Notes: generated from the letters alone by a model not told the origin. A DNA stretch of 64,000 bases from Chloroflexota bacterium (GCA_043804635.1 JAZDIU010000056.1:6376-70375), one strand, 5' to 3'; counted from the stretch's first letter, positions 1 to 64,000 are shown. Translations and numbers: made by a program.

Positions 1-385
1 CCAATCGAGAGTCTCTTTTTTCGATAGCCCTTCGTACCTTGATGACAACGTCATCCATATCGAAAGGCTTAGTGACATAGTCATAAGCTCCCATTTTCAT
101 AGCGTCGACAGCAGTCTTTGCATCATCAACGGCGGTTACCATGATTACACAAGTCGCAGGATATTCGACTATCAAACACCGGAGTAGGTCGATGCCAGAC
201 ATCCCCGGCATCCTGATATCGGTAAGAACGGTACAGAAGTCCGCTTTTGCCATTTTTGATAGAGCTTCTTCGCCGCTATTCGCTGTGTCAACTGTAAAAC
301 CTGCTTGAGCTAGTCTTCGTCCGACTAAGGTAGCTATCGTCTCCTCGTCATCAACCACAAGCAAGCGATAACGTTCTTGAGTCAT
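1..385 (-). CDS. response regulator receiver protein (partial; 3' end lies outside the window)
   Basis: Reverse-strand ATG at 385..383 opens MTQERYRLLVVDDEETIATLVGRRLAQAGF...LTDIRMPGMSGIDLL...GAYDYVTKPFDMDDV. This is a CheY-type receiver (DD pocket, phospho-acceptor Asp, TKPF lysine). The frame stays open to position 1. It is absent from the ORF track because it is open-ended. Confidence 0.8.
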   Translation of the reverse strand, partial: MTQERYRLLVVDDEETIATLVGRRLAQAGFTVDTANSGEEALSKMAKADFCTVLTDIRMPGMSGIDLLRCLIVEYPATCVIMVTAVDDAKTAVDAMKMGAYDYVTKPFDMDDVVIKVRRAIEKRDSRL

Positions 386-394
386 TTGTAATAC

Positions 395-1438
395 TTACGC
401 TCTCTGGCGCTGGTTAGTTGCCATGATTGAAGTCAGGACATTTCTAGTCCTGAGGAAAGCTTCGACCACCTCAGGGTCAAATTGGGTTCCCTTACCACGC
501 TCTATTTCAGAGAAAGCGTCTTCATCACTTATTGCTTCCCGATAAGGACGTGCCGATGTCATAGCTTCGAAGGCATCAGCTATTGCCAGGATTCTGGCGC
601 CCAAAGGTATCTGGTAACCTTTTAACTCTCCGGGATAACCAGTACCATCGAAATGACTGTGGTGGCTTCTGATAACTTCTAAAATTTCCTCGTCACCGGC
701 AATCGGAGCCAGTATGCGTTCTCCGATCTCAGGGTGTTTCTTTATTTGTTGAATTTCTTCTTCAGATAAGGGCTGAGGTTTCTTTAAAATAAACTCGGAA
801 ATTCCTATTTTACCGATATCGTGAACTAGTCCGGCCAGGACTATCTTATCGATGCTTTCTTTTGGTAATCCCAGTTCTTTCGCAATAGCAACAGAAATAT
901 CCGCTACTCTTTGAGAATGGCCGCTGGTATATTTATCTTTGGCTTCCAGGGCGTAAGCCAGCGCTCTTATAGCGTTAAGGAAGGAGGCTCTTATTCTTCC
1001 AGCCTGTTCTTCGATTTTTTCTTCCAGATGCTGCCGGTACTCCTGGATAGTGAGTTCAAGTTTTTTCTTTTCCAGTGCCCGTCCGATACTGAGAACAACG
1101 TCATCAAGATTAAAAGGCTTAGTAATATAGTCATAGGCACCCTGTTTCATACACTGGATAGCTGTATTAATATCGGTAGTTGCTGTTGTCATTATCACCG
1201 CAGCTTCCGGGTATCCAGTTTTTATCTGGGGTAATAATTCGGTTCCCGGTTTGCCGGGCATAGTAATGTCTAAGACGACCAGACTAATCGGATTATCTTT
1301 CAGTTTGTCCAGTGCCTGTTTAGCGTCCCCGGCTTCCAGGCACTCGTAACCGGACTCGGCTAATCTCCGATGGAGGAGTCGCCTTATGGCTGGTTCATCA
1401 TCAACAATTAAGATAATTTCCCGGTTGGTGTTTACCAT
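395..1438 (-). CDS. response regulator with HD-GYP (c-di-GMP phosphodiesterase-type) output domain
   Basis: 347-aa ORF. N-terminal receiver (LIVDDEP, DITMPGKPG, TKPF). C-terminal HD-GYP signature (HDIGKIG ... HHSHFDGTGYP). It lies 9 nt upstream of the next receiver gene. Confidence 0.85.
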   Translation of the reverse strand: MVNTNREIILIVDDEPAIRRLLHRRLAESGYECLEAGDAKQALDKLKDNPISLVVLDITMPGKPGTELLPQIKTGYPEAAVIMTTATTDINTAIQCMKQGAYDYITKPFNLDDVVLSIGRALEKKKLELTIQEYRQHLEEKIEEQAGRIRASFLNAIRALAYALEAKDKYTSGHSQRVADISVAIAKELGLPKESIDKIVLAGLVHDIGKIGISEFILKKPQPLSEEEIQQIKKHPEIGERILAPIAGDEEILEVIRSHHSHFDGTGYPGELKGYQIPLGARILAIADAFEAMTSARPYREAISDEDAFSEIERGKGTQFDPEVVEAFLRTRNVLTSIMATNQRQRA

Positions 1439-1450
1439 TTTATTGTCCGG

Positions 1451-1801
1451 CTATTCCAGTGCTTTTAGTATTATAGCCTTTAATTCGTCCGGGGTAAATG
1501 GTTTGGGTAGAAACGGTCTGCCGGTTTGTTCCAGAAACGTCTGAGTATCGCCGCCCGCTATGTCTCCAGTGGTAAATATCACTCTGTTTGCTATCTCAGG
1601 ATGTTGCTCTTTTATCCATTGATAAAGCTCTTTACCGTTCATCGTCGGAGTTTTTAAATCAAACAATAATAGGTCATATTGTTCCTCAGCTAACATCTGA
1701 CGTGCGATTAAGCCGTTGGCGGCTACATCTACCTTAAAATTTTCCTTTTCAAGGACTCTGCGGCATACATCGGAAATTGCCGGTTCATCTTCGACAATCA
1801 A
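1451..1801 (-). CDS. single-domain CheY-like response regulator
   Basis: 116-aa ORF consisting only of a receiver domain (MIVEDEP, FDLKTPTMNG, LPKPF). Confidence 0.85.
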   Translation of the reverse strand: MIVEDEPAISDVCRRVLEKENFKVDVAANGLIARQMLAEEQYDLLLFDLKTPTMNGKELYQWIKEQHPEIANRVIFTTGDIAGGDTQTFLEQTGRPFLPKPFTPDELKAIILKALE

Positions 1802-1845
1802 TATTTTTTTCTGGTAATGGAGTCTTTCTATTTTACACCTTCTTA

Positions 1846-4230
1846 TTAATCGTGGATTGGTAGTTCTACGATAAATGCGGCACCTTTACCTGGTTCGCTT
1901 TCGGTATATATTCTGCCGCCGTGAGCGGTTACTATCCCGTGGCAAATGCTTAAACCGAGGCCGGTACCTTTACCCACTTCTTTGGTAGTAAAGAAAGGAT
2001 TAAAGATGCGGCTCATATTCTCTACACTAATTCCCGGACCGTCATCAGCCAGAGAAGCTCTGATAAAATCTCCCGCCCGTTCGGTAATGATGTTCAGGTT
2101 GCCTCTTCCGTGTGCTTCTATCATAAAATACTCGGCGTTGATAATAATATTTAGAAAGACTTGTTGAAGCTGAAAACCGTCAGCCTTAACTTCAGGCAAC
2201 TCAGCGAGGAACCTCGTGTTGACCTTGATGTTGTTTATTTTATGTTCATAAGCACGCATTTCAAGAACTTTTTGTATAGTGTCATTTATATCTACAGGTT
2301 GCTTTTTAGGCTCGTGCTTTCGGGCAAAAGTAAGCAGATTTCTTACTATATGGGCGGTACGCTGGGCTTCTTTATTAATCGTAGTCAAGTCTTCTTTTAA
2401 ATTGTCAGGTACGTCTTTTTCCAGTAGTAATTGTGAGAAACCGATTATGCTGGTTAAAGGGTTATTTAGCTCATGAGCGATTCCTGAGGATAACTCACCG
2501 ATAGAAGCCAGGCGGTCGGTTATGATTAGTTGTTCTTCTCTCTGTCGACGTTCCGATATGTCACGAGTGATAGAAACAGTTCCTACCGGCTTACCAGAGG
2601 CATCCTTGAAGGCGGCAATGCTCACCTCACCGGGAAATTCACGCCCATCCTTAGTCAAGAATGTGCATTCAATGTTTTTGGCATAACCCTCCTTGAATGC
2701 CTGGCGCCTATCTTGTTCAATTCTGGAACGGTCTTTATTGACGCTGAGAGAAAAAACAGGCCGTCCGATGAGTTCTGCTTTACTGTCATAACCATGCATA
2801 CGGACTTTAGCTTCGTTTGCCTCTAGTATTGTCCCCTCAAGATTAGTGATAGTTACTCCGTCAGTCATAGATTCGAACATAAGACGTAGTTTTTCTTCAG
2901 ATTGCTTTAGCGCGTCTTCCATACCTTTGCGCTCGGTGATATCCCGGACTATGGACATGTCTGCCGGCTTGCCGCCATATTCGACTAGACTGGCAGTCCC
3001 TTCTACTGGAATTTTTCTGCCATATTTACTCACGAGTTCTATTTCGTAGGTGGGAGTAAGGGTCTCACCAGCCATTCTTCGGTTATATCTGTCCTGGATA
3101 AATTTCCGCCATTCCGGAGCAACGAAATCCAATCCCGGCTTTCCGACCATCTCGTCAAGCGAGAAGCCAGTTATTTCAAGGAGTTTTGGATTGGCGAATT
3201 TTAGAATATCGTCCTGGATAATTTGAATGCCGTCACCGCTTCTGTTGACGACATTGCTGTATAATGCTTCAGATTCTTTAAGAGCTCCTTCTATCCTTTT
3301 ACGTTCGGTGATATCATGGCTTATGCCAATAAATCCGATTGGATTTCCAGATTGGTCTCTGAGAACGGCATTATTCACTTCAGCTAAGAATTCTGTCCCG
3401 TCTTTTTTAAGAAGACTGTATTCGGCACTTTTAATAAGACCACCAGCAACTCTATCTTTCATATTGTCTTCAATTCTAATGCGGTCGCTTGCAGCGATAA
3501 GGTCTAAGAGACTCCGCCCAATGAGCTCTTCTTTACTGTCATAACCATGCATACAGACTTTAGCTTCGTTTACCTGAGTAATTTTACCGTTCGTATCGCT
3601 GAGGACAGCTCCTACTGTCAGAGACTGGAACATGAGACGCAATTTTTCCTCAGACTGCTGTAGTTCCTTTTCTGTGAGTTGATGCTTCTCATCCTCTTCA
3701 ATGTTGTATAGGGCGAAGGCGACGTCACCAGCCAACTCTTTAAATAGAGATTGCTCTTCGGGGTCGAGGGCGTAATCTGACGGGACATAGACCGCGACTA
3801 CGCCGTAAACTTTCCTTCGGTATTGAAGGCGACTGATGAGTCCTTTACCACTGTTATAGTGGCTTTTGGGCAGGCAAGCATTTTCTTCTTGGAGGATATC
3901 ATCACACACTCCAAACGAATCTCTGTGTGCGAGCAACCGGTCAATGCACTGCGGATAGCTGCCTTGCTCAAGTTGCTGAAGGAAATTTCCCATTTCTTTG
4001 CCGCCGGATACTGCTGCAGAAAGGTATTTACGATTCTTATCAAACAGTAGTATCCAGGCACACAAAAATCCCCGCGTCTCCACCATAAGGTCGCAGCTCT
4101 TTTGAATAAGGCGTTCTCTATCTTTCTCTTGAACGATGAGCTGATTGACATTTCTAAGTGCTTTGAGAACAGAGTTGAGGTTTATAATTCGTTCTTTATC
4201 ATTTCTTTTAGCAGGTGTGCGTTTTTTCAT
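1846..4230 (-). CDS. multi-PAS/GAF sensor histidine kinase
   Basis: The ORF is open to 4305; the ATG at 4230 (MKKRTPAKR) is used here. There is a GAF-like N-terminus and repeated PAS modules with near-duplicate blocks (EEKLRLMFQS.. / EEKLRLMFES.., HGYDSKEELIGR / HGYDSKAELIGR). H-box is HELNNPL and the ATPase G-box is GTGLGLSICHGIV. Confidence 0.85.
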   Translation of the reverse strand: MKKRTPAKRNDKERIINLNSVLKALRNVNQLIVQEKDRERLIQKSCDLMVETRGFLCAWILLFDKNRKYLSAAVSGGKEMGNFLQQLEQGSYPQCIDRLLAHRDSFGVCDDILQEENACLPKSHYNSGKGLISRLQYRRKVYGVVAVYVPSDYALDPEEQSLFKELAGDVAFALYNIEEDEKHQLTEKELQQSEEKLRLMFQSLTVGAVLSDTNGKITQVNEAKVCMHGYDSKEELIGRSLLDLIAASDRIRIEDNMKDRVAGGLIKSAEYSLLKKDGTEFLAEVNNAVLRDQSGNPIGFIGISHDITERKRIEGALKESEALYSNVVNRSGDGIQIIQDDILKFANPKLLEITGFSLDEMVGKPGLDFVAPEWRKFIQDRYNRRMAGETLTPTYEIELVSKYGRKIPVEGTASLVEYGGKPADMSIVRDITERKGMEDALKQSEEKLRLMFESMTDGVTITNLEGTILEANEAKVRMHGYDSKAELIGRPVFSLSVNKDRSRIEQDRRQAFKEGYAKNIECTFLTKDGREFPGEVSIAAFKDASGKPVGTVSITRDISERRQREEQLIITDRLASIGELSSGIAHELNNPLTSIIGFSQLLLEKDVPDNLKEDLTTINKEAQRTAHIVRNLLTFARKHEPKKQPVDINDTIQKVLEMRAYEHKINNIKVNTRFLAELPEVKADGFQLQQVFLNIIINAEYFMIEAHGRGNLNIITERAGDFIRASLADDGPGISVENMSRIFNPFFTTKEVGKGTGLGLSICHGIVTAHGGRIYTESEPGKGAAFIVELPIHD

Positions 4231-4426
4231 ATACTTTTGTCTCGTAAATTCGCACCAATGGGAGCAAATAAAGTAGACTTTTGTCAACAGAAAGCCAAAT
4301 GGCAAACAATAGCTTAAAAATGCTAGATATAATTTACAAGCTTAGCTTGCTCTTGAGAAGACCCGAAGGGATAAGATATGTGACCTAAGAGGGTCATTAT
4401 AATGAGCCAAAAGGTTCACAATCTTA

Positions 4427-5923
4427 TTATTGAGCACAATAGCTTTGGTTGCCGCCGTTTCGTTTGGCGTGGTAGAGAGCAGTATCTGCAACGGCGATAA
4501 TCTCTTCCATTCCTTTTCCATTCGCTGGCCAGCTAGCCAAACCTAGACTCGCTGTGGTCATATTACCGACTATCATTTTTGAAGCAATCTGCTTGCGGAC
4601 GCGTTCCGCCACTGCTTTAGCAGCTGCAATTGGTGTGTTGGGGAGAAGGATGGCAAATTCGTCACCGCCATATCGGAAAGCTAGGTCAGCACTCCGTATC
4701 GTACGTTTGATAGCGTCCCCAATTTCGGCAAGTAGTTTATCACCAACCAAATGGCCGTGATGATCGTTGAAAGCCTTAAATCTATCCAGGTCAAGAATTA
4801 TTAGTGAGAAGACACCGCCATAGCGCAAATGACGGTTAATTTCATTAACTATTGTCTCATCAAGGGAGCGCCGATTGAGCAACCCGGTCAGGTCATCAAT
4901 TCGAGCCTTTTCTTCGACTTCGGTGTAAAGGCGAGCATTTTCGATATGCATAGCAATCTGGGATGCTAATTGTTCCAAAAGTGTTACCTTACTCTTGCTA
5001 TAGGTATTGGGGGAAAGACTACCTACGATTAGATTGCCGGTGACTCTGTCCTTAGCCATCAGCGGGAGATAAACCAGCGAGTGTATTCCCTGTTTAACAA
5101 AGGCTTTGCTAGAGATAAACTGGCTGCCTTGTGAAAGGTCTATTTCAACGTGGGCTTTTTTATGAGTGGTAATCCATTCCGTAGCCGTTCCTTTGACTGG
5201 AACTTCTTCTCCTACCTTCCATATAGAGTTAGCAGACAACGCCAGAAAATAAGGGCGGTTGCTTTTAAGTAAAACTACACCAGCCCAGTTAACATCAACT
5301 ACTCGCCCTAGTTCGGCAATCAGACTACCAAACACTTTCTGAATGTCGAGAGTCGAGGTTATGATAGTGTTGCAGCGATTAATCACAGATAAGTTTTCGC
5401 TTTGTCGGGCAAGTTGCTCCCGCAGGTATTCTTTTTCCATACCCGTGGCTGACCGATCGACAATACTCTTGAGGAAACGAAAATCTTCAGGTAGATATTT
5501 ACCCGATTGCTTTTTAGCTATCACCAGAATTCCGATTAACTGTTCGCGGCTTATTATCGGTAAGAGTAACGCTACTTCACCGAGATTAAATTCGGGGGGA
5601 TGGGTCTCTCTGAAGACACGAAGTTGCGGTAGCGTTGCTAAAGTCTCACTTGTCAGCGGTTTCTTTTCTCGGTTGAGATAATCAATTAGTGGGTCCTGCC
5701 GGCGAATTTTCAGATTTGTTAGAAAAGAACTTTTGCTGCCGCATTTATAAGAGAGACTGGTATAATCATCGTCATCAGTGTCCAGGAATAGCAAGCATAC
5801 CCATTCACAACCGAAAGCATCAGCAATTAATGTTACTAACTGGTTGCCTTGCTCTTGAAGTCCAAAGATATCTTGTATTCTGCTAGCGAAATCGGATAAT
5901 TGTTGACGGTAGTCCATAGCCAT
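4427..5923 (-). CDS. GAF-domain diguanylate cyclase (GGDEF)
   Basis: 498-aa ORF. Two GAF-like regions are followed by a GGDEF domain (DLDRFKAFNDHHGH ... RYGGDEFAILL). Confidence 0.85.
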   Translation of the reverse strand: MAMDYRQQLSDFASRIQDIFGLQEQGNQLVTLIADAFGCEWVCLLFLDTDDDDYTSLSYKCGSKSSFLTNLKIRRQDPLIDYLNREKKPLTSETLATLPQLRVFRETHPPEFNLGEVALLLPIISREQLIGILVIAKKQSGKYLPEDFRFLKSIVDRSATGMEKEYLREQLARQSENLSVINRCNTIITSTLDIQKVFGSLIAELGRVVDVNWAGVVLLKSNRPYFLALSANSIWKVGEEVPVKGTATEWITTHKKAHVEIDLSQGSQFISSKAFVKQGIHSLVYLPLMAKDRVTGNLIVGSLSPNTYSKSKVTLLEQLASQIAMHIENARLYTEVEEKARIDDLTGLLNRRSLDETIVNEINRHLRYGGVFSLIILDLDRFKAFNDHHGHLVGDKLLAEIGDAIKRTIRSADLAFRYGGDEFAILLPNTPIAAAKAVAERVRKQIASKMIVGNMTTASLGLASWPANGKGMEEIIAVADTALYHAKRNGGNQSYCAQ

Positions 5924-5943
5924 CTATGTAGATAGGATTAATC

Positions 5944-7008
5944 TCAATGAACGCCACCGATAAGCTTTCCTACCTCCTCCTGGTCGTTGCAGAAAGCAAA
6001 CAGGCTATCGCGAGTTATTGCGCCTGAGCGATAGAGGTTAACCAATGCCTGGTCGAGTAGGACCATCCCTAATCTGGCTTGAGTAAGCATGACATTAGGC
6101 AACTGGAAGATTTTACCTTCTCTGATGCAGTTTCTAGCCGCCGGGGTAGCCAGCATTACCTCGACGGCAGCTACTCTTCCTGAGCCGTCAGCTTTAGGCA
6201 CGAGTACCTGACATAGAATACCAATAAGAAGTGAAGCTAACCTGGATTGGACCAGGGGACGCTCGTAGGGTGGGAAAAGGTCTATAATCCTCTCAACAGC
6301 CTGAGAAGCACTCGGTGCGTGACCGGTAGTCAGCACTAAGTGTCCGGTCTCGGCTACGCTGAGCACTGCTCCTGCAGTATCCGCATCCCTCATTTCCCCG
6401 ACGAGAACCACATCAGGGTTCTGTCTTAGCACGTGTCTTAACGCCTCAGTAAAAGAATGAGTATCGCTACCAAGCTCTCGTTGAGTTATGGTGCACTTAT
6501 TATCGGTATACACGAACTCTACCGGGTCCTCGATTGTCACCAGCCGACGATATTCGATGTTATTCAAGTAATTAATCATAGCGCTTAGCGTAGTCGATTT
6601 GCCGCTGCCAGTGGGTCCGGTAACCACTATCAACCCCCGGGGTCTTAGAATAAGCTCTTTGCACAGCATAGGCAACCCCAATTCATCGATGGTCGGAATT
6701 TGCCCTTTTATAAGACGGATAACGAGACTAATCGTGCCACGTTGTTTAGCGGCGTTGATACGAAGTCGACAGAGGTCAGGGACGCTATAACTAAAGTCTA
6801 ATTCCATGTCACGTTCAAAATCGGCTCTCTCTTTATCACCAGTTAATTGAGTTAAGGCTTGTTCTATCTCTTCATTGGTCAGCGGTGCCATATCGGCTAC
6901 CTGTTGAAGGATACCGTTAATACGGAACACGGGCGGCGCAGAGGCAACGATATGAATATCGGAAGCTCCCTTTTCTGCAGCCAAATGAATCAGTGCTAAG
7001 ATATCCAT
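5944..7008 (-). CDS. pilT: type IV pilus retraction ATPase PilT
   Basis: 354 aa with GASDIHI near the N-terminus, Walker A GPTGSGKST, and PilT-type His box GHLVLTTGH. It is the last gene of the pilus operon. Confidence 0.9.
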   Translation of the reverse strand: MDILALIHLAAEKGASDIHIVASAPPVFRINGILQQVADMAPLTNEEIEQALTQLTGDKERADFERDMELDFSYSVPDLCRLRINAAKQRGTISLVIRLIKGQIPTIDELGLPMLCKELILRPRGLIVVTGPTGSGKSTTLSAMINYLNNIEYRRLVTIEDPVEFVYTDNKCTITQRELGSDTHSFTEALRHVLRQNPDVVLVGEMRDADTAGAVLSVAETGHLVLTTGHAPSASQAVERIIDLFPPYERPLVQSRLASLLIGILCQVLVPKADGSGRVAAVEVMLATPAARNCIREGKIFQLPNVMLTQARLGMVLLDQALVNLYRSGAITRDSLFAFCNDQEEVGKLIGGVH

Positions 7009-8705
7009 CAGGTTACCTTCTTAATTGTAAGAGAGAGGGAAAAAGAAATCGTTTCATTCTCAAGTTTAGCCATACTTATGTTTATACCAGCGAATCTACC
7101 ACTTTTATCAAGAGTGCTAAGATATCCCCGAACATCCTCTTCCCCAGGGGCTACGCCTTGTATGGTTAACGTTTCGCTGGCATAGCTGATTTTAGTGAGA
7201 GTAGTATTATCCGATAAACCTCTTAGTATCACTTCACCACTGCTAACCACACTACCGGGTTTTTCCAGGTCGCCAAGCAGAGCAAAATCCAGTTTACCTT
7301 GAGTTCTATCCATTTTAGTGAGAGTAATTTCACCGAATATTCCGCTCAGTCCAAGCGATTTTAGATAAGCCAAAATTTCTTTTTCACTAGGGACTTGCCC
7401 GCTCATGGTTAATTTATTGTCGGCATGACTTACCCCGGTCAAGTTAACCGAATAGGGTAATTCATTCATAGCTACATCCAATTCACGGCTGATTCCGGCA
7501 CTTTGCTTTTCGAGTGCATTGAAAGCAGCAGTTATATTATAAAGTGACGTTTCTGATTGCTTTACTTTATCCTCAAGTTCTGTGATTTTATTCAGTAGTT
7601 GTTGCCTCTCGGACTGCTGTTGCTTTAAGAGGTCTTCCGTAGTTTTCAATTCAGCTCGTGCCGAAGCGATATCGGCCGAAACACCCTGATTGAAGAATAT
7701 CATAAGAGCTACTAGACCGGCAGTAACTCCGATACCAGTGAAAGCTCCGATATTTAATAACGAAATAGGTTTTGGTAGATATGAATGGGGTAGGACGTTT
7801 AGATTAACCACCGAAGGACCGACTTCTTTTCCAGACAGACTCTGAAGAGCTAAACCAATATTAACCATATAACGGCTGGGAGTAAATTCTCCGCGGCTTT
7901 CTAAAGGTGATGATAACATTAAAACGGGGTGTCCGATTGCTTCCGATAAAGCTTGACACATCTCTGGTTCGCTAGCTAATTCTCCCGATACAAAAATAGG
8001 GACGGTAGGCGCGAGTACGTTTTCCGGATTGGTTGTATTATAAAAAGTAATAGTTCGACTCAATTCATTCTTTATCGCCGTCAATTTTTCTTCACTTGTT
8101 GGCGTCTGGGTAGCAAATGGGACACTTCTAATAGGTTGGGGGATACCATTAGCCATTACTATTATATCGAATTCCGTCATTTGAACATCGACAATTACAG
8201 CCGTCTTGTCTCTCGCCACTCTAGCCAGCAATAAAGGCTTAACATCCATAAAATAGGGTTTTAAGCCAGACAGACGTAATGCCCCAAGCAATGCATCAAT
8301 CGTCTTACGAGGCACAGCCACGAGAAATACCTGCGTTTTGCCCTGCGGAGCTGGAATAGATTGCCAGGAAAGATAAAGCTGTTCAAGCGGCACAGGTAGC
8401 ACTCTTTTTGCTTCTCGCTGAACCGCTTCAGCTAACATATCCCTAGGTAGCTGAGGAAAACTAATAGGGCGAGAAAAGCAATGAAGTCCGCTGATGCCCA
8501 CAGCGACTTTTGTAGTTCTCACTTTACAGGCGGCGAACAACTGCCTAATTTTAGCCGCAACTTCTGCCTCATTAAGAACTACGTTACCTTTCACCAACTC
8601 AGGCTCAAGCGTCCATTCCGCCCATTCTCTTATTTGTTTGCCGTGACTTACCATAAGCCGCAGACTGCTATCATCGATATATAAAGTAACAATTTGTTTA
8701 GCCAT
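7008..8705 (-). CDS. PilM-like actin-fold protein fused to a PilN-like TM/coiled-coil region with two tandem PilN-type periplasmic modules
   Basis: 565 aa. The N-terminal ~300 aa are PilM-like. One TM follows (ISLLNIGAFTGIGVTAGLVALMIFF), then a coiled coil. Two similar C-terminal modules follow (..LTMSGQVPSEKEILAYLKSLGLSGIFGEITL.. and ..LTIQGVAPGEEDVRGYLSTLDKSGRFAGINI..). It overlaps pilT by 1 nt. Confidence 0.7.
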   Translation of the reverse strand: MAKQIVTLYIDDSSLRLMVSHGKQIREWAEWTLEPELVKGNVVLNEAEVAAKIRQLFAACKVRTTKVAVGISGLHCFSRPISFPQLPRDMLAEAVQREAKRVLPVPLEQLYLSWQSIPAPQGKTQVFLVAVPRKTIDALLGALRLSGLKPYFMDVKPLLLARVARDKTAVIVDVQMTEFDIIVMANGIPQPIRSVPFATQTPTSEEKLTAIKNELSRTITFYNTTNPENVLAPTVPIFVSGELASEPEMCQALSEAIGHPVLMLSSPLESRGEFTPSRYMVNIGLALQSLSGKEVGPSVVNLNVLPHSYLPKPISLLNIGAFTGIGVTAGLVALMIFFNQGVSADIASARAELKTTEDLLKQQQSERQQLLNKITELEDKVKQSETSLYNITAAFNALEKQSAGISRELDVAMNELPYSVNLTGVSHADNKLTMSGQVPSEKEILAYLKSLGLSGIFGEITLTKMDRTQGKLDFALLGDLEKPGSVVSSGEVILRGLSDNTTLTKISYASETLTIQGVAPGEEDVRGYLSTLDKSGRFAGINISMAKLENETISFSLSLTIKKVT

Positions 8706-8716
8706 AGCTACACATC

Positions 8717-9712
8717 CTAATAACTATTATAAATTGACAGTTCAAGTTCGGCTGTCGCAATATTCTCAGTCATCTCGGAACCAGGTAAAATCTTACCCAA
8801 ATACCCCTCGATTGTCTCCTTGCTAGAGAGGGCACCAACTATTGTCTGCTGAATCATGCCATTCCCGTCAATGAGGACCGTAACCGGAAAATTTGCAACA
8901 TTGTACTTTTGGGCAACATTACCATTTGTGTCCAGAAGAACAGGCAGAGTAAGTTTTTTCGTCAGTAAGAACTCATTTATCTGTAATGGGCTTTCGCCGA
9001 CATCGATAGCCCGCACTATTAAACCTTTGCTTCCCCATTTGTCATATATCTGCTGAAGATAAGATATTCCATCACGAGAGTCAGGCCTCCAAACTTGCCA
9101 GAAGTAAAGTAACACCGGTTCGCCTTTTAATTTGCTTAAGGAAGTAATTTGTCCATCTAAATCAGGAAGTTCGAAAGCAGGTGCTGTCTGAGCTACATCT
9201 GCGGCTCCGGTCCCCATGTTGATTGCGATAGATTTAACAACACAGCGCCTGAATTGACTGTTTAAGTTACTCACAAAATTGAGTATATCAGGCGCGGTTC
9301 CTTTGATTTTTGCTTTCAGGGACATAATTGAAAAATTAATCCCTTCGAGATTGCCATTGCTGGAACCTGATACATCCAGATTTGTAACTTCGAGTCCGTA
9401 GCCTCTAGCAATCTCAAACAGTTGATTAGTAGCACTAACGCTCGTTATTTGTCCGGGTGATATTGCTTGTGCGTCTTTGTATTGTTCTTCAGTTTGAGCT
9501 AACTTACTTTCAAGCTCTTTAATACGAGATGAAAGCTCATCCGGCTGTATATTTTTTAATCTAGTTTCAGCTAAGGCTATTTTGTTATTGAGCTGATTTT
9601 TCTCATCGATTCGTTGATAACGAAACAAGGTTAAACTAACCGCTATAATAACCAAACCCCCCAGGATTATCAATAGTAATGTTTTTTTATTAAATTTCAA
9701 TCCGCCTCCCAC
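8717..9712 (-). CDS. PilO-like pilus alignment protein fused to a TlpA/ResA-like thioredoxin fold lacking CxxC
   Basis: 331 aa. TM (LLLIILGGLVIIAVSL), coiled coil and a PilO-like middle region. The C-terminal ~130 aa match the TlpA/redoxin pattern (APAFELPDLDGQITSLSKLKGEPVLLYFW...FPVTVLIDGNG), but the WCxxC position reads WRPDS. Confidence 0.6.
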   Translation of the reverse strand: MGGGLKFNKKTLLLIILGGLVIIAVSLTLFRYQRIDEKNQLNNKIALAETRLKNIQPDELSSRIKELESKLAQTEEQYKDAQAISPGQITSVSATNQLFEIARGYGLEVTNLDVSGSSNGNLEGINFSIMSLKAKIKGTAPDILNFVSNLNSQFRRCVVKSIAINMGTGAADVAQTAPAFELPDLDGQITSLSKLKGEPVLLYFWQVWRPDSRDGISYLQQIYDKWGSKGLIVRAIDVGESPLQINEFLLTKKLTLPVLLDTNGNVAQKYNVANFPVTVLIDGNGMIQQTIVGALSSKETIEGYLGKILPGSEMTENIATAELELSIYNSY

Positions 9713-9718
9713 AAGAGC

Positions 9719-10582
9719 TTACTTCGATATCTGCCACGACATAATGAAAATCGAACCATCGTCACGTTTCAATATATCAGCTATTATTTTAGCTCTAGTT
9801 CTGCCATCCTGGGAATGTATTGCTGTTGAAGTAACAAGATACCTTGTCCCAGTAATTTCACCAACCACTCCGATATCGGTCCTCTCAGCGACTACCCAGG
9901 CATACTCACCGGAGAGACTACCCGAACCGGAGATATAGAAAGATTGGGTTTTTACTGGTTCGTCTTCGGAAATCTGCGGCCTTGGCGGGTCGAATGTCCA
10001 GTTGAGCAACCAGGCACCACTTCCGTCTTGTACCCTGGGCTCGTCGGGTTCTTCAAGCGACAAGTTGCCGGCAAATCCAGCCGCCGAAGAATTATCATAG
10101 CTATAGCCGACGGGCATTCTTGCTCCGACCTGGTCAAGCTTAATATGAGGCTCCCCTCCCGGTGCTTCCCAGGTAACGGTTATCGTATATTTGTAAGCCT
10201 GTTCTGTTTCATCCCAGACTATATCCCCTTCTACATCAAGATAGTTGTAATGCACGTTAATATCGCTTAGTTCACCGAAATAGAAAGTATAGGTTCCTCT
10301 GTTATCAGTCGCCACGTTTACCGTCATCTGGTTGATATTTTCGGCTAATTGGGTAGGCGGCGAGAGGCCTTTTAATAACGACCACATAGTGTACTCAACC
10401 CCGGCATCAGCCGCATAAATTCCATCTACACTCTCGACCACGATACGGCTGGCTTTAAGACTGGTACTGATATGGTTAAGACTGACGGCAATAGTCAGTC
10501 CACCTATTGCCAGTAAAGATAGAACTATGGGTAATGCCTGGCCTTTTTCTTTACGCAGCCAATTTTTCATAATTACCATCAT
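9719..10582 (-). CDS. PilX-like / pilus-associated protein with N-terminal hydrophobic anchor
   Basis: 287 aa. The N-terminus KGQALPIVLSLLAIGGLTIAVSL resembles a PilX N-terminal segment. ATGA overlap with the upstream pilin gene indicates the same operon. I recognised no catalytic motifs. Confidence 0.45.
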   Translation of the reverse strand: MMVIMKNWLRKEKGQALPIVLSLLAIGGLTIAVSLNHISTSLKASRIVVESVDGIYAADAGVEYTMWSLLKGLSPPTQLAENINQMTVNVATDNRGTYTFYFGELSDINVHYNYLDVEGDIVWDETEQAYKYTITVTWEAPGGEPHIKLDQVGARMPVGYSYDNSSAAGFAGNLSLEEPDEPRVQDGSGAWLLNWTFDPPRPQISEDEPVKTQSFYISGSGSLSGEYAWVVAERTDIGVVGEITGTRYLVTSTAIHSQDGRTRAKIIADILKRDDGSIFIMSWQISK

Positions 10583-11112
10583 TGTGTTATCAGATTAATG
10601 CGCTGGTTAATCTTGTACTCCTTAGTTTCCGTCGCCTTTTCAAGGCGAGAGGTTAGCTTTAACGTCAAGAGCGGACTTATATAGCTAGCGCTGCTGGTAA
10701 TATTATCACCAGGATTATAGTAGATATATGTAGCAACCAGAGTAGTTTGGTTAGCGCCACCACCCGAATGAGTCCGCTTAAGTCTGCCGACGCCATTAGC
10801 CAGACCTTCAAAGAAATATGATGCTGAGTGATAGGTTGGGTCCCCGGCAGCATCCCATTCAGCCCAGTCTATGACCAAGAAATATGGAGGCGTTAGATTA
10901 TCTGTGCTAATATTAGTTGCCATCTGAGCATCCCGGCTAATCCAGTAACCGGCATTCTCAACTTGATTAACTACCACTACGTAGTCATTATTAATGTCGA
11001 TATTCCGCATAACCTGGAAGATAGCCGCGCCGGCGGCCGTACTTGTCAGTGCCATGATGGACACAGCAATTATCAATTCTACCAGGGTGAAACCTTTCTG
11101 GGCTGACTTCAT
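10579..11112 (-). CDS. type IV pilin (prepilin-type N-terminal cleavage/methylation domain)
   Basis: MKSAQKG|FTLVELIIAVSIMAL is a canonical class III signal (G-FTLVE). 177 aa. Confidence 0.8.
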   Translation of the reverse strand: MKSAQKGFTLVELIIAVSIMALTSTAAGAAIFQVMRNIDINNDYVVVVNQVENAGYWISRDAQMATNISTDNLTPPYFLVIDWAEWDAAGDPTYHSASYFFEGLANGVGRLKRTHSGGGANQTTLVATYIYYNPGDNITSSASYISPLLTLKLTSRLEKATETKEYKINQRINLITQ

Positions 11113-11501
11113 CGATTTACCTTATAACCTACTAAACTAAGTACTTCTTTACCCGAATGATTTATAGTAATGATTATTTTTTGAACGCCGTTATCGGAGA
11201 CGTGTAAAGGCTGAGCAGATATAGTTGCCGAATAGTTGGTATAATCCTTCCCGCTTGGTATCGGAGATGGAGCATACTGAGTAGCTTCATTCACGTAACT
11301 GACATTTTTTACCCATTCCAGTTGACTTTGTGCTAAGCTTTCAGCAGTAGCCTGCTCATCATTGATAAAGGCGGCCCTGGAGGTAGTTGCCACTCCGGTC
11401 AGAAAGACTACTGCAATCGTACCTAGAATTGCCAGCGCTACCGCCGTTTCTACAAGTGTCTGTCCTGACTCACGAATTCTTAGCTTCCCAAATTTTGACA
11501 T
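11109..11501 (-). CDS. pilin-like protein (prepilin-type N-terminus)
   Basis: MSKFGKLRIRESG|QTLVETAVALAILGTIAVV has the G-x-TLVE motif followed by a hydrophobic helix. 130 aa. It overlaps the next gene by 4 nt. Confidence 0.7.
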   Translation of the reverse strand: MSKFGKLRIRESGQTLVETAVALAILGTIAVVFLTGVATTSRAAFINDEQATAESLAQSQLEWVKNVSYVNEATQYAPSPIPSGKDYTNYSATISAQPLHVSDNGVQKIIITINHSGKEVLSLVGYKVNR

Positions 11502-11516
11502 TTACTTCTCTTTAAC

Positions 11517-12734
11517 CTAACCACCTATTTGACTGTACATCCCTGTCATAGCTGACATAAGTGTCACAGCAATTGTACCGACTACCAGACCCAAGAATAT
11601 TGTCATTGCCGGCTGAATAAGTTCAATGATGGAGCGCATTTTATCGGCAGCTTCAGCTTCGTAACTTTGAGTTACTGCCTGCAGGGTAGTATCAAGGTTA
11701 CCAGTTTCCTCGCCGACTCTAACCATCTGCACCATCATCGGCAAAAAAATCTTATTCTTTGACATTGGTTTGGATAAACCTTCACCTCTAACCATATCAC
11801 TTTGTGCCGCAGTTAGCGCCTCAACCAGCACTTTGTTATTCATCCCCTGGATGACCAGGGGCATAACATCGGTCAGGGGTAAACCGGCGCGAAAAAGTAA
11901 AGCCAGACTTCGGCAACAACGGGCAAGTTCGGTAAGATGCCTGAGTCGTCCCATCAATGGTAGTTTAAGCATTAATTTATCCCAGTTATATTTACCTCCC
12001 GGGGTTCTGACATAAATAAAGGCTGAGATACAAATGGCTAGCAGCCCTAATATGACGTAAATACCGTGGCTTTTAGCCGCTTCGCCCAATCCAATCATAA
12101 TTCTAGCTGGTGCTGGCATTTCAGCACCGAGGGCAGTATATAGTTTACCGAAAGACGGCAGAACAAAAACAATCAACAGTCCAACTACTACAATAGCCAC
12201 CACGAAAGTAATCGTCGGCATCATTAGAGCGCCTTTGGTTTGCTTAGCGGCGATGGCTTCTTTTTCCATATAGTCAGCTACTTGCTTCAACACAACCTCG
12301 ATATTGCCGCTTTGTTCACCGATAGCCAATAATCGACAATACATTGACGGAAATATTTTAGGATGCTTACCTAGAGATACAGATAGCTGATTTCCCCCAC
12401 GAACATCAAGAAGAACTTCAGCTAAGACTTTCTTTAGAGCACGATTAGTTGCCTGCTCTCGGAGCAGGTCCAGCGAAGCGGCAATATCTGTTCCGCATTC
12501 AAGAAGCATTGCTAGCTGGCGGTAGAAAAGGACTACCTCGGACGTTTTTACCTGAAACAATCCCGATGATGAAAGCAGTTGTTCGGCATTAAAAAGGGAT
12601 ACGTAACGTTTGAGGCTAATTACCTTATAACCGGTGTAGCTCAGTAGTTGAGTGGCTACCTCTTCACTAGCTGCCGACAACTTGCCTTTAACTAGCTCTC
12701 CATTTTCTTTGTAAGCGACGTATTGATAAACCAT
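11517..12734 (-). CDS. pilC: type IV pilus platform protein PilC (GspF family)
   Basis: Two GspF-type repeats with three TM segments. The ORF is open to 12806, but that would overlap pilB by 35 nt. The ATG at 12734 (MVYQYVAYKENGELVKG) gives a typical PilC N-terminus. Confidence 0.9.
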   Translation of the reverse strand: MVYQYVAYKENGELVKGKLSAASEEVATQLLSYTGYKVISLKRYVSLFNAEQLLSSSGLFQVKTSEVVLFYRQLAMLLECGTDIAASLDLLREQATNRALKKVLAEVLLDVRGGNQLSVSLGKHPKIFPSMYCRLLAIGEQSGNIEVVLKQVADYMEKEAIAAKQTKGALMMPTITFVVAIVVVGLLIVFVLPSFGKLYTALGAEMPAPARIMIGLGEAAKSHGIYVILGLLAICISAFIYVRTPGGKYNWDKLMLKLPLMGRLRHLTELARCCRSLALLFRAGLPLTDVMPLVIQGMNNKVLVEALTAAQSDMVRGEGLSKPMSKNKIFLPMMVQMVRVGEETGNLDTTLQAVTQSYEAEAADKMRSIIELIQPAMTIFLGLVVGTIAVTLMSAMTGMYSQIGG

Positions 12735-12771
12735 ATTTATTCCCCAAAATTTTGCTATCGTGAACTCATTA

Positions 12772-14295
12772 CTAATCGACTGAGAATGCTTTACACAAGA
12801 CTTCATCAGGGGTAGTGATGTCTGCCTTTACTTTTAACATACCTTCTTTGATTAAAGGCATCATTCCTTCTTTCATTGCTTGGTTTCGTAATTCTGTTGC
12901 GGAAGCACCATTAAGTACCATTGCCCTGATTTCTTCACTTACCCGCAATATTTCGTAAAGCCCGGTCCGTCCCTGATAGCCAGTATAGGCACACGACTTA
13001 CAACCCCTGCCGCTTAGAAATTGGCTCCGCTCCTCGCCCGTTTGCCTGACGTAAGCTATATGGTCTGACACCGACACATCAACCGGCTCAGCACATTCAG
13101 GACAAATCTTCCGGACCATCCGTTGTGCCACTACCCCGATAAGAGCTGAAGCTACTAGAAACCGCTCAATGCCCAAGTCGAGAAGGCGAAAGACAACACC
13201 AACCGCCTCATTGGCATGAATCGAGGAAAGGACCAGATGACCGGTTAGGGCAGCTTGGACAGCAATACCCGCTGTTTCGGCATCTCGTATTTCACCGATT
13301 AATATTACATTGGGGTCGAGGCGTAGTATGGACCTGAGCCCGCTGGCAAAGGTAAGGCCGGCTCGAGGGTTAACTTGAATCTGATTAATCTTTTTAAAAT
13401 GATATTCGACCGGGTCCTCTACAGTGATAACATTTCTTCCAGTCAAGTCGAGGGTGTTGATTGAAGCATAGAGAGTAGTAGTTTTACCGGAACCGGTGGG
13501 ACCGCAGAGCAAAATCATTCCGTGGGGAACCTTCAGCATCGCTTCATATTTTGCCAGACCTTCCGATAGAAAGCCTAACTGAGACAAAGTCATTAGCGTC
13601 CTTGCTTTATAGAGAAGCCGCAACGCTGCCATCTCACCGTAAACAGTAGGTATGATGCCGACGCGAATATCCATTTTTTCCTGGCGGCCTTTGGGGGTAA
13701 TTGAAAATTGACCGTCTTGGGGACGGAGATGGTCAGCAATATTCATACCAGCCAGGATTTTAATGCGGGAAATTAGGGGGTTGGCTGTTCCCAAAGGCAG
13801 AGTAAGAGCCTCATGAAGGGTGCCATCAATTCTATAGCGTACTCGTAAATTTTCTTCTTGAGGTTGAATATGAACGTCAGAAGCACCTGCTTTAACTGCT
13901 TCATCTATAATGAGTGCCAATGCTCTAACGATAGGTGCATCGTTTACGGATACTGTTTGGACTCGTTCTTCGGATACTTCAGAAGGTAAAGGAATATTAG
14001 AAATCTGTTTTTCTATTTCGTCATAGGAACGATAATTGAAATCGATGGCTTCTTGGACTTCCTGAGCGGTAGCCGCTTCAGGTTCTATAGTCATATGGGT
14101 TGTTGCTTCAAGAGCTTCTAGCGCTATTAAATCAGCCGGATTAGCCATAGCCACCTGAAGGACATTGTTCTTGATTTCAAGGGGTATGGCATTCCATTTA
14201 CGGGCTAATGTTTCCGGAATCAATCGGATTGCTTGCGGGTCAATTAAATGTTTCCGCAGCTTGAGCTGTTCTTTATTAGAGGAAATTTCCGCCAT
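12772..14295 (-). CDS. pilB: type IV pilus assembly ATPase PilB (GspE family)
   Basis: 507 aa. Walker A GPTGSGKTTT, Asp/His boxes (GHLVLSSIH), and a tetracysteine motif (CPEC ... CKSC). Confidence 0.9.
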   Translation of the reverse strand: MAEISSNKEQLKLRKHLIDPQAIRLIPETLARKWNAIPLEIKNNVLQVAMANPADLIALEALEATTHMTIEPEAATAQEVQEAIDFNYRSYDEIEKQISNIPLPSEVSEERVQTVSVNDAPIVRALALIIDEAVKAGASDVHIQPQEENLRVRYRIDGTLHEALTLPLGTANPLISRIKILAGMNIADHLRPQDGQFSITPKGRQEKMDIRVGIIPTVYGEMAALRLLYKARTLMTLSQLGFLSEGLAKYEAMLKVPHGMILLCGPTGSGKTTTLYASINTLDLTGRNVITVEDPVEYHFKKINQIQVNPRAGLTFASGLRSILRLDPNVILIGEIRDAETAGIAVQAALTGHLVLSSIHANEAVGVVFRLLDLGIERFLVASALIGVVAQRMVRKICPECAEPVDVSVSDHIAYVRQTGEERSQFLSGRGCKSCAYTGYQGRTGLYEILRVSEEIRAMVLNGASATELRNQAMKEGMMPLIKEGMLKVKADITTPDEVLCKAFSVD

Positions 14296-14478
14296 ATTCG
14301 TCCGCCCATCTCCTCGAGTGCAAAGACGTATGTCTGACTTGCCAGATTATACTGCTTGTGTAAGCACGAGTCAATGACCTGAAGGGCTACTTATTATTAA
14401 TCACTTGGCTCACTTTTTCTAAACAATGACCTTGAGCCACAATCAGGCTTATGTTAGTATTCTATCGGAAAGGTAGGT

Positions 14479-15351
14479 ATGAATGTTAGCCGCTTTTTAA
14501 AAATTACCTTACCGGTTGTTGCCATACCGGCATTGATAGCCATTCTCCTGCCGGATAATGTCTGGTCGACTTATGTAGATATAATCGAGCCGTTATCTCT
14601 TTTCATCGGCTCGCTACTTGCATTATATGTGGCGTTCTCGTACCGAAAGGAGCTAAGAGCCGCCTTCCTTTTTCTTTCCGCCTTTTTATTTATCTATATG
14701 TTAGCAATCATCTTTTTCTTATCTTTTTCCCCTATTCTGCTACCTTACCTTAGACCTCATCTAAATGAGACCGAGCTTTTTTCTTTGATTCAATCCGTAC
14801 AGTTCGTCAACTATGCCATGCTTTTTTTATTTTGTATTAACATCCTCAAAGTGGTGGATATAACTAAGTTGAATAGAACTGGATGGCTTCTTTTTATCTT
14901 TGCCGCGATTTATTGTATTGTTGCGGCAGTATATCCAATGTTGGATTTAATTAAAGGCGTCTCAAGTATTGGGCCGTCTGAGATTGCATACCTTATAATA
15001 CGGATACTCGATGCGGCTCTAATAATCATACTTACTCCTGTGCTCTGGCTATATGTTCAATATTTAAGATCGCAGCAGCGGCAAAGTTTAACCTTCACTG
15101 TTGTCATCTTTGGCATTGTGTGTGCCACTGTGTTCGACTATCTCTTCGAGTTAATTATAGCGATCTTCCCGAAGTTGCTGAGTCAAGATTCGCCTCTGTT
15201 AGCTACCCTCCCTGAGACGCTATTTATTTACGGGTACTTGATTATTGCGGTCGGGCTTTATGCTCACCGAAAGCAAGATGACTGGGGTTACGATGTCATC
15301 GATAGGACGATGGCTGGTGAATTAAAGCTGGTGGATGTAGATGATAGATAA
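14479..15351 (+). CDS. polytopic membrane protein of unknown function (about 8 predicted TM helices)
   Basis: 290 aa, almost entirely hydrophobic helices, with no recognisable output domain. It overlaps the next gene by 11 nt, so it is in the same operon. Confidence 0.6.
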   Translation: MNVSRFLKITLPVVAIPALIAILLPDNVWSTYVDIIEPLSLFIGSLLALYVAFSYRKELRAAFLFLSAFLFIYMLAIIFFLSFSPILLPYLRPHLNETELFSLIQSVQFVNYAMLFLFCINILKVVDITKLNRTGWLLFIFAAIYCIVAAVYPMLDLIKGVSSIGPSEIAYLIIRILDAALIIILTPVLWLYVQYLRSQQRQSLTFTVVIFGIVCATVFDYLFELIIAIFPKLLSQDSPLLATLPETLFIYGYLIIAVGLYAHRKQDDWGYDVIDRTMAGELKLVDVDDR

Positions 15352-16459
15352 AATTATCGACCAGGCATGGGCATCTCTATTGGCTAGCCTGTTGAAAAAG
15401 CAGAATGCACTCCGCCCGGAGATGGGTGAAGAGATTAATCTCTTTGTTCCACAATCGAGATTATTATCTCTGGCTTACTCCAATCCGGGCATTTGTAAAC
15501 TGATTTACCAGGCGGCTAAGACATCAGCAAGAAGGAATGCCAACCTTATAGTAAGAAAATTAGGTATGCCCCCGGATTATTTTTGGAAATTCGAATTCTG
15601 GCCAAAGGCTAGAGCTTTTACCAATCTCGGCAAGATAGTAAATAAGGTATTCTCTTCGATGATGAGTCAGGCTAAAGAAGGAAATTTCGAAATTCTCGAC
15701 CTTGATATCGACCCACTCAGAATCAGCACTAACTTTTCCGACTGTGTTGAGTGTGCTGGTATAAGCGGTTTTCAACAGGGGATATGTTACTATCACGCGG
15801 GAGTTTTTTCTGGAATTATCTCCGGATTGATAAATCGTGACCTGGATGGTTTTGAAACTAGCTGCCGGGCAAGCGGCGGTAGTTCTTGTGCTCTTACGCT
15901 TGGTGATAAGACAGAAGAATTCATAAAGACTGGAATGGATAGATACCTATCTCCGGCAGATATGAATACGGATTTAGCATCACGCCTGGAAAAAACTTTC
16001 CTTAATCTTCCAGTACGTGCCCTACTTGGTAGTCAGGTGAATATCAATTACCTCAAGTTAGTCCTGGCATGTGCTTTGCTTGCAGACCCGCAAAGTTATG
16101 CTACCTCTCATTTTACTGTGGGGACTGAACTTGCGCATAAACTAGCTCCGGTTTTGGCTAGATTCTATAAGCATGAGGGATTGCAAGCCATTAGTGACTA
16201 TTATTCTCAATTGGATGAATTTAAACTTAATGTTAAAAAAAATGATGCCGCGTTGGAATTAATAATTAAGGAATGTGCCGAATTGGCAGGAGACGTTAAA
16301 GTCATCGAAATGCTCTCTTTTACGCTCGGAGAACTTCAGGTATTAATATCAGAATTTTCTAAGACTGAAATGAACATCGTTGAAAGTCGTTTTGAGGGTA
16401 ATAAATTACTTTTGACTTTAATGGGAAGTAACGAAGCAGGTTTTCTTTTAGATAGGTGA
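15341..16459 (+). CDS. V4R (4-vinyl-reductase-like) domain protein
   Basis: 372 aa. The central segment DCVECAGISGFQQGICYYHAGVFSGIISGL...ETSCRASGGSSCALTLG matches the V4R Cys/Gly pattern as I recall it (C..C...G..G...E..C...G..C.F). Confidence 0.6.
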   Translation: MIDKIIDQAWASLLASLLKKQNALRPEMGEEINLFVPQSRLLSLAYSNPGICKLIYQAAKTSARRNANLIVRKLGMPPDYFWKFEFWPKARAFTNLGKIVNKVFSSMMSQAKEGNFEILDLDIDPLRISTNFSDCVECAGISGFQQGICYYHAGVFSGIISGLINRDLDGFETSCRASGGSSCALTLGDKTEEFIKTGMDRYLSPADMNTDLASRLEKTFLNLPVRALLGSQVNINYLKLVLACALLADPQSYATSHFTVGTELAHKLAPVLARFYKHEGLQAISDYYSQLDEFKLNVKKNDAALELIIKECAELAGDVKVIEMLSFTLGELQVLISEFSKTEMNIVESRFEGNKLLLTLMGSNEAGFLLDR

Positions 16460-16465
16460 AAAAAC

Positions 16466-17587
16466 ATGGCTGATAAAAAAGCCAGGATACTGGTTGTCGA
16501 TAATAAAGAAGATAGTCTACGCAGTACTGAGGGGATGTTACTCTCTTTGGGCTTTCAAGTTGTCACGGCACATAACAGCAAAGAGGCATTGGAGAAAGTA
16601 ACGCAAAACCCGACTAACGTGGTATTACTCGACGATGCCCTTATATCTGGAACAAATGGATTTGAAATGGTCAGGAAGCTAAAAAGGAACGCAGTAAGTG
16701 CAGTCGTTCCGATAGTTCTAATGATTTCTCAAGCAAATCTCGAAGACCGGCAAAAGGCGCTGGCAGTAGGTGTAGATGATTTCTTAAACAAGCCCATCGA
16801 CAAATCAGAGTTGCAGGCAAGGCTAAATTGCCTGCTTAAGGTCAATGCCTATAACGTGCGGATGCTCGACCTTTCAAGAGAGGTGGAGGCTGAGGTTGCT
16901 AAAAGGACCGAATCTCTGCAAAAAGCATTAGAGAAAATAAAGATAGCCTCTCTGGATACGGTTTATCGGCTTTCTCGTGCGGCTGAATATAAGGATGAAG
17001 ATACGGGAGCCCATGTCCAGCGAATGAGTCACTATTCCAGTGCGATTGCCCGTGCAGCAGGTTACGATGATGAATTTGTAGAAAATATTCTCTGGGCAGC
17101 CCCTATGCATGATATAGGTAAGATTGGCATACCCGACCGTATTCTTCAAAAACCGGGTAAGTTAGATACCGATGAATGGGCAATTATGAAACAGCACACT
17201 ACTATCGGGGTTGAGATTCTAAAAGATGCCAGTGCCGATTTTATCAAGCTGGCGGGGATTATTGCCTACAACCACCATGAGAAATGGGATGGCAGTGGTT
17301 ACCCCCAGGAACTCAAAGGCACAGATATTCCAATCGCTGGACGCATCGTGGCGCTGGCTGATGTTTTTGATGCCCTGACCTCCGACCGGGTTTACCGACC
17401 GGCTGTGCCGCTCGAAAAGGCTTTAGCCATTATTAAAGAAGGGCAAGGAAGCCATTTCGATCCGGCGTTAGTGGATACATTCGTATCTATTAAAGACGAA
17501 ATAGTAAGAGAACTTAACTGGTGGAAGTTTCTTACTATAGATGCTAGCTCTTCCGAATCAGGATTGTCAGACCTTTTCAAAGACTAG
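16466..17587 (+). CDS. response regulator with HD-GYP domain (second copy in the window)
   Basis: 373 aa. Receiver (ILVVDNKED, LLDDALISGTNG, NKPI) plus HD-GYP (HDIGKIG ... HHEKWDGSGYP). Confidence 0.85.
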   Translation: MADKKARILVVDNKEDSLRSTEGMLLSLGFQVVTAHNSKEALEKVTQNPTNVVLLDDALISGTNGFEMVRKLKRNAVSAVVPIVLMISQANLEDRQKALAVGVDDFLNKPIDKSELQARLNCLLKVNAYNVRMLDLSREVEAEVAKRTESLQKALEKIKIASLDTVYRLSRAAEYKDEDTGAHVQRMSHYSSAIARAAGYDDEFVENILWAAPMHDIGKIGIPDRILQKPGKLDTDEWAIMKQHTTIGVEILKDASADFIKLAGIIAYNHHEKWDGSGYPQELKGTDIPIAGRIVALADVFDALTSDRVYRPAVPLEKALAIIKEGQGSHFDPALVDTFVSIKDEIVRELNWWKFLTIDASSSESGLSDLFKD

Positions 17588-17614
17588 AAGTGTTCGGTTT
17601 TTGCTGCCTTTTTA

Positions 17615-17896
17615 CTATGCTTTAGCGGCAGGTTTTTGCGCAACATTCAATTTCTTCATAAGTCTCGATTTACGCCGAGCGGCATTATTAGAATGAATGG
17701 TTCCTTTTTCAGACGCTTTGTCTAAAGAACTGATAGCTGTCTTTACTGCTTGCAGAGCCTGCTCAAGCTCACCCGAAGCTATAAGTTTTTCCGCTTTAGT
17801 TAAATCGGTTTTGCAACGGCTGCGATAAGCCTTATTATGAGTTTGCCGCTTTACGGCTTTACGCATCTCCCTTTTGGCTGATTTGGTGATTGGCAA
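17615..17896 (-). CDS. rpsT: 30S ribosomal protein S20
   Basis: 93 aa: MPITKSAKREMRKAVKRQTHNKAYRSRCKT...HSNNAARRKSRL. This is the typical S20 sequence pattern. Confidence 0.9.
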   Translation of the reverse strand: MPITKSAKREMRKAVKRQTHNKAYRSRCKTDLTKAEKLIASGELEQALQAVKTAISSLDKASEKGTIHSNNAARRKSRLMKKLNVAQKPAAKA

Positions 17897-17907
17897 AATT
17901 CTACCTC

Positions 17908-20118
17908 CTAATTGTTATTATCTTGTATTTGAGCGGCGCTGGGGCTGGATTTAACCGGCGTTCCACCGTCTATGCGTGTAGCATTAATCACTCCTCGCAC
18001 TCCCTCAATCTTGGTTAGAACCCGACTCAGTTGTGCCAGGTTTTTAGTTTCCAGAATGAGAAAAATTGAGGTTGTTTGGTCGTTGTTATTGGTTAAACTT
18101 ATCCCCGCAATATTAATCTTTTCTTCAGCTATCAGAGTTGAAATATCGCTCATTAATCCGACCCGGTCCCAGGCTTGCACCTGAATCTTAACAGGGTAAA
18201 GTAAATCGGCATCTCCCCATTCTACAGAGATTAGTCTTTCCTTTTCATCTTCGTGAATTATATTGTAGCAGTCCTGGCGATGAATAGCTACTCCCCTACT
18301 TCGGGTAACGTATCCGATAATGCTGTCGCCGGGAACGGGATGGCAGCATTGGGCTAGATGTGTAAGTAAGCTACCAACCCCGCGGACTTTAATAGCTGAG
18401 AGCGGTGGCTTAGGTGGCGTAACTTCAACTATCTTGGGTTGCTGCTGCTGAACGGCTAACTTCATAGCGATTTGATGAGCACTGATGCCACCATAGCCGA
18501 TAGCCGCGTAAAAGTCATCGAGGTTGTCGTAATTAAAGGTTTTGGCCACCTTCTCCCTTTCGGTCAGACTCAAACCCAACTGCCTTAATGCTTTTTCTAA
18601 GAGTTCTCGCCCGCGTTCTATATTTTCCGTCTTTTCCAGTTTCTTGAACCACGAGCCTATCTTTTCTCTAGCATGGGAGGTCTTGATATAACCTAGGACA
18701 GGGTTCAGCCAGTCCCGGCTTGGTCCCTTATTTACCTTTGTCGTCATAATTTCAACCAGGTCGCCGTTGCTGAGTTGATAGTTGAGAGGTACCAAGCGTC
18801 CATTAACTTTCGCCCCAATGCAGCGGTGCCCCAGGTCTGTGTGAATACGATAGGCGAAATCGATAGGCGTAGAGCCTTTCGGCATATCCTTTATCTCACC
18901 CTTCGGAGTAAACACAAAAACCTGGTCGTCGAATATATCTGTCTTAACTGTTTCCAGGAATTCTTCGGCCCCGCTTAGCTCCCGGTGCCAATCGATCAAC
19001 TGGCGCAGCCAAGCTAGTCTCTCCTCGAAGCGTAAATCCTTCTTATCGCCTTCTTTGTACCGCCAGTGAGCGGCTATACCAAATTCAGCGACACGGTGCA
19101 TTTCGTAAGTCCGGATTTGAATTTCCAGGGGTGTTGTGCTCTGGCACACTACCGTGGTATGCAGGGATTGATAGCCGTTAGGCTTTGGATTAGCGATAAA
19201 ATCATCAAACTGGTCGGGAAGCGGATGCCACAAGCCATGGATAATGCCTAAAGCGTTATAACAGTCGGACACAGTATTAACCAGGACACGGAGAGCAAGA
19301 AGGTCATATATATCATTGAAATCTTTACCAAGATTAGCGTATTTCTGAATTTTCTGGTTCACGCTATAAATATGTTTCGCCCTGCCAGAAATCTCGGCTT
19401 TTAAGCCGACAGATTCGAACTCCTTATTCAATATTTGAATCGCCTGGTTTATGAAATTTTCCCTCTCAACTCGCCGGCTAGCAATCAACTTAGCGATGTG
19501 GATGTACTTTTTGGGTTCCATGTAAGAGAAGGCTAAATCCTCCAATTGCCACTTTAATTCCCACACCCCGAGGCGATGAGCTAAGGGGGCATATATTTCC
19601 ATAGTCTCACGAGCGATGCTCTGCTGTTTATCCTCAGATAGTGCCTTGAGAGTCTTCATATTGTGGAGTCGGTCAGCCAGCTTGATAAATACAACACGCA
19701 GGTCTTCTGCCATCGCTAAAAGCATTTTCCTGAGATTCTCTGCCTGGATTTCCCGGCGCGCGGCGTCGGCTTTTCCCCTTATTTCCCCGGGGACTCTCTG
19801 TGTAAGCTTGTCTAACTTAGTGGTGCCGTCAACCAGTTTGGCTATCTCGACACCAAACTTGGCTTCAATCTCAGGAAGGGGTATTCCGCAATCTTCAGTA
19901 ACATCGTGCAATAGAGCGGCTACCAGAGAGCCAGCATCGAGCTGGAGTTCAGCTAATGTCAAAGCTACTGCCACTGGGTGCTCCAAAAAGGGTCCGCCAG
20001 ATTTGCGCACTTGACCCTCGTGGGCTTTCATTGCAAAATTGTAAGCACTTTCAATGGCAGGTATCTTCTCTGCTGGAAGATACTGCCGGGCTTTTTCGAT
20101 AAGCTGATTGTAACTCAT
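17908..20118 (-). CDS. rel: bifunctional (p)ppGpp synthetase/hydrolase (RelA/SpoT homologue)
   Basis: 736 aa. HD hydrolase (HDVTEDC), synthetase core, and TGS and ACT C-terminal regions. Confidence 0.95.
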   Translation of the reverse strand: MSYNQLIEKARQYLPAEKIPAIESAYNFAMKAHEGQVRKSGGPFLEHPVAVALTLAELQLDAGSLVAALLHDVTEDCGIPLPEIEAKFGVEIAKLVDGTTKLDKLTQRVPGEIRGKADAARREIQAENLRKMLLAMAEDLRVVFIKLADRLHNMKTLKALSEDKQQSIARETMEIYAPLAHRLGVWELKWQLEDLAFSYMEPKKYIHIAKLIASRRVERENFINQAIQILNKEFESVGLKAEISGRAKHIYSVNQKIQKYANLGKDFNDIYDLLALRVLVNTVSDCYNALGIIHGLWHPLPDQFDDFIANPKPNGYQSLHTTVVCQSTTPLEIQIRTYEMHRVAEFGIAAHWRYKEGDKKDLRFEERLAWLRQLIDWHRELSGAEEFLETVKTDIFDDQVFVFTPKGEIKDMPKGSTPIDFAYRIHTDLGHRCIGAKVNGRLVPLNYQLSNGDLVEIMTTKVNKGPSRDWLNPVLGYIKTSHAREKIGSWFKKLEKTENIERGRELLEKALRQLGLSLTEREKVAKTFNYDNLDDFYAAIGYGGISAHQIAMKLAVQQQQPKIVEVTPPKPPLSAIKVRGVGSLLTHLAQCCHPVPGDSIIGYVTRSRGVAIHRQDCYNIIHEDEKERLISVEWGDADLLYPVKIQVQAWDRVGLMSDISTLIAEEKINIAGISLTNNNDQTTSIFLILETKNLAQLSRVLTKIEGVRGVINATRIDGGTPVKSSPSAAQIQDNNN

Positions 20119-20340
20119 AACGGACCCAAATATAGTTGTTCTAAATCAAAGTATAGCGCCAGTTGATTTAGGTGTAAAATGAGTCTGAGAAGGGTGCAGA
20201 ATATTTTTTTCAGAAATAACTAGAGGCTACTAAAAATGTATTAGCTTGATGTTGTTTTGTATATTATGTAAAGTTAATCTATTGTCCACGTCCGTTGAGG
20301 TTCTAGCTGAATCCGTGATACTATTGGAGAGACTTAAGGT

Positions 20341-20805
20341 ATGGAAATCAACGTTTTGATTGAGGGTTTGAAGGGAAAGCTCACTAAGCGCTGGTTGAAA
20401 AGCTTAGCGGAAAGTGTGCTTGTTGCTCAAGGCGTTAGCCCGGATACCGAACTTAGCCTCGTGATAGTTAATCAGGAAAAAATACAAGAACTTAATCGGG
20501 CTTACCTGGGAAGAAACCGGCCCACCGACGTACTAGCGTTCTCTATGCTTCCCAGAGAAGACCGGATTCATTTATTCCCGTCTCCAGATGGTATACTGCA
20601 TTTGGGTGAGATTATAATCTCATATCCTCAGGCAGTAATTCAGGCTAAAGAGCATCATCATTCTGTTAAAAAAGAGATAGCTATTCTGACTATTCACGGA
20701 CTGCTTCATCTTCTTGGGTACGACCATGATAAGCCGGAATTGGACAAACAGATGAAAGCTAAAGAAAAGGAAACTCTTGGTTACATTAAAGGAGAAATAG
20801 CATAA
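20341..20805 (+). CDS. ybeY: rRNA maturation endoribonuclease YbeY
   Basis: 154 aa with the HGLLHLLGYDH zinc motif. Confidence 0.9.
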   Translation: MEINVLIEGLKGKLTKRWLKSLAESVLVAQGVSPDTELSLVIVNQEKIQELNRAYLGRNRPTDVLAFSMLPREDRIHLFPSPDGILHLGEIIISYPQAVIQAKEHHHSVKKEIAILTIHGLLHLLGYDHDKPELDKQMKAKEKETLGYIKGEIA

Positions 20806-20807
20806 CC

Positions 20808-21524
20808 GTGCCCGACCTTACTGGTCTGCAAAGAAAATTAGAAATCACCTTCGCTAACCAGATGCTCTTGGAGCAAGCTTTAACTCATAGTTCCTATCTT
20901 AATGAGAATACAGACCTTGCGCTGGTTTCAAACGAAAGGCTGGAATTTCTGGGCGATGCCGTTCTTGGCCTAGTTGTGGCTGAAAAGCTGCTTCAGGAAT
21001 TTCCACAATTTACCGAGGGGCAAATGACCAAGCTACGAGCTGCTGTAGTAAGGCGTGATACTTTGGTCAGTATGGCAAAGACTATCGAACTCGGTAATTA
21101 TCTTATTCTGGGAAAAGGTGAAGAAGCCAGCGGCGGTCGGCATAAACCACTTAATCTGGCTGGTGCTATGGAAGCGGTGATTGCCGCTATTTTCCTCGAC
21201 CAAGGATTAGCTAGTGCCAGGGACTTTATTATGAAGTTCCTCGATTCTGAACTAAAAATAGTTATTTCTAAAGGCACAACCATTGACTACAAATCGGAAC
21301 TGCAGGAACTTATCCAAGCCAGAGAACATAAGTCGCCTACTTATCATTTAATTGAGGCTATGGGACCGGACCATAACCGTAGTTTCATTGTAGAAGTAAG
21401 GTTAACCGGAAATGTCCTAGGCAAGGGCACTGGCAGAAGCAAGAAAGAAGCTGAGTCCGAAGCAGCCCGGTCGGCGTTAGAAAAACTTAGAGCTAACAGA
21501 GCAAGCAGAATAAAGTCGACCTAA
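20808..21524 (+). CDS. rnc: ribonuclease III
   Basis: 238 aa. RNase III signature ERLEFLGDAVL plus a C-terminal dsRBD (GKGTGRSKKEAESEAA). GTG start. Confidence 0.95.
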   Translation: MPDLTGLQRKLEITFANQMLLEQALTHSSYLNENTDLALVSNERLEFLGDAVLGLVVAEKLLQEFPQFTEGQMTKLRAAVVRRDTLVSMAKTIELGNYLILGKGEEASGGRHKPLNLAGAMEAVIAAIFLDQGLASARDFIMKFLDSELKIVISKGTTIDYKSELQELIQAREHKSPTYHLIEAMGPDHNRSFIVEVRLTGNVLGKGTGRSKKEAESEAARSALEKLRANRASRIKST

Positions 21525-21592
21525 AGCTGAAAGTACATATGGTACTTGGATAGTGAGGCTTTTTACAGGTAAATGGTCGGATAAGCCAAGAT

Positions 21593-21621
21593 TTGACACC
21601 CAAACGCAGTTAGTTTATACT
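21593..21621 (+). promoter_or_regulatory. candidate sigma-70 promoter for the fdn operon
   Basis: TTGACA (21593-21598), a 17-nt spacer, then TATACT (21616-21621), about 100 nt upstream of the fdnG ATG. Confidence 0.45.
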
Positions 21622-21723
21622 TTCTAGCTTAGTATATTTTCGGAGCTAAAAACAGTATTATTTGCGGAGTTAATTCAGGACAATTTATAATTAATAAATA
21701 GAAACCAATTAAATAGGAGGTTT

Positions 21724-24700
21724 ATGGAGCTAAGCCGAAGAGATTTCCTCAAGTTAGGCGGGGCAGGAACCACCGCCCTCGTTGTATTCAAGGGGCTTGA
21801 CTCAGTAAGTAAGGAGAACCCATCTCCTAAAGTCATTCCTCTAAAAAAGAAAATAGGTGAGAAACCTACTATCTGTCCATTCGATGGTTCCGGCTGCGGT
21901 TTCCTCGTAACTGCAGAGAATGGTAAGGTAGTAAATATCGAGGGCGATCCCGATCATCCCATCAACCGTGGTGCTGGTTGCAGCAAAGGAGCAACGCTGC
22001 GGCAGCTTTCTGCCGACAATCCCTGGAGATTAAGCAAAGTCCTGTATCGCGCGCCCGGCGGCTCTCAATTCGAGGAGAAGTCCTGGGACTGGGCAATCAC
22101 TGAGATTGCTAACCGTATCAAGAAGACCAGGGATGCTGATTTCATTGCGAAAGACGGCAAAGGCAATACGGTAAACCGCTGTGAATCTATTGCTAACATC
22201 GGTGGTGCCGCACTTGACAACGAAGAGTGCTATCTTCTGAGCAAGTTAGCGAGGTCGTTGGGAATAGTCTATCTCGAACACCAGGCCCGTCTCTGACATT
22301 CACCCACTGTCCTAGGTCTAGGACAGAGCTTCGGCCGTGGTGCTATGACTAATCACTGGGGTGACATCGGTAATGCCGATGTTGTTATGGCACTTGGCGG
22401 CAACCCTGCTGAGAACCATCCCGCCGCTTTTCACTGGATTACCGTAGCTAAAGAACGAGGAGCCAAACTCATCAGTGTTGACCCCCGATTCACCAGAACC
22501 TCGTCCAAAGCTGATATCTATGCTCCCATCAGGTCCGGCACGGACGTCGCTTTTGTCGGTGGTATGATTAAGTACGTGCTGGATGATATAGAGGCTAATC
22601 CTACCAACTACAACATGGTTTATATTACCGAATACACTAACGCCTCTTTCCTAATTAATTCCGGATTTAAAGGACCGGCTGAACTAGAAGGGGTTTTCTC
22701 AGGTTATGCTGGCGCTTTAAATGAAACAGACCAAACAAAGAGAACATACAACAAAGCCACTTGGGCATATCAGGTCGACGATAAAAAAGTACCTCTGAAA
22801 GATAAGACTCTCAAAGACCCGAATTGTGTTTTCCAGCTTTTGAAAAAGCAGTATGTCCGTTATACACCGGAGAAGGTAAACGCTATCTGCGGCACACCGA
22901 AGGAAGCCTTCCTAGAAGTGTGCCGAACTTTCGCCTCCACAGGAAAAACCGGTAAAGCCGGGACCATACTTTATGCGATGGGTACTACTCAACATACGAA
23001 CGGTGCCCAGAATATTCGCTCCTATTCTATACTCCAGCTTCTTCTGGCTAATATGGGCGTTGCCGGAGGTGGTATCAATGCCATGAGGGGCGAATCAAAT
23101 GTCCAGGGTTCTACCGATTATGCCCTCCTCTTTGATACTATCCCCGGTTACCTCGGAATGTTTAACGATGCCGATACAGACTTGCAGAAATACCTTGACA
23201 GGATAACGCCGAAAAATACCGACCCGACCAGTCTGAATTGGCCCCAAAATTTCCCGAAGTACGTTGTCAGCTTGCTCAAAGCCTGGTATGGTGATGCCGC
23301 TACCAAAGATAATGATTTTGGGTTCAATAATCTGCCCAAAATGGAGAGCGGTAAGAACTACTCCTGGATTTCGATGTTTGAAGCTATGGCAGCAGGTAAA
23401 ATCAAAGGGTTAATGGCATGGGGACAAAACCCGGCAGTTGGTGGACCCAATTCCAATATGGAGCGGCAGGCTTTAGCTAAACTAGAATGGTTGGTTGCCA
23501 GCGACCTTTGGATGACCGAGACGATGGAGTTCTGGAAACGTCCCGGAGTTAATCCTGCCGATATCAAGACCGAGGTTTTTGTCCTCCCGGCACGAGCCTC
23601 TTTTGAGAAGGAAGGCAGCGTATCAAATAGTAGTCGCTGGATGCAGTGGCGCTATAAAGCCGCCGACGGACCCGGCGAGTCTGAGGACGACCTCTGGATG
23701 ATTGACAAAATTATGCTAAAGCTCAAAGAGCTTTATGCCAAAGGCGGAGCCAATGCCGAAGCCATCACGAAGGTGACATGGAACTATGGCAACCCACCCG
23801 ACCCGCACAAAGTAGCAAAAGAAATCAACGGCTATGACCTCGCCACCGGTAAGCTTGTGGCAAGTTTCGCCGCACTCAAAAACGATGGCACCACTACCTG
23901 CGGCAACTGGATTTACTCCGGAAGCTATACCGAGGCTGGAAACATGGCTGCCCGCCGCGACCTTACTCCCGACAAGTTTAATATCGGTCTTTTCCCAAAG
24001 TGGGCCTGGAGCTGGCCAGTGAACCGCCGTATTATCTATAACCGGGCTTCGGTAGACCTTAACGGCGAGCCGTTCGATAAAGAGCACCCGGTTGTCAAGT
24101 GGAATCCAGCTCTGGCAGATGGCGCCGGAGGCTGGGATGGTGATGTGCCGGATGGGGGTATGAAACCGGTAGCTCAGGGCGGTCAGAACCCCTTCATCAT
24201 GACTAACGAGGGTGTAGCCCGAATCTTTGCTGCTGGACCGGCGGATGGTCCGATGGCAGAGTTCTATGAGCCGTGGGAAAGTCCCGTCAATAATCAGATG
24301 TCAAAACAGCAGAGTAACCCGGTGTTCAAGGTCTTTCGACCGGCGGAACAGGGTAAGGTCGACAAATTCCCGATTGTGGCAACTACTTATAGAGTCTGCG
24401 AACACTGGCAGGCAGGACAGATGACGCGAAACCTGCCCTGGCTGGTTGAGATGATGCCTGAGCCGTTCGTAGAGATAAGCGAAGAACTGGCTTCAGAAAA
24501 GGGTATAGCCGGCGGCGACAGAGTTATCGTAGAATCCGCGCGGGGACAGGTTACTATGAAAGCCGTGGTGACGAAACGCTTCAAGCCATTACAAATGAAT
24601 GGGCGTCAGGTGCATGAAGTGGGTTTGCTATGGCACTGGGGTTACAGCGGGCTTTCTAAAGGCGATAGTGCCAACTTGCTCACACCTCACGTTGGTGATG

Positions 24701-24756
24701 CCAATACCATGATTCCCGAGTATAAAGCTTTCCTAGTAAATGTTCGTAAGGCTTAG
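21724..24756 (+). CDS. fdnG: formate dehydrogenase-N-type molybdopterin catalytic subunit; Tat-exported selenoprotein (UGA at 22294-22296 read as Sec)
   Basis: Track ORFs 21724..22296 and 22345..24756 are in the same frame and are separated only by one TGA. The context EHQARL-U-HSPTVLGLGQSFGRGAMTNHW matches the FdnG/FdhF Sec active-site region. Twin-arginine signal SRRDFLKLGG. A SECIS-like hairpin lies 11 nt downstream of the UGA. Confidence 0.9.
22307..22326 (+). promoter_or_regulatory. bacterial SECIS hairpin for the fdnG UGA
   Basis: CTGTCCTAG-GT-CTAGGACAG is a perfect 9-bp inverted repeat. Its apex reads AGGUCU and contains GGUC, as in the E. coli fdhF SECIS loop. It starts 11 nt after the UGA. 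Confidence 0.7.
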
Positions 24757-24764
24757 TGGAGGAA

Positions 24765-25607
24765 ATGATGGCAGAAAAAGCTATTTTATATGATGCAACA
24801 AGATGTACCGCTTGCCGTGGTTGCCAGGCCGCCTGCAAGCAGTGGAATGAATACGATGAAAAAATACCGACCGATGGATGGACAAGGACGAAGGTTACTG
24901 GTAGCTATGAAAACCCGCCCGACCTAGCGCCAACGACCTGGCTCAAGATGCAATTTAAAGAGGTCGACCTAGCAGGTAAGCTTGGCTGGTTCTTTACCCG
25001 GCGTTCCTGTATGCACTGCACCGATGCCGGTTGTGTCCGGGTTTGCCCTAACGGAACGCTATACCATAACGAGTTCGGGACGGTTTCCTATAATAAGGAT
25101 ACCTGCACCGGCTGCGGTTATTGTATCGACGGCTGTCCGTTCAATGTACCACGCTTAAGCGGTAACCGCGGTATCAGTTTTTCCAAAATGGATAAATGCT
25201 CCTTCTGCACTACGCCGGGACTGAACCGGATTGTGGAAGGTTGGGAACCGGCATGTGTTAAGACTTGCCCGCCCGAGGCGTTGCAATATGGCGACAGAGA
25301 TTTTCTTGTTACCGAAGCTAAAAAACGTGTAGAAAATCTTAAGGCAAAAGGGCATCCTAAAGCTTACCTTTACGGCGAGAAGGAGCTTAACGGCCTACAC
25401 GTTTTATATGTACTTCAAGATAGCCCGGCATTATATGGGTTACCGGTAAGCCCTGAAATTCCACCGGCGACTATTGCCTGGCAGAATATAATACAGCCAC
25501 TGGGGTGGGTAGTTGGAGGAGTGGTCTTAGTAGGGTTGGGTTTAAACTACCTTGTAGCCCGACAAACCAAGCTGGCAAAAGAACTACCGAGCGGAAAGGA
25601 GAAATAA
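24765..25607 (+). CDS. fdnH: formate dehydrogenase iron-sulfur subunit (4x [4Fe-4S], C-terminal TM anchor)
   Basis: Ferredoxin-type Cys clusters (CTACRGCQAAC, CMHCTDAGCVRVCP, CTGCGYCIDGCP, CSFC). C-terminal helix WVVGGVVLVGLGLNYLV. The track start is GTG 24756, but the ATGs at 24765/24768 follow the SD GGAGG (24758-24762). Confidence 0.9.
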   Translation: MMAEKAILYDATRCTACRGCQAACKQWNEYDEKIPTDGWTRTKVTGSYENPPDLAPTTWLKMQFKEVDLAGKLGWFFTRRSCMHCTDAGCVRVCPNGTLYHNEFGTVSYNKDTCTGCGYCIDGCPFNVPRLSGNRGISFSKMDKCSFCTTPGLNRIVEGWEPACVKTCPPEALQYGDRDFLVTEAKKRVENLKAKGHPKAYLYGEKELNGLHVLYVLQDSPALYGLPVSPEIPPATIAWQNIIQPLGWVVGGVVLVGLGLNYLVARQTKLAKELPSGKEK

Positions 25608-25608
25608 A

Positions 25609-26253
25609 GTGGGAGAAGTTCAGCGATATAGAACACCGACTAGAGTTTTACACTGGGTTCACACCGTTGCTTTTTGCATTCTTTTCTTAACGGGTTTAGT
25701 CCTTTTTGTTCCGCCGATTGCATTTCTGGCACAGGATAGCTGGACCCGTATAATCCACCGCATTGCCGCTCTCGTTTTTATTGTGGCGCCCCTTATCTAT
25801 ATCCCGATGAACTGGAAATCAGCTGTCCATGGTATAAAAGAGGCTTTTATGTGGGGAGCTGCTGACATCGGCTGGCTGAAAGCCGCCCCTCGCTATTACT
25901 TCTTATCCGACGAAGAAGCAATGCCGCCTCAACCGCATATGAATACCGGCCAGAAACTATGGTGGTTTATGGTGATTGTTTTTGGAGTGGTCTTCCTTAT
26001 CACCGGATTTATGATGTGGGCGCTTAAACCGATGCTGCCGCCAGCGGCTTTCTTATGGGCTGTTTTCATCCATGATGTTGCTTTCATCACAACCGGCTCA
26101 ATGTTGTTCGTTCATATCTATCTATCTGTATTCCACCCGCTTATGGGTCCTCGCAGCGAGGGCGCATGGAGCTCGATGGCACGGGGTAAAGTTTCGGTTG
26201 AGTATGCGAAAGCCCATCACGCCAAGTGGTATGAAGAGATTTCCAAAAAGTAG
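25609..26253 (+). CDS. fdnI: formate dehydrogenase cytochrome b (gamma) subunit
   Basis: 214 aa with 4 TM helices and conserved His residues (RVLHWVH ..., IHRIAA, FIHD, HIYLSVFHP). It sits directly after fdnH. Confidence 0.8.
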   Translation: MGEVQRYRTPTRVLHWVHTVAFCILFLTGLVLFVPPIAFLAQDSWTRIIHRIAALVFIVAPLIYIPMNWKSAVHGIKEAFMWGAADIGWLKAAPRYYFLSDEEAMPPQPHMNTGQKLWWFMVIVFGVVFLITGFMMWALKPMLPPAAFLWAVFIHDVAFITTGSMLFVHIYLSVFHPLMGPRSEGAWSSMARGKVSVEYAKAHHAKWYEEISKK

Positions 26254-26264
26254 GAAGCAGTTAA

Positions 26265-27110
26265 GTGACACAAGATTCGGATAACATATTAATCGGAAGG
26301 CTAAATGAGGAAGGAAGACGGAGGGGTCTTCCTTCCCGTTTTTTGGAATTTTATTCCAGACTGCTTCGTATCCAATTAAGGACCGAACAGAGTATCAAAC
26401 TGCCCAAGTCAGAATTAGGTAAAGAAGAGGCAAAAGAGAGAAATGAAGGCGGGCTGCCTTTATTGAAATTCGACGAGCTGGCTCTTGATAAGGACTTGTT
26501 GCAGAGTACTTTTGCCGAGGTTACTGCCCTCTTTGCCGATTTTCCCGACCTTTTTGGTAAGATTCCTGGAGACATAGGGGAGATTCCAATTGAAGCAATT
26601 AGAGACTGGTTTGAAGGAGCCAAGCTGCCAGCGACACAAACGACCGGCAAAGTTGACGAAGAAATTCTGGAAACTATCATTCATGCTGCTTTAAAGCCAT
26701 TTCTGGTCAGTTACGCCCGGGTTCTGATTAAGCTGGTAAATCAGGAAAGCTGGAGGCGGCAGTACTGCCCGATATGCGGCGGCAAACCCGATTTCTCATT
26801 CCTTGATAAGGAGCGAGGCTCGCGCTGGCTGATCTGTTCACGGTGTGATAGCGAATGGCTATTCCAGCGTCTGCAATGTCCTTATTGCGGTACTCAAGAC
26901 CAGAATGTTCTGTCATTCTTTCCGGATGCGGAAGGACTTTATCGACTCTACGTATGCGATAAATGCCACACTTATATTAAAACTATAGATTCAAGGAAGA
27001 CTGAGTCGACGTTGACGCCTTCGCTGGAACGAGTGCTCACTCTCGATTTGGACAGGCAAGGCCGGGAAAAAGGCTATAAACCCGGTTACTCTGAGAACGT
27101 TGAGTCGTAG
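26265..27110 (+). CDS. fdhE: formate dehydrogenase accessory protein FdhE
   Basis: 281 aa with four CxxC pairs in FdhE spacing (CPICGG, CSRCDSEW, CPYCG, CDKCHTYIK). Confidence 0.85.
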   Translation: MTQDSDNILIGRLNEEGRRRGLPSRFLEFYSRLLRIQLRTEQSIKLPKSELGKEEAKERNEGGLPLLKFDELALDKDLLQSTFAEVTALFADFPDLFGKIPGDIGEIPIEAIRDWFEGAKLPATQTTGKVDEEILETIIHAALKPFLVSYARVLIKLVNQESWRRQYCPICGGKPDFSFLDKERGSRWLICSRCDSEWLFQRLQCPYCGTQDQNVLSFFPDAEGLYRLYVCDKCHTYIKTIDSRKTESTLTPSLERVLTLDLDRQGREKGYKPGYSENVES

Positions 27111-27149
27111 TTCCGAGCCAACCTGAATCCTCAGGTTTTCCACTCTGCA

Positions 27150-27178
27150 TTGAACATTCAGGCTTAAGTTCCTATAAT
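27150..27178 (+). promoter_or_regulatory. candidate sigma-70 promoter for tatA-tatC
   Basis: TTGAAC (27150-27155), a 17-nt spacer, then TATAAT (27173-27178), 22 nt before the tatA ATG. It is preceded by a weak hairpin, AACCTGA-ATCC-TCAGGTT, at 27120-27137. Confidence 0.5.
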
Positions 27179-27200
27179 GAAATAGTCAGGTGCAAAAGTA

Positions 27201-27440
27201 ATGGACTTTTTCGGTCTCGGTTTCCAAGAAATATTATTAATCCTGGTTATTATTCTGATAATCTGGGGACCAGCAAAGCTTCCGGAGCTTGCCCGGACTC
27301 TGGGTAAGACAATGCGTACTTTAAGGAAAGCTACCACCGACCTTACTAATGAGGTAACTAAAGAAGTAAACTTAGTGGATAAAACTCCCACTAAAGAAAA
27401 AACCGAAAAAGATAAGGATAAACCGGATGGCTCAGGATGA
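27201..27440 (+). CDS. tatA: twin-arginine translocase subunit TatA/E
   Basis: 79 aa: MDFFGLGFQEILLILVIILIIWGPAKLPELARTLGK. This is the canonical TatA TM plus amphipathic helix. Confidence 0.9.
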   Translation: MDFFGLGFQEILLILVIILIIWGPAKLPELARTLGKTMRTLRKATTDLTNEVTKEVNLVDKTPTKEKTEKDKDKPDGSG

Positions 27441-28158
27441 CAAGAGGCTAACTCTGCTCGGGCATCTGGTTGAACTCCGCACACGTCTGACCAGAAGTGT
27501 CATTGCTATCGCTATAACCACCGCTATTTCATTTGTATTTTACCAGCGGATTTTCGATATTCTTCTCCAGCCAGCGCAGGGGTTCAATTTTATCTTCGTC
27601 GAGATGACAGAGATGATTGGGACGATTATGAGGGTATGTCTTGCCAGCGGTATCGTCCTTGCTGTTCCCTGGTGGACCTATGAGCTGATAATGTTTGTCT
27701 CACCGGCACTGACCAGACGGGAAAAAAAGTATGTTTTTATAATACTTCCCTGGATAGCACTTATGTTTGCCGGCGGAGTAGTTTTTGCCTATTTTGTTCT
27801 CATACCTCCGGCTCTCAAATTCCTGTTTTCGTTTGGCACTGAGATTGCGACGCCGCAGATTAAAATCGGGAATTATATTTCTTTAATTACCAGACTGCTG
27901 CTGGCGGTGGGGCTGGTTTTTGAACTACCGGTAATAACTACTTTCCTGGCGAGGCTGGGGGTTGTTTCACCTAAGTGGCTTGCCAGTAAGCGAAAGGTAG
28001 CGTTTATTTTGGCTTTTGTTTTGGCGGCTATAATTACGCCAACATTCGACCCGATAAACCAGAGCCTCGTTGCTCTTCCTTTGGTTGTTCTTTACGAACT
28101 GAGTATCTGGCTGGCTAGACTCGTTTACCGAAAAAGGTCTGAACCGGCCTTGTCTTAA
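27427..28158 (+). CDS. tatC: twin-arginine translocase subunit TatC
   Basis: 243 aa with 6 TM helices. N-terminus LLGHLVELRTRL is typical of TatC. It overlaps tatA by 14 nt. Confidence 0.9.
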   Translation: MAQDDKRLTLLGHLVELRTRLTRSVIAIAITTAISFVFYQRIFDILLQPAQGFNFIFVEMTEMIGTIMRVCLASGIVLAVPWWTYELIMFVSPALTRREKKYVFIILPWIALMFAGGVVFAYFVLIPPALKFLFSFGTEIATPQIKIGNYISLITRLLLAVGLVFELPVITTFLARLGVVSPKWLASKRKVAFILAFVLAAIITPTFDPINQSLVALPLVVLYELSIWLARLVYRKRSEPALS

Positions 28159-28475
28159 CAGATTTCTCTCCTTTCTATTTAAGTATTCATCCAATATTCG
28201 TTTCGTTTTTATGAAAATTTCTTTTTTTCAGGAAACGATTCCAGTGCTAAGAAATTAGAATCAGTCACGGATTCGCTTTTCGAGTTATGTAAACTTGAAA
28301 CATTCCTATAAGCAATTTATGAACCCCCCTGCATTTTTGCACGGTCGGGATAATTATAGAACATAAGTTCTACATTGTCAAGAAAGTTTTGTCGCTCCCG
28401 TGTCGGAGCACGGAATTCACCCTGAACGGTTCACCGTGAACGGGATAGGTTTTTAAAGATAGATGGCAACCTATC

Positions 28476-28554
28476 CTCTTTTTATCCCCTTCCCTTGCTA
28501 AGGGAAGGGGATAAAAAGAGAAAGGAGCTAAGCTCCCCTCTCTTAAACTCTTCC
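28476..28554 (+). repeat. structured intergenic repeat, copy 1 (long hairpin + short hairpin + CCTCTCTTAAACYCTTCC tail)
   Basis: Perfect 21-bp inverted repeat CTCTTTTTATCCCCTTCCCTT-GCT-AAGGGAAGGGGATAAAAAGAG (28476-28520), then GGAGC-TAA-GCTCC, then CCTCTCTTAAACTCTTCC. The same architecture occurs at 38706-38775. Confidence 0.6.
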
Positions 28555-28627
28555 TGATAAGAGGAGGATTAAAGAAAGGAAGGAAGGAAGGTAAACGAAA
28601 ACGTTTTGGGAGTATTCCTATTCTAAG

Positions 28628-28656
28628 TTGTGCTTATTTAGTCACTGATGTATACT
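28628..28656 (+). promoter_or_regulatory. candidate promoter for tRNA-Sec
   Basis: TTGTGC (28628-28633), a 17-nt spacer, then TATACT (28651-28656), about 17 nt before the tRNA 5' end. Confidence 0.4.
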
Positions 28657-28673
28657 TTCATTTTGAAAAGGGA

Positions 28674-28768
28674 GGGAGCGGATAAGTCCCGGTGGGCTTC
28701 GCGGACTTCAAATCCGTCGGGGGGCTGATAAGGTCTTCGGTGGGTTCGACTCCCATGCGCTCCCGCCA
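28674..28768 (+). tRNA. selC: tRNA-Sec (anticodon UCA)
   Basis: Folded by hand. Acceptor GGGAGCG / CGCTCCC followed by G and an encoded CCA. 6-bp D stem AAGTCC/GGGCTT with a 4-nt loop. Anticodon arm GCGGA-CTTCAAA-TCCGT. Long variable arm. T arm GTGGG-TTCGACT-CCCAT. About 95 nt, like E. coli selC. End coordinates are good to about 3 nt. Confidence 0.85.
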
Positions 28769-28805
28769 CATAAAAAATACGAAAGAAGAAAACCCCATAC
28801 CGCCA

Positions 28806-28843
28806 GATTCTTCCTCTTCACTACGTTCAGAGTCCAGAATGAC
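28806..28843 (+). repeat. REP-like hairpin element (GATTC...GAATGAC family)
   Basis: GATTCTTCCTCTTCACTACGTTCAGAGTCCAGAATGAC has terminal ATTCT/AGAAT pairing. Its reverse complement reads like the widespread VILSEAKNL-type pseudo-ORF repeat. A second family member lies at 29515-29546. Confidence 0.4.
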
Positions 28844-28918
28844 AAATGGGTTACGCTTGACAGCAAGACTGATTTAAGAGTAAATTTCTAGATAATATTT
28901 GAAAGGGGTTGAGGTATA

Positions 28919-29110
28919 ATGCCTAATGTTGTTTGCCCTAAGTGTCAGACCGAGAGCTTTTTCGGGCTGAGTGCGTATAAAGGACCTTTTCGGTGTATGA
29001 AGTGCAAAGAGACCTTCAATATTACCATCGAAAATGGCGAAGTGAAATCTTACGAGACTATTACACAGCAGGAACTCGATAAGAAGAACATACGGCAACA
29101 TTACGCATAG
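28919..29110 (+). CDS. small zinc-ribbon protein (63 aa)
   Basis: CPKC ... CMKC pairs with an SD-like GAGG 8 nt upstream. I recognise no family. Confidence 0.5.
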   Translation: MPNVVCPKCQTESFFGLSAYKGPFRCMKCKETFNITIENGEVKSYETITQQELDKKNIRQHYA

Positions 29111-29112
29111 AG

Positions 29113-29481
29113 CTAGTCCCGTTCAATCTCCCTCAAACGGGCATCGCTGATGCCAAAATGGTGGGCTATTTCGTGTTTGAGGACACTGGTTATCTCGTTG
29201 TAGATTTCAGCATCATTCCGGCATTGGGCTTCAATGGTCTTTTGAAAGAGGCTTATTTTGTCGGGGAGGACCATCCCGTAGTGAGCACCACGGTCGGTTT
29301 GCGGGACTCCTTCATAGAGTCCAAGTATTGTTTCATTGTGTTTCAATCTTGATTTTCTGAGCTGATAACGGGTAGGATAATCTTCGACTACGACATCGAC
29401 ATTTTCAAGCTTGTTGAGGAATTCCTCGGGTAAGTTGTCGATGGCTCTGGCGACTAACTGGGAGAATTCTTCTTTATTCAT
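29113..29481 (-). CDS. zincin-fold metallopeptidase family protein (HExxH)
   Basis: 122 aa with C-terminal HEIAHHFG. Overall it resembles the small 'possible zinc metallopeptidase' (Zincin_1-like) family. Confidence 0.75.
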   Translation of the reverse strand: MNKEEFSQLVARAIDNLPEEFLNKLENVDVVVEDYPTRYQLRKSRLKHNETILGLYEGVPQTDRGAHYGMVLPDKISLFQKTIEAQCRNDAEIYNEITSVLKHEIAHHFGISDARLREIERD

Positions 29482-29514
29482 ATCAATAAGCTTTCAGCAA
29501 CAATATTCCAAGGA

Positions 29515-29546
29515 GATTGCCACGTCGCTTCGCTCCTCGCAATGAC
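29515..29546 (+). repeat. REP-like hairpin element (GATTGC...GCAATGAC)
   Basis: GATTGCCACGTCGCTTCGCTCCTCGCAATGAC has terminal ATTGC/GCAAT pairing. Its reverse complement reads VIARSEAT.., a common pseudo-ORF repeat. It has the same end structure as 28806-28843. Confidence 0.4.
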
Positions 29547-29621
29547 AAGTGAAAAAATCCCTCTAAATCTCCCTTTGCAGAAGGAAGATGGTGTCCCTCT
29601 TTGAAAAAGGGGGATTTTAGC

Positions 29622-31472
29622 TTAATACAAGACGCGCTCGTCGCCGACGCGGCGGGTTATTTTTTTCTCGTCGAGATATTCCATAAGTGCCTGAACATAT
29701 TTGCGGCTGGTCTGGAATAAGTCCCGGACTTCTGCCAGCGTTACTTTGCCTTTTGCTTTGATGTGGGCGGTAATTTTTTCTACCATCTCGTTATAAGCCC
29801 GGGTGGAGAAGACAATGCCATCGCTTACTTTTACTACCTGCTGGCGTTCGACCAGCAGATTAAGAAGGTCAGGCTCAGGGATAAGCTCGCCGGGTGGTGC
29901 GTATGGATTCTGTGCCAACGCTTTCAAGAAGGCATCGATTTTAGCCTGTTGGGTTGCGTTTAATTTAACTTCGTGGGAAGGCAAGCGGAAGTTCAAGCCT
30001 TCTTCTAACAAAACACCCGATTCCGCAAGTTTTTGACCGATTACCGGTGCATACTTGCCCAGCTTAAGCCGACTCGCTAGCTCCACTTTAGGCATACCGG
30101 AACGAGCCGGGGACTTTTTATAATAGTCTTCAAGAATGGCAATAGCCTGTTTGACCAATCGCTGCCAACCACCGGCTGTAAAAATGAGCGACTGGTCTCC
30201 ATCACCTATGCTGATTACTCTGCCCTGCTGGATGAGCGAGCTAATCGCCGACTGAGCTTCGCCTGAAGGCACATCCCCTTGAGATAGAAGAACTGCTAAG
30301 AGCAGGGGCTGTCTGGCTTCGAGAATAGTCAGCAGAGCATCATCAACAGTGCCTTCCTCGCTAAGTCTCAGACTCTGTATAGTATCCGGACGAAAGCGGC
30401 GGAGCCGCTTAGCGTGAGCATCGACGATTTTACCGCCGCCTAATGTTTCCATCGTCGAGCGGATAATATAGTGGTCGCCTTTGACCAGTGCTACCGGCTT
30501 TTCCAGTATTAGCTGTGCCCAGGTAGTCTCACCGGGTTCGAGTTTCTCTTTTTCCAATAGACGGACTTTAGCCATAACTTCAGCGGCACCGGTATGGAAG
30601 CTAACCGGGGCATTATGCGGTAACGGGCGTTTCAAGTAATCGAGCAGCCTGAGTTGAACGCTAATGAGCGTGGCGGGCACGAGCCAGCCGGGCCTGGTAA
30701 CAACATCACCGCGCTCTATTTCCGTTGTGGCAACACCGACCAAATTGGCGGCGGCTCTACTACCGGGTGTGACTGTATTAAGTTTCGCTTTATGGGTCTG
30801 CAATCCTCTGATGCGGGACTTAAGTCCTTTCGGGACGATTTCGACTTCATCGCTCAAAGAAAGTGAGCCGTCAATCAAGGTCCCCGTAATGACCGTGCCG
30901 GAGCCAGCGATGGTAAAAACTCTATCAATCGGCAGACGGGGTCGTCCGATATCTTTCTTAGATTCGGTGGTCTCTAGAAGCTTTTCAATGGTAGAAATGA
31001 GTTCGGGTAAGCCGTCTCTGGTTGTAGATGAGACAGCGATAATCGGCGACTGGGACAGGGTCGTCGGGCGGAGCAGTTCTTCGATATCCATCTTGACCAA
31101 ACCCAGCCATTCTTCATCAACCAGGTCTTTTTTGGTAAGAACGACAATCCCCTTTTTAATGCCGAGGAGATCGATGATTGCCAGATGTTCCTTGGTCTGA
31201 GGCATTACACCTTCGTTAGCTGCCACAATTAGTAAAGCCAAATCGATGCCGCCGACTCCTGCCAGCATATTCTTAACGAATCTTTCGTGGCCGGGGACGT
31301 CAACGATGCCGACCTCCTGCCCGCCCGGTAGTTTCAGCCAGGCAAAGCCGAGGTCGATGGTCATCCCCCGCTCTTTTTCTTCGCGCAGGCGGTCGGGGTC
31401 AATACCAGTTAAAGCCTGAACTAAAGTCGATTTGCCGTGGTCGATGTGCCCGGCAGTACCAAGAACGAACAT
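29622..31472 (-). CDS. selB: selenocysteine-specific elongation factor SelB
   Basis: 616 aa. G domain [13 protein letters not shown] ... DVPGHERF ... TKKD, followed by long winged-helix C-terminal domains. Confidence 0.95.
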
Positions 31473-31494
31473 AATGAACCTCTATTTGTCCCCT

Positions 31495-32154
31495 TTATGA
31501 ATATTTAAATCGGACCAAGAATAAGCCGGTTATTGCACCCACTGATAAGCCAGCTAGCAAACCAGAGACCGTGCCGATTAAAATTACCAGACCTAGTTTG
31601 GAGTCAACTGAAATTATGGAAGTGCCCAAGAAGATAATAACCATCCCTACTGCCCAACCGAAAGTATTAGCCCAAATCCAACGGTTTGCATTTGTAGTGT
31701 GTTTTTTAAGTTCAAACCATTGGAAAACACCGAAAAGGGCGCCTAAAACTAAGCCCAGTATCGCAGCCAATAAAATTATCAGGACAAGAGGAGGTTCGAT
31801 ATTAGCCGACGAGGCAGACTGAGGCATAAAGAATGTCGAAGGAATCATTCCTAAAATCCAGGCTATTGCGGCACCCAACGCAGTGAGACCTACCCAGTTT
31901 CTGACCGTCATTCCGGGAAAGCGCTTCTTGAGAACAGACCACTGAAAGGAACCGGTGACTGTACCTTCGATAATTCCAGCCAGAATCGCAACCAGAATAA
32001 TTAGAAACTTCTGCCCGATATTTTGGGGTTCACCAAAAACTTTGAAATATAAGAAGCCAATGCCAGCCGCTACCCCAATGCCAAAGAATTCACCGGCAGC
32101 ACAAGCGGCCATCCAATTTAACCAGTATCTCTTGTTCGATAGATTAATAAGCAT
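31495..32154 (-). CDS. 6-TM membrane protein with an internal threefold repeat; unknown function
   Basis: 219 aa. Three ~70-aa units each begin R-x-W and end in a Gly-zipper helix (LIILVAILAGIIEGTVTGSFQWSVLKKR / LIILLAAILGLVLGALFGVFQWFELKKH / LVILIGTVSGLLAGLSVGAITGLFLVRFK). It lies 17-22 nt from selA and selB on the same strand. Confidence 0.6.
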   Translation of the reverse strand: MLINLSNKRYWLNWMAACAAGEFFGIGVAAGIGFLYFKVFGEPQNIGQKFLIILVAILAGIIEGTVTGSFQWSVLKKRFPGMTVRNWVGLTALGAAIAWILGMIPSTFFMPQSASSANIEPPLVLIILLAAILGLVLGALFGVFQWFELKKHTTNANRWIWANTFGWAVGMVIIFLGTSIISVDSKLGLVILIGTVSGLLAGLSVGAITGLFLVRFKYS

Positions 32155-32171
32155 TTGATTAATGCTATGCT

Positions 32172-33551
32172 TTAATTGGTAGTTGCTAATTTACGGAGTG
32201 CCGCCAGCACGACCTCATCTTCTTCGGGGAGAACGGAACGCGGGTCAAGGAGTAGAGCATCGCCGCTAATGCGGGCAATAACGGGAGTCTCTGCCTGGCG
32301 CAATCGCTGTGCCAGTGTCTGGACCACACTCTTGCCTTTCTTATTATGTCCGCCAATAGCCACCAGCTTTGAGGGCAGGGTGCTACCCGGAAGACTGCCG
32401 CCGCCAATCATACTTTCTCCATCTACCACCTGCGCCAGATTGCCCAGAACATCAGCCCAGATTCTGGCTCTCCGCTCAATTTCTGACAAAGGCATCGCCA
32501 GCATAGACCAAACCGGGATTTTCTCGATTGCCTCGCCTTTTAGGTAGTGAATGAGGGTAGCCGCGAGACCGGCCAACCTTACCTTATCGATGCGCATCGC
32601 TCTTGCTAAGGGGTGCTTTGCGAGTTTAGCAATCAGTTCTTTCTTGCCGATGATAATTCCAGCCTGGGGACCGCCCACTAATTTATCGCCGGAAAAGAAA
32701 GTAAGGTCTGAGCCGGCGGAGATACTTTGCTGAACCATCGGCTCCGGGGCAAGACCGAAAGCAGAGGTATCTATAAAACAGCCGCTGCCAAGGTCATCCA
32801 GCACCATTATATTATGCTTTTTGCCGAGCGCGGTCAGTTCTTCGATACTAACGGAATGGGTGAAACCGACCACCTTGAAGTTGCTGGAATGAACCCGAAG
32901 AAGTGCCACAGTCCGGGGAGTGACTGCTTGTTCATAATCGCTAATATAGGTGCTGTTGGTCGTGCCGACTTCTATTAATTTAGCTCCGCTTTGTGCCATT
33001 ACATCGGGGATGCGGAAGCCGCCGCCAATCTCCACTGCCTGACCTCTCGAGACGATGACCTCTTTTCTTTTCGCCAAAGCGGTGAGTCCCAGCAGAACGG
33101 CCGAAGCGTTGTTGTTGACGACCAATGCCGACTCAGCTCCGGTTAGCTGTCGGAGAAGAGATTCGATATGAGTCTGACGGGAACCCCTATTTCCAGTATC
33201 GAGTTCGAACTCAAGATTGGAATAGCCTTTAGAGATTGTATTCATAGCGGCGATGGTTTCACGGCTGAGCGGCGCCCGACCCAGATTGGTGTGAAGGACG
33301 ACCCCCGTGGCATTGATTACAGGACGCAGGCTAGCGGTCTCAAGGTTGTGTAATCGAGCCAAAATAGAGGTCACTATCTCATCAACCAAGGAAGCCGATT
33401 TACCACCGGTAATAGACAAACGCTCATTCTCAAGAACTTGCCTGGTCACAGTAACTAATAGCTCGTGCGGGAAAGTCGCCTCGAATGGCTTGATGCGTTC
33501 ATCCGAGATAATTCTATCGACGCTGGGGAGATGACGAAGCTCGTTACTCAT
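32172..33551 (-). CDS. selA: L-seryl-tRNA(Sec) selenium transferase SelA
   Basis: 459 aa with the PLP-lysine motif FSGDKLVGGPQAGIIIG. Confidence 0.95.
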   Translation of the reverse strand: MSNELRHLPSVDRIISDERIKPFEATFPHELLVTVTRQVLENERLSITGGKSASLVDEIVTSILARLHNLETASLRPVINATGVVLHTNLGRAPLSRETIAAMNTISKGYSNLEFELDTGNRGSRQTHIESLLRQLTGAESALVVNNNASAVLLGLTALAKRKEVIVSRGQAVEIGGGFRIPDVMAQSGAKLIEVGTTNSTYISDYEQAVTPRTVALLRVHSSNFKVVGFTHSVSIEELTALGKKHNIMVLDDLGSGCFIDTSAFGLAPEPMVQQSISAGSDLTFFSGDKLVGGPQAGIIIGKKELIAKLAKHPLARAMRIDKVRLAGLAATLIHYLKGEAIEKIPVWSMLAMPLSEIERRARIWADVLGNLAQVVDGESMIGGGSLPGSTLPSKLVAIGGHNKKGKSVVQTLAQRLRQAETPVIARISGDALLLDPRSVLPEEDEVVLAALRKLATTN

Positions 33552-33584
33552 AATTGTGAATATTTTAACACACCTTGAAGTTCT

Positions 33585-33613
33585 TTGCTTTCCATTGTAA
33601 ACAATGCTAGAAT
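33585..33613 (+). promoter_or_regulatory. candidate promoter for selD
   Basis: TTGCTT (33585-33590), a 17-nt spacer, then TAGAAT (33608-33613). The SD GGAGGA at 33625-33630 precedes the GTG at 33637. Confidence 0.45.
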
Positions 33614-33636
33614 GCCATTTTAACGGAGGAATTCAA

Positions 33637-34683
33637 GTGGATAAGAGGAAAATGCCCCGCCTCACCGAATGTGTCCGCGCTGCAGGCTGAGCTTCAAAGC
33701 TGGGTCCGGCGGACCTGGACAAGGCGATATGTGATTTACCGCTGATATCCGACCCGAATTTATTGGTGGGTATGGAGGAACGGGACAATGCTGGCGTCTA
33801 CAAGCTGACCGATAAGCTGGCTCTCATCCAGACGCTCGATTTTTTCACGCCCATAGTCGACGATCCCTTCCTTTTCGGTCAGATTGCGGTTACCAATTCT
33901 TTAAGCGATGTCTACACGATGGGCGGCAAACCGCTGACGGCAATGAATATCGTCTGCTTTCCAAGCCAGACGATGGATATTTCAATCTTAAAGGAGATTT
34001 TAAGGGGTGGGGCTGAAAAGTTAGTTGAGGCTAAAGTATTGCTGGTGGGGGGACATAGTGTGGACGACCCCGAGCTTAAGTACGGACTTTCGGTTACGGG
34101 TACAGTTCATCCCAAACATCTGATAACTACTGCCGGGGCTAAGGCAGGAGATAAACTTGTCCTTACCAAGCCACTGGGGACGGGAATTATCAGCACTGCA
34201 TTGAAGGCAGGTATGGCAACCGGTAAGGCAGCAACCATGATTACTAAAAGTATGACAACCCTGAATGATAAAAGCTCAGAGATGATGCAGGAGATAGGAG
34301 TCCATGCTTGCACCGATATTACGGGTTTTGGATTTATCGGACACGCCGTCCAGCTAGCTCAGAATAGCGGAGTAGGGATTAAAGTTGATAATGCTTCTAT
34401 TCCGTTCTTCCCAGAAGCGGTCGATTTTGTTAAAAAAGGATTACTACCTGGCGGACTGCATCGAAACCGGGAGTTTTATTCTTCGTGCACGAAGTTTAAT
34501 GCAAAAGTGCCAGAGTATATGCGGGATATTCTCTTCGACCCACAGACATCTGGTGGGTTGCTGATTTCGGTATCGCCCAAGAAAGCGAGTCGATTACTTG
34601 ATGAGCTGCATAAGGCGGGGATAAAAGAGGCGGCGATAGTCGGTGAGGTAATTACCGGACCGAAGGGCGTTATTACTGTTTAA
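33637..34683 (+). CDS. selD: selenide, water dikinase SelD; itself a selenoprotein (UGA at 33688-33690)
   Basis: The track ORF starts at 33763, but the frame continues upstream through a single TGA: (V)DKRKMPRLTECVRAAG-U-ASKLGPADLDKAICDL. The G-U/C-x-x-K motif sits at the SelD active-site position. The GTG at 33637 is 6 nt after the SD; an alternative ATG lies at 33652. Confidence 0.9.
33700..33718 (+). promoter_or_regulatory. candidate SECIS hairpin for the selD UGA
   Basis: CTGGGTCC-GGC-GGACCTGG gives 8 pairs including 2 G-U, starting 10 nt after the UGA. It is weaker than the fdnG element. Confidence 0.35.
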
Positions 34684-35383
34684 GGTAATCAACTACTTCA
34701 GTCAAGCTGTGAATTCTCACACAATCAACTTCAGGGGATAAATCATAGCGGTCGAGTAATATCGGAGTAATACCTACATTTTTAGCTCCGACAACGTCTA
34801 CTTTATACTGGTCGCCGATATGGACTGCCTCAGAGGCGTCCGCTTTCGCCCGCTTTAAAGCCTCGAGGAAGATAGGCGGCTCCGGTTTATCAGCGCCAGC
34901 TTCGGCGGAGGTAACGAAGAAATCAAGGTATGGCTCCAGTCCGAGACCCTGGCAAAGAGGTTTCATATCTCTATCGAGATTGGTCAGTAAGGCAACGGTA
35001 AGTTTTTGTTTTTTTAAGGTTTTAAGGACCGGCAGCACATCACCGAAAAGGACGAACTTCAAGGTTCCGGATAACTGACGCATCCGCTGCATAACTTTCA
35101 GTAGGGTCTCCGACGTTACGGGCGTGTTAATCCCGGCTTCGGTCAGGACTGTCTGCTGATAGCGGATATAGACTTTAGCCTGCTCTTCAGGTGTCCTTTT
35201 GCGAATCGGAGAACGGGCATTTTCTTCGAAGTAATCCCCATCGGCGGCCCAAAGAGCGTGTCTGAGTTTTTCGGGGGATACTTTTATACCGAATTCCCGG
35301 AGGGTCTGGCTTTGCAGTTCTTCCCGTGGCGGCTCATAGCGGGCAAGGGTATTAAACCAATCGAAGAAGACTGCCTTAATCAA
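34673..35383 (-). CDS. HAD-superfamily hydrolase (motif I DxFxT, haloacid-dehalogenase-like subtype)
   Basis: 236 aa. Motif I is FFDWFNTL, followed by LLTN and a distal GDQYKVDV motif. Confidence 0.8.
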   Translation of the reverse strand: MIKAVFFDWFNTLARYEPPREELQSQTLREFGIKVSPEKLRHALWAADGDYFEENARSPIRKRTPEEQAKVYIRYQQTVLTEAGINTPVTSETLLKVMQRMRQLSGTLKFVLFGDVLPVLKTLKKQKLTVALLTNLDRDMKPLCQGLGLEPYLDFFVTSAEAGADKPEPPIFLEALKRAKADASEAVHIGDQYKVDVVGAKNVGITPILLDRYDLSPEVDCVRIHSLTEVVDYLKQ

Positions 35384-35391
35384 GGATTTTC

Positions 35392-35652
35392 CTAGGAATC
35401 CTGGATGCCAAGGTCTTTAATAAAATCAACCGCATCCTGAACGGTCTTAATTTTCTCAGCGTCGTCATCCGGTATTTCGATTTTCTTTGCCGGAGTGGTG
35501 AACTCCTCTTCTAAGGACATTATAAGCTCTACCAGGTCCAGAGAATCAGCACCTAAGTCATCGATGAAGCTGGCGGTAGGAATTACCTCTTTTTCTTCTG
35601 TGCCGAGCTGCTCGACAACTACCTTTTTTACTCTATCAAAAATGGTCGCCAA
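35392..35652 (-). CDS. acpP: acyl carrier protein
   Basis: 86 aa with the phosphopantetheine site [12 protein letters not shown]. Confidence 0.95.
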
Positions 35653-35670
35653 TTTTCCCCCTTTCTAGAT

Positions 35671-36081
35671 TCACCTAGTAACTATACTACTAACCGAGCC
35701 CAAAACACCATTGACGAATCTCGGCGAACTATCGCTGCCAAAGCTTTTGGCTAACTCAACGGCTTCGTTAATTGCCGCCTTTACTGGAACTTTATTATCA
35801 AGCAAAATTTCAAATATTGCAAGCCTTAAAATATTTCTATCGATTACAGCTATTTGTTCGATGGGAAAGGCAGGAGCGAACCTTTTTATCTTCTCGTCAA
35901 TCGCCTTTGTATTCTGGATAATACCGGCTATCAATTCTCTGGCGAAATTGATATTTTCTTCAGATAAGTTACTATTTTCGAAGATATGGCTGAGCACTGT
36001 TTCTTCAGTATGCCCGGTAGAATCGATTTCATAAAGGGCTTGAAGAACCAATATCCTCGCCCTGCGTCTGCCTCCTATCAT
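35671..36081 (-). CDS. nusB: transcription antitermination factor NusB
   Basis: 136 aa: RRRARILVLQALYEID ... VPVKAAINEAVELAK. This is the NusB pattern. Confidence 0.9.
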   Translation of the reverse strand: MIGGRRRARILVLQALYEIDSTGHTEETVLSHIFENSNLSEENINFARELIAGIIQNTKAIDEKIKRFAPAFPIEQIAVIDRNILRLAIFEILLDNKVPVKAAINEAVELAKSFGSDSSPRFVNGVLGSVSSIVTR

Positions 36082-36180
36082 AATTCTATTTTAAGTCCAA
36101 CATTATAAGACTACCATTGAATTAAAGCACAAGTCAAAAGCGAATTTTAGAATGGAAAAAGCCGTACGGTGTTCTAGTTA

Positions 36181-36927
36181 TTACAACCAGGATAATGCCA
36201 TTCCCCCGTCCACATTCAATACCTGTCCGGTAATATATCTGGCTTCAGGAGAAGCCAGAAAAGCGACTGCTTCGGCAACATCGTCAGGCGTACCGAGTGA
36301 GCCGACCGGAATACGTTTCATAAGCTCTTCACGCTGGTCTTCTTTTAATTGCTGGGTCATTACCGTGTCAATGAAACCGGGGGCGATAGCGTTTACAGTA
36401 ATTCCCCGTGAACCTACTTCCTTGGCTAACGTGCGGGTAAAGCCGATAATGCCGGCTTTGGCTGAAGAATAATTGGCTTGTCCCGGATTGCCAATTATAC
36501 CGACGATACTTGCCATATTGATAATCCGGCCCCAGCGCTGTTTAATCATACTTCTCACCGCTGCCCGACTACAGAGGAAAACGCTTTTCAAATTAACTGC
36601 CATTACTTTGTCCCAGTCCTCATCGGACATCCTTAAAACGAGCTGGTCGCGGGTAATGCCGGCGTTATTCACGAGAATATCGATTTTGCCAAAAGCGGAT
36701 ATGGCGGTTTCCACCATTTTATCGACGTCCGCAGATGAGCTTACATCGGCAAGGATAGCAATGCTATCTTGCTTCATTGCTTTTATTTCTTCAGCAACTG
36801 CCTTAGCCGATTCACCGACATCATTAATCACGATTTTGGCGCCGCTCTTCGCCAGTCTAAGAGCAATCGTCCGACCGATGCCCCGCCCGCTGCCGGTAAC
36901 CAGAGCTACTTTATTAGTGAGGTCCAT
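36181..36927 (-). CDS. fabG: 3-oxoacyl-ACP reductase
   Basis: 248 aa SDR with TGSGRGIG, NNAG and YSSAKAG motifs. Confidence 0.95.
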   Translation of the reverse strand: MDLTNKVALVTGSGRGIGRTIALRLAKSGAKIVINDVGESAKAVAEEIKAMKQDSIAILADVSSSADVDKMVETAISAFGKIDILVNNAGITRDQLVLRMSDEDWDKVMAVNLKSVFLCSRAAVRSMIKQRWGRIINMASIVGIIGNPGQANYSSAKAGIIGFTRTLAKEVGSRGITVNAIAPGFIDTVMTQQLKEDQREELMKRIPVGSLGTPDDVAEAVAFLASPEARYITGQVLNVDGGMALSWL

Positions 36928-37846
36928 TGCTTTTTAACCTCCTGATAGTCTCGACATCGCCAATATTGGATATAGTAACATCCTTGTTTATACGCTTAAT
37001 CAGTCCGCTCAGCACCTTTCCTGAGCCTATTTCTATGAAATTAGAGACTCCATTATTTATCATAAATTCGATGGAGCGCTGCCATTGCACCGGACTACAT
37101 AGTTGAGTAAGCAGTTCCGTCTTTATCTGGTCTGCAGTAGTCATTGGTTTAGCTGTAGCGTTAGCTATAATCGGGATTGTCGGGTCATTGAATTTAAGCG
37201 TGCTTATTATTTTAGATAGTCCGTCGGCAGCGGGCTGCATCAATGGAGAATGAAAGGCACCGCTTACTGCTAACGGAACGCAGCGGCTGGCCCCTTTAGC
37301 TTTAGCCAGTTCCATAGCTCTGTCAATGTTCTCTTTCGCCCCGCTGATTACCAGTTGTCCCGGACAGTTGAAGTTGGCAATGTTAGTATTAGTCTCACGG
37401 CACACTTCCGAAAGTATGTTCTCATCAAGTCCAAGCACCGCCACCATACCTCCCGGTCTGGCCTGTCCAGCTTCGTGCATCAATCGTCCTCTTTCACGAG
37501 CCAGGTAAACAGCATCAGCGAAATTCAGAACGTTAGCTGCCGCCAGAGCGGTGTATTCTCCTAAGCTGTGACCGGCGAGAAAGGCTGGCGGCGGTAGTTC
37601 TTTTTCGGCACACTTCAAGCAAGCGATACTGACGGTTAACAGTGCTGGCTGGGCATTGATGGTCTGGCGTAATTCTTCCTCGGGTCCCTCGAAACATAAT
37701 TTAGAAAGAGGGAAGCTTACGCTCTCGTCAGCTTGCTTAAATATAGTTCTAGCCTGTTCAAAATTATCAAACAGGTCACGGCCCATGCCTACCGTTTGAG
37801 AGCCTTGTCCGGGAAAGATATAAGCCGTCTTTGCTGGCTCAGCCAT
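36914..37846 (-). CDS. fabD: malonyl-CoA:ACP transacylase
   Basis: 310 aa with FPGQGSQ and GHSLGEY active-site motifs. Confidence 0.95.
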   Translation of the reverse strand: MAEPAKTAYIFPGQGSQTVGMGRDLFDNFEQARTIFKQADESVSFPLSKLCFEGPEEELRQTINAQPALLTVSIACLKCAEKELPPPAFLAGHSLGEYTALAAANVLNFADAVYLARERGRLMHEAGQARPGGMVAVLGLDENILSEVCRETNTNIANFNCPGQLVISGAKENIDRAMELAKAKGASRCVPLAVSGAFHSPLMQPAADGLSKIISTLKFNDPTIPIIANATAKPMTTADQIKTELLTQLCSPVQWQRSIEFMINNGVSNFIEIGSGKVLSGLIKRINKDVTISNIGDVETIRRLKSNGPH

Positions 37847-37851
37847 AAGTC

Positions 37852-38052
37852 CTAGCTCGCCTTTTTCTTAGGGGTTTTAGCGGCGATTACTTCCCTACCG
37901 TTATAGTAACCGCAGCCAGGGCAAGCGTGGTGGGGTAGTTTCGGGGTGTGGCATTGAGGGCAGTCAACCAGTGTAGGAACGGTTATTCCCAGGTGGCGGC
38001 GCCGATCAAGTTGTCGTGCCTTGGGGTATCTTCGTTTCGGTAAAGGTCCCAT
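37852..38052 (-). CDS. rpmF: 50S ribosomal protein L32
   Basis: 66 aa with a CPQC ... CPGC zinc ribbon. It sits next to yceD as in most bacteria. Confidence 0.95.
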   Translation of the reverse strand: MGPLPKRRYPKARQLDRRRHLGITVPTLVDCPQCHTPKLPHHACPGCGYYNGREVIAAKTPKKKAS

Positions 38053-38093
38053 AATTAGCCTGCTGATAAATCAGCAGATTTAACCTCCTCTTA

Positions 38094-38597
38094 TTATTTA
38101 AATTCGATTAGCTTCGACCAGCGAGGGTCGATTGCTTGAGTCTGACAACTACACGGTCCTTCATTCTGATTGTGTCCGCAAGTCGGGCACAAACCGGCAC
38201 AATCCTGAGAGCAAAGCGGTTTCATCGGTATGGTAAGCAGGGCATATTGACGGATTGCCTCGGTTAAATTCAAGATATTATTCTCATCGAGAGTGAAGGC
38301 ATCCGGTTCATCAGGCGATGGTAACCTAGCACCGCTTTGAATGTCGATAGTGGGAAAATACTCTTCTTCGATATTCAATGTCATAGGACAGCAATATAGC
38401 TTTAAACACCGACTACAGGTAAGTTCGAGTGTAACATGCAGCGCGCCTTCTACTAGAATACTGCGCTGAGTACGCGTAAGCTTAAGGTCGCCTTCGATAT
38501 TATAATCTTTGTCCTCGATAGCGATCGTTTCACTTATATGGTAGTTCCGGGATGAACCTATCGGTCCTTTAAGTTGTTGGGAGACGTTAATCTGCAA
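38094..38597 (-). CDS. yceD: YceD/DUF177 family protein
   Basis: 167 aa with the C-terminal CxxxCxGLCxxCG motif (CSQDCAGLCPTCG), located upstream of rpmF. Confidence 0.85.
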   Translation of the reverse strand: MQINVSQQLKGPIGSSRNYHISETIAIEDKDYNIEGDLKLTRTQRSILVEGALHVTLELTCSRCLKLYCCPMTLNIEEEYFPTIDIQSGARLPSPDEPDAFTLDENNILNLTEAIRQYALLTIPMKPLCSQDCAGLCPTCGHNQNEGPCSCQTQAIDPRWSKLIEFK

Positions 38598-38705
38598 CGC
38601 TTGTGCTCCTTGGTTAGTAACTATTCATTATAAGGTGGGCTGTCTATCTGTGTCAATCTCAAATAGTAGGCTTTTATGTTTAATTGGAAGCAACCTCACC
38701 CCTGT

Positions 38706-38775
38706 CCCCTCTCCGCAAGCGGAGAGGGGAATAGAAAGAAAAGAGAGGGGCTTCGCCCCTCTCTTAAACCCTTCC
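38706..38775 (+). repeat. structured intergenic repeat, copy 2
   Basis: CCCCTCTCCGC-AA-GCGGAGAGGGG (38706-38729), then AGAGGGGC-TTC-GCCCCTCT (38744-38762), then CTTAAACCCTTCC. It has the same order and tail as 28476-28554, with different but still complementary stems. Confidence 0.6.
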
Positions 38776-38832
38776 GTAATTGCGATTCTGAATTTTCTAT
38801 GCTAACATATAAGTGTAAACTAATTGAATTAA

Positions 38833-38920
38833 GACATAGGGGGTGCCTAACGGCTGAGAGCCCCGATTGCATCGGGACAACCCTTGGAACCTGATCTCGT
38901 TAATGCGAGCGTAGGGAAGA
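38833..38920 (+). promoter_or_regulatory. TPP (THI-box) riboswitch
   Basis: Contains the conserved blocks GGGGTGC, GCTGAGA, ACCCTTGGAACCTGATC, TAATGC and GCGTAGGGA in canonical order, immediately upstream of thiC. Confidence 0.85.
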
Positions 38921-38935
38921 GAAGCGAATCTTACA

Positions 38936-38969
38936 GACCAAGGGTTCAAATGCCCTTGGTCTTATTTTT
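38936..38969 (+). terminator. intrinsic terminator (riboswitch expression platform)
   Basis: GACCAAGGG-TTCAAATG-CCCTTGGTC is a 9-bp stem followed by TTATTTTTA, located between the aptamer and the thiC SD/ATG. Confidence 0.7.
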
Positions 38970-38982
38970 ACGGAGGCAGGCA

Positions 38983-40278
38983 ATGACTCAAATAGAACTG
39001 GCTGTTAAAGGGACTATTTCGCCACAAATGAAAACGGTGGCTGAACAAGAAGGAGTCGATGTTGAATTTATCCGGCAGGGCGTAGCCCAAGGAACAATCG
39101 TAATCCCAGCCAATATTAACCATAAGAATCTTATCCCTTGTGGAATCGGAAAAGGATTACGGACGAAGATTAATGCCAATATCGGCACTTCGTCCGATTA
39201 CGGCAATATCGATACCGAGTTAGCAAAATTACAGGTTGCAGTTAAATGCGGCGCCGATGCGGTTATGGATTTAAGCACCGGCGGTGATATACCTGCTATC
39301 CGCAGGCAGATTATTGGGGCTAGCTCTGTGGCTATCGGCACCGTTCCTATTTACCAGGCTGGAATTGAAGCAATTAATCAAACTGGTGCTATTGTAAAAA
39401 TGACCGTCGACCAACTATTCGAGGCGATTGAAGACCATATTCGTGACGGCGTCGACTTTATCACCGTGCATTGTGGGGTAACTCAATCAGCTATTAACCG
39501 CCTTAAGCAACGCAGACGGGTAGCCGATGTAGTTTCACGCGGCGGGGCTTTTCTTGTTGGCTGGATGCTCCAAAACGAGCGAGAAAACCCGCTTTATGAG
39601 TATTACGACCGCCTGCTTGAGCTAGCCAGGAAATTCGATGTCACGCTGAGTCTAGGGGATGGTATGCGTCCGGGTAGCCTGGCAGATGCGACCGACCAGG
39701 CTCAAATAGATGAGCTACTGGTCATAGGAGAACTGGTAGAAAGAGCACGGCAGGCTGGTGTCCAGGCAATGGTCGAAGGTCCGGGACATATGCCATTGAA
39801 CCAGATTGAAGCTAATGTTCTCTTGGAAAAATCGATTTGCCAGGGAGCTCCCTTTTATGTTTTGGGACCACTAGTAACGGATATCGGTGCCGGCTACGAC
39901 CATATTACCGGAGCTATCGGCGGAGCGATTGCCGCCTCTGCCGGGGCTGATTTCCTCTGTTATGTAACTCCGAGTGAGCACCTTTCCTTGCCCGACGTGG
40001 AGGACGTCAGGCAAGGAGTAATCGCTTCCCGCATTGCAGCTCACGCTGCCGACATCGTTAAAGGAGTCAAAGGTGCTGCCGAGTGGGATAGAAAAATGTC
40101 AATCGCCCGAAAGAAGTTGGACTGGGAAGAGCAAGTTAAGCTGTCTATAGACCCGGAACGGTCAAGCCGTGTCCATACCCAGCATACTACCACCGGAACA
40201 GCTTGCAGTATGTGTGGTGAGTTTTGTGCGATGAAGCTGGTCGAAACCTACTTAGGCGTCAAAGCGGTCAAATGCTAG
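38983..40278 (+). CDS. thiC: phosphomethylpyrimidine synthase ThiC
   Basis: The ThiC sequence runs throughout, with the C-terminal [11 protein letters not shown] radical-SAM-type cluster. The ATG at 38983 follows the SD GGAGG. The upstream part of track ORF 38884.. overlaps the riboswitch. Confidence 0.95.
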
Positions 40279-40279
40279 C

Positions 40280-40912
40280 TTAATGATGTGAAGTTGAATT
40301 AGATAGCTCAAGCATTCGGCTTATTTTTGTCCAGATAATTTCTTCTATTTTCTCTTTTGACTGGCTGGCGTCTATCACCAGCCAGCGGTCCGGTTCTTCT
40401 GCTGCCATTTTGAGGTAGCCTTCACGTACCCTATCGTGGAAGGCTATTTTCTCCTGTTGAAAACGGTCCTGTCTCTCACTCTTTTTACGTGCTAGCCCTT
40501 CTTCAACAGGTATATCTAGGAATATTGTGATATTGGGTCTAAGACCACGGGTAGCAGTCCGGTTAAGAGATTTAACTGTGTCTAACTCTAGCCCTCGTCC
40601 ATATCCTTGATAGGCTACTGTGGAATCAGTGTAACGGTCGCAGATGACTGTCTTTCCTTCCTTTAGTGCCGGTTGGATTATCTGCTCGACTAATAGGGCG
40701 CGGGAGGCATTGAAAAGCAAAAGCTCGGTAAGCGATGGTATAGCTCCAGCCCATTTCAGCCAGTAGCTAATCTTTCTGCCCAGGGGCGTTCCGCCAGGCT
40801 CGTGAGTCAAGAGAACCGGTATATCTAGCTGTTTCAACTTCCGGTATAGGGCTTTAGATTGGAAAGTCTTGCCGCTTCCTTCGCCACCCTCGAAGGTAAT
40901 AAACAGAGCCAT
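40280..40912 (-). CDS. tmk: thymidylate kinase
   Basis: 210 aa with P-loop FEGGEGSGKT and the DRY motif (CDRYTDS). Confidence 0.95.
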   Translation of the reverse strand: MALFITFEGGEGSGKTFQSKALYRKLKQLDIPVLLTHEPGGTPLGRKISYWLKWAGAIPSLTELLLFNASRALLVEQIIQPALKEGKTVICDRYTDSTVAYQGYGRGLELDTVKSLNRTATRGLRPNITIFLDIPVEEGLARKKSERQDRFQQEKIAFHDRVREGYLKMAAEEPDRWLVIDASQSKEKIEEIIWTKISRMLELSNSTSHH

Positions 40913-40915
40913 TAA

Positions 40916-41695
40916 CTACTCCTTGTTCTTAAGCCATTCGTTGAGGCCGTCAAGGAAACCATCCGTCTTAATTCGGGAGTGTTTATTATTCAGGTATAAA
41001 TGCAGTGGAGTAATCGAGATATACCCCTGCTCGATTGCCCCTATATCGGTGACATTATCTTTGCTGTTGTTTATCCGGCGGCGTACCAACCAGTAATATG
41101 CACGCCTCCCATCATGACCTTCCTCAACGGTATCGATATGACTTTCACCGGCTAAACGAGTCATTCTAGCCCCTTTAATCTCAGGCGGCGGAAAGTCAGG
41201 AAGATTTACATTAAAGAACACATTTCCGGGTGAATTTGAGATAATGTTTCCGGCAATCAGAGCAGTTACTTTAGCTGCGTTTTCCAGAGAAGTTTTTTCT
41301 ATTGAGGCGAGAGAAACAGCTAATGCAGGTATGCCCCGTAAATAACCCTGCAAGGCAGCACCAACTGTCCCGGAGATTAGCACGTCATTGCCCAGATTCA
41401 GTCCGTTGTTTATGCCGGATACGACCAAGTCTATTTTTTTATGGAAAAGTTTTTCTAACGCCAGAATCACACTGTCACCCGGGGTGCCCTGTACCGAGCA
41501 GGCTTCTATTCCCGGAACCAAGGTGCTTGCCTGCTGTATTCTTAACGGATGACTTAGAGTGACTGCCGTTCCGATAGCACTCTGTTCCCTATCGGGCGCA
41601 ACCACTACCACCTCGGCGATTTTTACTAATTCGTTAGCTAACGTCCATAGTCCATCGGCAAATATGCCATCGTCATTAGTTACCAGTATTTTCAT
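40916..41695 (-). CDS. surE: 5'/3'-nucleotidase SurE
   Basis: 259 aa: MKILVTNDDGI ... GINNGLNLG. Confidence 0.95.
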   Translation of the reverse strand: MKILVTNDDGIFADGLWTLANELVKIAEVVVVAPDREQSAIGTAVTLSHPLRIQQASTLVPGIEACSVQGTPGDSVILALEKLFHKKIDLVVSGINNGLNLGNDVLISGTVGAALQGYLRGIPALAVSLASIEKTSLENAAKVTALIAGNIISNSPGNVFFNVNLPDFPPPEIKGARMTRLAGESHIDTVEEGHDGRRAYYWLVRRRINNSKDNVTDIGAIEQGYISITPLHLYLNNKHSRIKTDGFLDGLNEWLKNKE

Positions 41696-41815
41696 TGCTC
41701 TTTTCAGTCTATCACAGCCAGAATAAACGAAGCAAAAACTTTAGTTTTGAGTTACTTTTTTATGGAGTTAAGGCAGCTAATTGTGAGGTTATGCCACAAA
41801 TTCCGCTAATAAGAC

Positions 41816-42430
41816 TCAGCACTTCGCTCTCAAGTGAGATGTATCGTTTAGCAAGGTGAGGACGGCCCGGTTGGGCTGGGTTTCTATGATACTGAGCGAA
41901 GCATTATCGAGGCGCATTCGACCCCAATGTTCTGGTCCCAAGCCCAGTAACGAGCAAATCAGTGCTCTTAGCGGTCCGCTATGTGCGGTAATCGCTACCG
42001 TCTGTTCCGGCGTGTGTTGCTTCAGCCTGTCTAGAAACTTGCCTACTCGCTCAAAAAAAGTCATAAAGGTCTCACCGCCGGGGAACTCCAGGTCGGGAGT
42101 AAAATTAGCAATTAATTTAGCCACGTCGGGGAAAAGTGGTCCGATTTCCGCAATAGAGAGACCTTCGATTCGACCGTAGTTGATTTCTTTTAATTCGGGG
42201 CAGGTGATGATATTCAGCTGATGTCCCGAAGCGACAATTTCAGCCGTCGTTACGGCTCGTTTGAGGTCGCTTGAATAGATGGCGTCTATTTTTTCGTTAG
42301 TAAGGCGATGGCTCAACTTTTCAACCTGAGCCCGCCCTTCGACACTCAGTTCTACATCGGTATGTCCGGCAAACTGACGGGCGCTGTTAGATGCGGTTAC
42401 GCCATGTCTTATTAAAAGCAGTTTAGGCAA
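41816..42430 (-). CDS. histidine phosphatase family protein (CobC/GpmB-like)
   Basis: 204 aa with RHG motif LIRHGVTASN and a distal H (ITAHSGPLR). Confidence 0.8.
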   Translation of the reverse strand: MPKLLLIRHGVTASNSARQFAGHTDVELSVEGRAQVEKLSHRLTNEKIDAIYSSDLKRAVTTAEIVASGHQLNIITCPELKEINYGRIEGLSIAEIGPLFPDVAKLIANFTPDLEFPGGETFMTFFERVGKFLDRLKQHTPEQTVAITAHSGPLRALICSLLGLGPEHWGRMRLDNASLSIIETQPNRAVLTLLNDTSHLRAKC

Positions 42431-42449
42431 ATGCCCTCCTGAAGTTGAG

Positions 42450-42749
42450 CTAATACTTTATCGTGAAGCCTGAGTAAGTTCCGGTAAATTCCGACCAATT
42501 AGCCTCGATATCCTCTATCCTGGCACCAGACGGTCCGATTTTCAGATGTTGAACCAGTTCTTCGAGTTTAGTGCGTTCACCTTCTGCCAAGACTTCTACT
42601 GATTCTCCGCCCGGTAAATTACGGACATAACCAGTCAGCCCCAGTTTAATTGCTTGTCTTGAAGTAAAAGCACGGAAATAAACGCCCTGGACGCGACCTG
42701 TCACAATTGCCTGCAAAAAGGCTAAATCAGCCATGCTAAGTGTTTTCAA
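42450..42749 (-). CDS. acyP: acylphosphatase
   Basis: 99 aa with VTGRVQGVYFR and GYVRNLPGGESVEV motifs. Confidence 0.85.
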   Translation of the reverse strand: MKTLSMADLAFLQAIVTGRVQGVYFRAFTSRQAIKLGLTGYVRNLPGGESVEVLAEGERTKLEELVQHLKIGPSGARIEDIEANWSEFTGTYSGFTIKY

Positions 42750-42823
42750 TCTCGGAATAGCAAACTCTGGAAGATTAAATCCCTTATCGTCAAAACCTAA
42801 TGGATGTCGGGATAGATTCAGAG

Positions 42824-42973
42824 CTATTCTTGCTCTTCCTCTACTTCCTCTTTTTTGCCTTTTTTGATAACTTCCACGGTTATCGGCGGCGGCAAAATGG
42901 TACTTGCCATGGGTTTCTTAGCATCTTTTTTGGGTTTTTTGGTTTCTCTCCACCTGAAATCTCGTTTTCCCAT
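42824..42973 (-). CDS. candidate 49-aa Lys-rich small protein
   Basis: Below the ORF-track length cut-off. ATG at 42973 with SD GGAGG 7 nt upstream. It encodes [49 protein letters not shown] and lies between glmS and acyP on the same strand. Confidence 0.35.
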   Translation of the reverse strand: MGKRDFRWRETKKPKKDAKKPMASTILPPPITVEVIKKGKKEEVEEEQE

Positions 42974-43054
42974 AGTGAACCTCCGAGTTTTCTTAATTGA
43001 AGTTTAGCAAAGAGGAACTGTTCTGTAAAGCCAGTCTGCACGGAAAGTCGATGC

Positions 43055-44824
43055 TCATTCTACCGTTACGCTCTTAGCTAAGTTTCTTGGGAAATCAATC
43101 GGGCAATCTCTCGCTTTAGCGGCATAGTAGGCAAGCAATTGAAGAGCCACGGTATTGACTATGGGCGAAAACATAGCATCGACTTGAGGAACGGTAATAA
43201 TCGAATCAACCAAATCAGAAGTCATTTCGTCCCCTTCTTCAATGAGAGCAATCATCGGCGACCTTCTAGCTTTTATCTCTTTGATGTTGGTCAGCATTGC
43301 TTCATAAGTGCTATCACGAGCGACAATGGCGATAACTGGCGATGAAGGACCCAGCAGGGCGAAGGGACCGTGTTTGAGTTCACCGGCGGAATAGCCTTCA
43401 GCATGAATGTAGGCAATTTCTTTAAGTTTGAGCGCCCCCTCCAGAGCGACCGGGTAGTTTGTTCCTCTGCCGATAAAGAAAACGTCATTATATTTTGCTA
43501 GATACTCCGCCTGTTCCTTTATTCTGGCTTCTTCATCGAGGACTTGCTGAATTTTACTAGGCAGTTGTCTTAGTTCCATAAATAAACTTGCCAGCTTTCT
43601 GGCGTCGACTTTTGAATAAGACATCGCTAACCAGTAGAGCACTACAAGCTCAGCTAAAAAGCTCTTGGTAGCAGCTACACTTATCTCCGGACCGGCCCTG
43701 GTATAAATAGTCTGGCTGGCAATCCGGCTCGCTGTGGAACCGACTACATTGGTGATAGCTATCACACGAGACCCGGCTTCTTTTAATCTTTTCATTGCCT
43801 TCAATGTATCGGCTGTCTCGCCCGACTGAGTGATAGCGATAGCTAAAGGCGTTGCCAGAGGGCGTTTATAATAATTGAATTCCGAAGCCAGCTCTACCCT
43901 CACGGGAATGCCAAGCAGTTCTTCAACAACATATTTACCCGCTAGAGCGGCGTGATAGGATGTACCACAAGCTAACATTAAAATCGATTCGGCATCGGCT
44001 AAACCAGCTACAGGTTCGGTTAGACGAATATATTCAGCAAGAGTATTTCTTATAACCTTTGGCTGTTCGTGTATCTCTTTGAGCATGAAGTGTTCATAGC
44101 CGCCTTTTTGTGCCTCATCTACGCTCCATGATATTCTGTGTTCTTCAACTCTGACTTTAACGCCTTTTCTCTTAAATTCTACCTTACCCGGTCTAACAAT
44201 CCCGATATCCCCGTCCTCTGGATATATAACCCTATCAGTATAATCTAATACCGCGGGGACATCTGAGGCGATAAAGTTATCTCTATCGCTGACACCGATA
44301 ACCAGAGGACTGTCTTTACGGGCTACGATTAATCTCGACTCACCCGCTGCCAATACTATTACGGCGTAGGAACCATCGAGCTGATGTAAAGCAGATTCCA
44401 CTGCTTTCTCTAAATCACCATCGTAATATTTCTCAATTAGGTGCGGAATGACTTCTGTATCAGTTTCAGAAACAAATTTATGTCCTTCATCAGTTAACCG
44501 GGCTTTTAATTCCGAATAATTGTCAATTATTCCGTTGTGGACCACAGCGATTTTTCCGGTGCAGTCTAGGTGAGGATGAGCATTCAATTGAGACGGTACC
44601 CCGTGTGTTGCCCATCTCGTATGACCGATACCTGCAGTGCCACGAAACTTCGGCGATGCCTTTTCTAACGCCGCTACTCTGACGGCATCCTTATATACCT
44701 CGATACTGCCATCGGCGATGGCAATACCGCAGGAATCATAACCGCGGTACTCCAACTTTCTCAGACAATTAATGATTATGGACTGGGCTTGTCGGTCTCC
44801 TATGTAGCCAATGATGCCGCACAT
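43055..44824 (-). CDS. glmS: glutamine--fructose-6-phosphate aminotransferase
   Basis: 589 aa with the N-terminal MCGIIGY nucleophile, two SIS domains and a C-terminal ..SVTVE. Confidence 0.95.
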   Translation of the reverse strand: MCGIIGYIGDRQAQSIIINCLRKLEYRGYDSCGIAIADGSIEVYKDAVRVAALEKASPKFRGTAGIGHTRWATHGVPSQLNAHPHLDCTGKIAVVHNGIIDNYSELKARLTDEGHKFVSETDTEVIPHLIEKYYDGDLEKAVESALHQLDGSYAVIVLAAGESRLIVARKDSPLVIGVSDRDNFIASDVPAVLDYTDRVIYPEDGDIGIVRPGKVEFKRKGVKVRVEEHRISWSVDEAQKGGYEHFMLKEIHEQPKVIRNTLAEYIRLTEPVAGLADAESILMLACGTSYHAALAGKYVVEELLGIPVRVELASEFNYYKRPLATPLAIAITQSGETADTLKAMKRLKEAGSRVIAITNVVGSTASRIASQTIYTRAGPEISVAATKSFLAELVVLYWLAMSYSKVDARKLASLFMELRQLPSKIQQVLDEEARIKEQAEYLAKYNDVFFIGRGTNYPVALEGALKLKEIAYIHAEGYSAGELKHGPFALLGPSSPVIAIVARDSTYEAMLTNIKEIKARRSPMIALIEEGDEMTSDLVDSIITVPQVDAMFSPIVNTVALQLLAYYAAKARDCPIDFPRNLAKSVTVE

Positions 44825-44825
44825 T

Positions 44826-46001
44826 TTAAATTACCAGACTCCTATCAGGAATCCTTCCGCTAACCAGTTTTGTGGCTTGAATCTGGCTATAATTACCGAT
44901 AATACTACCCGGCTGAGCCACAACACAACTCTCCACGTTACAGTTCACACCCAGCATTGCCCCCATTTTCACCTGGTGATGCTCGCTATCTACCTTAACC
45001 TCAGCTTGACCGCTACTGGCAATAAAATGGCTTTTAATGAAACAACCTTTGTCAATAACGGAATCTTGAATAAGTGAACTAGATCCGATATTAACATCAT
45101 CACTAATAACACTGTTGGTAATTTCAGTAAATGGCGATATAACCACATTATCGCCGATGCTAGTCGCCGGCATTATGCAAACATTGGGACCGATGTCACA
45201 ATTCTCTCCAATTATCACAGGGCCTACTATGTAACAGTTCGATCTAATAGTTGTTCCGTTTCCTATTGAGACCTGCCCCTTTATCGAAGCACCAGTTTCG
45301 ATAACGCCGCCTAATTTCGCAGGAATCCGGCGAAGAATCGCATCATTAAGACTAATTATGTCCCAGGGATAAACGACATCAAGCCAAGTGCCCTCCGTTT
45401 CTTGAACATTGACCGGTTTGTCTTCTAGAACCATTCGATTTATGACGTCAGGAATATGTAATTCGGTTCCAATAAAATCGAAGACATCTCTATTAAAAGC
45501 ATAGATACCAGTATTAACTATGTTGCCTCTAGTTTGCTCAGGATTTTCTATGATTTCTTTAACCAGACCATTTTCAATAGCAACTACACCGTATCTAGCC
45601 GGATTAACTACTTTTTTCACCAATATGGCACTGGGGCTGATTTTAGTAAAGCTAGCTATGGTACTTGCCTCAATAAGGTTATCACCGTGCAGGACTAAGA
45701 ATTCGTCTTCTACCGAATTTTTGACCAGTGCCAGAGCATTGGCTGTACCTAATTGTTTCTCTTGCGTTATGTAAACTATGTTAACACCGAACTTCTCTCC
45801 AGAGCCCATATAATCGAATATCTGTTCCCTGCGGTAACCGACAACAATGACAATCTGCCGAATGCCGTTCTTAGCTAGTGCCTCGACCACATACTGCAAG
45901 ATAGGCTTATCAGCAATGGGAAGCATTACTTTCGGTTTGGTTACGGTAAAAGGTCTAAGCCTTTGTCCCTCACCAGCGGCCAGAATTACTGCTTGTTTCA
46001 T
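44826..46001 (-). CDS. bifunctional sugar-1-phosphate nucleotidylyltransferase / left-handed beta-helix acyltransferase (archaeal-type GlmU-like), paralog 1
   Basis: 391 aa. N-terminal ILAAGEGQRLRP nucleotidyltransferase fold plus C-terminal hexapeptide repeats. Confidence 0.8.
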   Translation of the reverse strand: MKQAVILAAGEGQRLRPFTVTKPKVMLPIADKPILQYVVEALAKNGIRQIVIVVGYRREQIFDYMGSGEKFGVNIVYITQEKQLGTANALALVKNSVEDEFLVLHGDNLIEASTIASFTKISPSAILVKKVVNPARYGVVAIENGLVKEIIENPEQTRGNIVNTGIYAFNRDVFDFIGTELHIPDVINRMVLEDKPVNVQETEGTWLDVVYPWDIISLNDAILRRIPAKLGGVIETGASIKGQVSIGNGTTIRSNCYIVGPVIIGENCDIGPNVCIMPATSIGDNVVISPFTEITNSVISDDVNIGSSSLIQDSVIDKGCFIKSHFIASSGQAEVKVDSEHHQVKMGAMLGVNCNVESCVVAQPGSIIGNYSQIQATKLVSGRIPDRSLVI

Positions 46002-46007
46002 AATGCC

Positions 46008-47210
46008 TCAAAATATCTCCGAATCCGGGGCGATAACACCGCCGACTACGGCACCGGGACCGATATGAGTATTATTACCAATCATAGCACCTACATTAAT
46101 CGAAGCGTTAATGCCAGTTTTGACATTATCACCCATTATGGTTCCTAGCTTTCGTCTACCGGTATTAATATCGGCAGCTACTATATTATCCTCATTTAAT
46201 CTTAGATTGGCAATCTTAGTACCCGCACCTAAATTACAATCTTCCCCGATAACACTATCGCCGACGTAGTTATGATGCGGAATTTTACTACCTCTCATAA
46301 TTATCGAGTTCTTGATTTCAACGCTGGCACCGATGTGGCAACTATCACCGATGGCAGTGCAGGGACGAATATAGCAGTTGGGGCCAATCTCACAATCCTC
46401 ACCGATAACGACTGGTCCTATAATATAAGAACCTGACCTCACTTCCGTACCTTTTCCGATAGAAACGGAACCTTTAATTACCGCATTCTTTTCTATCACG
46501 CCCAGGTTTTTAGCTTTTAAGGTAGATAATAGCGATTCATTAGCCTTAAGCAAATCCCAGGGGTAACTAAGGTCGAGCCAAGATATAATTCTATGACCGA
46601 TGACTTTTTCTCCGTGGTCTATCATCCATTGCAGGGAATCAGTTATTTCATATTCTCCGCGCAGCGACTTGGGTGTTTCGGCTATGGCAGTAAATATTTC
46701 AGGAGTGAACAAGTATAAGCCGGCATTAGCCATATTCGAGGGCGGATTTTCCACTTTTTCATAAATATGAACTACTCTGTCTTTCTTGAGTTCGACAACA
46801 CCTAAATCCCGGTTATTCTCAACTTTTATGAGACTCATTGTATTACCTTGCCTATGGATTAAACCGCTTATATCTTTTCTATCGACAACAATATCCCCGT
46901 TAATCATCAAGAAATTTCCACTCACTGAGCCTTCGACCATTCTAATAGCGTCAGCTGTGCCCAGCTGTCTACGCTGCTGGCGATACTTAATGCTTATTCC
47001 CCATTTTGAGCCATCACCAAAGTAACGGCGTATTTGTTCGTCATGATAGCCAACAATAAGAATAAACTCCTGAACGCCCGCCTCTTTTGCCTCGATAAGT
47101 AAATGTTCCAGGATGGGTTTATTAGCTATAGGCAGCATTACTTTTGGTCTGGTATAGGTTAGAGGACGCATCCGGCTGCCTTCCCCGGCCGCTAAAATAA
47201 CTGCCTTCAT
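46008..47210 (-). CDS. bifunctional sugar-1-phosphate nucleotidylyltransferase / LbH acyltransferase (GlmU-like), paralog 2
   Basis: ILAAGEGSRMRP plus hexapeptide repeats. The ATG at 47210 (MKAVILAAG) follows the SD GAGGTG. The track start at 47231 would overlap glmM. Confidence 0.8.
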   Translation of the reverse strand: MKAVILAAGEGSRMRPLTYTRPKVMLPIANKPILEHLLIEAKEAGVQEFILIVGYHDEQIRRYFGDGSKWGISIKYRQQRRQLGTADAIRMVEGSVSGNFLMINGDIVVDRKDISGLIHRQGNTMSLIKVENNRDLGVVELKKDRVVHIYEKVENPPSNMANAGLYLFTPEIFTAIAETPKSLRGEYEITDSLQWMIDHGEKVIGHRIISWLDLSYPWDLLKANESLLSTLKAKNLGVIEKNAVIKGSVSIGKGTEVRSGSYIIGPVVIGEDCEIGPNCYIRPCTAIGDSCHIGASVEIKNSIIMRGSKIPHHNYVGDSVIGEDCNLGAGTKIANLRLNEDNIVAADINTGRRKLGTIMGDNVKTGINASINVGAMIGNNTHIGPGAVVGGVIAPDSEIF

Positions 47211-47215
47211 TCCTG

Positions 47216-48496
47216 TCACCTCGTTACGCATCCCTTAATTGCCTCAACGCTATTATCGTAAAGCTTGTGCACTCGTTCGTCCGTTTTAGCCTCGGCGGTT
47301 ATCCTTATCTTAGGTTCAGTGCCTGAAGGGCGGACTAATAGCCAACCATCTTTAAAACTTAATTTAATTCCATCCATACGACTTACCGACATCGGTTTCA
47401 TAGTAAGCAGACACTCTTCTAAGTCAGAAACCGATGCCCCATTGTTAGTGATACTGCCACGAATAATCGGATAAGAGGGTATCTTATCAACTAGCTGCGA
47501 AAGTTTTTGCTGGCTGGCTATAACGACTAGTTGTGCGGCAGCATAAATACCATCGGGACAAAGCGAACTATTAGGAAAGACCCAGGCTCCAGAAGGTTCG
47601 CCACCGAAATCCCCACCTTTTTTAAGCTCTTCAGAGACATAAATATCGCCGACTCTGGTTCTTGTAACCTCGAAATCCGTTTCATCGATTGCCATTGAAG
47701 CGTCTACAGTAGTAACCACTTTTTTAGCACCCAGATACCCAGCGAAAAGCACTAAAAGCTTATCTCCCGGGATAAACCTACCTTTATCGTCCACAGCCAT
47801 CATACGGTCGGCATCGCCATCGTGGGCAATGCCGATGCCTCCAAGCTCCCTAGTGGTGCGGATTAAATCTCCCAGATTATCCTCGGTCGGTTCAACGGGA
47901 TGGGGAAAGAACCCACTCGGTGTGCAATTGAGAGCAATTACTTCACAGCCGAGTTTTTTTAACAAATCAGGAGTAATAACTGAGGCAGCACCACAACCAC
48001 AGTCTAGCACTACCTTCACTTTCGACTGGGTGAAATCTTTCAATATGTGCTCAATATGATTTTCGATTGCCCCGTTTTCAGTATAATAACTCTTCATATC
48101 ATTCCACGATGCAACTGAAAAGGATTCATTCAAGATAGCAGCTTCTATTTCTTCCCGCTGGTTGGAATCAAAAGCGGAGCCATCCGGGTTCAAGAGCTTA
48201 ATACCGTTATATTCTGGTGGATTATGAGAAGCGGTAATCATCGCACCAATATCAAACTTCTTGGTTGCCAGAGCGAGTGTCGGTGTAGGAATAATTCCTG
48301 CATCACAGCACCGGCTTCCACCGGACAATAATCCGGAAATAAAGGCGTGTTTCACAGCATCGCTAGAAGTCCTGGTATCACTGCCAACTACAACCTTGGG
48401 ATAGACCTTGCCGACTGCCAGCCCTGCTTTCAATGCCAAGTCGATGAGGTCTTTATCAGCAATCCTTCGTATTCCCGATGTGCCGAACAATTTCAT
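47216..48496 (-). CDS. glmM: phosphoglucosamine/phosphohexose mutase (archaeal-type)
   Basis: 426 aa with phosphoserine loop TASHNPPEYNGIK and metal loop DGDADR. Confidence 0.85.
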   Translation of the reverse strand: MKLFGTSGIRRIADKDLIDLALKAGLAVGKVYPKVVVGSDTRTSSDAVKHAFISGLLSGGSRCCDAGIIPTPTLALATKKFDIGAMITASHNPPEYNGIKLLNPDGSAFDSNQREEIEAAILNESFSVASWNDMKSYYTENGAIENHIEHILKDFTQSKVKVVLDCGCGAASVITPDLLKKLGCEVIALNCTPSGFFPHPVEPTEDNLGDLIRTTRELGGIGIAHDGDADRMMAVDDKGRFIPGDKLLVLFAGYLGAKKVVTTVDASMAIDETDFEVTRTRVGDIYVSEELKKGGDFGGEPSGAWVFPNSSLCPDGIYAAAQLVVIASQQKLSQLVDKIPSYPIIRGSITNNGASVSDLEECLLTMKPMSVSRMDGIKLSFKDGWLLVRPSGTEPKIRITAEAKTDERVHKLYDNSVEAIKGCVTR

Positions 48497-48761
48497 ATTG
48501 CGCTGATTTTAATCCTGATTCAGGCTGGATGTCAATTTATGAGTTAAAGGATTAACTATCGGAAGGCTCCAAAGCACATCTAAAACTAATTAGGTACTTC
48601 ATAAACACCAAGGTCCAATTGCAGTATTATTCCTTTTATGGTCAAGTTAAGATAAGTTCTAGTTTAGGTTATAACAAGCTTCTCGGAAGCTATTCGTACA
48701 GAGTTTTGTTAAGTATTGAATGACCCGAACTCTAACTAATATAAAGAGAGGAGGTCATCCA

Positions 48762-49061
48762 ATGAGTTATCAGGACAAGTCTATCCAGTGTTCAGATTGC
48801 GGAGCTAACTTTACTTTCAGCGCAGGCGAACAGGAGTTTTTTGCGTCTAAAGGCTATACTAATGAGCCTAAACGCTGTCTCTCATGCCGTCGTGTAAAGA
48901 AGTCTGAACGTAATGGCAACAGCAGTTACGGAGCTCCGCGGCAAATGTTCCCCGTGACCTGCACCGAGTGCGGCAAGAGCACTGAAGTCCCGTTTCAGCC
49001 TCACGGTGACAAGCCGGTTTACTGTACCGATTGCTACCGCAAAGTCCGGCCCGCCAGATAA
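48762..49061 (+). CDS. CxxC zinc-ribbon protein (two ribbon repeats)
   Basis: The ATG at 48762 follows the SD GGAGG. It encodes MSYQDKSIQCSDCGANFTFSAGEQEFFASKGYTNEPKRCLSCRR ... VTCTECGKSTEVPFQPHGDKPVYCTDCYRK. Confidence 0.7.
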   Translation: MSYQDKSIQCSDCGANFTFSAGEQEFFASKGYTNEPKRCLSCRRVKKSERNGNSSYGAPRQMFPVTCTECGKSTEVPFQPHGDKPVYCTDCYRKVRPAR

Positions 49062-49205
49062 GTAAGATTAAGCCATGAATCGCGGGTTGAGTGCGCCCAT
49101 TCATATCCAGGTGTACAGCTATCATCAAGCTAAGAACAACGCGAGAGAAAGCGGCGCAAGAGCTATTAGGAAGAACAGGAAATATCGGAATCAGGAGGAT
49201 AAATC

Positions 49206-49562
49206 ATGAAAATTTATGTTGGTAATCTAGCCTTTGACGTTACTGAAGAGGAGCTACAGGTAGAATTCGCTGCGTTTGGAAAAGTTGAATCCGTAGCTGT
49301 TCCCTACGATAAGATTAGCGGGCGGCCCAGGGGCTTTGCCTTTGTGGAAATGGCTTCTCAACCTGAGGCTGAAGCTGCTATCGCCGGTCTTAATGGTAAA
49401 ATGTTGAAAGAGAGGAGTATCGTGGTTAATGAGTCCCGCCCTCGTGCGGACAACAAAGGTAGTGGATCCTACGGCAACAGGGGTAAAGGTGGCTATGGCA
49501 AAGGTGGTTATGGTGGTAGCAGGGGTAGCCGATCGGGTGGTGGCGGACAACGAAGATATTAG
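49206..49562 (+). CDS. RRM-type RNA-binding protein with Gly/Arg-rich tail
   Basis: RNP2 IYVGNL, RNP1 RGFAFVEM, and C-terminal GGYGKGGYGGSRGSRSGGGG. Confidence 0.9.
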   Translation: MKIYVGNLAFDVTEEELQVEFAAFGKVESVAVPYDKISGRPRGFAFVEMASQPEAEAAIAGLNGKMLKERSIVVNESRPRADNKGSGSYGNRGKGGYGKGGYGGSRGSRSGGGGQRRY

Positions 49563-49649
49563 TTGATTAGCTCTTCAGGTGCATAAGCCTGTCTGATTCA
49601 CCTGTCACAAATCAGGGCAACGTGCTCGATTTGATAAAGGGAGAATACC

Positions 49650-49979
49650 ATGGTTATTTATGTGGGTAACTTGGCGCTTGAAACCACTGACGAGGAACTG
49701 CGTAAAGAGTTTGCCGAATTTGGGGACGTAATATCCATCGCCATTATGAACGATAAATATATAGGCAGCGGCCAACCGAGGAGCTACGCATACGTTGAAA
49801 TGGCCTCGAAATCTGATGGTGCTATCGCAATTGCTAGACTCGAAGGGAAAAAACTGAGGGAACGACTTATTACTCTCGTTGAGGCTCTACCGCTCTCGGA
49901 TAAAAGCGGTACGCCTTCCGTTCATATCAGAAGTAGAGTCGGCTTAATAAAAAAAGAGAGCACATACAAGATAAGTTAG
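49650..49979 (+). CDS. RRM-type RNA-binding protein (no Gly-rich tail)
   Basis: RNP2 IYVGNL and RNP1-like RSYAYVEM. Confidence 0.85.
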   Translation: MVIYVGNLALETTDEELRKEFAEFGDVISIAIMNDKYIGSGQPRSYAYVEMASKSDGAIAIARLEGKKLRERLITLVEALPLSDKSGTPSVHIRSRVGLIKKESTYKIS

Positions 49980-50020
49980 GCACTGTATTACAGATGCTTA
50001 CTTAGTTTTTAAGGAGTCTA

Positions 50021-51211
50021 ATGAATTTTGATACCTTTAATTTCCATCCGAGCATCATGGCTGGTGTACGTGCGCTCGGTTATACTATACCCACACCAAT
50101 TCAGGCACAGGCAATTCCACCCATCGTGCAAGGACGGGATATCATTGGTTTAGCTCAGACCGGTACCGGTAAAACTGCTGCCTTTGTGCTACCTATCCTG
50201 GAGCGACTTCGACAAGGTCCAAGAGGATGTATCCGGGCTTTAATAATCTCACCCACGCGCGAGTTAGCTGAGCAAACATGCGAAGTGATAAAGGGACTAG
50301 GGAGTAAAACTGGGCTGCGTAGTGTAACCATCTATGGCGGCGTAAGTATGGAGCAACAATTAAGAGTATTGCGCGGCGGTGTTGAGATAATAGTCGGCTG
50401 TCCGGGTCGCCTCTTGGATCACCTCTGGAAGGGGACAGTCAACCTTTCCCGTCTGGAAGTACTTGTCATCGATGAAGCGGACCGGATGTTCGATATGGGT
50501 TTTTTACCAAGTATAAGAGGTATTTTGGAGTGCATCCTGCATCGCCGACAGACCCTCCTTTTCTCGGCAACTATGCCCAACGATATCCGACGCCTGGCGT
50601 GTGAAATCCTGAATGACCCGGTCACAGTGCAGGTCGACCGTCAGCTACCGGCAAAAACCGTGTCGCATGTCCTGTACCCTGTAGAACAGCATCTCAAAAC
50701 ATCCTTGCTGAAGGCAATTCTAAATAAAACCAAAACGGATTCGGTACTTGTCTTTACCCGAACTAAACACCGCGCCGAACGGGTGGCTCAGCAACTAGGT
50801 ATAGCTGGCCTCAAGGTGACTTCACTGCAGGGGGACCTATCACAGAACCAGAGGGAGACTGCGATTGCAGGCTTCCGTAATGGTTCATTCAAAATTTTAG
50901 TGGCGACTGATATTGCTGCCCGCGGTATCGATATTTTGAGTATTTCCCACGTCATCAATTATGATATGCCTGAGAGTACTTATGACTACATCCATCGCAT
51001 CGGCCGTACCGGGCGGGTCGACAAGAGCGGCGATGCGTTGACTTTTGTAACTAATGATGATTCAGATAAGATACGTTCTCTTGAGAGGCTTCTTGGCGTG
51101 AAGCTAGAGCGTTTGACGGTTCAAGGTTTTGATTACGCTAAGCCTGCGCTGGATAAAGCCGTCCGCCCTTCCTACCGACTACCACGGCAAGTCGTGAGAA
51201 ACAGGAGATAA
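50021..51211 (+). CDS. DEAD-box ATP-dependent RNA helicase
   Basis: Q motif, AQTGTGKT, DEAD (VIDEADRM), SAT, and HRIGRTGR. Confidence 0.95.
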   Translation: MNFDTFNFHPSIMAGVRALGYTIPTPIQAQAIPPIVQGRDIIGLAQTGTGKTAAFVLPILERLRQGPRGCIRALIISPTRELAEQTCEVIKGLGSKTGLRSVTIYGGVSMEQQLRVLRGGVEIIVGCPGRLLDHLWKGTVNLSRLEVLVIDEADRMFDMGFLPSIRGILECILHRRQTLLFSATMPNDIRRLACEILNDPVTVQVDRQLPAKTVSHVLYPVEQHLKTSLLKAILNKTKTDSVLVFTRTKHRAERVAQQLGIAGLKVTSLQGDLSQNQRETAIAGFRNGSFKILVATDIAARGIDILSISHVINYDMPESTYDYIHRIGRTGRVDKSGDALTFVTNDDSDKIRSLERLLGVKLERLTVQGFDYAKPALDKAVRPSYRLPRQVVRNRR

Positions 51212-51337
51212 GTAGACAAATAGCGCAAAGTTAGCCGTTGCTGCCACATAATTATTAAGCGAGAGTAAGAACCTACCTCAAAAGGCTTGTCTGGAAGTAT
51301 TCCGAAGCGTTCGAGCACATTGCGCCTTTCACCCCTC

Positions 51338-52537
51338 CTACCGGAGCAACGGTGGTAACTTTTCTTCTCTAGTCTCCGGATACCGAATAGTCAGAGATTC
51401 GGCTGGCTTCTGTAGGGTGCAGCGAGAATAGATGTCGAGTAACCTCTTAGTAGATACTTGAGAACTCTGCGAACGTGCCCATTCACGGGCGGCTATGCCT
51501 ATTCTTTGCCTCTCGTTATTGTTTTGGAGGAGCTTATTGCAGGCTTGAGCGAATTCATTTTCATCTTCGCCAACCAGAATTCCAGTCTCTCCAGAAGTAA
51601 TGATGTCCAGTGGTCCCATCATACCAACGGCAACTACTGCCACTCCAGCCATCATAGCCTCCACTAGAACAAGTCCCTGAGTTTCTGTCTTGGAAGCAAA
51701 CACAAAGAGAGAAGCTTGTTTATACAGGTCGACTAAGTCACGCCGCTGTAAAAAGCCAATGAAAGTAACAAATTGGGCAATGCCGAGGCTTAAGGCATAC
51801 TTCTCCAGAAACTCACGCTGAGGCCCATCCCCGGCGATAATTAATCTAGCACCAGGTCTGAGGGAAAGAAGTTGTTGAAAAGCGCGCAAAAGAAAATCGA
51901 GGTTTTTCTCTTTCCCGAATCTTCCTACGTAAAGCAGCAGGTCTTTAGAAGGAATGTTCAATGCTGTTCTGACGTTCCACTTGATTTCGTGGGAGAATTC
52001 TTCCTCGTCAACTCCGAAGGGAAGCGCGTGGACAGGCTGAGTTATTCCGTAGCTTTCCAGTTCGCGCTTCATCTGACTTGAAGGGGCAATAATTGCATTG
52101 CAACGATTACAGAATAACCGGCTCAATGATTTGACTATCCCACGAGTGGGGCGAATTACCCTCGGGAGGTACCGGCGATAATCCATATAGAGGGTATGAT
52201 AGGTATGAATGTGCGGTATGTGATATCTTCCAGATGCCCACAGCCCTAAAAGTCCGATGGTGCCAGGGTCGTGAGAATGGATGATATCCATGGTGGAAAT
52301 AAGCCGAAGAGTACTCGGGTTGTAAGGGATAGCTACTCTCATCCCCCTGTAGAAGATAAACTTTAGAGACGGGAAGCCATAGACTTCTGTGCAGGAGTCG
52401 TCTCGATCCGGATGGCTTGGACAGAAAATATGGACCTCGTGGCCTTCTCTCTTTAGCTCACGTGCCATCGTCTTCAGAACGGTGACAACCCCGTTTACCT
52501 CGGGAACATAAGTGTCCGTAAAGAGTCCGATTTTCAT
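51338..52537 (-). CDS. GT4-family (group 1) glycosyltransferase
   Basis: 399 aa with an N-terminal GT4 Rossmann fold and the C-terminal E-x7-E region (ETQGLVLVEAMMAG). Confidence 0.85.
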   Translation of the reverse strand: MKIGLFTDTYVPEVNGVVTVLKTMARELKREGHEVHIFCPSHPDRDDSCTEVYGFPSLKFIFYRGMRVAIPYNPSTLRLISTMDIIHSHDPGTIGLLGLWASGRYHIPHIHTYHTLYMDYRRYLPRVIRPTRGIVKSLSRLFCNRCNAIIAPSSQMKRELESYGITQPVHALPFGVDEEEFSHEIKWNVRTALNIPSKDLLLYVGRFGKEKNLDFLLRAFQQLLSLRPGARLIIAGDGPQREFLEKYALSLGIAQFVTFIGFLQRRDLVDLYKQASLFVFASKTETQGLVLVEAMMAGVAVVAVGMMGPLDIITSGETGILVGEDENEFAQACNKLLQNNNERQRIGIAAREWARSQSSQVSTKRLLDIYSRCTLQKPAESLTIRYPETREEKLPPLLR

Positions 52538-52704
52538 CTTCGTACTAAGTTGCCAATAAATGGATTATATTGTTGCCGATATTACTTCTTTTAGGGACTT
52601 TTCGCAAATATTCAGAGATATTTTTCCGTGTTCGCTCTTTTACTATTGATATACAATTCCAGATAATGCCTTAATTTTCGGCTTCGGCTTGGGTGGCGTA
52701 ATCT

Positions 52705-52857
52705 TCAGAGTACCCTATTTTCTATTTGCCGGATGCGCTCCCCGGTTACATTAAACTCGTTACCTACTTCCTTAATGTTCCCCCGGACCCGTCCATCATC
52801 AAGACCGAACCTTAATTTGATTATTCGATGCTCACGTAAGTCTATTTCTAATTCCAT
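52705..52857 (-). CDS. 50-aa stand-alone sigma-70 region 4 (HTH) mini-protein or sigma-factor gene fragment
   Basis: Below the ORF-track cut-off. ATG at 52857 overlaps the end of the upstream gene by 10 nt. It encodes [50 protein letters not shown], which aligns with RpoD-type region 4.2 ([30 protein letters not shown]). Confidence 0.5.
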
Positions 52858-53588
52858 TGAATTACCTTGCTTGACCAGGCTTCCTGAATCCCCTCCACAA
52901 GCCTGGATTGTTTGGGTTCTCTAATGTTAAGTAACCGAGCTAACGTGATTTTGTCAAAATCATGGAGAAAATGACATTGCTTTCGAAAATCCAATATCGT
53001 TTCCCGAGTACCTCCATAAAGGACATAATCCAATTGCCTGGCATAAGGTTCTAGCTGCTCCCTGGCATGCTGGCAAACCCTGGTAAAAAAGGTTTCCACC
53101 TGCTTTTCTCGATGTCGCTCAAATCTGTGTGACGAAGAGCCCCCCTGACGGTGGCGAGAGTGTACCAAGCCAGTGCCAACCTTGCTGGAAAGCAATTTCT
53201 CACCTTGAACGACGCCAATACCATACTCCCCAAGTCTCACAACTATCAATCCAAAAAGAAGTCCACGATGCATAAGAGAAAGAAGAGGCTCAATATCACA
53301 AGTATTGGAAACACTTTCTTTCATCACAGGGAATGGTGGCATCACTAGGTACTTATGATGCGGCCCCCAAAAAAGTATGCCCCCGGTCTGAGATTGTGCA
53401 AGTGAAATGGATAGGTCTTCAGGTGTTTTCTTCACATTCAGTATCGTTTCCATCATGCTTTGGATATTTGTTTGTGAAAACCCTGGTGGAACACATAGAG
53501 AACCGACCTCTATAGAGTCGGCTTTTAATTCCTCCAGCAAATGCAGTAACCTTACCTTAGTAAGATTGTACCGTCTAACAGTTGACAT
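52848..53588 (-). CDS. eRF1 M-domain / Vms1-like (VLRF1- or baeRF1-type) release-factor-fold protein with GGS in place of GGQ
   Basis: 246 aa. [60 protein letters not shown] aligns, from my memory of eRF1, with [55 protein letters not shown]. Confidence 0.6.
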
Positions 53589-53681
53589 TCTTCCTCGGTG
53601 CTATTTCTCCGTAAGAGTGGATAAGTCCGCCTCTCATCCAATGGACGTTGTTTTTCCTCAGGCTTGGGTATGGTTCCCACG

Positions 53682-54788
53682 CTAACTCCTTAAAACCTCT
53701 GCGAATATTGGATTTGAAGTAAGTACTCTCGATGGCATCAATCGGTAATTTGAGCCGTTGTAAATGATTGACCCAGATTGAGACATCGAGTTCAGCCTGT
53801 CAATCAAATCTACAACATTTTCATATCCGAACCTTCTGGTAAGTTCATCGATGTTCAGCCCTTCAGAAAGAAGACGTAGACGTAGCATCGCCTCCTCGGC
53901 AGCTTTGTCTTGCATACTCAATACTTCCACGAATTCCGTTAAGACAGTCGGGTCCTTTAAATAAGCTTGTAAATCAGGCCGGTTGTTGAATCGCTTACCT
54001 TTAAGATGTGAGGCTGCAGCCGGACCCAAACCAAGATATTCTCCACCTCGCCAGTAGTTGAGATTGTGTAAACATTCTTGACCCGGGAGGGAGAAATTTG
54101 ATATCTCGTAATGGATAAACCCACGCTTTACAAGGAACCACCTCGCCTTGTCGAATATTTCGACCTGCTCATCGTCGGATGGCAGGTCAACCGGAGGATT
54201 GGTTGATAAGGGGGTATCAGGTTCGACCGAAAGGCAATACAATGAGAGGTGCTTGATACCCAATTCGGTCAAAGTCTCTAAACTGGTACGGAGTCTTTCC
54301 CATCTCTGCCCGGGAAGTCCGATGATTAGGTCAGCGGAGATAGCTCTAAAGCCTAAATCGTTCGCCCGTTTTATGGTGCCGATTGCCTGTGCGGACCGGT
54401 GAACTCTGCCCACACTTTCGAGTTCATAATCTGAAAGCGACTGAACACCTACCGATACACGGTCTATCCCCATCTCTCTAGCGGCCTCGAGCAACTCGAG
54501 TGTAGCTGATTCCGGGTTAATTTCGATTGTGGCCTCGGTGAGTTCAGATAGGTCGAGACTCTGGCGTAGACTGTAAATTAGTTTTCTTAGGTTTTTGGCT
54601 CCGAGTAGGCTTGGTGTTCCACCTCCTAGGTATAGAGTCTGAAATGAAGCTCCAACATACCCTTGGCATTCACTAAGGACGGCTTCGATGTAACTCTCGA
54701 TAAGTTCGCTCCCACCCGCCAGGGAATAGAAATCGCAATAGCTGCATTTTTTGACGCAGAAGGGGATATGGATATAAAGCCCTCTAAT
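53682..54788 (-). CDS. hemW: radical SAM heme chaperone HemW (HemN-like); apparent non-canonical ATT start
   Basis: The track ORF starts at an internal TTG (54494), but the frame is open to 54800 and encodes (I)RGLYIHIPFCVKKCSYCDFY...LYLGGGTPS, the radical-SAM CxxxCxxC N-terminus. There is no ATG/GTG/TTG between the upstream in-frame TGA and that motif. ATT at 54788-54786 lies 4 nt after GGAGGAG. Confidence 0.85.
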   Translation of the reverse strand: MRGLYIHIPFCVKKCSYCDFYSLAGGSELIESYIEAVLSECQGYVGASFQTLYLGGGTPSLLGAKNLRKLIYSLRQSLDLSELTEATIEINPESATLELLEAAREMGIDRVSVGVQSLSDYELESVGRVHRSAQAIGTIKRANDLGFRAISADLIIGLPGQRWERLRTSLETLTELGIKHLSLYCLSVEPDTPLSTNPPVDLPSDDEQVEIFDKARWFLVKRGFIHYEISNFSLPGQECLHNLNYWRGGEYLGLGPAAASHLKGKRFNNRPDLQAYLKDPTVLTEFVEVLSMQDKAAEEAMLRLRLLSEGLNIDELTRRFGYENVVDLIDRLNSMSQSGSIIYNGSNYRLMPSRVLTSNPIFAEVLRS

Positions 54789-54789
54789 T

Positions 54790-56580
54790 TTACTCCTCCA
54801 TCCTCAGCAATGATAGAAAGGCTTCCTGCGGTACCTCAACCGCACCCACCATTTTCATCCGTTTCTTGCCTTCTTTCTGCTTCTCAAGGAGTTTTCTTTT
54901 ACGGGTCACGTCACCGCCATAGCACTTCGCGAGGACGTCCTTTCTTGCCGGGACGATATCTTCGCGGGCGATTATCTTACCACCGATGGCACCTTGTATC
55001 GGTATCTCGAATTGTTGTCTCGGGATAAGCTTCCTCAGTTTATGCACCAAGGCTCTAGATCTCGTAATGGCGTTATCACGGGTGGTGATGAAAGAAAGAG
55101 CATCGACCTGGCCGCCCTTTACCAGGATATCCACCTTAACCAGATCGCCGGGCTGGTAACCGACAAAGTCGTATTCCAGGCTGGCATACCCCTGGCTCAC
55201 GCTCTTTAGCTTGTCATAGTAATTAATAATCATTTCAGACAATGGGAAATCATAGGTGAGGATAGTTTTTTTACTATCAGGATGTGCCATATTTTTGAAT
55301 GTACCGCGTTTTTTCTCCGAGAGTTCCATACACGGTCCAATGTATTTACTAGGTGTAATTATCCGCGCCTGGACAATCGGTTCCTCAATGTGGTCGATAC
55401 GGTCCGGAGGTGGAAACCGGGAAGGGTTATCAATCATTAAAGCTTCTCCATCACGAGTAACTACTTTGTAGACGACTGAGGGCATAGTGGCAATCAAGTC
55501 CTGCCCGTATTCCCGCTTCAATCGTTCCATAGTAATTTCCATGTGCAACATACCCAAAAAGCCGAGCCGGTAACCATAGCCCAACGCCGCTGAAGTCTCC
55601 TTCTCGAAGACAAGCGACGAATCGTTAAGCTGGAACTTTTCCAGTGCCATGGTAAGCTTGGGATAATCGTTAGTATTGATAGGGTAGATTCCGCAGAACA
55701 CCATCGATTGAGCGCGCCTGAATCCGGGTATGGCTGGTGTTTCGGGATGACTAGCAGAGACTATGGTGTCCCCAACATGGATATCACCTACGTCCCGGAT
55801 AACTGCTCCCAGATAGCCAACGTCACCCGCTTTTAGAGTTGGGCAAGGGCTCAGTTGCGGACTAAAATAACCGACTTCATCCACCTCGAAAATTTTGCCG
55901 GTGGACTTTATCATAATTTTGTCACCGGCGGTAACACTGCCTGAAAAAACACGGATATGTGGGAGAACACCCCGATAGGTGTCAAAATAAGAGTCGAAGA
56001 TAAAGCAACTGAGAGGCCCGTCACTATTACCTTCAGGCGGCGGAACCCGGGTTATTATCGCCTCCAGCAGTTCGGGCACGCCGGTTCCCAATTTGGCTGA
56101 GACCAGAAGCGTATCCGCCGCCGGCAGGCTCAGCATTTCTTCCAGTTGCAGGCGGGCTTCGTCTATCATGGCATTAGGCAGGTCTATCTTATTGATGACC
56201 GGAATAATTTCAAGCCCGGCGTCAACAGCGAGGTATGCATTAGCGATAGTCTGGGCTTCGACTCCTTGAGAAGCATCAACGAGTAATACCGCGCCTTCAC
56301 AAGCTTTGAGACTCCTTGAGACCTCATAGTTAAAATCCACATGTCCCGGGGTATCGATGAGATTCAGAATATACTCGTCACCCGTCTTTGACCGATAAGG
56401 CATTCTGACCGCCTTGGCCTTGATGGTAATACCGCGCTCGCGTTCCAGTTCCATGCTGTCGAGGAATTGCTCGCTGGTGCTGGTATGGATAATCCCGGTC
56501 AGCTCGAGTATGCGGTCGGCTAGGGTCGATTTGCCGTGGTCGATATGGGCGATAATACAGAAATTTCTGATATTAGTCAT
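54790..56580 (-). CDS. lepA: elongation factor 4 (LepA)
   Basis: 596 aa: [20 protein letters not shown] ... LepA C-terminal domain. Confidence 0.97.
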   Translation of the reverse strand: MTNIRNFCIIAHIDHGKSTLADRILELTGIIHTSTSEQFLDSMELERERGITIKAKAVRMPYRSKTGDEYILNLIDTPGHVDFNYEVSRSLKACEGAVLLVDASQGVEAQTIANAYLAVDAGLEIIPVINKIDLPNAMIDEARLQLEEMLSLPAADTLLVSAKLGTGVPELLEAIITRVPPPEGNSDGPLSCFIFDSYFDTYRGVLPHIRVFSGSVTAGDKIMIKSTGKIFEVDEVGYFSPQLSPCPTLKAGDVGYLGAVIRDVGDIHVGDTIVSASHPETPAIPGFRRAQSMVFCGIYPINTNDYPKLTMALEKFQLNDSSLVFEKETSAALGYGYRLGFLGMLHMEITMERLKREYGQDLIATMPSVVYKVVTRDGEALMIDNPSRFPPPDRIDHIEEPIVQARIITPSKYIGPCMELSEKKRGTFKNMAHPDSKKTILTYDFPLSEMIINYYDKLKSVSQGYASLEYDFVGYQPGDLVKVDILVKGGQVDALSFITTRDNAITRSRALVHKLRKLIPRQQFEIPIQGAIGGKIIAREDIVPARKDVLAKCYGGDVTRKRKLLEKQKEGKKRMKMVGAVEVPQEAFLSLLRMEE

Positions 56581-56933
56581 TATAAAATTAATGCTATCAC
56601 GATAGTATCTTTCAAAACAAGGAGAAATCAGAGTTCATACGCTAAGCTTTATTTGGTTGGAGCTGCATTTAACTTATAGAGCATATAGATGTGTGGCCTA
56701 CTACTATTTTAGCACTCTATGTCAATACTGCTAAGTGCGTCCGCAGCTTCGGTCTTTTTTTTTGAGGTTTTAGGTGGCCTTTTACCAAACCTTATTGGAG
56801 TTCTGTTGGTTTCGACTTCCCTACTTCTATCACAGACCGATCTAAGTTAGACTTTCTTTCCCAGCTTCTCTGACTTCCTTGAGCTAAGGTTTGAATTTGA
56901 GTTATATTGTCAATAAGAAAGGAGGATGTACAA

Positions 56934-57308
56934 ATGGCTAAAAGTAAAAATACAAAAGAAATCAGTAATAATAACGAGGAGCTAAGATATGTAACCTACC
57001 CCGTTAGGATTAAGGTTATATCTCAAAAAGGGACATGCGTATTTTGCCACAAGGTTGGGGACGAGTGGATCTACAAATACGAACCAGGTAAGAGACCCGA
57101 CACCCCGGACATCTGTGATGGAGCTCTCCATACGATGTCTCTCTATTTGAAGGCACTTTGGTGGGGTACTCCCATTCCTTTTCCGATGCGCGATCCTGAT
57201 ACTCTTTCAGTGGCTTGTCCTGATCCCGATAATACGGTAGTGTTTGAACTAAAACGTCTGAAAGAACAACCCAGTTACTTCTATTACGGAGACAGAATCT
57301 TCTCCTAG
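56934..57308 (+). CDS. TIGR04076-like small Cys/His protein
   Basis: The ATG at 56934 follows the SD GGAGG. VRIKVISQKGTCVFCHKVGDEWIY...PDICDGALHTMSLYLKALWWG...VACPDPDNTVVFELKRL resembles the TIGR04076 family pattern as I recall it. Confidence 0.6.
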   Translation: MAKSKNTKEISNNNEELRYVTYPVRIKVISQKGTCVFCHKVGDEWIYKYEPGKRPDTPDICDGALHTMSLYLKALWWGTPIPFPMRDPDTLSVACPDPDNTVVFELKRLKEQPSYFYYGDRIFS

Positions 57309-57405
57309 AAGCGATAGGAAAGCCCTCCTTGATTTAACTCAAGAAGATTCAAATCAAAAAGCGGATATTATAATATAATGATCTTACAAATATATGAAGT
57401 CCTAC

Positions 57406-57444
57406 CCACTAAAGCATTTTTGCAGGTGGAGTTCGACTCTATCG
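57406..57444 (+). promoter_or_regulatory. conserved upstream element, copy S1 (CCAC-N13-CAGGTGGAGTTCGACTCTATCG)
   Basis: CCCACTAAAGCATTTTTGCAGGTGGAGTTCGACTCTATCG. The 18-mer CAGGTGGAGTTCGACTCT is identical to S2 and S3, and CCAC lies exactly 17 nt upstream of CAGG as in all copies. Confidence 0.8.
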
Positions 57445-57483
57445 GGAAGTGGTATCATTACTGGAGGTAAATCAGAGAGAACT

Positions 57484-57918
57484 TTGAATAAGCATTACTA
57501 TTTTAGGGTTGCCATAGCTCTAGTTGTACTAGTGAGTGGATTACTAGGGTGTACAGAGGTAGAGCAGCAGACTGGCTCTAATTTAACTCAGATACGAGAT
57601 GTCACGTCTCAGGAAGCCTTCAATTTAATCAAGGAAAATAAAGGTAATCCAAATTTCATCATTTTGGATGTCAGGACGGCCGCGGAATTTGATAGCGGAC
57701 ATATTGCCGGTGCGATAAATATCGATGTGAATTTCTCATCATTCCCTGAAGAAATAAAAAAGTTAAACACGGTTAATACCTACCTGGTTTATTGCCGGTC
57801 TGGAAATCGTAGCAGGAAGGCATTAACGATAATGGAGGAATTAAGGTTTACCAGTATTTACCATTTAGCAAACGGAATTACTGAATGGATCAACTCAGGA
57901 TTGCCAGTTGTTCAATAA
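57484..57918 (+). CDS. rhodanese-domain lipoprotein (sulfurtransferase-like)
   Basis: Lipobox LVSGLLGC and a rhodanese fold with active-site loop CRSGNRS. The track start ATG 57394 would translate through conserved element S1, so the TTG at 57484 (MNKHYYFRVAIALVVLVSGLLGC) is preferred. The start remains uncertain. Confidence 0.7.
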   Translation: MNKHYYFRVAIALVVLVSGLLGCTEVEQQTGSNLTQIRDVTSQEAFNLIKENKGNPNFIILDVRTAAEFDSGHIAGAINIDVNFSSFPEEIKKLNTVNTYLVYCRSGNRSRKALTIMEELRFTSIYHLANGITEWINSGLPVVQ

Positions 57919-58041
57919 AAGGCCTGGGTTAGAGTCAAGTTACATGAGAGCCTAAACAAAGAAAATAACAAAGTGGCCTTTTTGTGCGATATGTTGAGAA
58001 AGCTTGCACTACCCCACAAAATTGAATTTTCAATACTAGGT

Positions 58042-59405
58042 TTAGGGTACCGGTGTAGTAATTGACGCATTAGCGATTCTTACTGTTCCGTCAGAGACAG
58101 TAACAGAAACTTCAGCTGTATAGGTTGTCCCGCATACCAAGTTTCCTCTTTCCACAGCATTGTGGTAATTCTGGGTAGATAGTGCCCCGGAATCCGCCCA
58201 AACCGTTCCGTTCACTTTAAGCACCACGCTGATAACCACCAGTGTGTCATCCCCGGTGAGGTTAGCACTATAGGAGACAATCACGGTACTCCGACAGCCG
58301 GTACCATCACCTACACTCTGAGCACTCATGCCTATCGGCATAGCTAATTTGACGGTTGTTGGCGGAGTAGTAGTCGGTGGAGTTGTAGTCGGTGGAGGTA
58401 ATTTTGGAGGTGTGGTTGTCGGAGGAGTCGTGCACGGAGGATAAGGTTTGTCATTAATTTTGAGCACAGGGTGTGTGTTTCCGTTCTTAAACATCGCAGC
58501 GATCTCGTCCGGTTTGGTCACGTTTCCCCTGAAATCCATGTAAGATTTATTGTCCGCTGTCTTACCGCCGTGGCCGGTATAGTAGAAAAATATATCCCTG
58601 GCTCCGGCGTCATACGCTTGCTGAATTGCCTTTTCAATGTCCTGCTCGGTGTTACCTTGTGGAACATATTTTGGAATCTGGGCATTGATATTGAATTTGG
58701 CCGCGTTCACCATATCGTCAGAGAACCCTGCATTGGTCTGCCCAGCACTCCAGCCATTTACCTGTACCATAGCTTCGCCGGCTAGAATGTCTTGCAGAAT
58801 GCTCCACAAGAATTTGGGCGGACCCACTAACGATAACAAAAGTAATTCCGGTTTGGCTGGTTCAGGAAAGTTGGTAGTGGTTTTTCGAGGTAATTCTTCG
58901 GGGATAGTATTGCTATAAGCCCAATTATCTGGATTCCACCTCTGGTCTTTATCTATCCACTTTAAAACAGGCGCACCATCAATATAAGGCCACCATCCTT
59001 GACTAACGGTTCGAAATGCCCCGGTAGCAGCATCGACGAAAACATAGCGCGTCGCGTGGGAGAAAGAGGCAACGGGAGAATCGTCTACCCAAAAGAACCA
59101 GTAGGTGCGGTCATTACTTCTTCAACAAGGTGGGGCAGAGTGGTAACACCGGTGGGAAGTGGATCGGGTGCATATGGGGCGACCTTGGCACCCTGTGCTA
59201 ACGGTTTATCGAGTGTGAAAGCAATTACGGCATGGTCAAGGCTACCAGGTTTGATGACTTGGTCGATAAGTATTTTTATCGCATCAGCTTTGCTTAACGA
59301 TGGAACGAGAGACGGCGATGTTGATGATGTACACCCGGCAAGTAGTGAGCTGAAAACTATAATAGTAGTTAAGAATAAACCAGTTGTTTTTCGATTGTTG
59401 GCCAT
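58042..59405 (-). pseudogene. surface lipoprotein with PT-rich linker, interrupted by a frameshift (or homopolymer sequencing error) near 59088-59095
   Basis: ORF 59085..59405 encodes a lipoprotein signal (SSLLAGC) and stops at TAG. A second frame is open from 59121 with no ATG/GTG/TTG for about 94 codons (YWFFWVDDSPVASFSHATRYVFVD...) and runs into track ORF 58042..58839. One extra T in the TTTT run would read ..PTGSFWVDDSP.. Confidence 0.5.
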
Positions 59406-59618
59406 AAATTAGCTAATGTTACCAATCCAATTGAGGTGTGTCAATAGTTTTAATAGAGGACCTGGGTTAGAAAATACAAAATGCTCGTAGGAGAAATTGC
59501 AATGGTTTGAGTTACGGATTCCAGCTCAATGGAATACCCTAATCTAGTACATTATAATGTTATCATCTTCTAATCTGGACTTCTTTTATTTGCCACGAAC
59601 TTCACGTTAAGTCTGCGC

Positions 59619-59657
59619 CACTCATGAATTGTTTCAGGTGGAGTTCGACTCTCTAAG
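59619..59657 (+). promoter_or_regulatory. conserved upstream element, copy S2
   Basis: CCACTCATGAATTGTTTCAGGTGGAGTTCGACTCTCTAA, ending about 80 nt upstream of the DUF362 ATG. Confidence 0.8.
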
Positions 59658-59736
59658 AATATGTTAGACTATATCTAAGAGGTAATTACGTAAATATTAG
59701 CAGTGATGAAAATAATAGGAGTAAGGAGAATAAGTC

Positions 59737-61014
59737 ATGGCAAAATCGGTGGTCTCGATAGTTAAGGGGACAGATGCTGAAAAAATGGTCGAAGAAGCTC
59801 TTTCCCTGATTGGGGGTGTTGGCTCACTGATAAAACAAGGCTCAGTAGTGGTTATCAAACCTAATTCCATTGGAAATCGCCCCCCTGAACGAGCTACGAG
59901 TACTAGTCCGGCGATGATTAGTGCCGTCATCAAGGTTTTGCGAAAAGCCCAACCTAAAGAGATTATTATGACCGAAAACGTCGTGCCGGCGGATACGCTC
60001 GAGGGTTTTGAGGTAAACGGTCATAAGAAAGCCGCCGAAGATGCCGGAGTAGACAGAATAATCAATATCACCGGATACAAAGACCTGATAAAAATACCGC
60101 TCCGGAACCCTAAAGGTGACACGGATAACATATTTCTGCCCAGGTTCCTCGTAGAGGCAGATCATTTAGTGAATGTGCCTATCTTTAAGACTCATATCAG
60201 TATGATGTATACCGCCGCTATGAAGAACCTCTTTGGATTACTCATCCGCGATGATAAGACCAGAATGCACCTCAACTTCCCCAAAAACGGCCAGGCTGGT
60301 TGTGCTCTTGGCTTGATGGACCTGTGGTCTGCTTCCAGAGCCGACCTCTCGATAGTCGATATGACCCGTGTAACAGAAGGTTATGGACCTCTAGGAGGAA
60401 TCCCGACAGACTTCGGTTGCGTGGTAGCCGGCAAGGACCCGATAGCCGTAGACTCCACCTGCTGCCGGATGACTGGACTTGACATCACCAAGACACCCTA
60501 TTTCCAGGCAATATTGGACTGTAATCTCGGTAAGCACAAAGAAGAAGATATCGAAGTTCGTGGCAGAAAGGTAAAAGAAGTTTTTAAGAAGCTATGGACG
60601 CCTTACCTGGATGATATTGTTAAGAAATATCCAGAGTACAGGTTTTATAAGCATGAAGGTGCCTGCTTCCTTTGTGAGGGGTTAATAGCCTGGAGTCTTG
60701 AAAGAATAAAGCCGCTAGGTGAGTATGAGAAGAATGCCGGTATGTCGATTGTCTATGGCCGAGCTAAAGAGCTTCCGAAAGGTGTCAAACCACAAGACCT
60801 TATTCTCCTGGGTAACTGCATTCCCAAAAAGTTCCGCGATAAGGGAATCTGGGTACAGGCGTGCCCCCCTATCGAAAGGGAGCCTGCATCGGCAATAATA
60901 GACCGAAGGTATGATGGCTGGGGTACACCGACAGTAAATAAAAGAAACTATCGACAAGAGATTGATGATTTTATAGATTATGAGAAGGAATTGAGAGCTG
61001 GCGTAAAATTGTAA
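59737..61014 (+). CDS. DUF362-domain protein
   Basis: 425 aa. N-terminal VVSIVKG...GSVVVIKPNS...TSPAMISAVIKVL...IIMTE matches the DUF362 pattern as I recall it. Cys-rich C-terminus (CFLCEG ... GNCIP ... QACPP). Confidence 0.7.
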   Translation: MAKSVVSIVKGTDAEKMVEEALSLIGGVGSLIKQGSVVVIKPNSIGNRPPERATSTSPAMISAVIKVLRKAQPKEIIMTENVVPADTLEGFEVNGHKKAAEDAGVDRIINITGYKDLIKIPLRNPKGDTDNIFLPRFLVEADHLVNVPIFKTHISMMYTAAMKNLFGLLIRDDKTRMHLNFPKNGQAGCALGLMDLWSASRADLSIVDMTRVTEGYGPLGGIPTDFGCVVAGKDPIAVDSTCCRMTGLDITKTPYFQAILDCNLGKHKEEDIEVRGRKVKEVFKKLWTPYLDDIVKKYPEYRFYKHEGACFLCEGLIAWSLERIKPLGEYEKNAGMSIVYGRAKELPKGVKPQDLILLGNCIPKKFRDKGIWVQACPPIEREPASAIIDRRYDGWGTPTVNKRNYRQEIDDFIDYEKELRAGVKL

Positions 61015-61086
61015 CCGCCCTTGGTGATTTGAACTCTAGTATGGTAGCTAAACTAGAACCGTTTCTCGATTCACGGCAAATTTAAG

Positions 61087-61125
61087 CCACACTAGCAAGT
61101 ATTCAGGTGGAGTTCGACTCTATCG
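61087..61125 (+). promoter_or_regulatory. conserved upstream element, copy S3
   Basis: CCACACTAGCAAGTATTCAGGTGGAGTTCGACTCTATCG, 73 nt after the DUF362 stop and about 93 nt before the next ATG. Confidence 0.8.
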
Positions 61126-61130
61126 ATATT

Positions 61131-61160
61131 TTGATTATTTCCGGCCATTAAAGGTAGTAT
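61131..61160 (+). promoter_or_regulatory. candidate sigma-70 promoter immediately downstream of S3
   Basis: TTGATT (61131-61136), an 18-nt spacer, then TAGTAT (61155-61160). The -35 hexamer starts 27 nt after the CAGG of S3. Confidence 0.4.
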
Positions 61161-61217
61161 TGGACATCAGGGGGAAGCTTGGGTAATGTCTCCAAGCGAT
61201 AAAGAGGAAATTCTGAC

Positions 61218-62312
61218 ATGGATTTCCAGGCAAATTGTCAGACTACAGCTATGGGTATTATGCCCCACACAGACATCGGGAGAGCCCTCGAACTTTCCCT
61301 GAGTCTTGATATACCATTCTGGCCACAATTACCTCGCGTCAGCTACTTTGAAGATATGTATGTGCAGGCATCTGAGTATTTTCCAGGAATAATAATTGAC
61401 GTAGAAAACCAAAAAATCTCACTCGATTCGGCCAAGTTTGCCAATGAACTGGCTGAATATTCAGAGAAAATGGCAGACCCATTGACATTCACTCTGAGCG
61501 ATAAATACTCCGTGGTATATCGACAGTTTCTATCCAAGAACTTAGTCAAATATTCTGCCATTAGAGGTCAAGTAATCGGTCCCGTAAGCTTCGGCTTCAA
61601 AGTATTCGACGAAAACAATATGCCCATTATTTACAATGAGTCAATCAGAACGTTATTATTTGATTTCTTAAGCAGAAAGATTAATGCACAATATACCGAA
61701 CTAAAAGAAAGAAACGAACACGCTTTTGTCTGGATGGATGAGCCCGGTTTGGGCTGGGTATTTAGCGGGTTCTCCGGATATGATGACTTTACGGCAAAAC
61801 GGGAATACGGTGACTTTTTAAAAAGCCTTACCGGTCCGAGTGCGCTACATCTTTGTGCTAACGTTAACCTGCCGTATCTGCTGAGTATTGGCACTAACTT
61901 GCTTTCATTCGATGCCTACCAGATTGAAATCTTACCTAAAGGATATGCGTCAGCTATAGCAGGATTCCTGAAAAACGGCGGCATCATCTCCTGGGGGATT
62001 GTCCCGACCGACTCTTCGGCTCTAGCCAACGAAACACCGGAGAGATTATCCGAACTTCTCCATAATTACTGGAGAATTATAGCTGATAACACCGATATTT
62101 CTATGAAGCAGATAGCACAGCAGGCACTAATTGCTCCGGCTAGATGCTGCCTCAAGAATATGGGGCGGGTCGGCGCAAGTGACGAGAAAGCCGATAAGAG
62201 TAAGAGCTGTACCGTATTATTGCATCCGGAAGAAAAGCTGGTTGAGACTGCTTTTATGTATTTAAAAATGATGTCTAAAGTTCTTAGAAAAGAATTCAGC
62301 TTGTATAATTAA
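61218..62312 (+). CDS. MetE catalytic-domain-like (core-MetE / Meth_synt_2-like) zinc methyltransferase
   Basis: 364 aa. VWMDEPGLG resembles the MetE IQIDEPAL motif. LHLCAN fits the His-x-Cys zinc ligands and PARCCLK fits the PDCGLK Cys ligand. There is no N-terminal folate-binding half. Confidence 0.65.
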   Translation: MDFQANCQTTAMGIMPHTDIGRALELSLSLDIPFWPQLPRVSYFEDMYVQASEYFPGIIIDVENQKISLDSAKFANELAEYSEKMADPLTFTLSDKYSVVYRQFLSKNLVKYSAIRGQVIGPVSFGFKVFDENNMPIIYNESIRTLLFDFLSRKINAQYTELKERNEHAFVWMDEPGLGWVFSGFSGYDDFTAKREYGDFLKSLTGPSALHLCANVNLPYLLSIGTNLLSFDAYQIEILPKGYASAIAGFLKNGGIISWGIVPTDSSALANETPERLSELLHNYWRIIADNTDISMKQIAQQALIAPARCCLKNMGRVGASDEKADKSKSCTVLLHPEEKLVETAFMYLKMMSKVLRKEFSLYN

Positions 62313-62347
62313 CACAATAGAACCAAATCAAGCGAGGAGAGTGAATA

Positions 62348-62812
62348 ATGCGGAACTTTGGAGAAGTTGATAAGCTAAAAAAGCAGTCAAGGATCAAATT
62401 AGAAGAAAATCCGGGTAACCTTTCCCAAGAATTGGCTCAACATTTAGAAGAGATGGTAAAAGCAACACTGAAAGGTGGATATTTGTCTTGCCCAACCGCC
62501 TGGAGAATAGCTAAAGAAGCTAAAGTCTCTAAAATAGCTGTCGGGCAAACCGCTGATAAACTGGGTGTTCGCGTTACAGATTGCCAGCTAGGGTGTTTTA
62601 AGGTTGATAAAATTATTCATGATAAAATTGCTCCAAAGAAGATTGATGATTCAATCAACGCCACTCTTGCAACTATGGAAAAAAATAATAATCTTACTTG
62701 TGAGAAAGTCTTTGAGCTAGCTTTACGGTTGAAAATAAAACCGATGGTAATTGCAGATATCGCGAATTTCCGGAACATGAAAATTCAATGCTGCCAGCTT
62801 GGATGTTTCTAA
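62348..62812 (+). CDS. uncharacterised protein with a tandem duplicated Cys module ending in CQLGCF
   Basis: 154 aa. Module 1 is LSCPTAWRIAKEAKVSKIAVGQTADKLGVRVTDCQLGCF. Module 2 is LTCEKVFELALRLKIKPMVIADIANFRNMKIQCCQLGCF and forms the C-terminus. SD GAGGAG lies upstream. It starts 36 nt after the MetE-like gene. Confidence 0.6.
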   Translation: MRNFGEVDKLKKQSRIKLEENPGNLSQELAQHLEEMVKATLKGGYLSCPTAWRIAKEAKVSKIAVGQTADKLGVRVTDCQLGCFKVDKIIHDKIAPKKIDDSINATLATMEKNNNLTCEKVFELALRLKIKPMVIADIANFRNMKIQCCQLGCF

Positions 62813-62868
62813 TGCAACGTAAAATTAAATTCAGATTCTAATAGCTTCGAAGGTTGTTCCAAATCTAA

Positions 62869-62907
62869 CCACACGAGCATGCGTTCAGGCGGAGTTCGAC
62901 AAACTCG
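62869..62907 (+). promoter_or_regulatory. conserved upstream element, copy S4 (diverged)
   Basis: CCACACGAGCATGCGTTCAGGCGGAGTTCGACAAACTCG has the same CCAC-to-CAGG spacing (17 nt) and one mismatch in CAGGYGGAGTTCGAC. The 3' part differs but still allows the hairpin GAGTT-CGACA-AACTC. Confidence 0.7.
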
Positions 62908-62911
62908 CAAA

Positions 62912-62941
62912 TTGTCCGAGTCATTCGAGGTGTGCTATACT
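62912..62941 (+). promoter_or_regulatory. candidate sigma-70 promoter immediately downstream of S4
   Basis: TTGTCC (62912-62917), an 18-nt spacer, then TATACT (62936-62941). The -35 hexamer starts 26 nt after the CAGG of S4. Confidence 0.4.
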
Positions 62942-62973
62942 CAATTTCGCGGTTGTTGATTGAAAATCGAAAG

Positions 62974-64000
62974 ATGAAGAGTCCCGACGGAAATCTTGAT
63001 TATCTATTCCACCCTCGCTCCGTCGCTCTGGTGGGTATAACCACTGCCAATCCGCGACACTGGACCCGTAGTTTCCTGGAAGGCTACCTAGAGTTTGAAT
63101 TTGCATCTCGGGGAGCTCTTTATCTCGTCAATCCTAAAGGCGGCACCGTAGAAGGCTGCCACGTATATCCTTCTCTAAAGGATATCCCGGATACCGTGGA
63201 CTTCGTTATCGGGCTGGTACCGGCCCGCGTTGGACCCAGCCTCGTAGAGGAGGCTGCCGGCAAGGGCGCCAGGGCAGTACACTTCTGTACCGCCGGATTC
63301 AGTGAGATTGCTGAGGTGGAGGGTGCCAGGCTACAGGCAGAAATGCTCCGCGTTGCCCGCGACCGAAATGTCAGGATTATCGGACCGAACTGCCTAGGCA
63401 TATACTGCCCCGAATCACGAATGTCATTCAGCGCCCTTTTCCCACGGGAAAGCGGCGAGGTCGCTTTCATCAGCCAGAGTGGTGGCAACTCCAACTACCT
63501 TATCAGGGAGGCTGCACTGCGAGGCATCAGGTTCTCAAAAGTGATCAGCATCGGCAATGCGTGCGACCTGAACGAGAGCGATTTTCTAGAATATTTAGCT
63601 AGCGATCCAAAGACAAAAACAATAGCCATGTACGTCGAGGGAGTGAAGGATGGCGGACGCTTTCGCCGTGCCCTGGAGATGGCAGCAAAAGAGAAAACGC
63701 TGGTACTACTTAAAGGTGGGACTACCGAAGCCGGAACGCGGGCGGTGATGGGCCACACAGCATCCCTGGCAGGAAGTGCAGCGGTATGGGAATCACTATG
63801 CCGGCAAATCGGGATCATTCAGGTGCAAAACCTCGACAGCATGGTGGACGTACTGGTCACGCTTTCACTCATGGCCCTACCAGAGGGGCGGCGGGCGCTT
63901 TTGATCGGTGGCGGCGGAGGCGCTAGCGTCATCGTTGCTGACGAATTTGAGAGACGGAGACTTAAATTGCCAAAGTTGCCGCAGTCGGTCATCAAAGAAT
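62974..64000 (+). CDS. ADP-forming acyl-CoA (acetyl-CoA) synthetase, CoA-binding/alpha portion (partial; continues beyond the window)
   Basis: Open-ended frame not in the ORF track: MKSPDGNLDYLFHPRSVALVGIT ... IIGPNCLGIY ... FISQSGGN ... MGHTASLAGS (phospho-His loop). The minus-strand track ORFs 63120..63818 are its antisense shadows. Confidence 0.85.
   Translation, partial: MKSPDGNLDYLFHPRSVALVGITTANPRHWTRSFLEGYLEFEFASRGALYLVNPKGGTVEGCHVYPSLKDIPDTVDFVIGLVPARVGPSLVEEAAGKGARAVHFCTAGFSEIAEVEGARLQAEMLRVARDRNVRIIGPNCLGIYCPESRMSFSALFPRESGEVAFISQSGGNSNYLIREAALRGIRFSKVISIGNACDLNESDFLEYLASDPKTKTIAMYVEGVKDGGRFRRALEMAAKEKTLVLLKGGTTEAGTRAVMGHTASLAGSAAVWESLCRQIGIIQVQNLDSMVDVLVTLSLMALPEGRRALLIGGGGGASVIVADEFERRRLKLPKLPQSVIKE

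Follow-up and report, generated by a model that had tools for sequence, protein, structure and literature searches.

The window, by which we mean the whole stretch of 64,000 nucleotides analysed here, carries on its minus strand a gene for a 246-aa protein related to release factors, and the stop codon of this gene is overlapped by the start of a 50-codon ORF whose product resembles region 4 of sigma-70 factors. The arrangement raises the question of whether the two ORFs constitute a module or whether a fragment of a sigma factor gene has come to lie next to an unrelated gene, a choice that the sequence-only reading had left undecided. The evidence comprises the family membership and fold of the larger protein, a loop motif common to its whole clade, the signs of decay in the small ORF, the absence of this ORF from relatives and a breakpoint in DNA homology. 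It points to two unrelated neighbours, an intact acVLRF1 gene and a non-functional sigma remnant, which form no module; we assign to this explanation a probability of roughly 0.88.

The window originates from a metagenome-assembled genome of the Chloroflexota, and the order of genes on the minus strand is lepA, a hemW-like gene, the 246-aa ORF, the 50-aa ORF and a GT4 glycosyltransferase gene (Table 1). The coordinates of both ORFs, their overlap and the peptides quoted in the sequence-only reading proved to be exact: the ATG of the 50-aa ORF (52857-52855) is located 5 nt upstream of the TAG of the 246-aa ORF (52850-52848), and the overlap amounts to 10 nt. The sequence AAGG is found 9 nt upstream of this ATG. 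A scan of positions 52400-53800 yielded no more promoters and terminators than shuffled sequence would, and it placed no terminator between the ORFs.

Table 1. Coordinates of the features of the acVLRF1 locus, counted from the first nucleotide of the window.
Feature	Position	Strand	Remarks
lepA	54790-56580	minus	
hemW-like radical SAM gene	53682-54788	minus	Pfam Radical_SAM and HemN_C; upstream context, directly after lepA
acVLRF1-family gene, 246 aa	52848-53588	minus	Pfam PF18859
Loop H146-R-Q148-G149-G150-S151-S152-S153	53130-53153	minus	Corresponds to the GGQ / GGxSQ catalytic loop
50-aa ORF	52705-52857	minus	Product matches Sigma70_r4
Codons 1-7 of the 50-aa ORF, MELEIDL	52837-52857	minus	Native 3' end of acVLRF1 with the adjoining 3' flank; no sigma origin
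Sigma-70 remnant, about 60 codons	52657-52836	minus	End of region 4.1, region 4.2 and C-terminal tail; read-through translation 70% identical to primary sigma tails
One-codon insertion, Gly26	52780-52782	minus	Compared with RAR-TLEEVG in sigma tails; within the helix-turn-helix
GGG (Gly39) in place of the Arg of VTRERIRQ	52741-52743	minus	Arg in 119/119 compared tails
In-frame TGA, end of the 50-aa ORF	52705-52707	minus	Position is Arg in 99% of compared sigma tails
AT-rich spacer, remnant to glycosyltransferase gene	52541-52656	minus	No counterpart in relatives aligned at the DNA level
GT4 glycosyltransferase gene	51338-52537	minus	Pfam Glycos_transf_1, E=5e-42; downstream context gene

The upstream hemW-like gene, which carries the LYIHIPFCVKKCSYCDF motif in frame, is itself unusual in its beginning. 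Its frame opens after a TGA at 54806-54804, and the first approximately 95 codons (54494-54806, minus strand) contain no ATG, GTG or TTG. The gene probably starts with the ATT at 54788-54786, 1 nt past the stop codon of lepA (TAA, 54792-54790) and 6 nt past a GGAGG sequence; a standard ORF or gene caller would shorten the product to 270 aa.

The product of the 246-aa ORF matched the Pfam family acVLRF1 (PF18859) with an E-value of 3.8e-23 and a score of 82.6 bits (cut-off 27.1) over profile positions 3-129 of 130, and matched baeRF_family10 (5.6e-11) and eRF1_2 (9.5e-11) more weakly, which bears out its initial assignment as an eRF1/Vms1-like protein. In NCBIfam it scored 99.1 bits against acVLRF1_NCBI (NF041024), under the curated cut-off of 125, and 72 bits against aRF1_eRF1, and an identical protein from a Chloroflexota MAG is named 'Vms1/Ankzf1 family peptidyl-tRNA hydrolase' at NCBI. 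A total of 978 homologues were found at E<=0.001, the closest being 85% identical, and the named source organisms are nearly all Chloroflexota/Dehalococcoidia. Homology to the release-factor M domain extends over about 130-150 residues, not over the 70 or so initially proposed, and a profile built from 29 homologues matched the archaeal aRF1 4af1 with an E-value of 3e-13. The AlphaFold2 model of the protein (pLDDT 82.8) retrieved aRF1/eRF1 structures on top of the Foldseek list (E=2e-12), with Balon and Vms1 lower down, and superimposed on aRF1/eRF1 M domains, e.g. on that of 8hku with an rmsd of 2.6 over 129 columns. The N-terminal part of the model comprises approximately 95 residues of alpha/beta structure; one profile alignment, a weak match to aRF1 3agk, begins at residue 5. 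The Balon proteins of both Mycobacterium and Psychrobacter were matched by the model, an indication that bacterial aeRF1 proteins of the Balon and Vms1 types are hard to separate by fold.

The 246-aa protein is a member of the acVLRF1 family with the aRF1/eRF1 fold, and its gene is intact, stand-alone and typical of a Dehalococcoidia/Chloroflexota subclade of a known and annotated family. The family acVLRF-1 was defined by Burroughs and Aravind in 2019 as a stand-alone actinobacterial/chloroflexi family without a stop-codon domain and with a GGxSQ motif (PMC6514570). No experimental paper on acVLRF1 was found in the literature searched. The sequence-only reading regarded the bacterial homologues of this fold as experimentally uncharacterised, which no longer applies to the wider aeRF1 superfamily, to which the characterised Balon belongs (PMC10901736). 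A search with PADLOC gave no defence-system match for acVLRF1.

The most distinctive feature of the protein is its Gly-Gly loop. When the clade profile is aligned on the aRF1 segment RKGGQSAQRFARLR, GG falls on GG and Ser151 occupies the glutamine position of GGQ, and in the loop GGSSSH of the window protein no Gln follows the GG, exactly as had been noticed from the sequence. The segment RHRQGGSS is invariant across 29 aligned homologues and represents the most conserved part of the alignment; in the helix after the loop, R155, R158 and R160 of the segment RFERHREKQ are likewise invariant. Among the close homologues, 118 have a recognisable loop; all of these carry S or A at the Gln position of the family motif GGxSQ, and in 117 a Gln directly precedes the GG. 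In the AlphaFold2 model the loop has a low pLDDT and is flexible. Judged from these alignments, the missing Gln is a trait of the whole Dehalococcoidia clade, not a local mutation.

A survey of the loop was extended beyond the clade by searching its profile against 1.84 billion representatives clustered at 50% identity, where 142 of the best 150 matches had a recognisable loop. GGxSQ was kept in 94 of these and missing in 48, which suggests that about one third of the acVLRF1 family lacks the Gln of this motif. The loop [not Q]GGxSQ occurred in 90 of the 142 representatives, QGGxS[SA] in 25, a loop with both glutamines in 4 and one with neither in 23. The published description of the family mentions GGxSQ alone; 25 of the 48 representatives lacking its Gln carry a Gln before GG instead. 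In a rough neighbour-joining tree the Gln preceding GG is mostly confined to one clade, around the window protein, while loss of the GGxSQ Gln recurs, the parsimony changes numbering 10 and 24, respectively. Strict covariation of the two positions was considered and set aside: the 2x2 table is strongly skewed, but no firm claim can be made because the sequences are phylogenetically non-independent. That Gln may have been relocated from after to before the GG is a reasonable hypothesis on these data. It is a tentative suggestion that the Dehalococcoidia subclade of acVLRF1 represents a release-factor-like enzyme whose Gln is permuted to before Gly-Gly (QGGSS[SA]), or which is Gln-free. If so, the peptidyl-transferase centre would allow chemistry of the GGQ type with Gln in another place, and bacteria would possess a functional rescue factor of the Vms1 type whose motif is non-canonical.

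By analogy with eRF1 and Vms1, the acVLRF1 protein of the window is probably a catalytic Vms1-like release factor. On a stalled ribosome, or on a large subunit that is obstructed, its Gly-Gly loop would enter the peptidyl-transferase centre and free the nascent chain from the P-site tRNA, a reaction that would require neither recognition of a stop codon nor a dedicated partner gene. Such a role is favoured because the Gly-Gly loop and the Arg residues following it are the most conserved parts of the protein and because an EF-Tu-binding C-terminal domain is absent; catalytic activity is not assured, because the score lies under the NCBIfam cut-off and the Gln of GGxSQ is missing.

Alternatively, the protein could bind ribosomes without catalysis, as a hibernation or occlusion factor similar to Balon rather than a peptidyl-tRNA hydrolase, which we consider unlikely, though worth weighing. 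The Ser at the glutamine position of GGQ, the absence of Gln from approximately one third of the family representatives and the Foldseek match to Balon (E about 1e-7) all speak for it. Balon is a GGQ-less aeRF1 homologue that hibernates ribosomes (PMC10901736), and Burroughs and Aravind predicted non-catalytic roles for Gln-less aeRF1 homologues (PMC6514570). However, these authors describe the Gln-less baeRF1 families as poorly conserved around the loop (PMC6514570), whereas the Gly-Gly, the preceding Gln and the downstream Arg residues are invariant here. The EF-Tu-binding C-terminal domain of Balon is also absent from the window protein, which has 246 residues compared with the 360-375 of Balon chains. 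In bacterial release factors, substitutions of the Gln of GGQ keep substantial hydrolysis while substitutions of Gly do not, and this tolerance also argues against a purely binding function.

The product of the 50-aa ORF matched Pfam Sigma70_r4 with an E-value of 5e-9 and 35.9 bits (cut-off 24.1), the match beginning at residue 8, and it also matched RpoD models near their C-terminus, so that its resemblance to sigma region 4, with TGERIRQ for TRERIRQ, was correctly perceived from the sequence. The ORF is not unannotated, as had been believed, and appears at NCBI as a 'sigma factor-like helix-turn-helix DNA-binding protein'. The homology to sigma factors does not end with the ORF and runs past its TGA to the natural C-terminus of sigma; reading through the TGA raises the Sigma70_r4 score from 35.9 to 44.3 bits and brings the match to the end of the profile, a genuine tail scoring 62.6 bits. 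Sigma regions 1.2, 2 and 3 were not detected in the window by tblastn with the N-terminal parts of two full-length sigma factors, consistent with the earlier statement that regions 1-3 do not accompany the ORF.

The remnant was compared with the 119 best sigma tails from 5.8 billion clustered proteins. Of the 40 positions conserved in at least 95% of the tails, 7 are changed in the remnant, while 98 of the 119 tails themselves have no change at such positions and the maximum is 3. Among the changes are TLEE to NIKE and the replacement by Gly39 of the Arg of VTRERIRQ, which corresponds to R584 of region 4.2 in E. coli sigma-70, a residue in contact with the -35 element; the remnant has in addition gained a residue in the helix-turn-helix. 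Even the best match to the remnant in this set shares only about 70-72% identity, with mixed phyla among the matches, and its lineage of origin is unassignable because it is too diverged. The product of the ORF is a singleton, present on one contig and found once among approximately 15 billion proteins. The reading frame of the remnant is kept over about 60 codons, with one 3-nt insertion and no frameshift, which chance can account for but which does not positively prove neutrality. On the whole, the sequence comparisons clearly favour the 50-aa ORF as the decayed 3'-end of a primary-type sigma gene, i.e. a pseudogene fragment, which is presumably unexpressed or of no use.

The origin of the start codon could be traced in the closest relatives (L084-L088), whose acVLRF1 is 86-88% identical to that of the window. 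They read CAATGGAATTAGAAATAGGCTAA, with the same ATG followed by MELEIG and a stop codon, a 6-codon ORF; CAATGGAATTAGAAATAG is common to the window and these relatives. The ATG arises from the conserved Gln-Trp codons in the ...IQWN tail of acVLRF1, read out of frame. The translational coupling read into the overlap of the two ORFs is hence accidental, the ATG being a by-product of the acVLRF1 tail. DNA homology to the relatives stops at 52833-52836, 12-15 nt after the acVLRF1 stop codon and exactly where the Pfam sigma match begins.

The small ORF is also absent from the wider family. Around acVLRF1 genes of 42-88% identity, comprising 80 loci in species genomes, 80 on metagenome contigs and 3 on other contigs, tblastn with the read-through peptide found no sigma-like sequence at E<=1 (about 163-166 loci), and DNA homology to the spacer in these loci was confined to the 12-15 nt that directly follow the stop codon. 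Absence of the ORF from close relatives, which have the 6-codon ORF in its place, is an outcome that the sequence-only reading had itself named as refuting its proposal. On the other side, homology of the GT4 orthologue loci to the window begins at about 52540-52544, and no sigma gene was found beside the GT4 orthologues, which follow CoA_transf_3 or ketoacyl synthase genes. About 293 nt (52541-52833), comprising the remnant and the spacer, have no counterpart in relatives on either side and are unique to this genome, because the homologies from the acVLRF1 side and from the GT4 side both end outside them. An ancestral adjacency of sigma and GT4 genes, into which acVLRF1 was inserted, was ruled out by the CoA-transferase and ketoacyl-synthase neighbours of the GT4 orthologues and by the start of their homology at 52540-52544.

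None of lepA, hemW and GT4 was found as a neighbour of acVLRF1 in the relatives. Where acVLRF1 is 80-88% identical to that of the window, the gene has a different neighbourhood in each contig examined (L081-L090, compared with window positions 52833-53637), and DNA homology is limited to the gene and roughly 10-50 nt on each side. The cause is either rapid rearrangement of the genomes of these Dehalococcoidia or movement of acVLRF1 between sites. Differing neighbours are as expected for a stand-alone gene and agree with the published description of the family (PMC6514570).

The remnant and its breakpoint might instead reflect an error of assembly, a chimeric join or sequencing errors at about 52833, the remnant then being the terminal part of a complete sigma gene at another site. 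The sequence is MAG-derived, the breakpoint is sharp and the flanking genes have other neighbours in relatives, as such an error would produce. However, a chimeric join does not explain the nonsense codon, the 3-nt insertion and the seven changed near-invariant residues, and the genes on both sides, acVLRF1 and GT4, are intact, with their closest homologues in Dehalococcoidales/Chloroflexota. An assembly artefact is accordingly improbable.

A slight residual chance also attaches to the 50-aa ORF having become a lineage-specific micro-protein, the nearest relatives compared being 86-88% identical. Small proteins that consist of sigma region 4 are by themselves common in databases, and a stand-alone sigma-4 family was considered as a parallel: many proteins of 55-108 aa contain Sigma70_r4 as their sole domain, and the two that were checked (2/2) are split tails of full-length sigma genes. 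Both directly follow ORFs bearing regions 1-3 and lie on long contigs. Proteins of 65-75 aa of this kind are the last pieces of primary sigma genes broken into two to four ORFs (loci L164:1701-3228, L165:2105-3198 and L166:2095-3198); one such tail (P0131) is listed on 57 contigs, through frameshift or stop errors that recur in assemblies, or as genuinely split genes. These split tails therefore offer no precedent for a sigma-4 mimic. A defence context of the 50-aa ORF was rejected, the PADLOC match to MzaA reflecting generic sigma region 4 only.

The least tenable proposal, a two-gene module in which a 50-aa sigma region 4 mimic coupled to acVLRF1 would bind the beta-flap, -35 DNA or an anti-sigma factor, can appeal to an open ORF that overlaps the upstream stop codon, to the Pfam threshold that it passes, to its NCBI annotation and to the preceding AAGG, but has next to no likelihood given a singleton product missing from every related locus searched, homology that continues through the stop, a truncated recognition helix, the loss to Gly of an Arg invariant in all 119 tails, an extra residue in the helix-turn-helix, an ATG and first seven codons that are an accident of the acVLRF1 tail, and two sigma-4-only proteins that on checking proved to be split sigma tails. 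Of the two possibilities entertained by the sequence-only reading, that of a remnant agrees with the read-through homology, the lost residues and the indel, and that of a module is contradicted by the related loci.

Under the preferred explanation of two unrelated neighbours, a rearrangement would have left the last approximately 60 codons of a primary-type sigma gene just 3' of acVLRF1. The out-of-frame ATG within the ...IQWN codons would happen to match the frame of the remnant and, together with the nonsense TGA inside it, would delimit an accidental ORF of 50 codons. With a module, a sigma-4 mimic would have connected ribosome rescue with transcription; this link is absent. The locus also carries a warning for annotation, in that a gene remnant whose score exceeds a Pfam threshold, and which has been given a protein annotation, can resemble a small regulatory gene. 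The remaining interest, which is modest, lies in the QGGSS[SA] loop variant of the widespread acVLRF1 rescue-factor family: a clade, together with about one third of the family, that lacks the Gln characteristic of release-factor catalysis but keeps an invariant Gly-Gly loop is a good test case for the role of Gln.

In comparison with known systems, the remnant corresponds to the last part of region 4.1, the helix-turn-helix of region 4.2 and the C-terminal tail of RpoD/SigA, with approximately 70% identity, but regions 1-3, an uninterrupted tail and the Arg of VTRERIRQ, all present in RpoD/SigA, are missing from it. The 246-aa protein resembles several release-factor homologues to different degrees. 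Like Balon, it is bacterial, belongs to the same superfamily, lacks the glutamine of GGQ and gives a structural match (PMC10901736). Unlike Balon, which has three domains, binds EF-Tu and contains a lasso loop, it keeps a strict Gly-Gly loop and has no C-terminal domain.

Among the canonical factors, aRF1/eRF1 provide the best sequence and structure matches, with GG on GG. The GGQ of these factors is GGS in the window protein, which lacks the C-terminal domain for the translational GTPase and is considerably shorter (246 aa compared with about 410-437 aa). Its family assignment places the window protein in one VLRF-1 clade with Vms1/ANKZF1, and its model is similar to the structure of Vms1 bound to the 60S subunit (6r84), with an E-value of 2.5e-5. 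The two presumably share a mode of action on an obstructed large subunit without reading of a stop codon. The Rei1 zinc finger, ankyrin repeats, VIM and link to Cdc48 of Vms1/ANKZF1 are all absent from the 246-aa protein, genes for RQC partners were not found near its gene in the window, and its loop lacks the GxuQ glutamine of Vms1.

With acVLRF-1 (PF18859) itself, the protein has in common the RNase-H-fold release-factor M domain, the Gly-Gly loop and the Arg-rich helix that follows, as well as a length of approximately 250 aa, a stand-alone gene, a Chloroflexota host and perhaps a short N-terminal region. The family motif is GGxSQ, while the window protein and the clade that surrounds it have QGGSS[SA], with an invariant Gln before GG.
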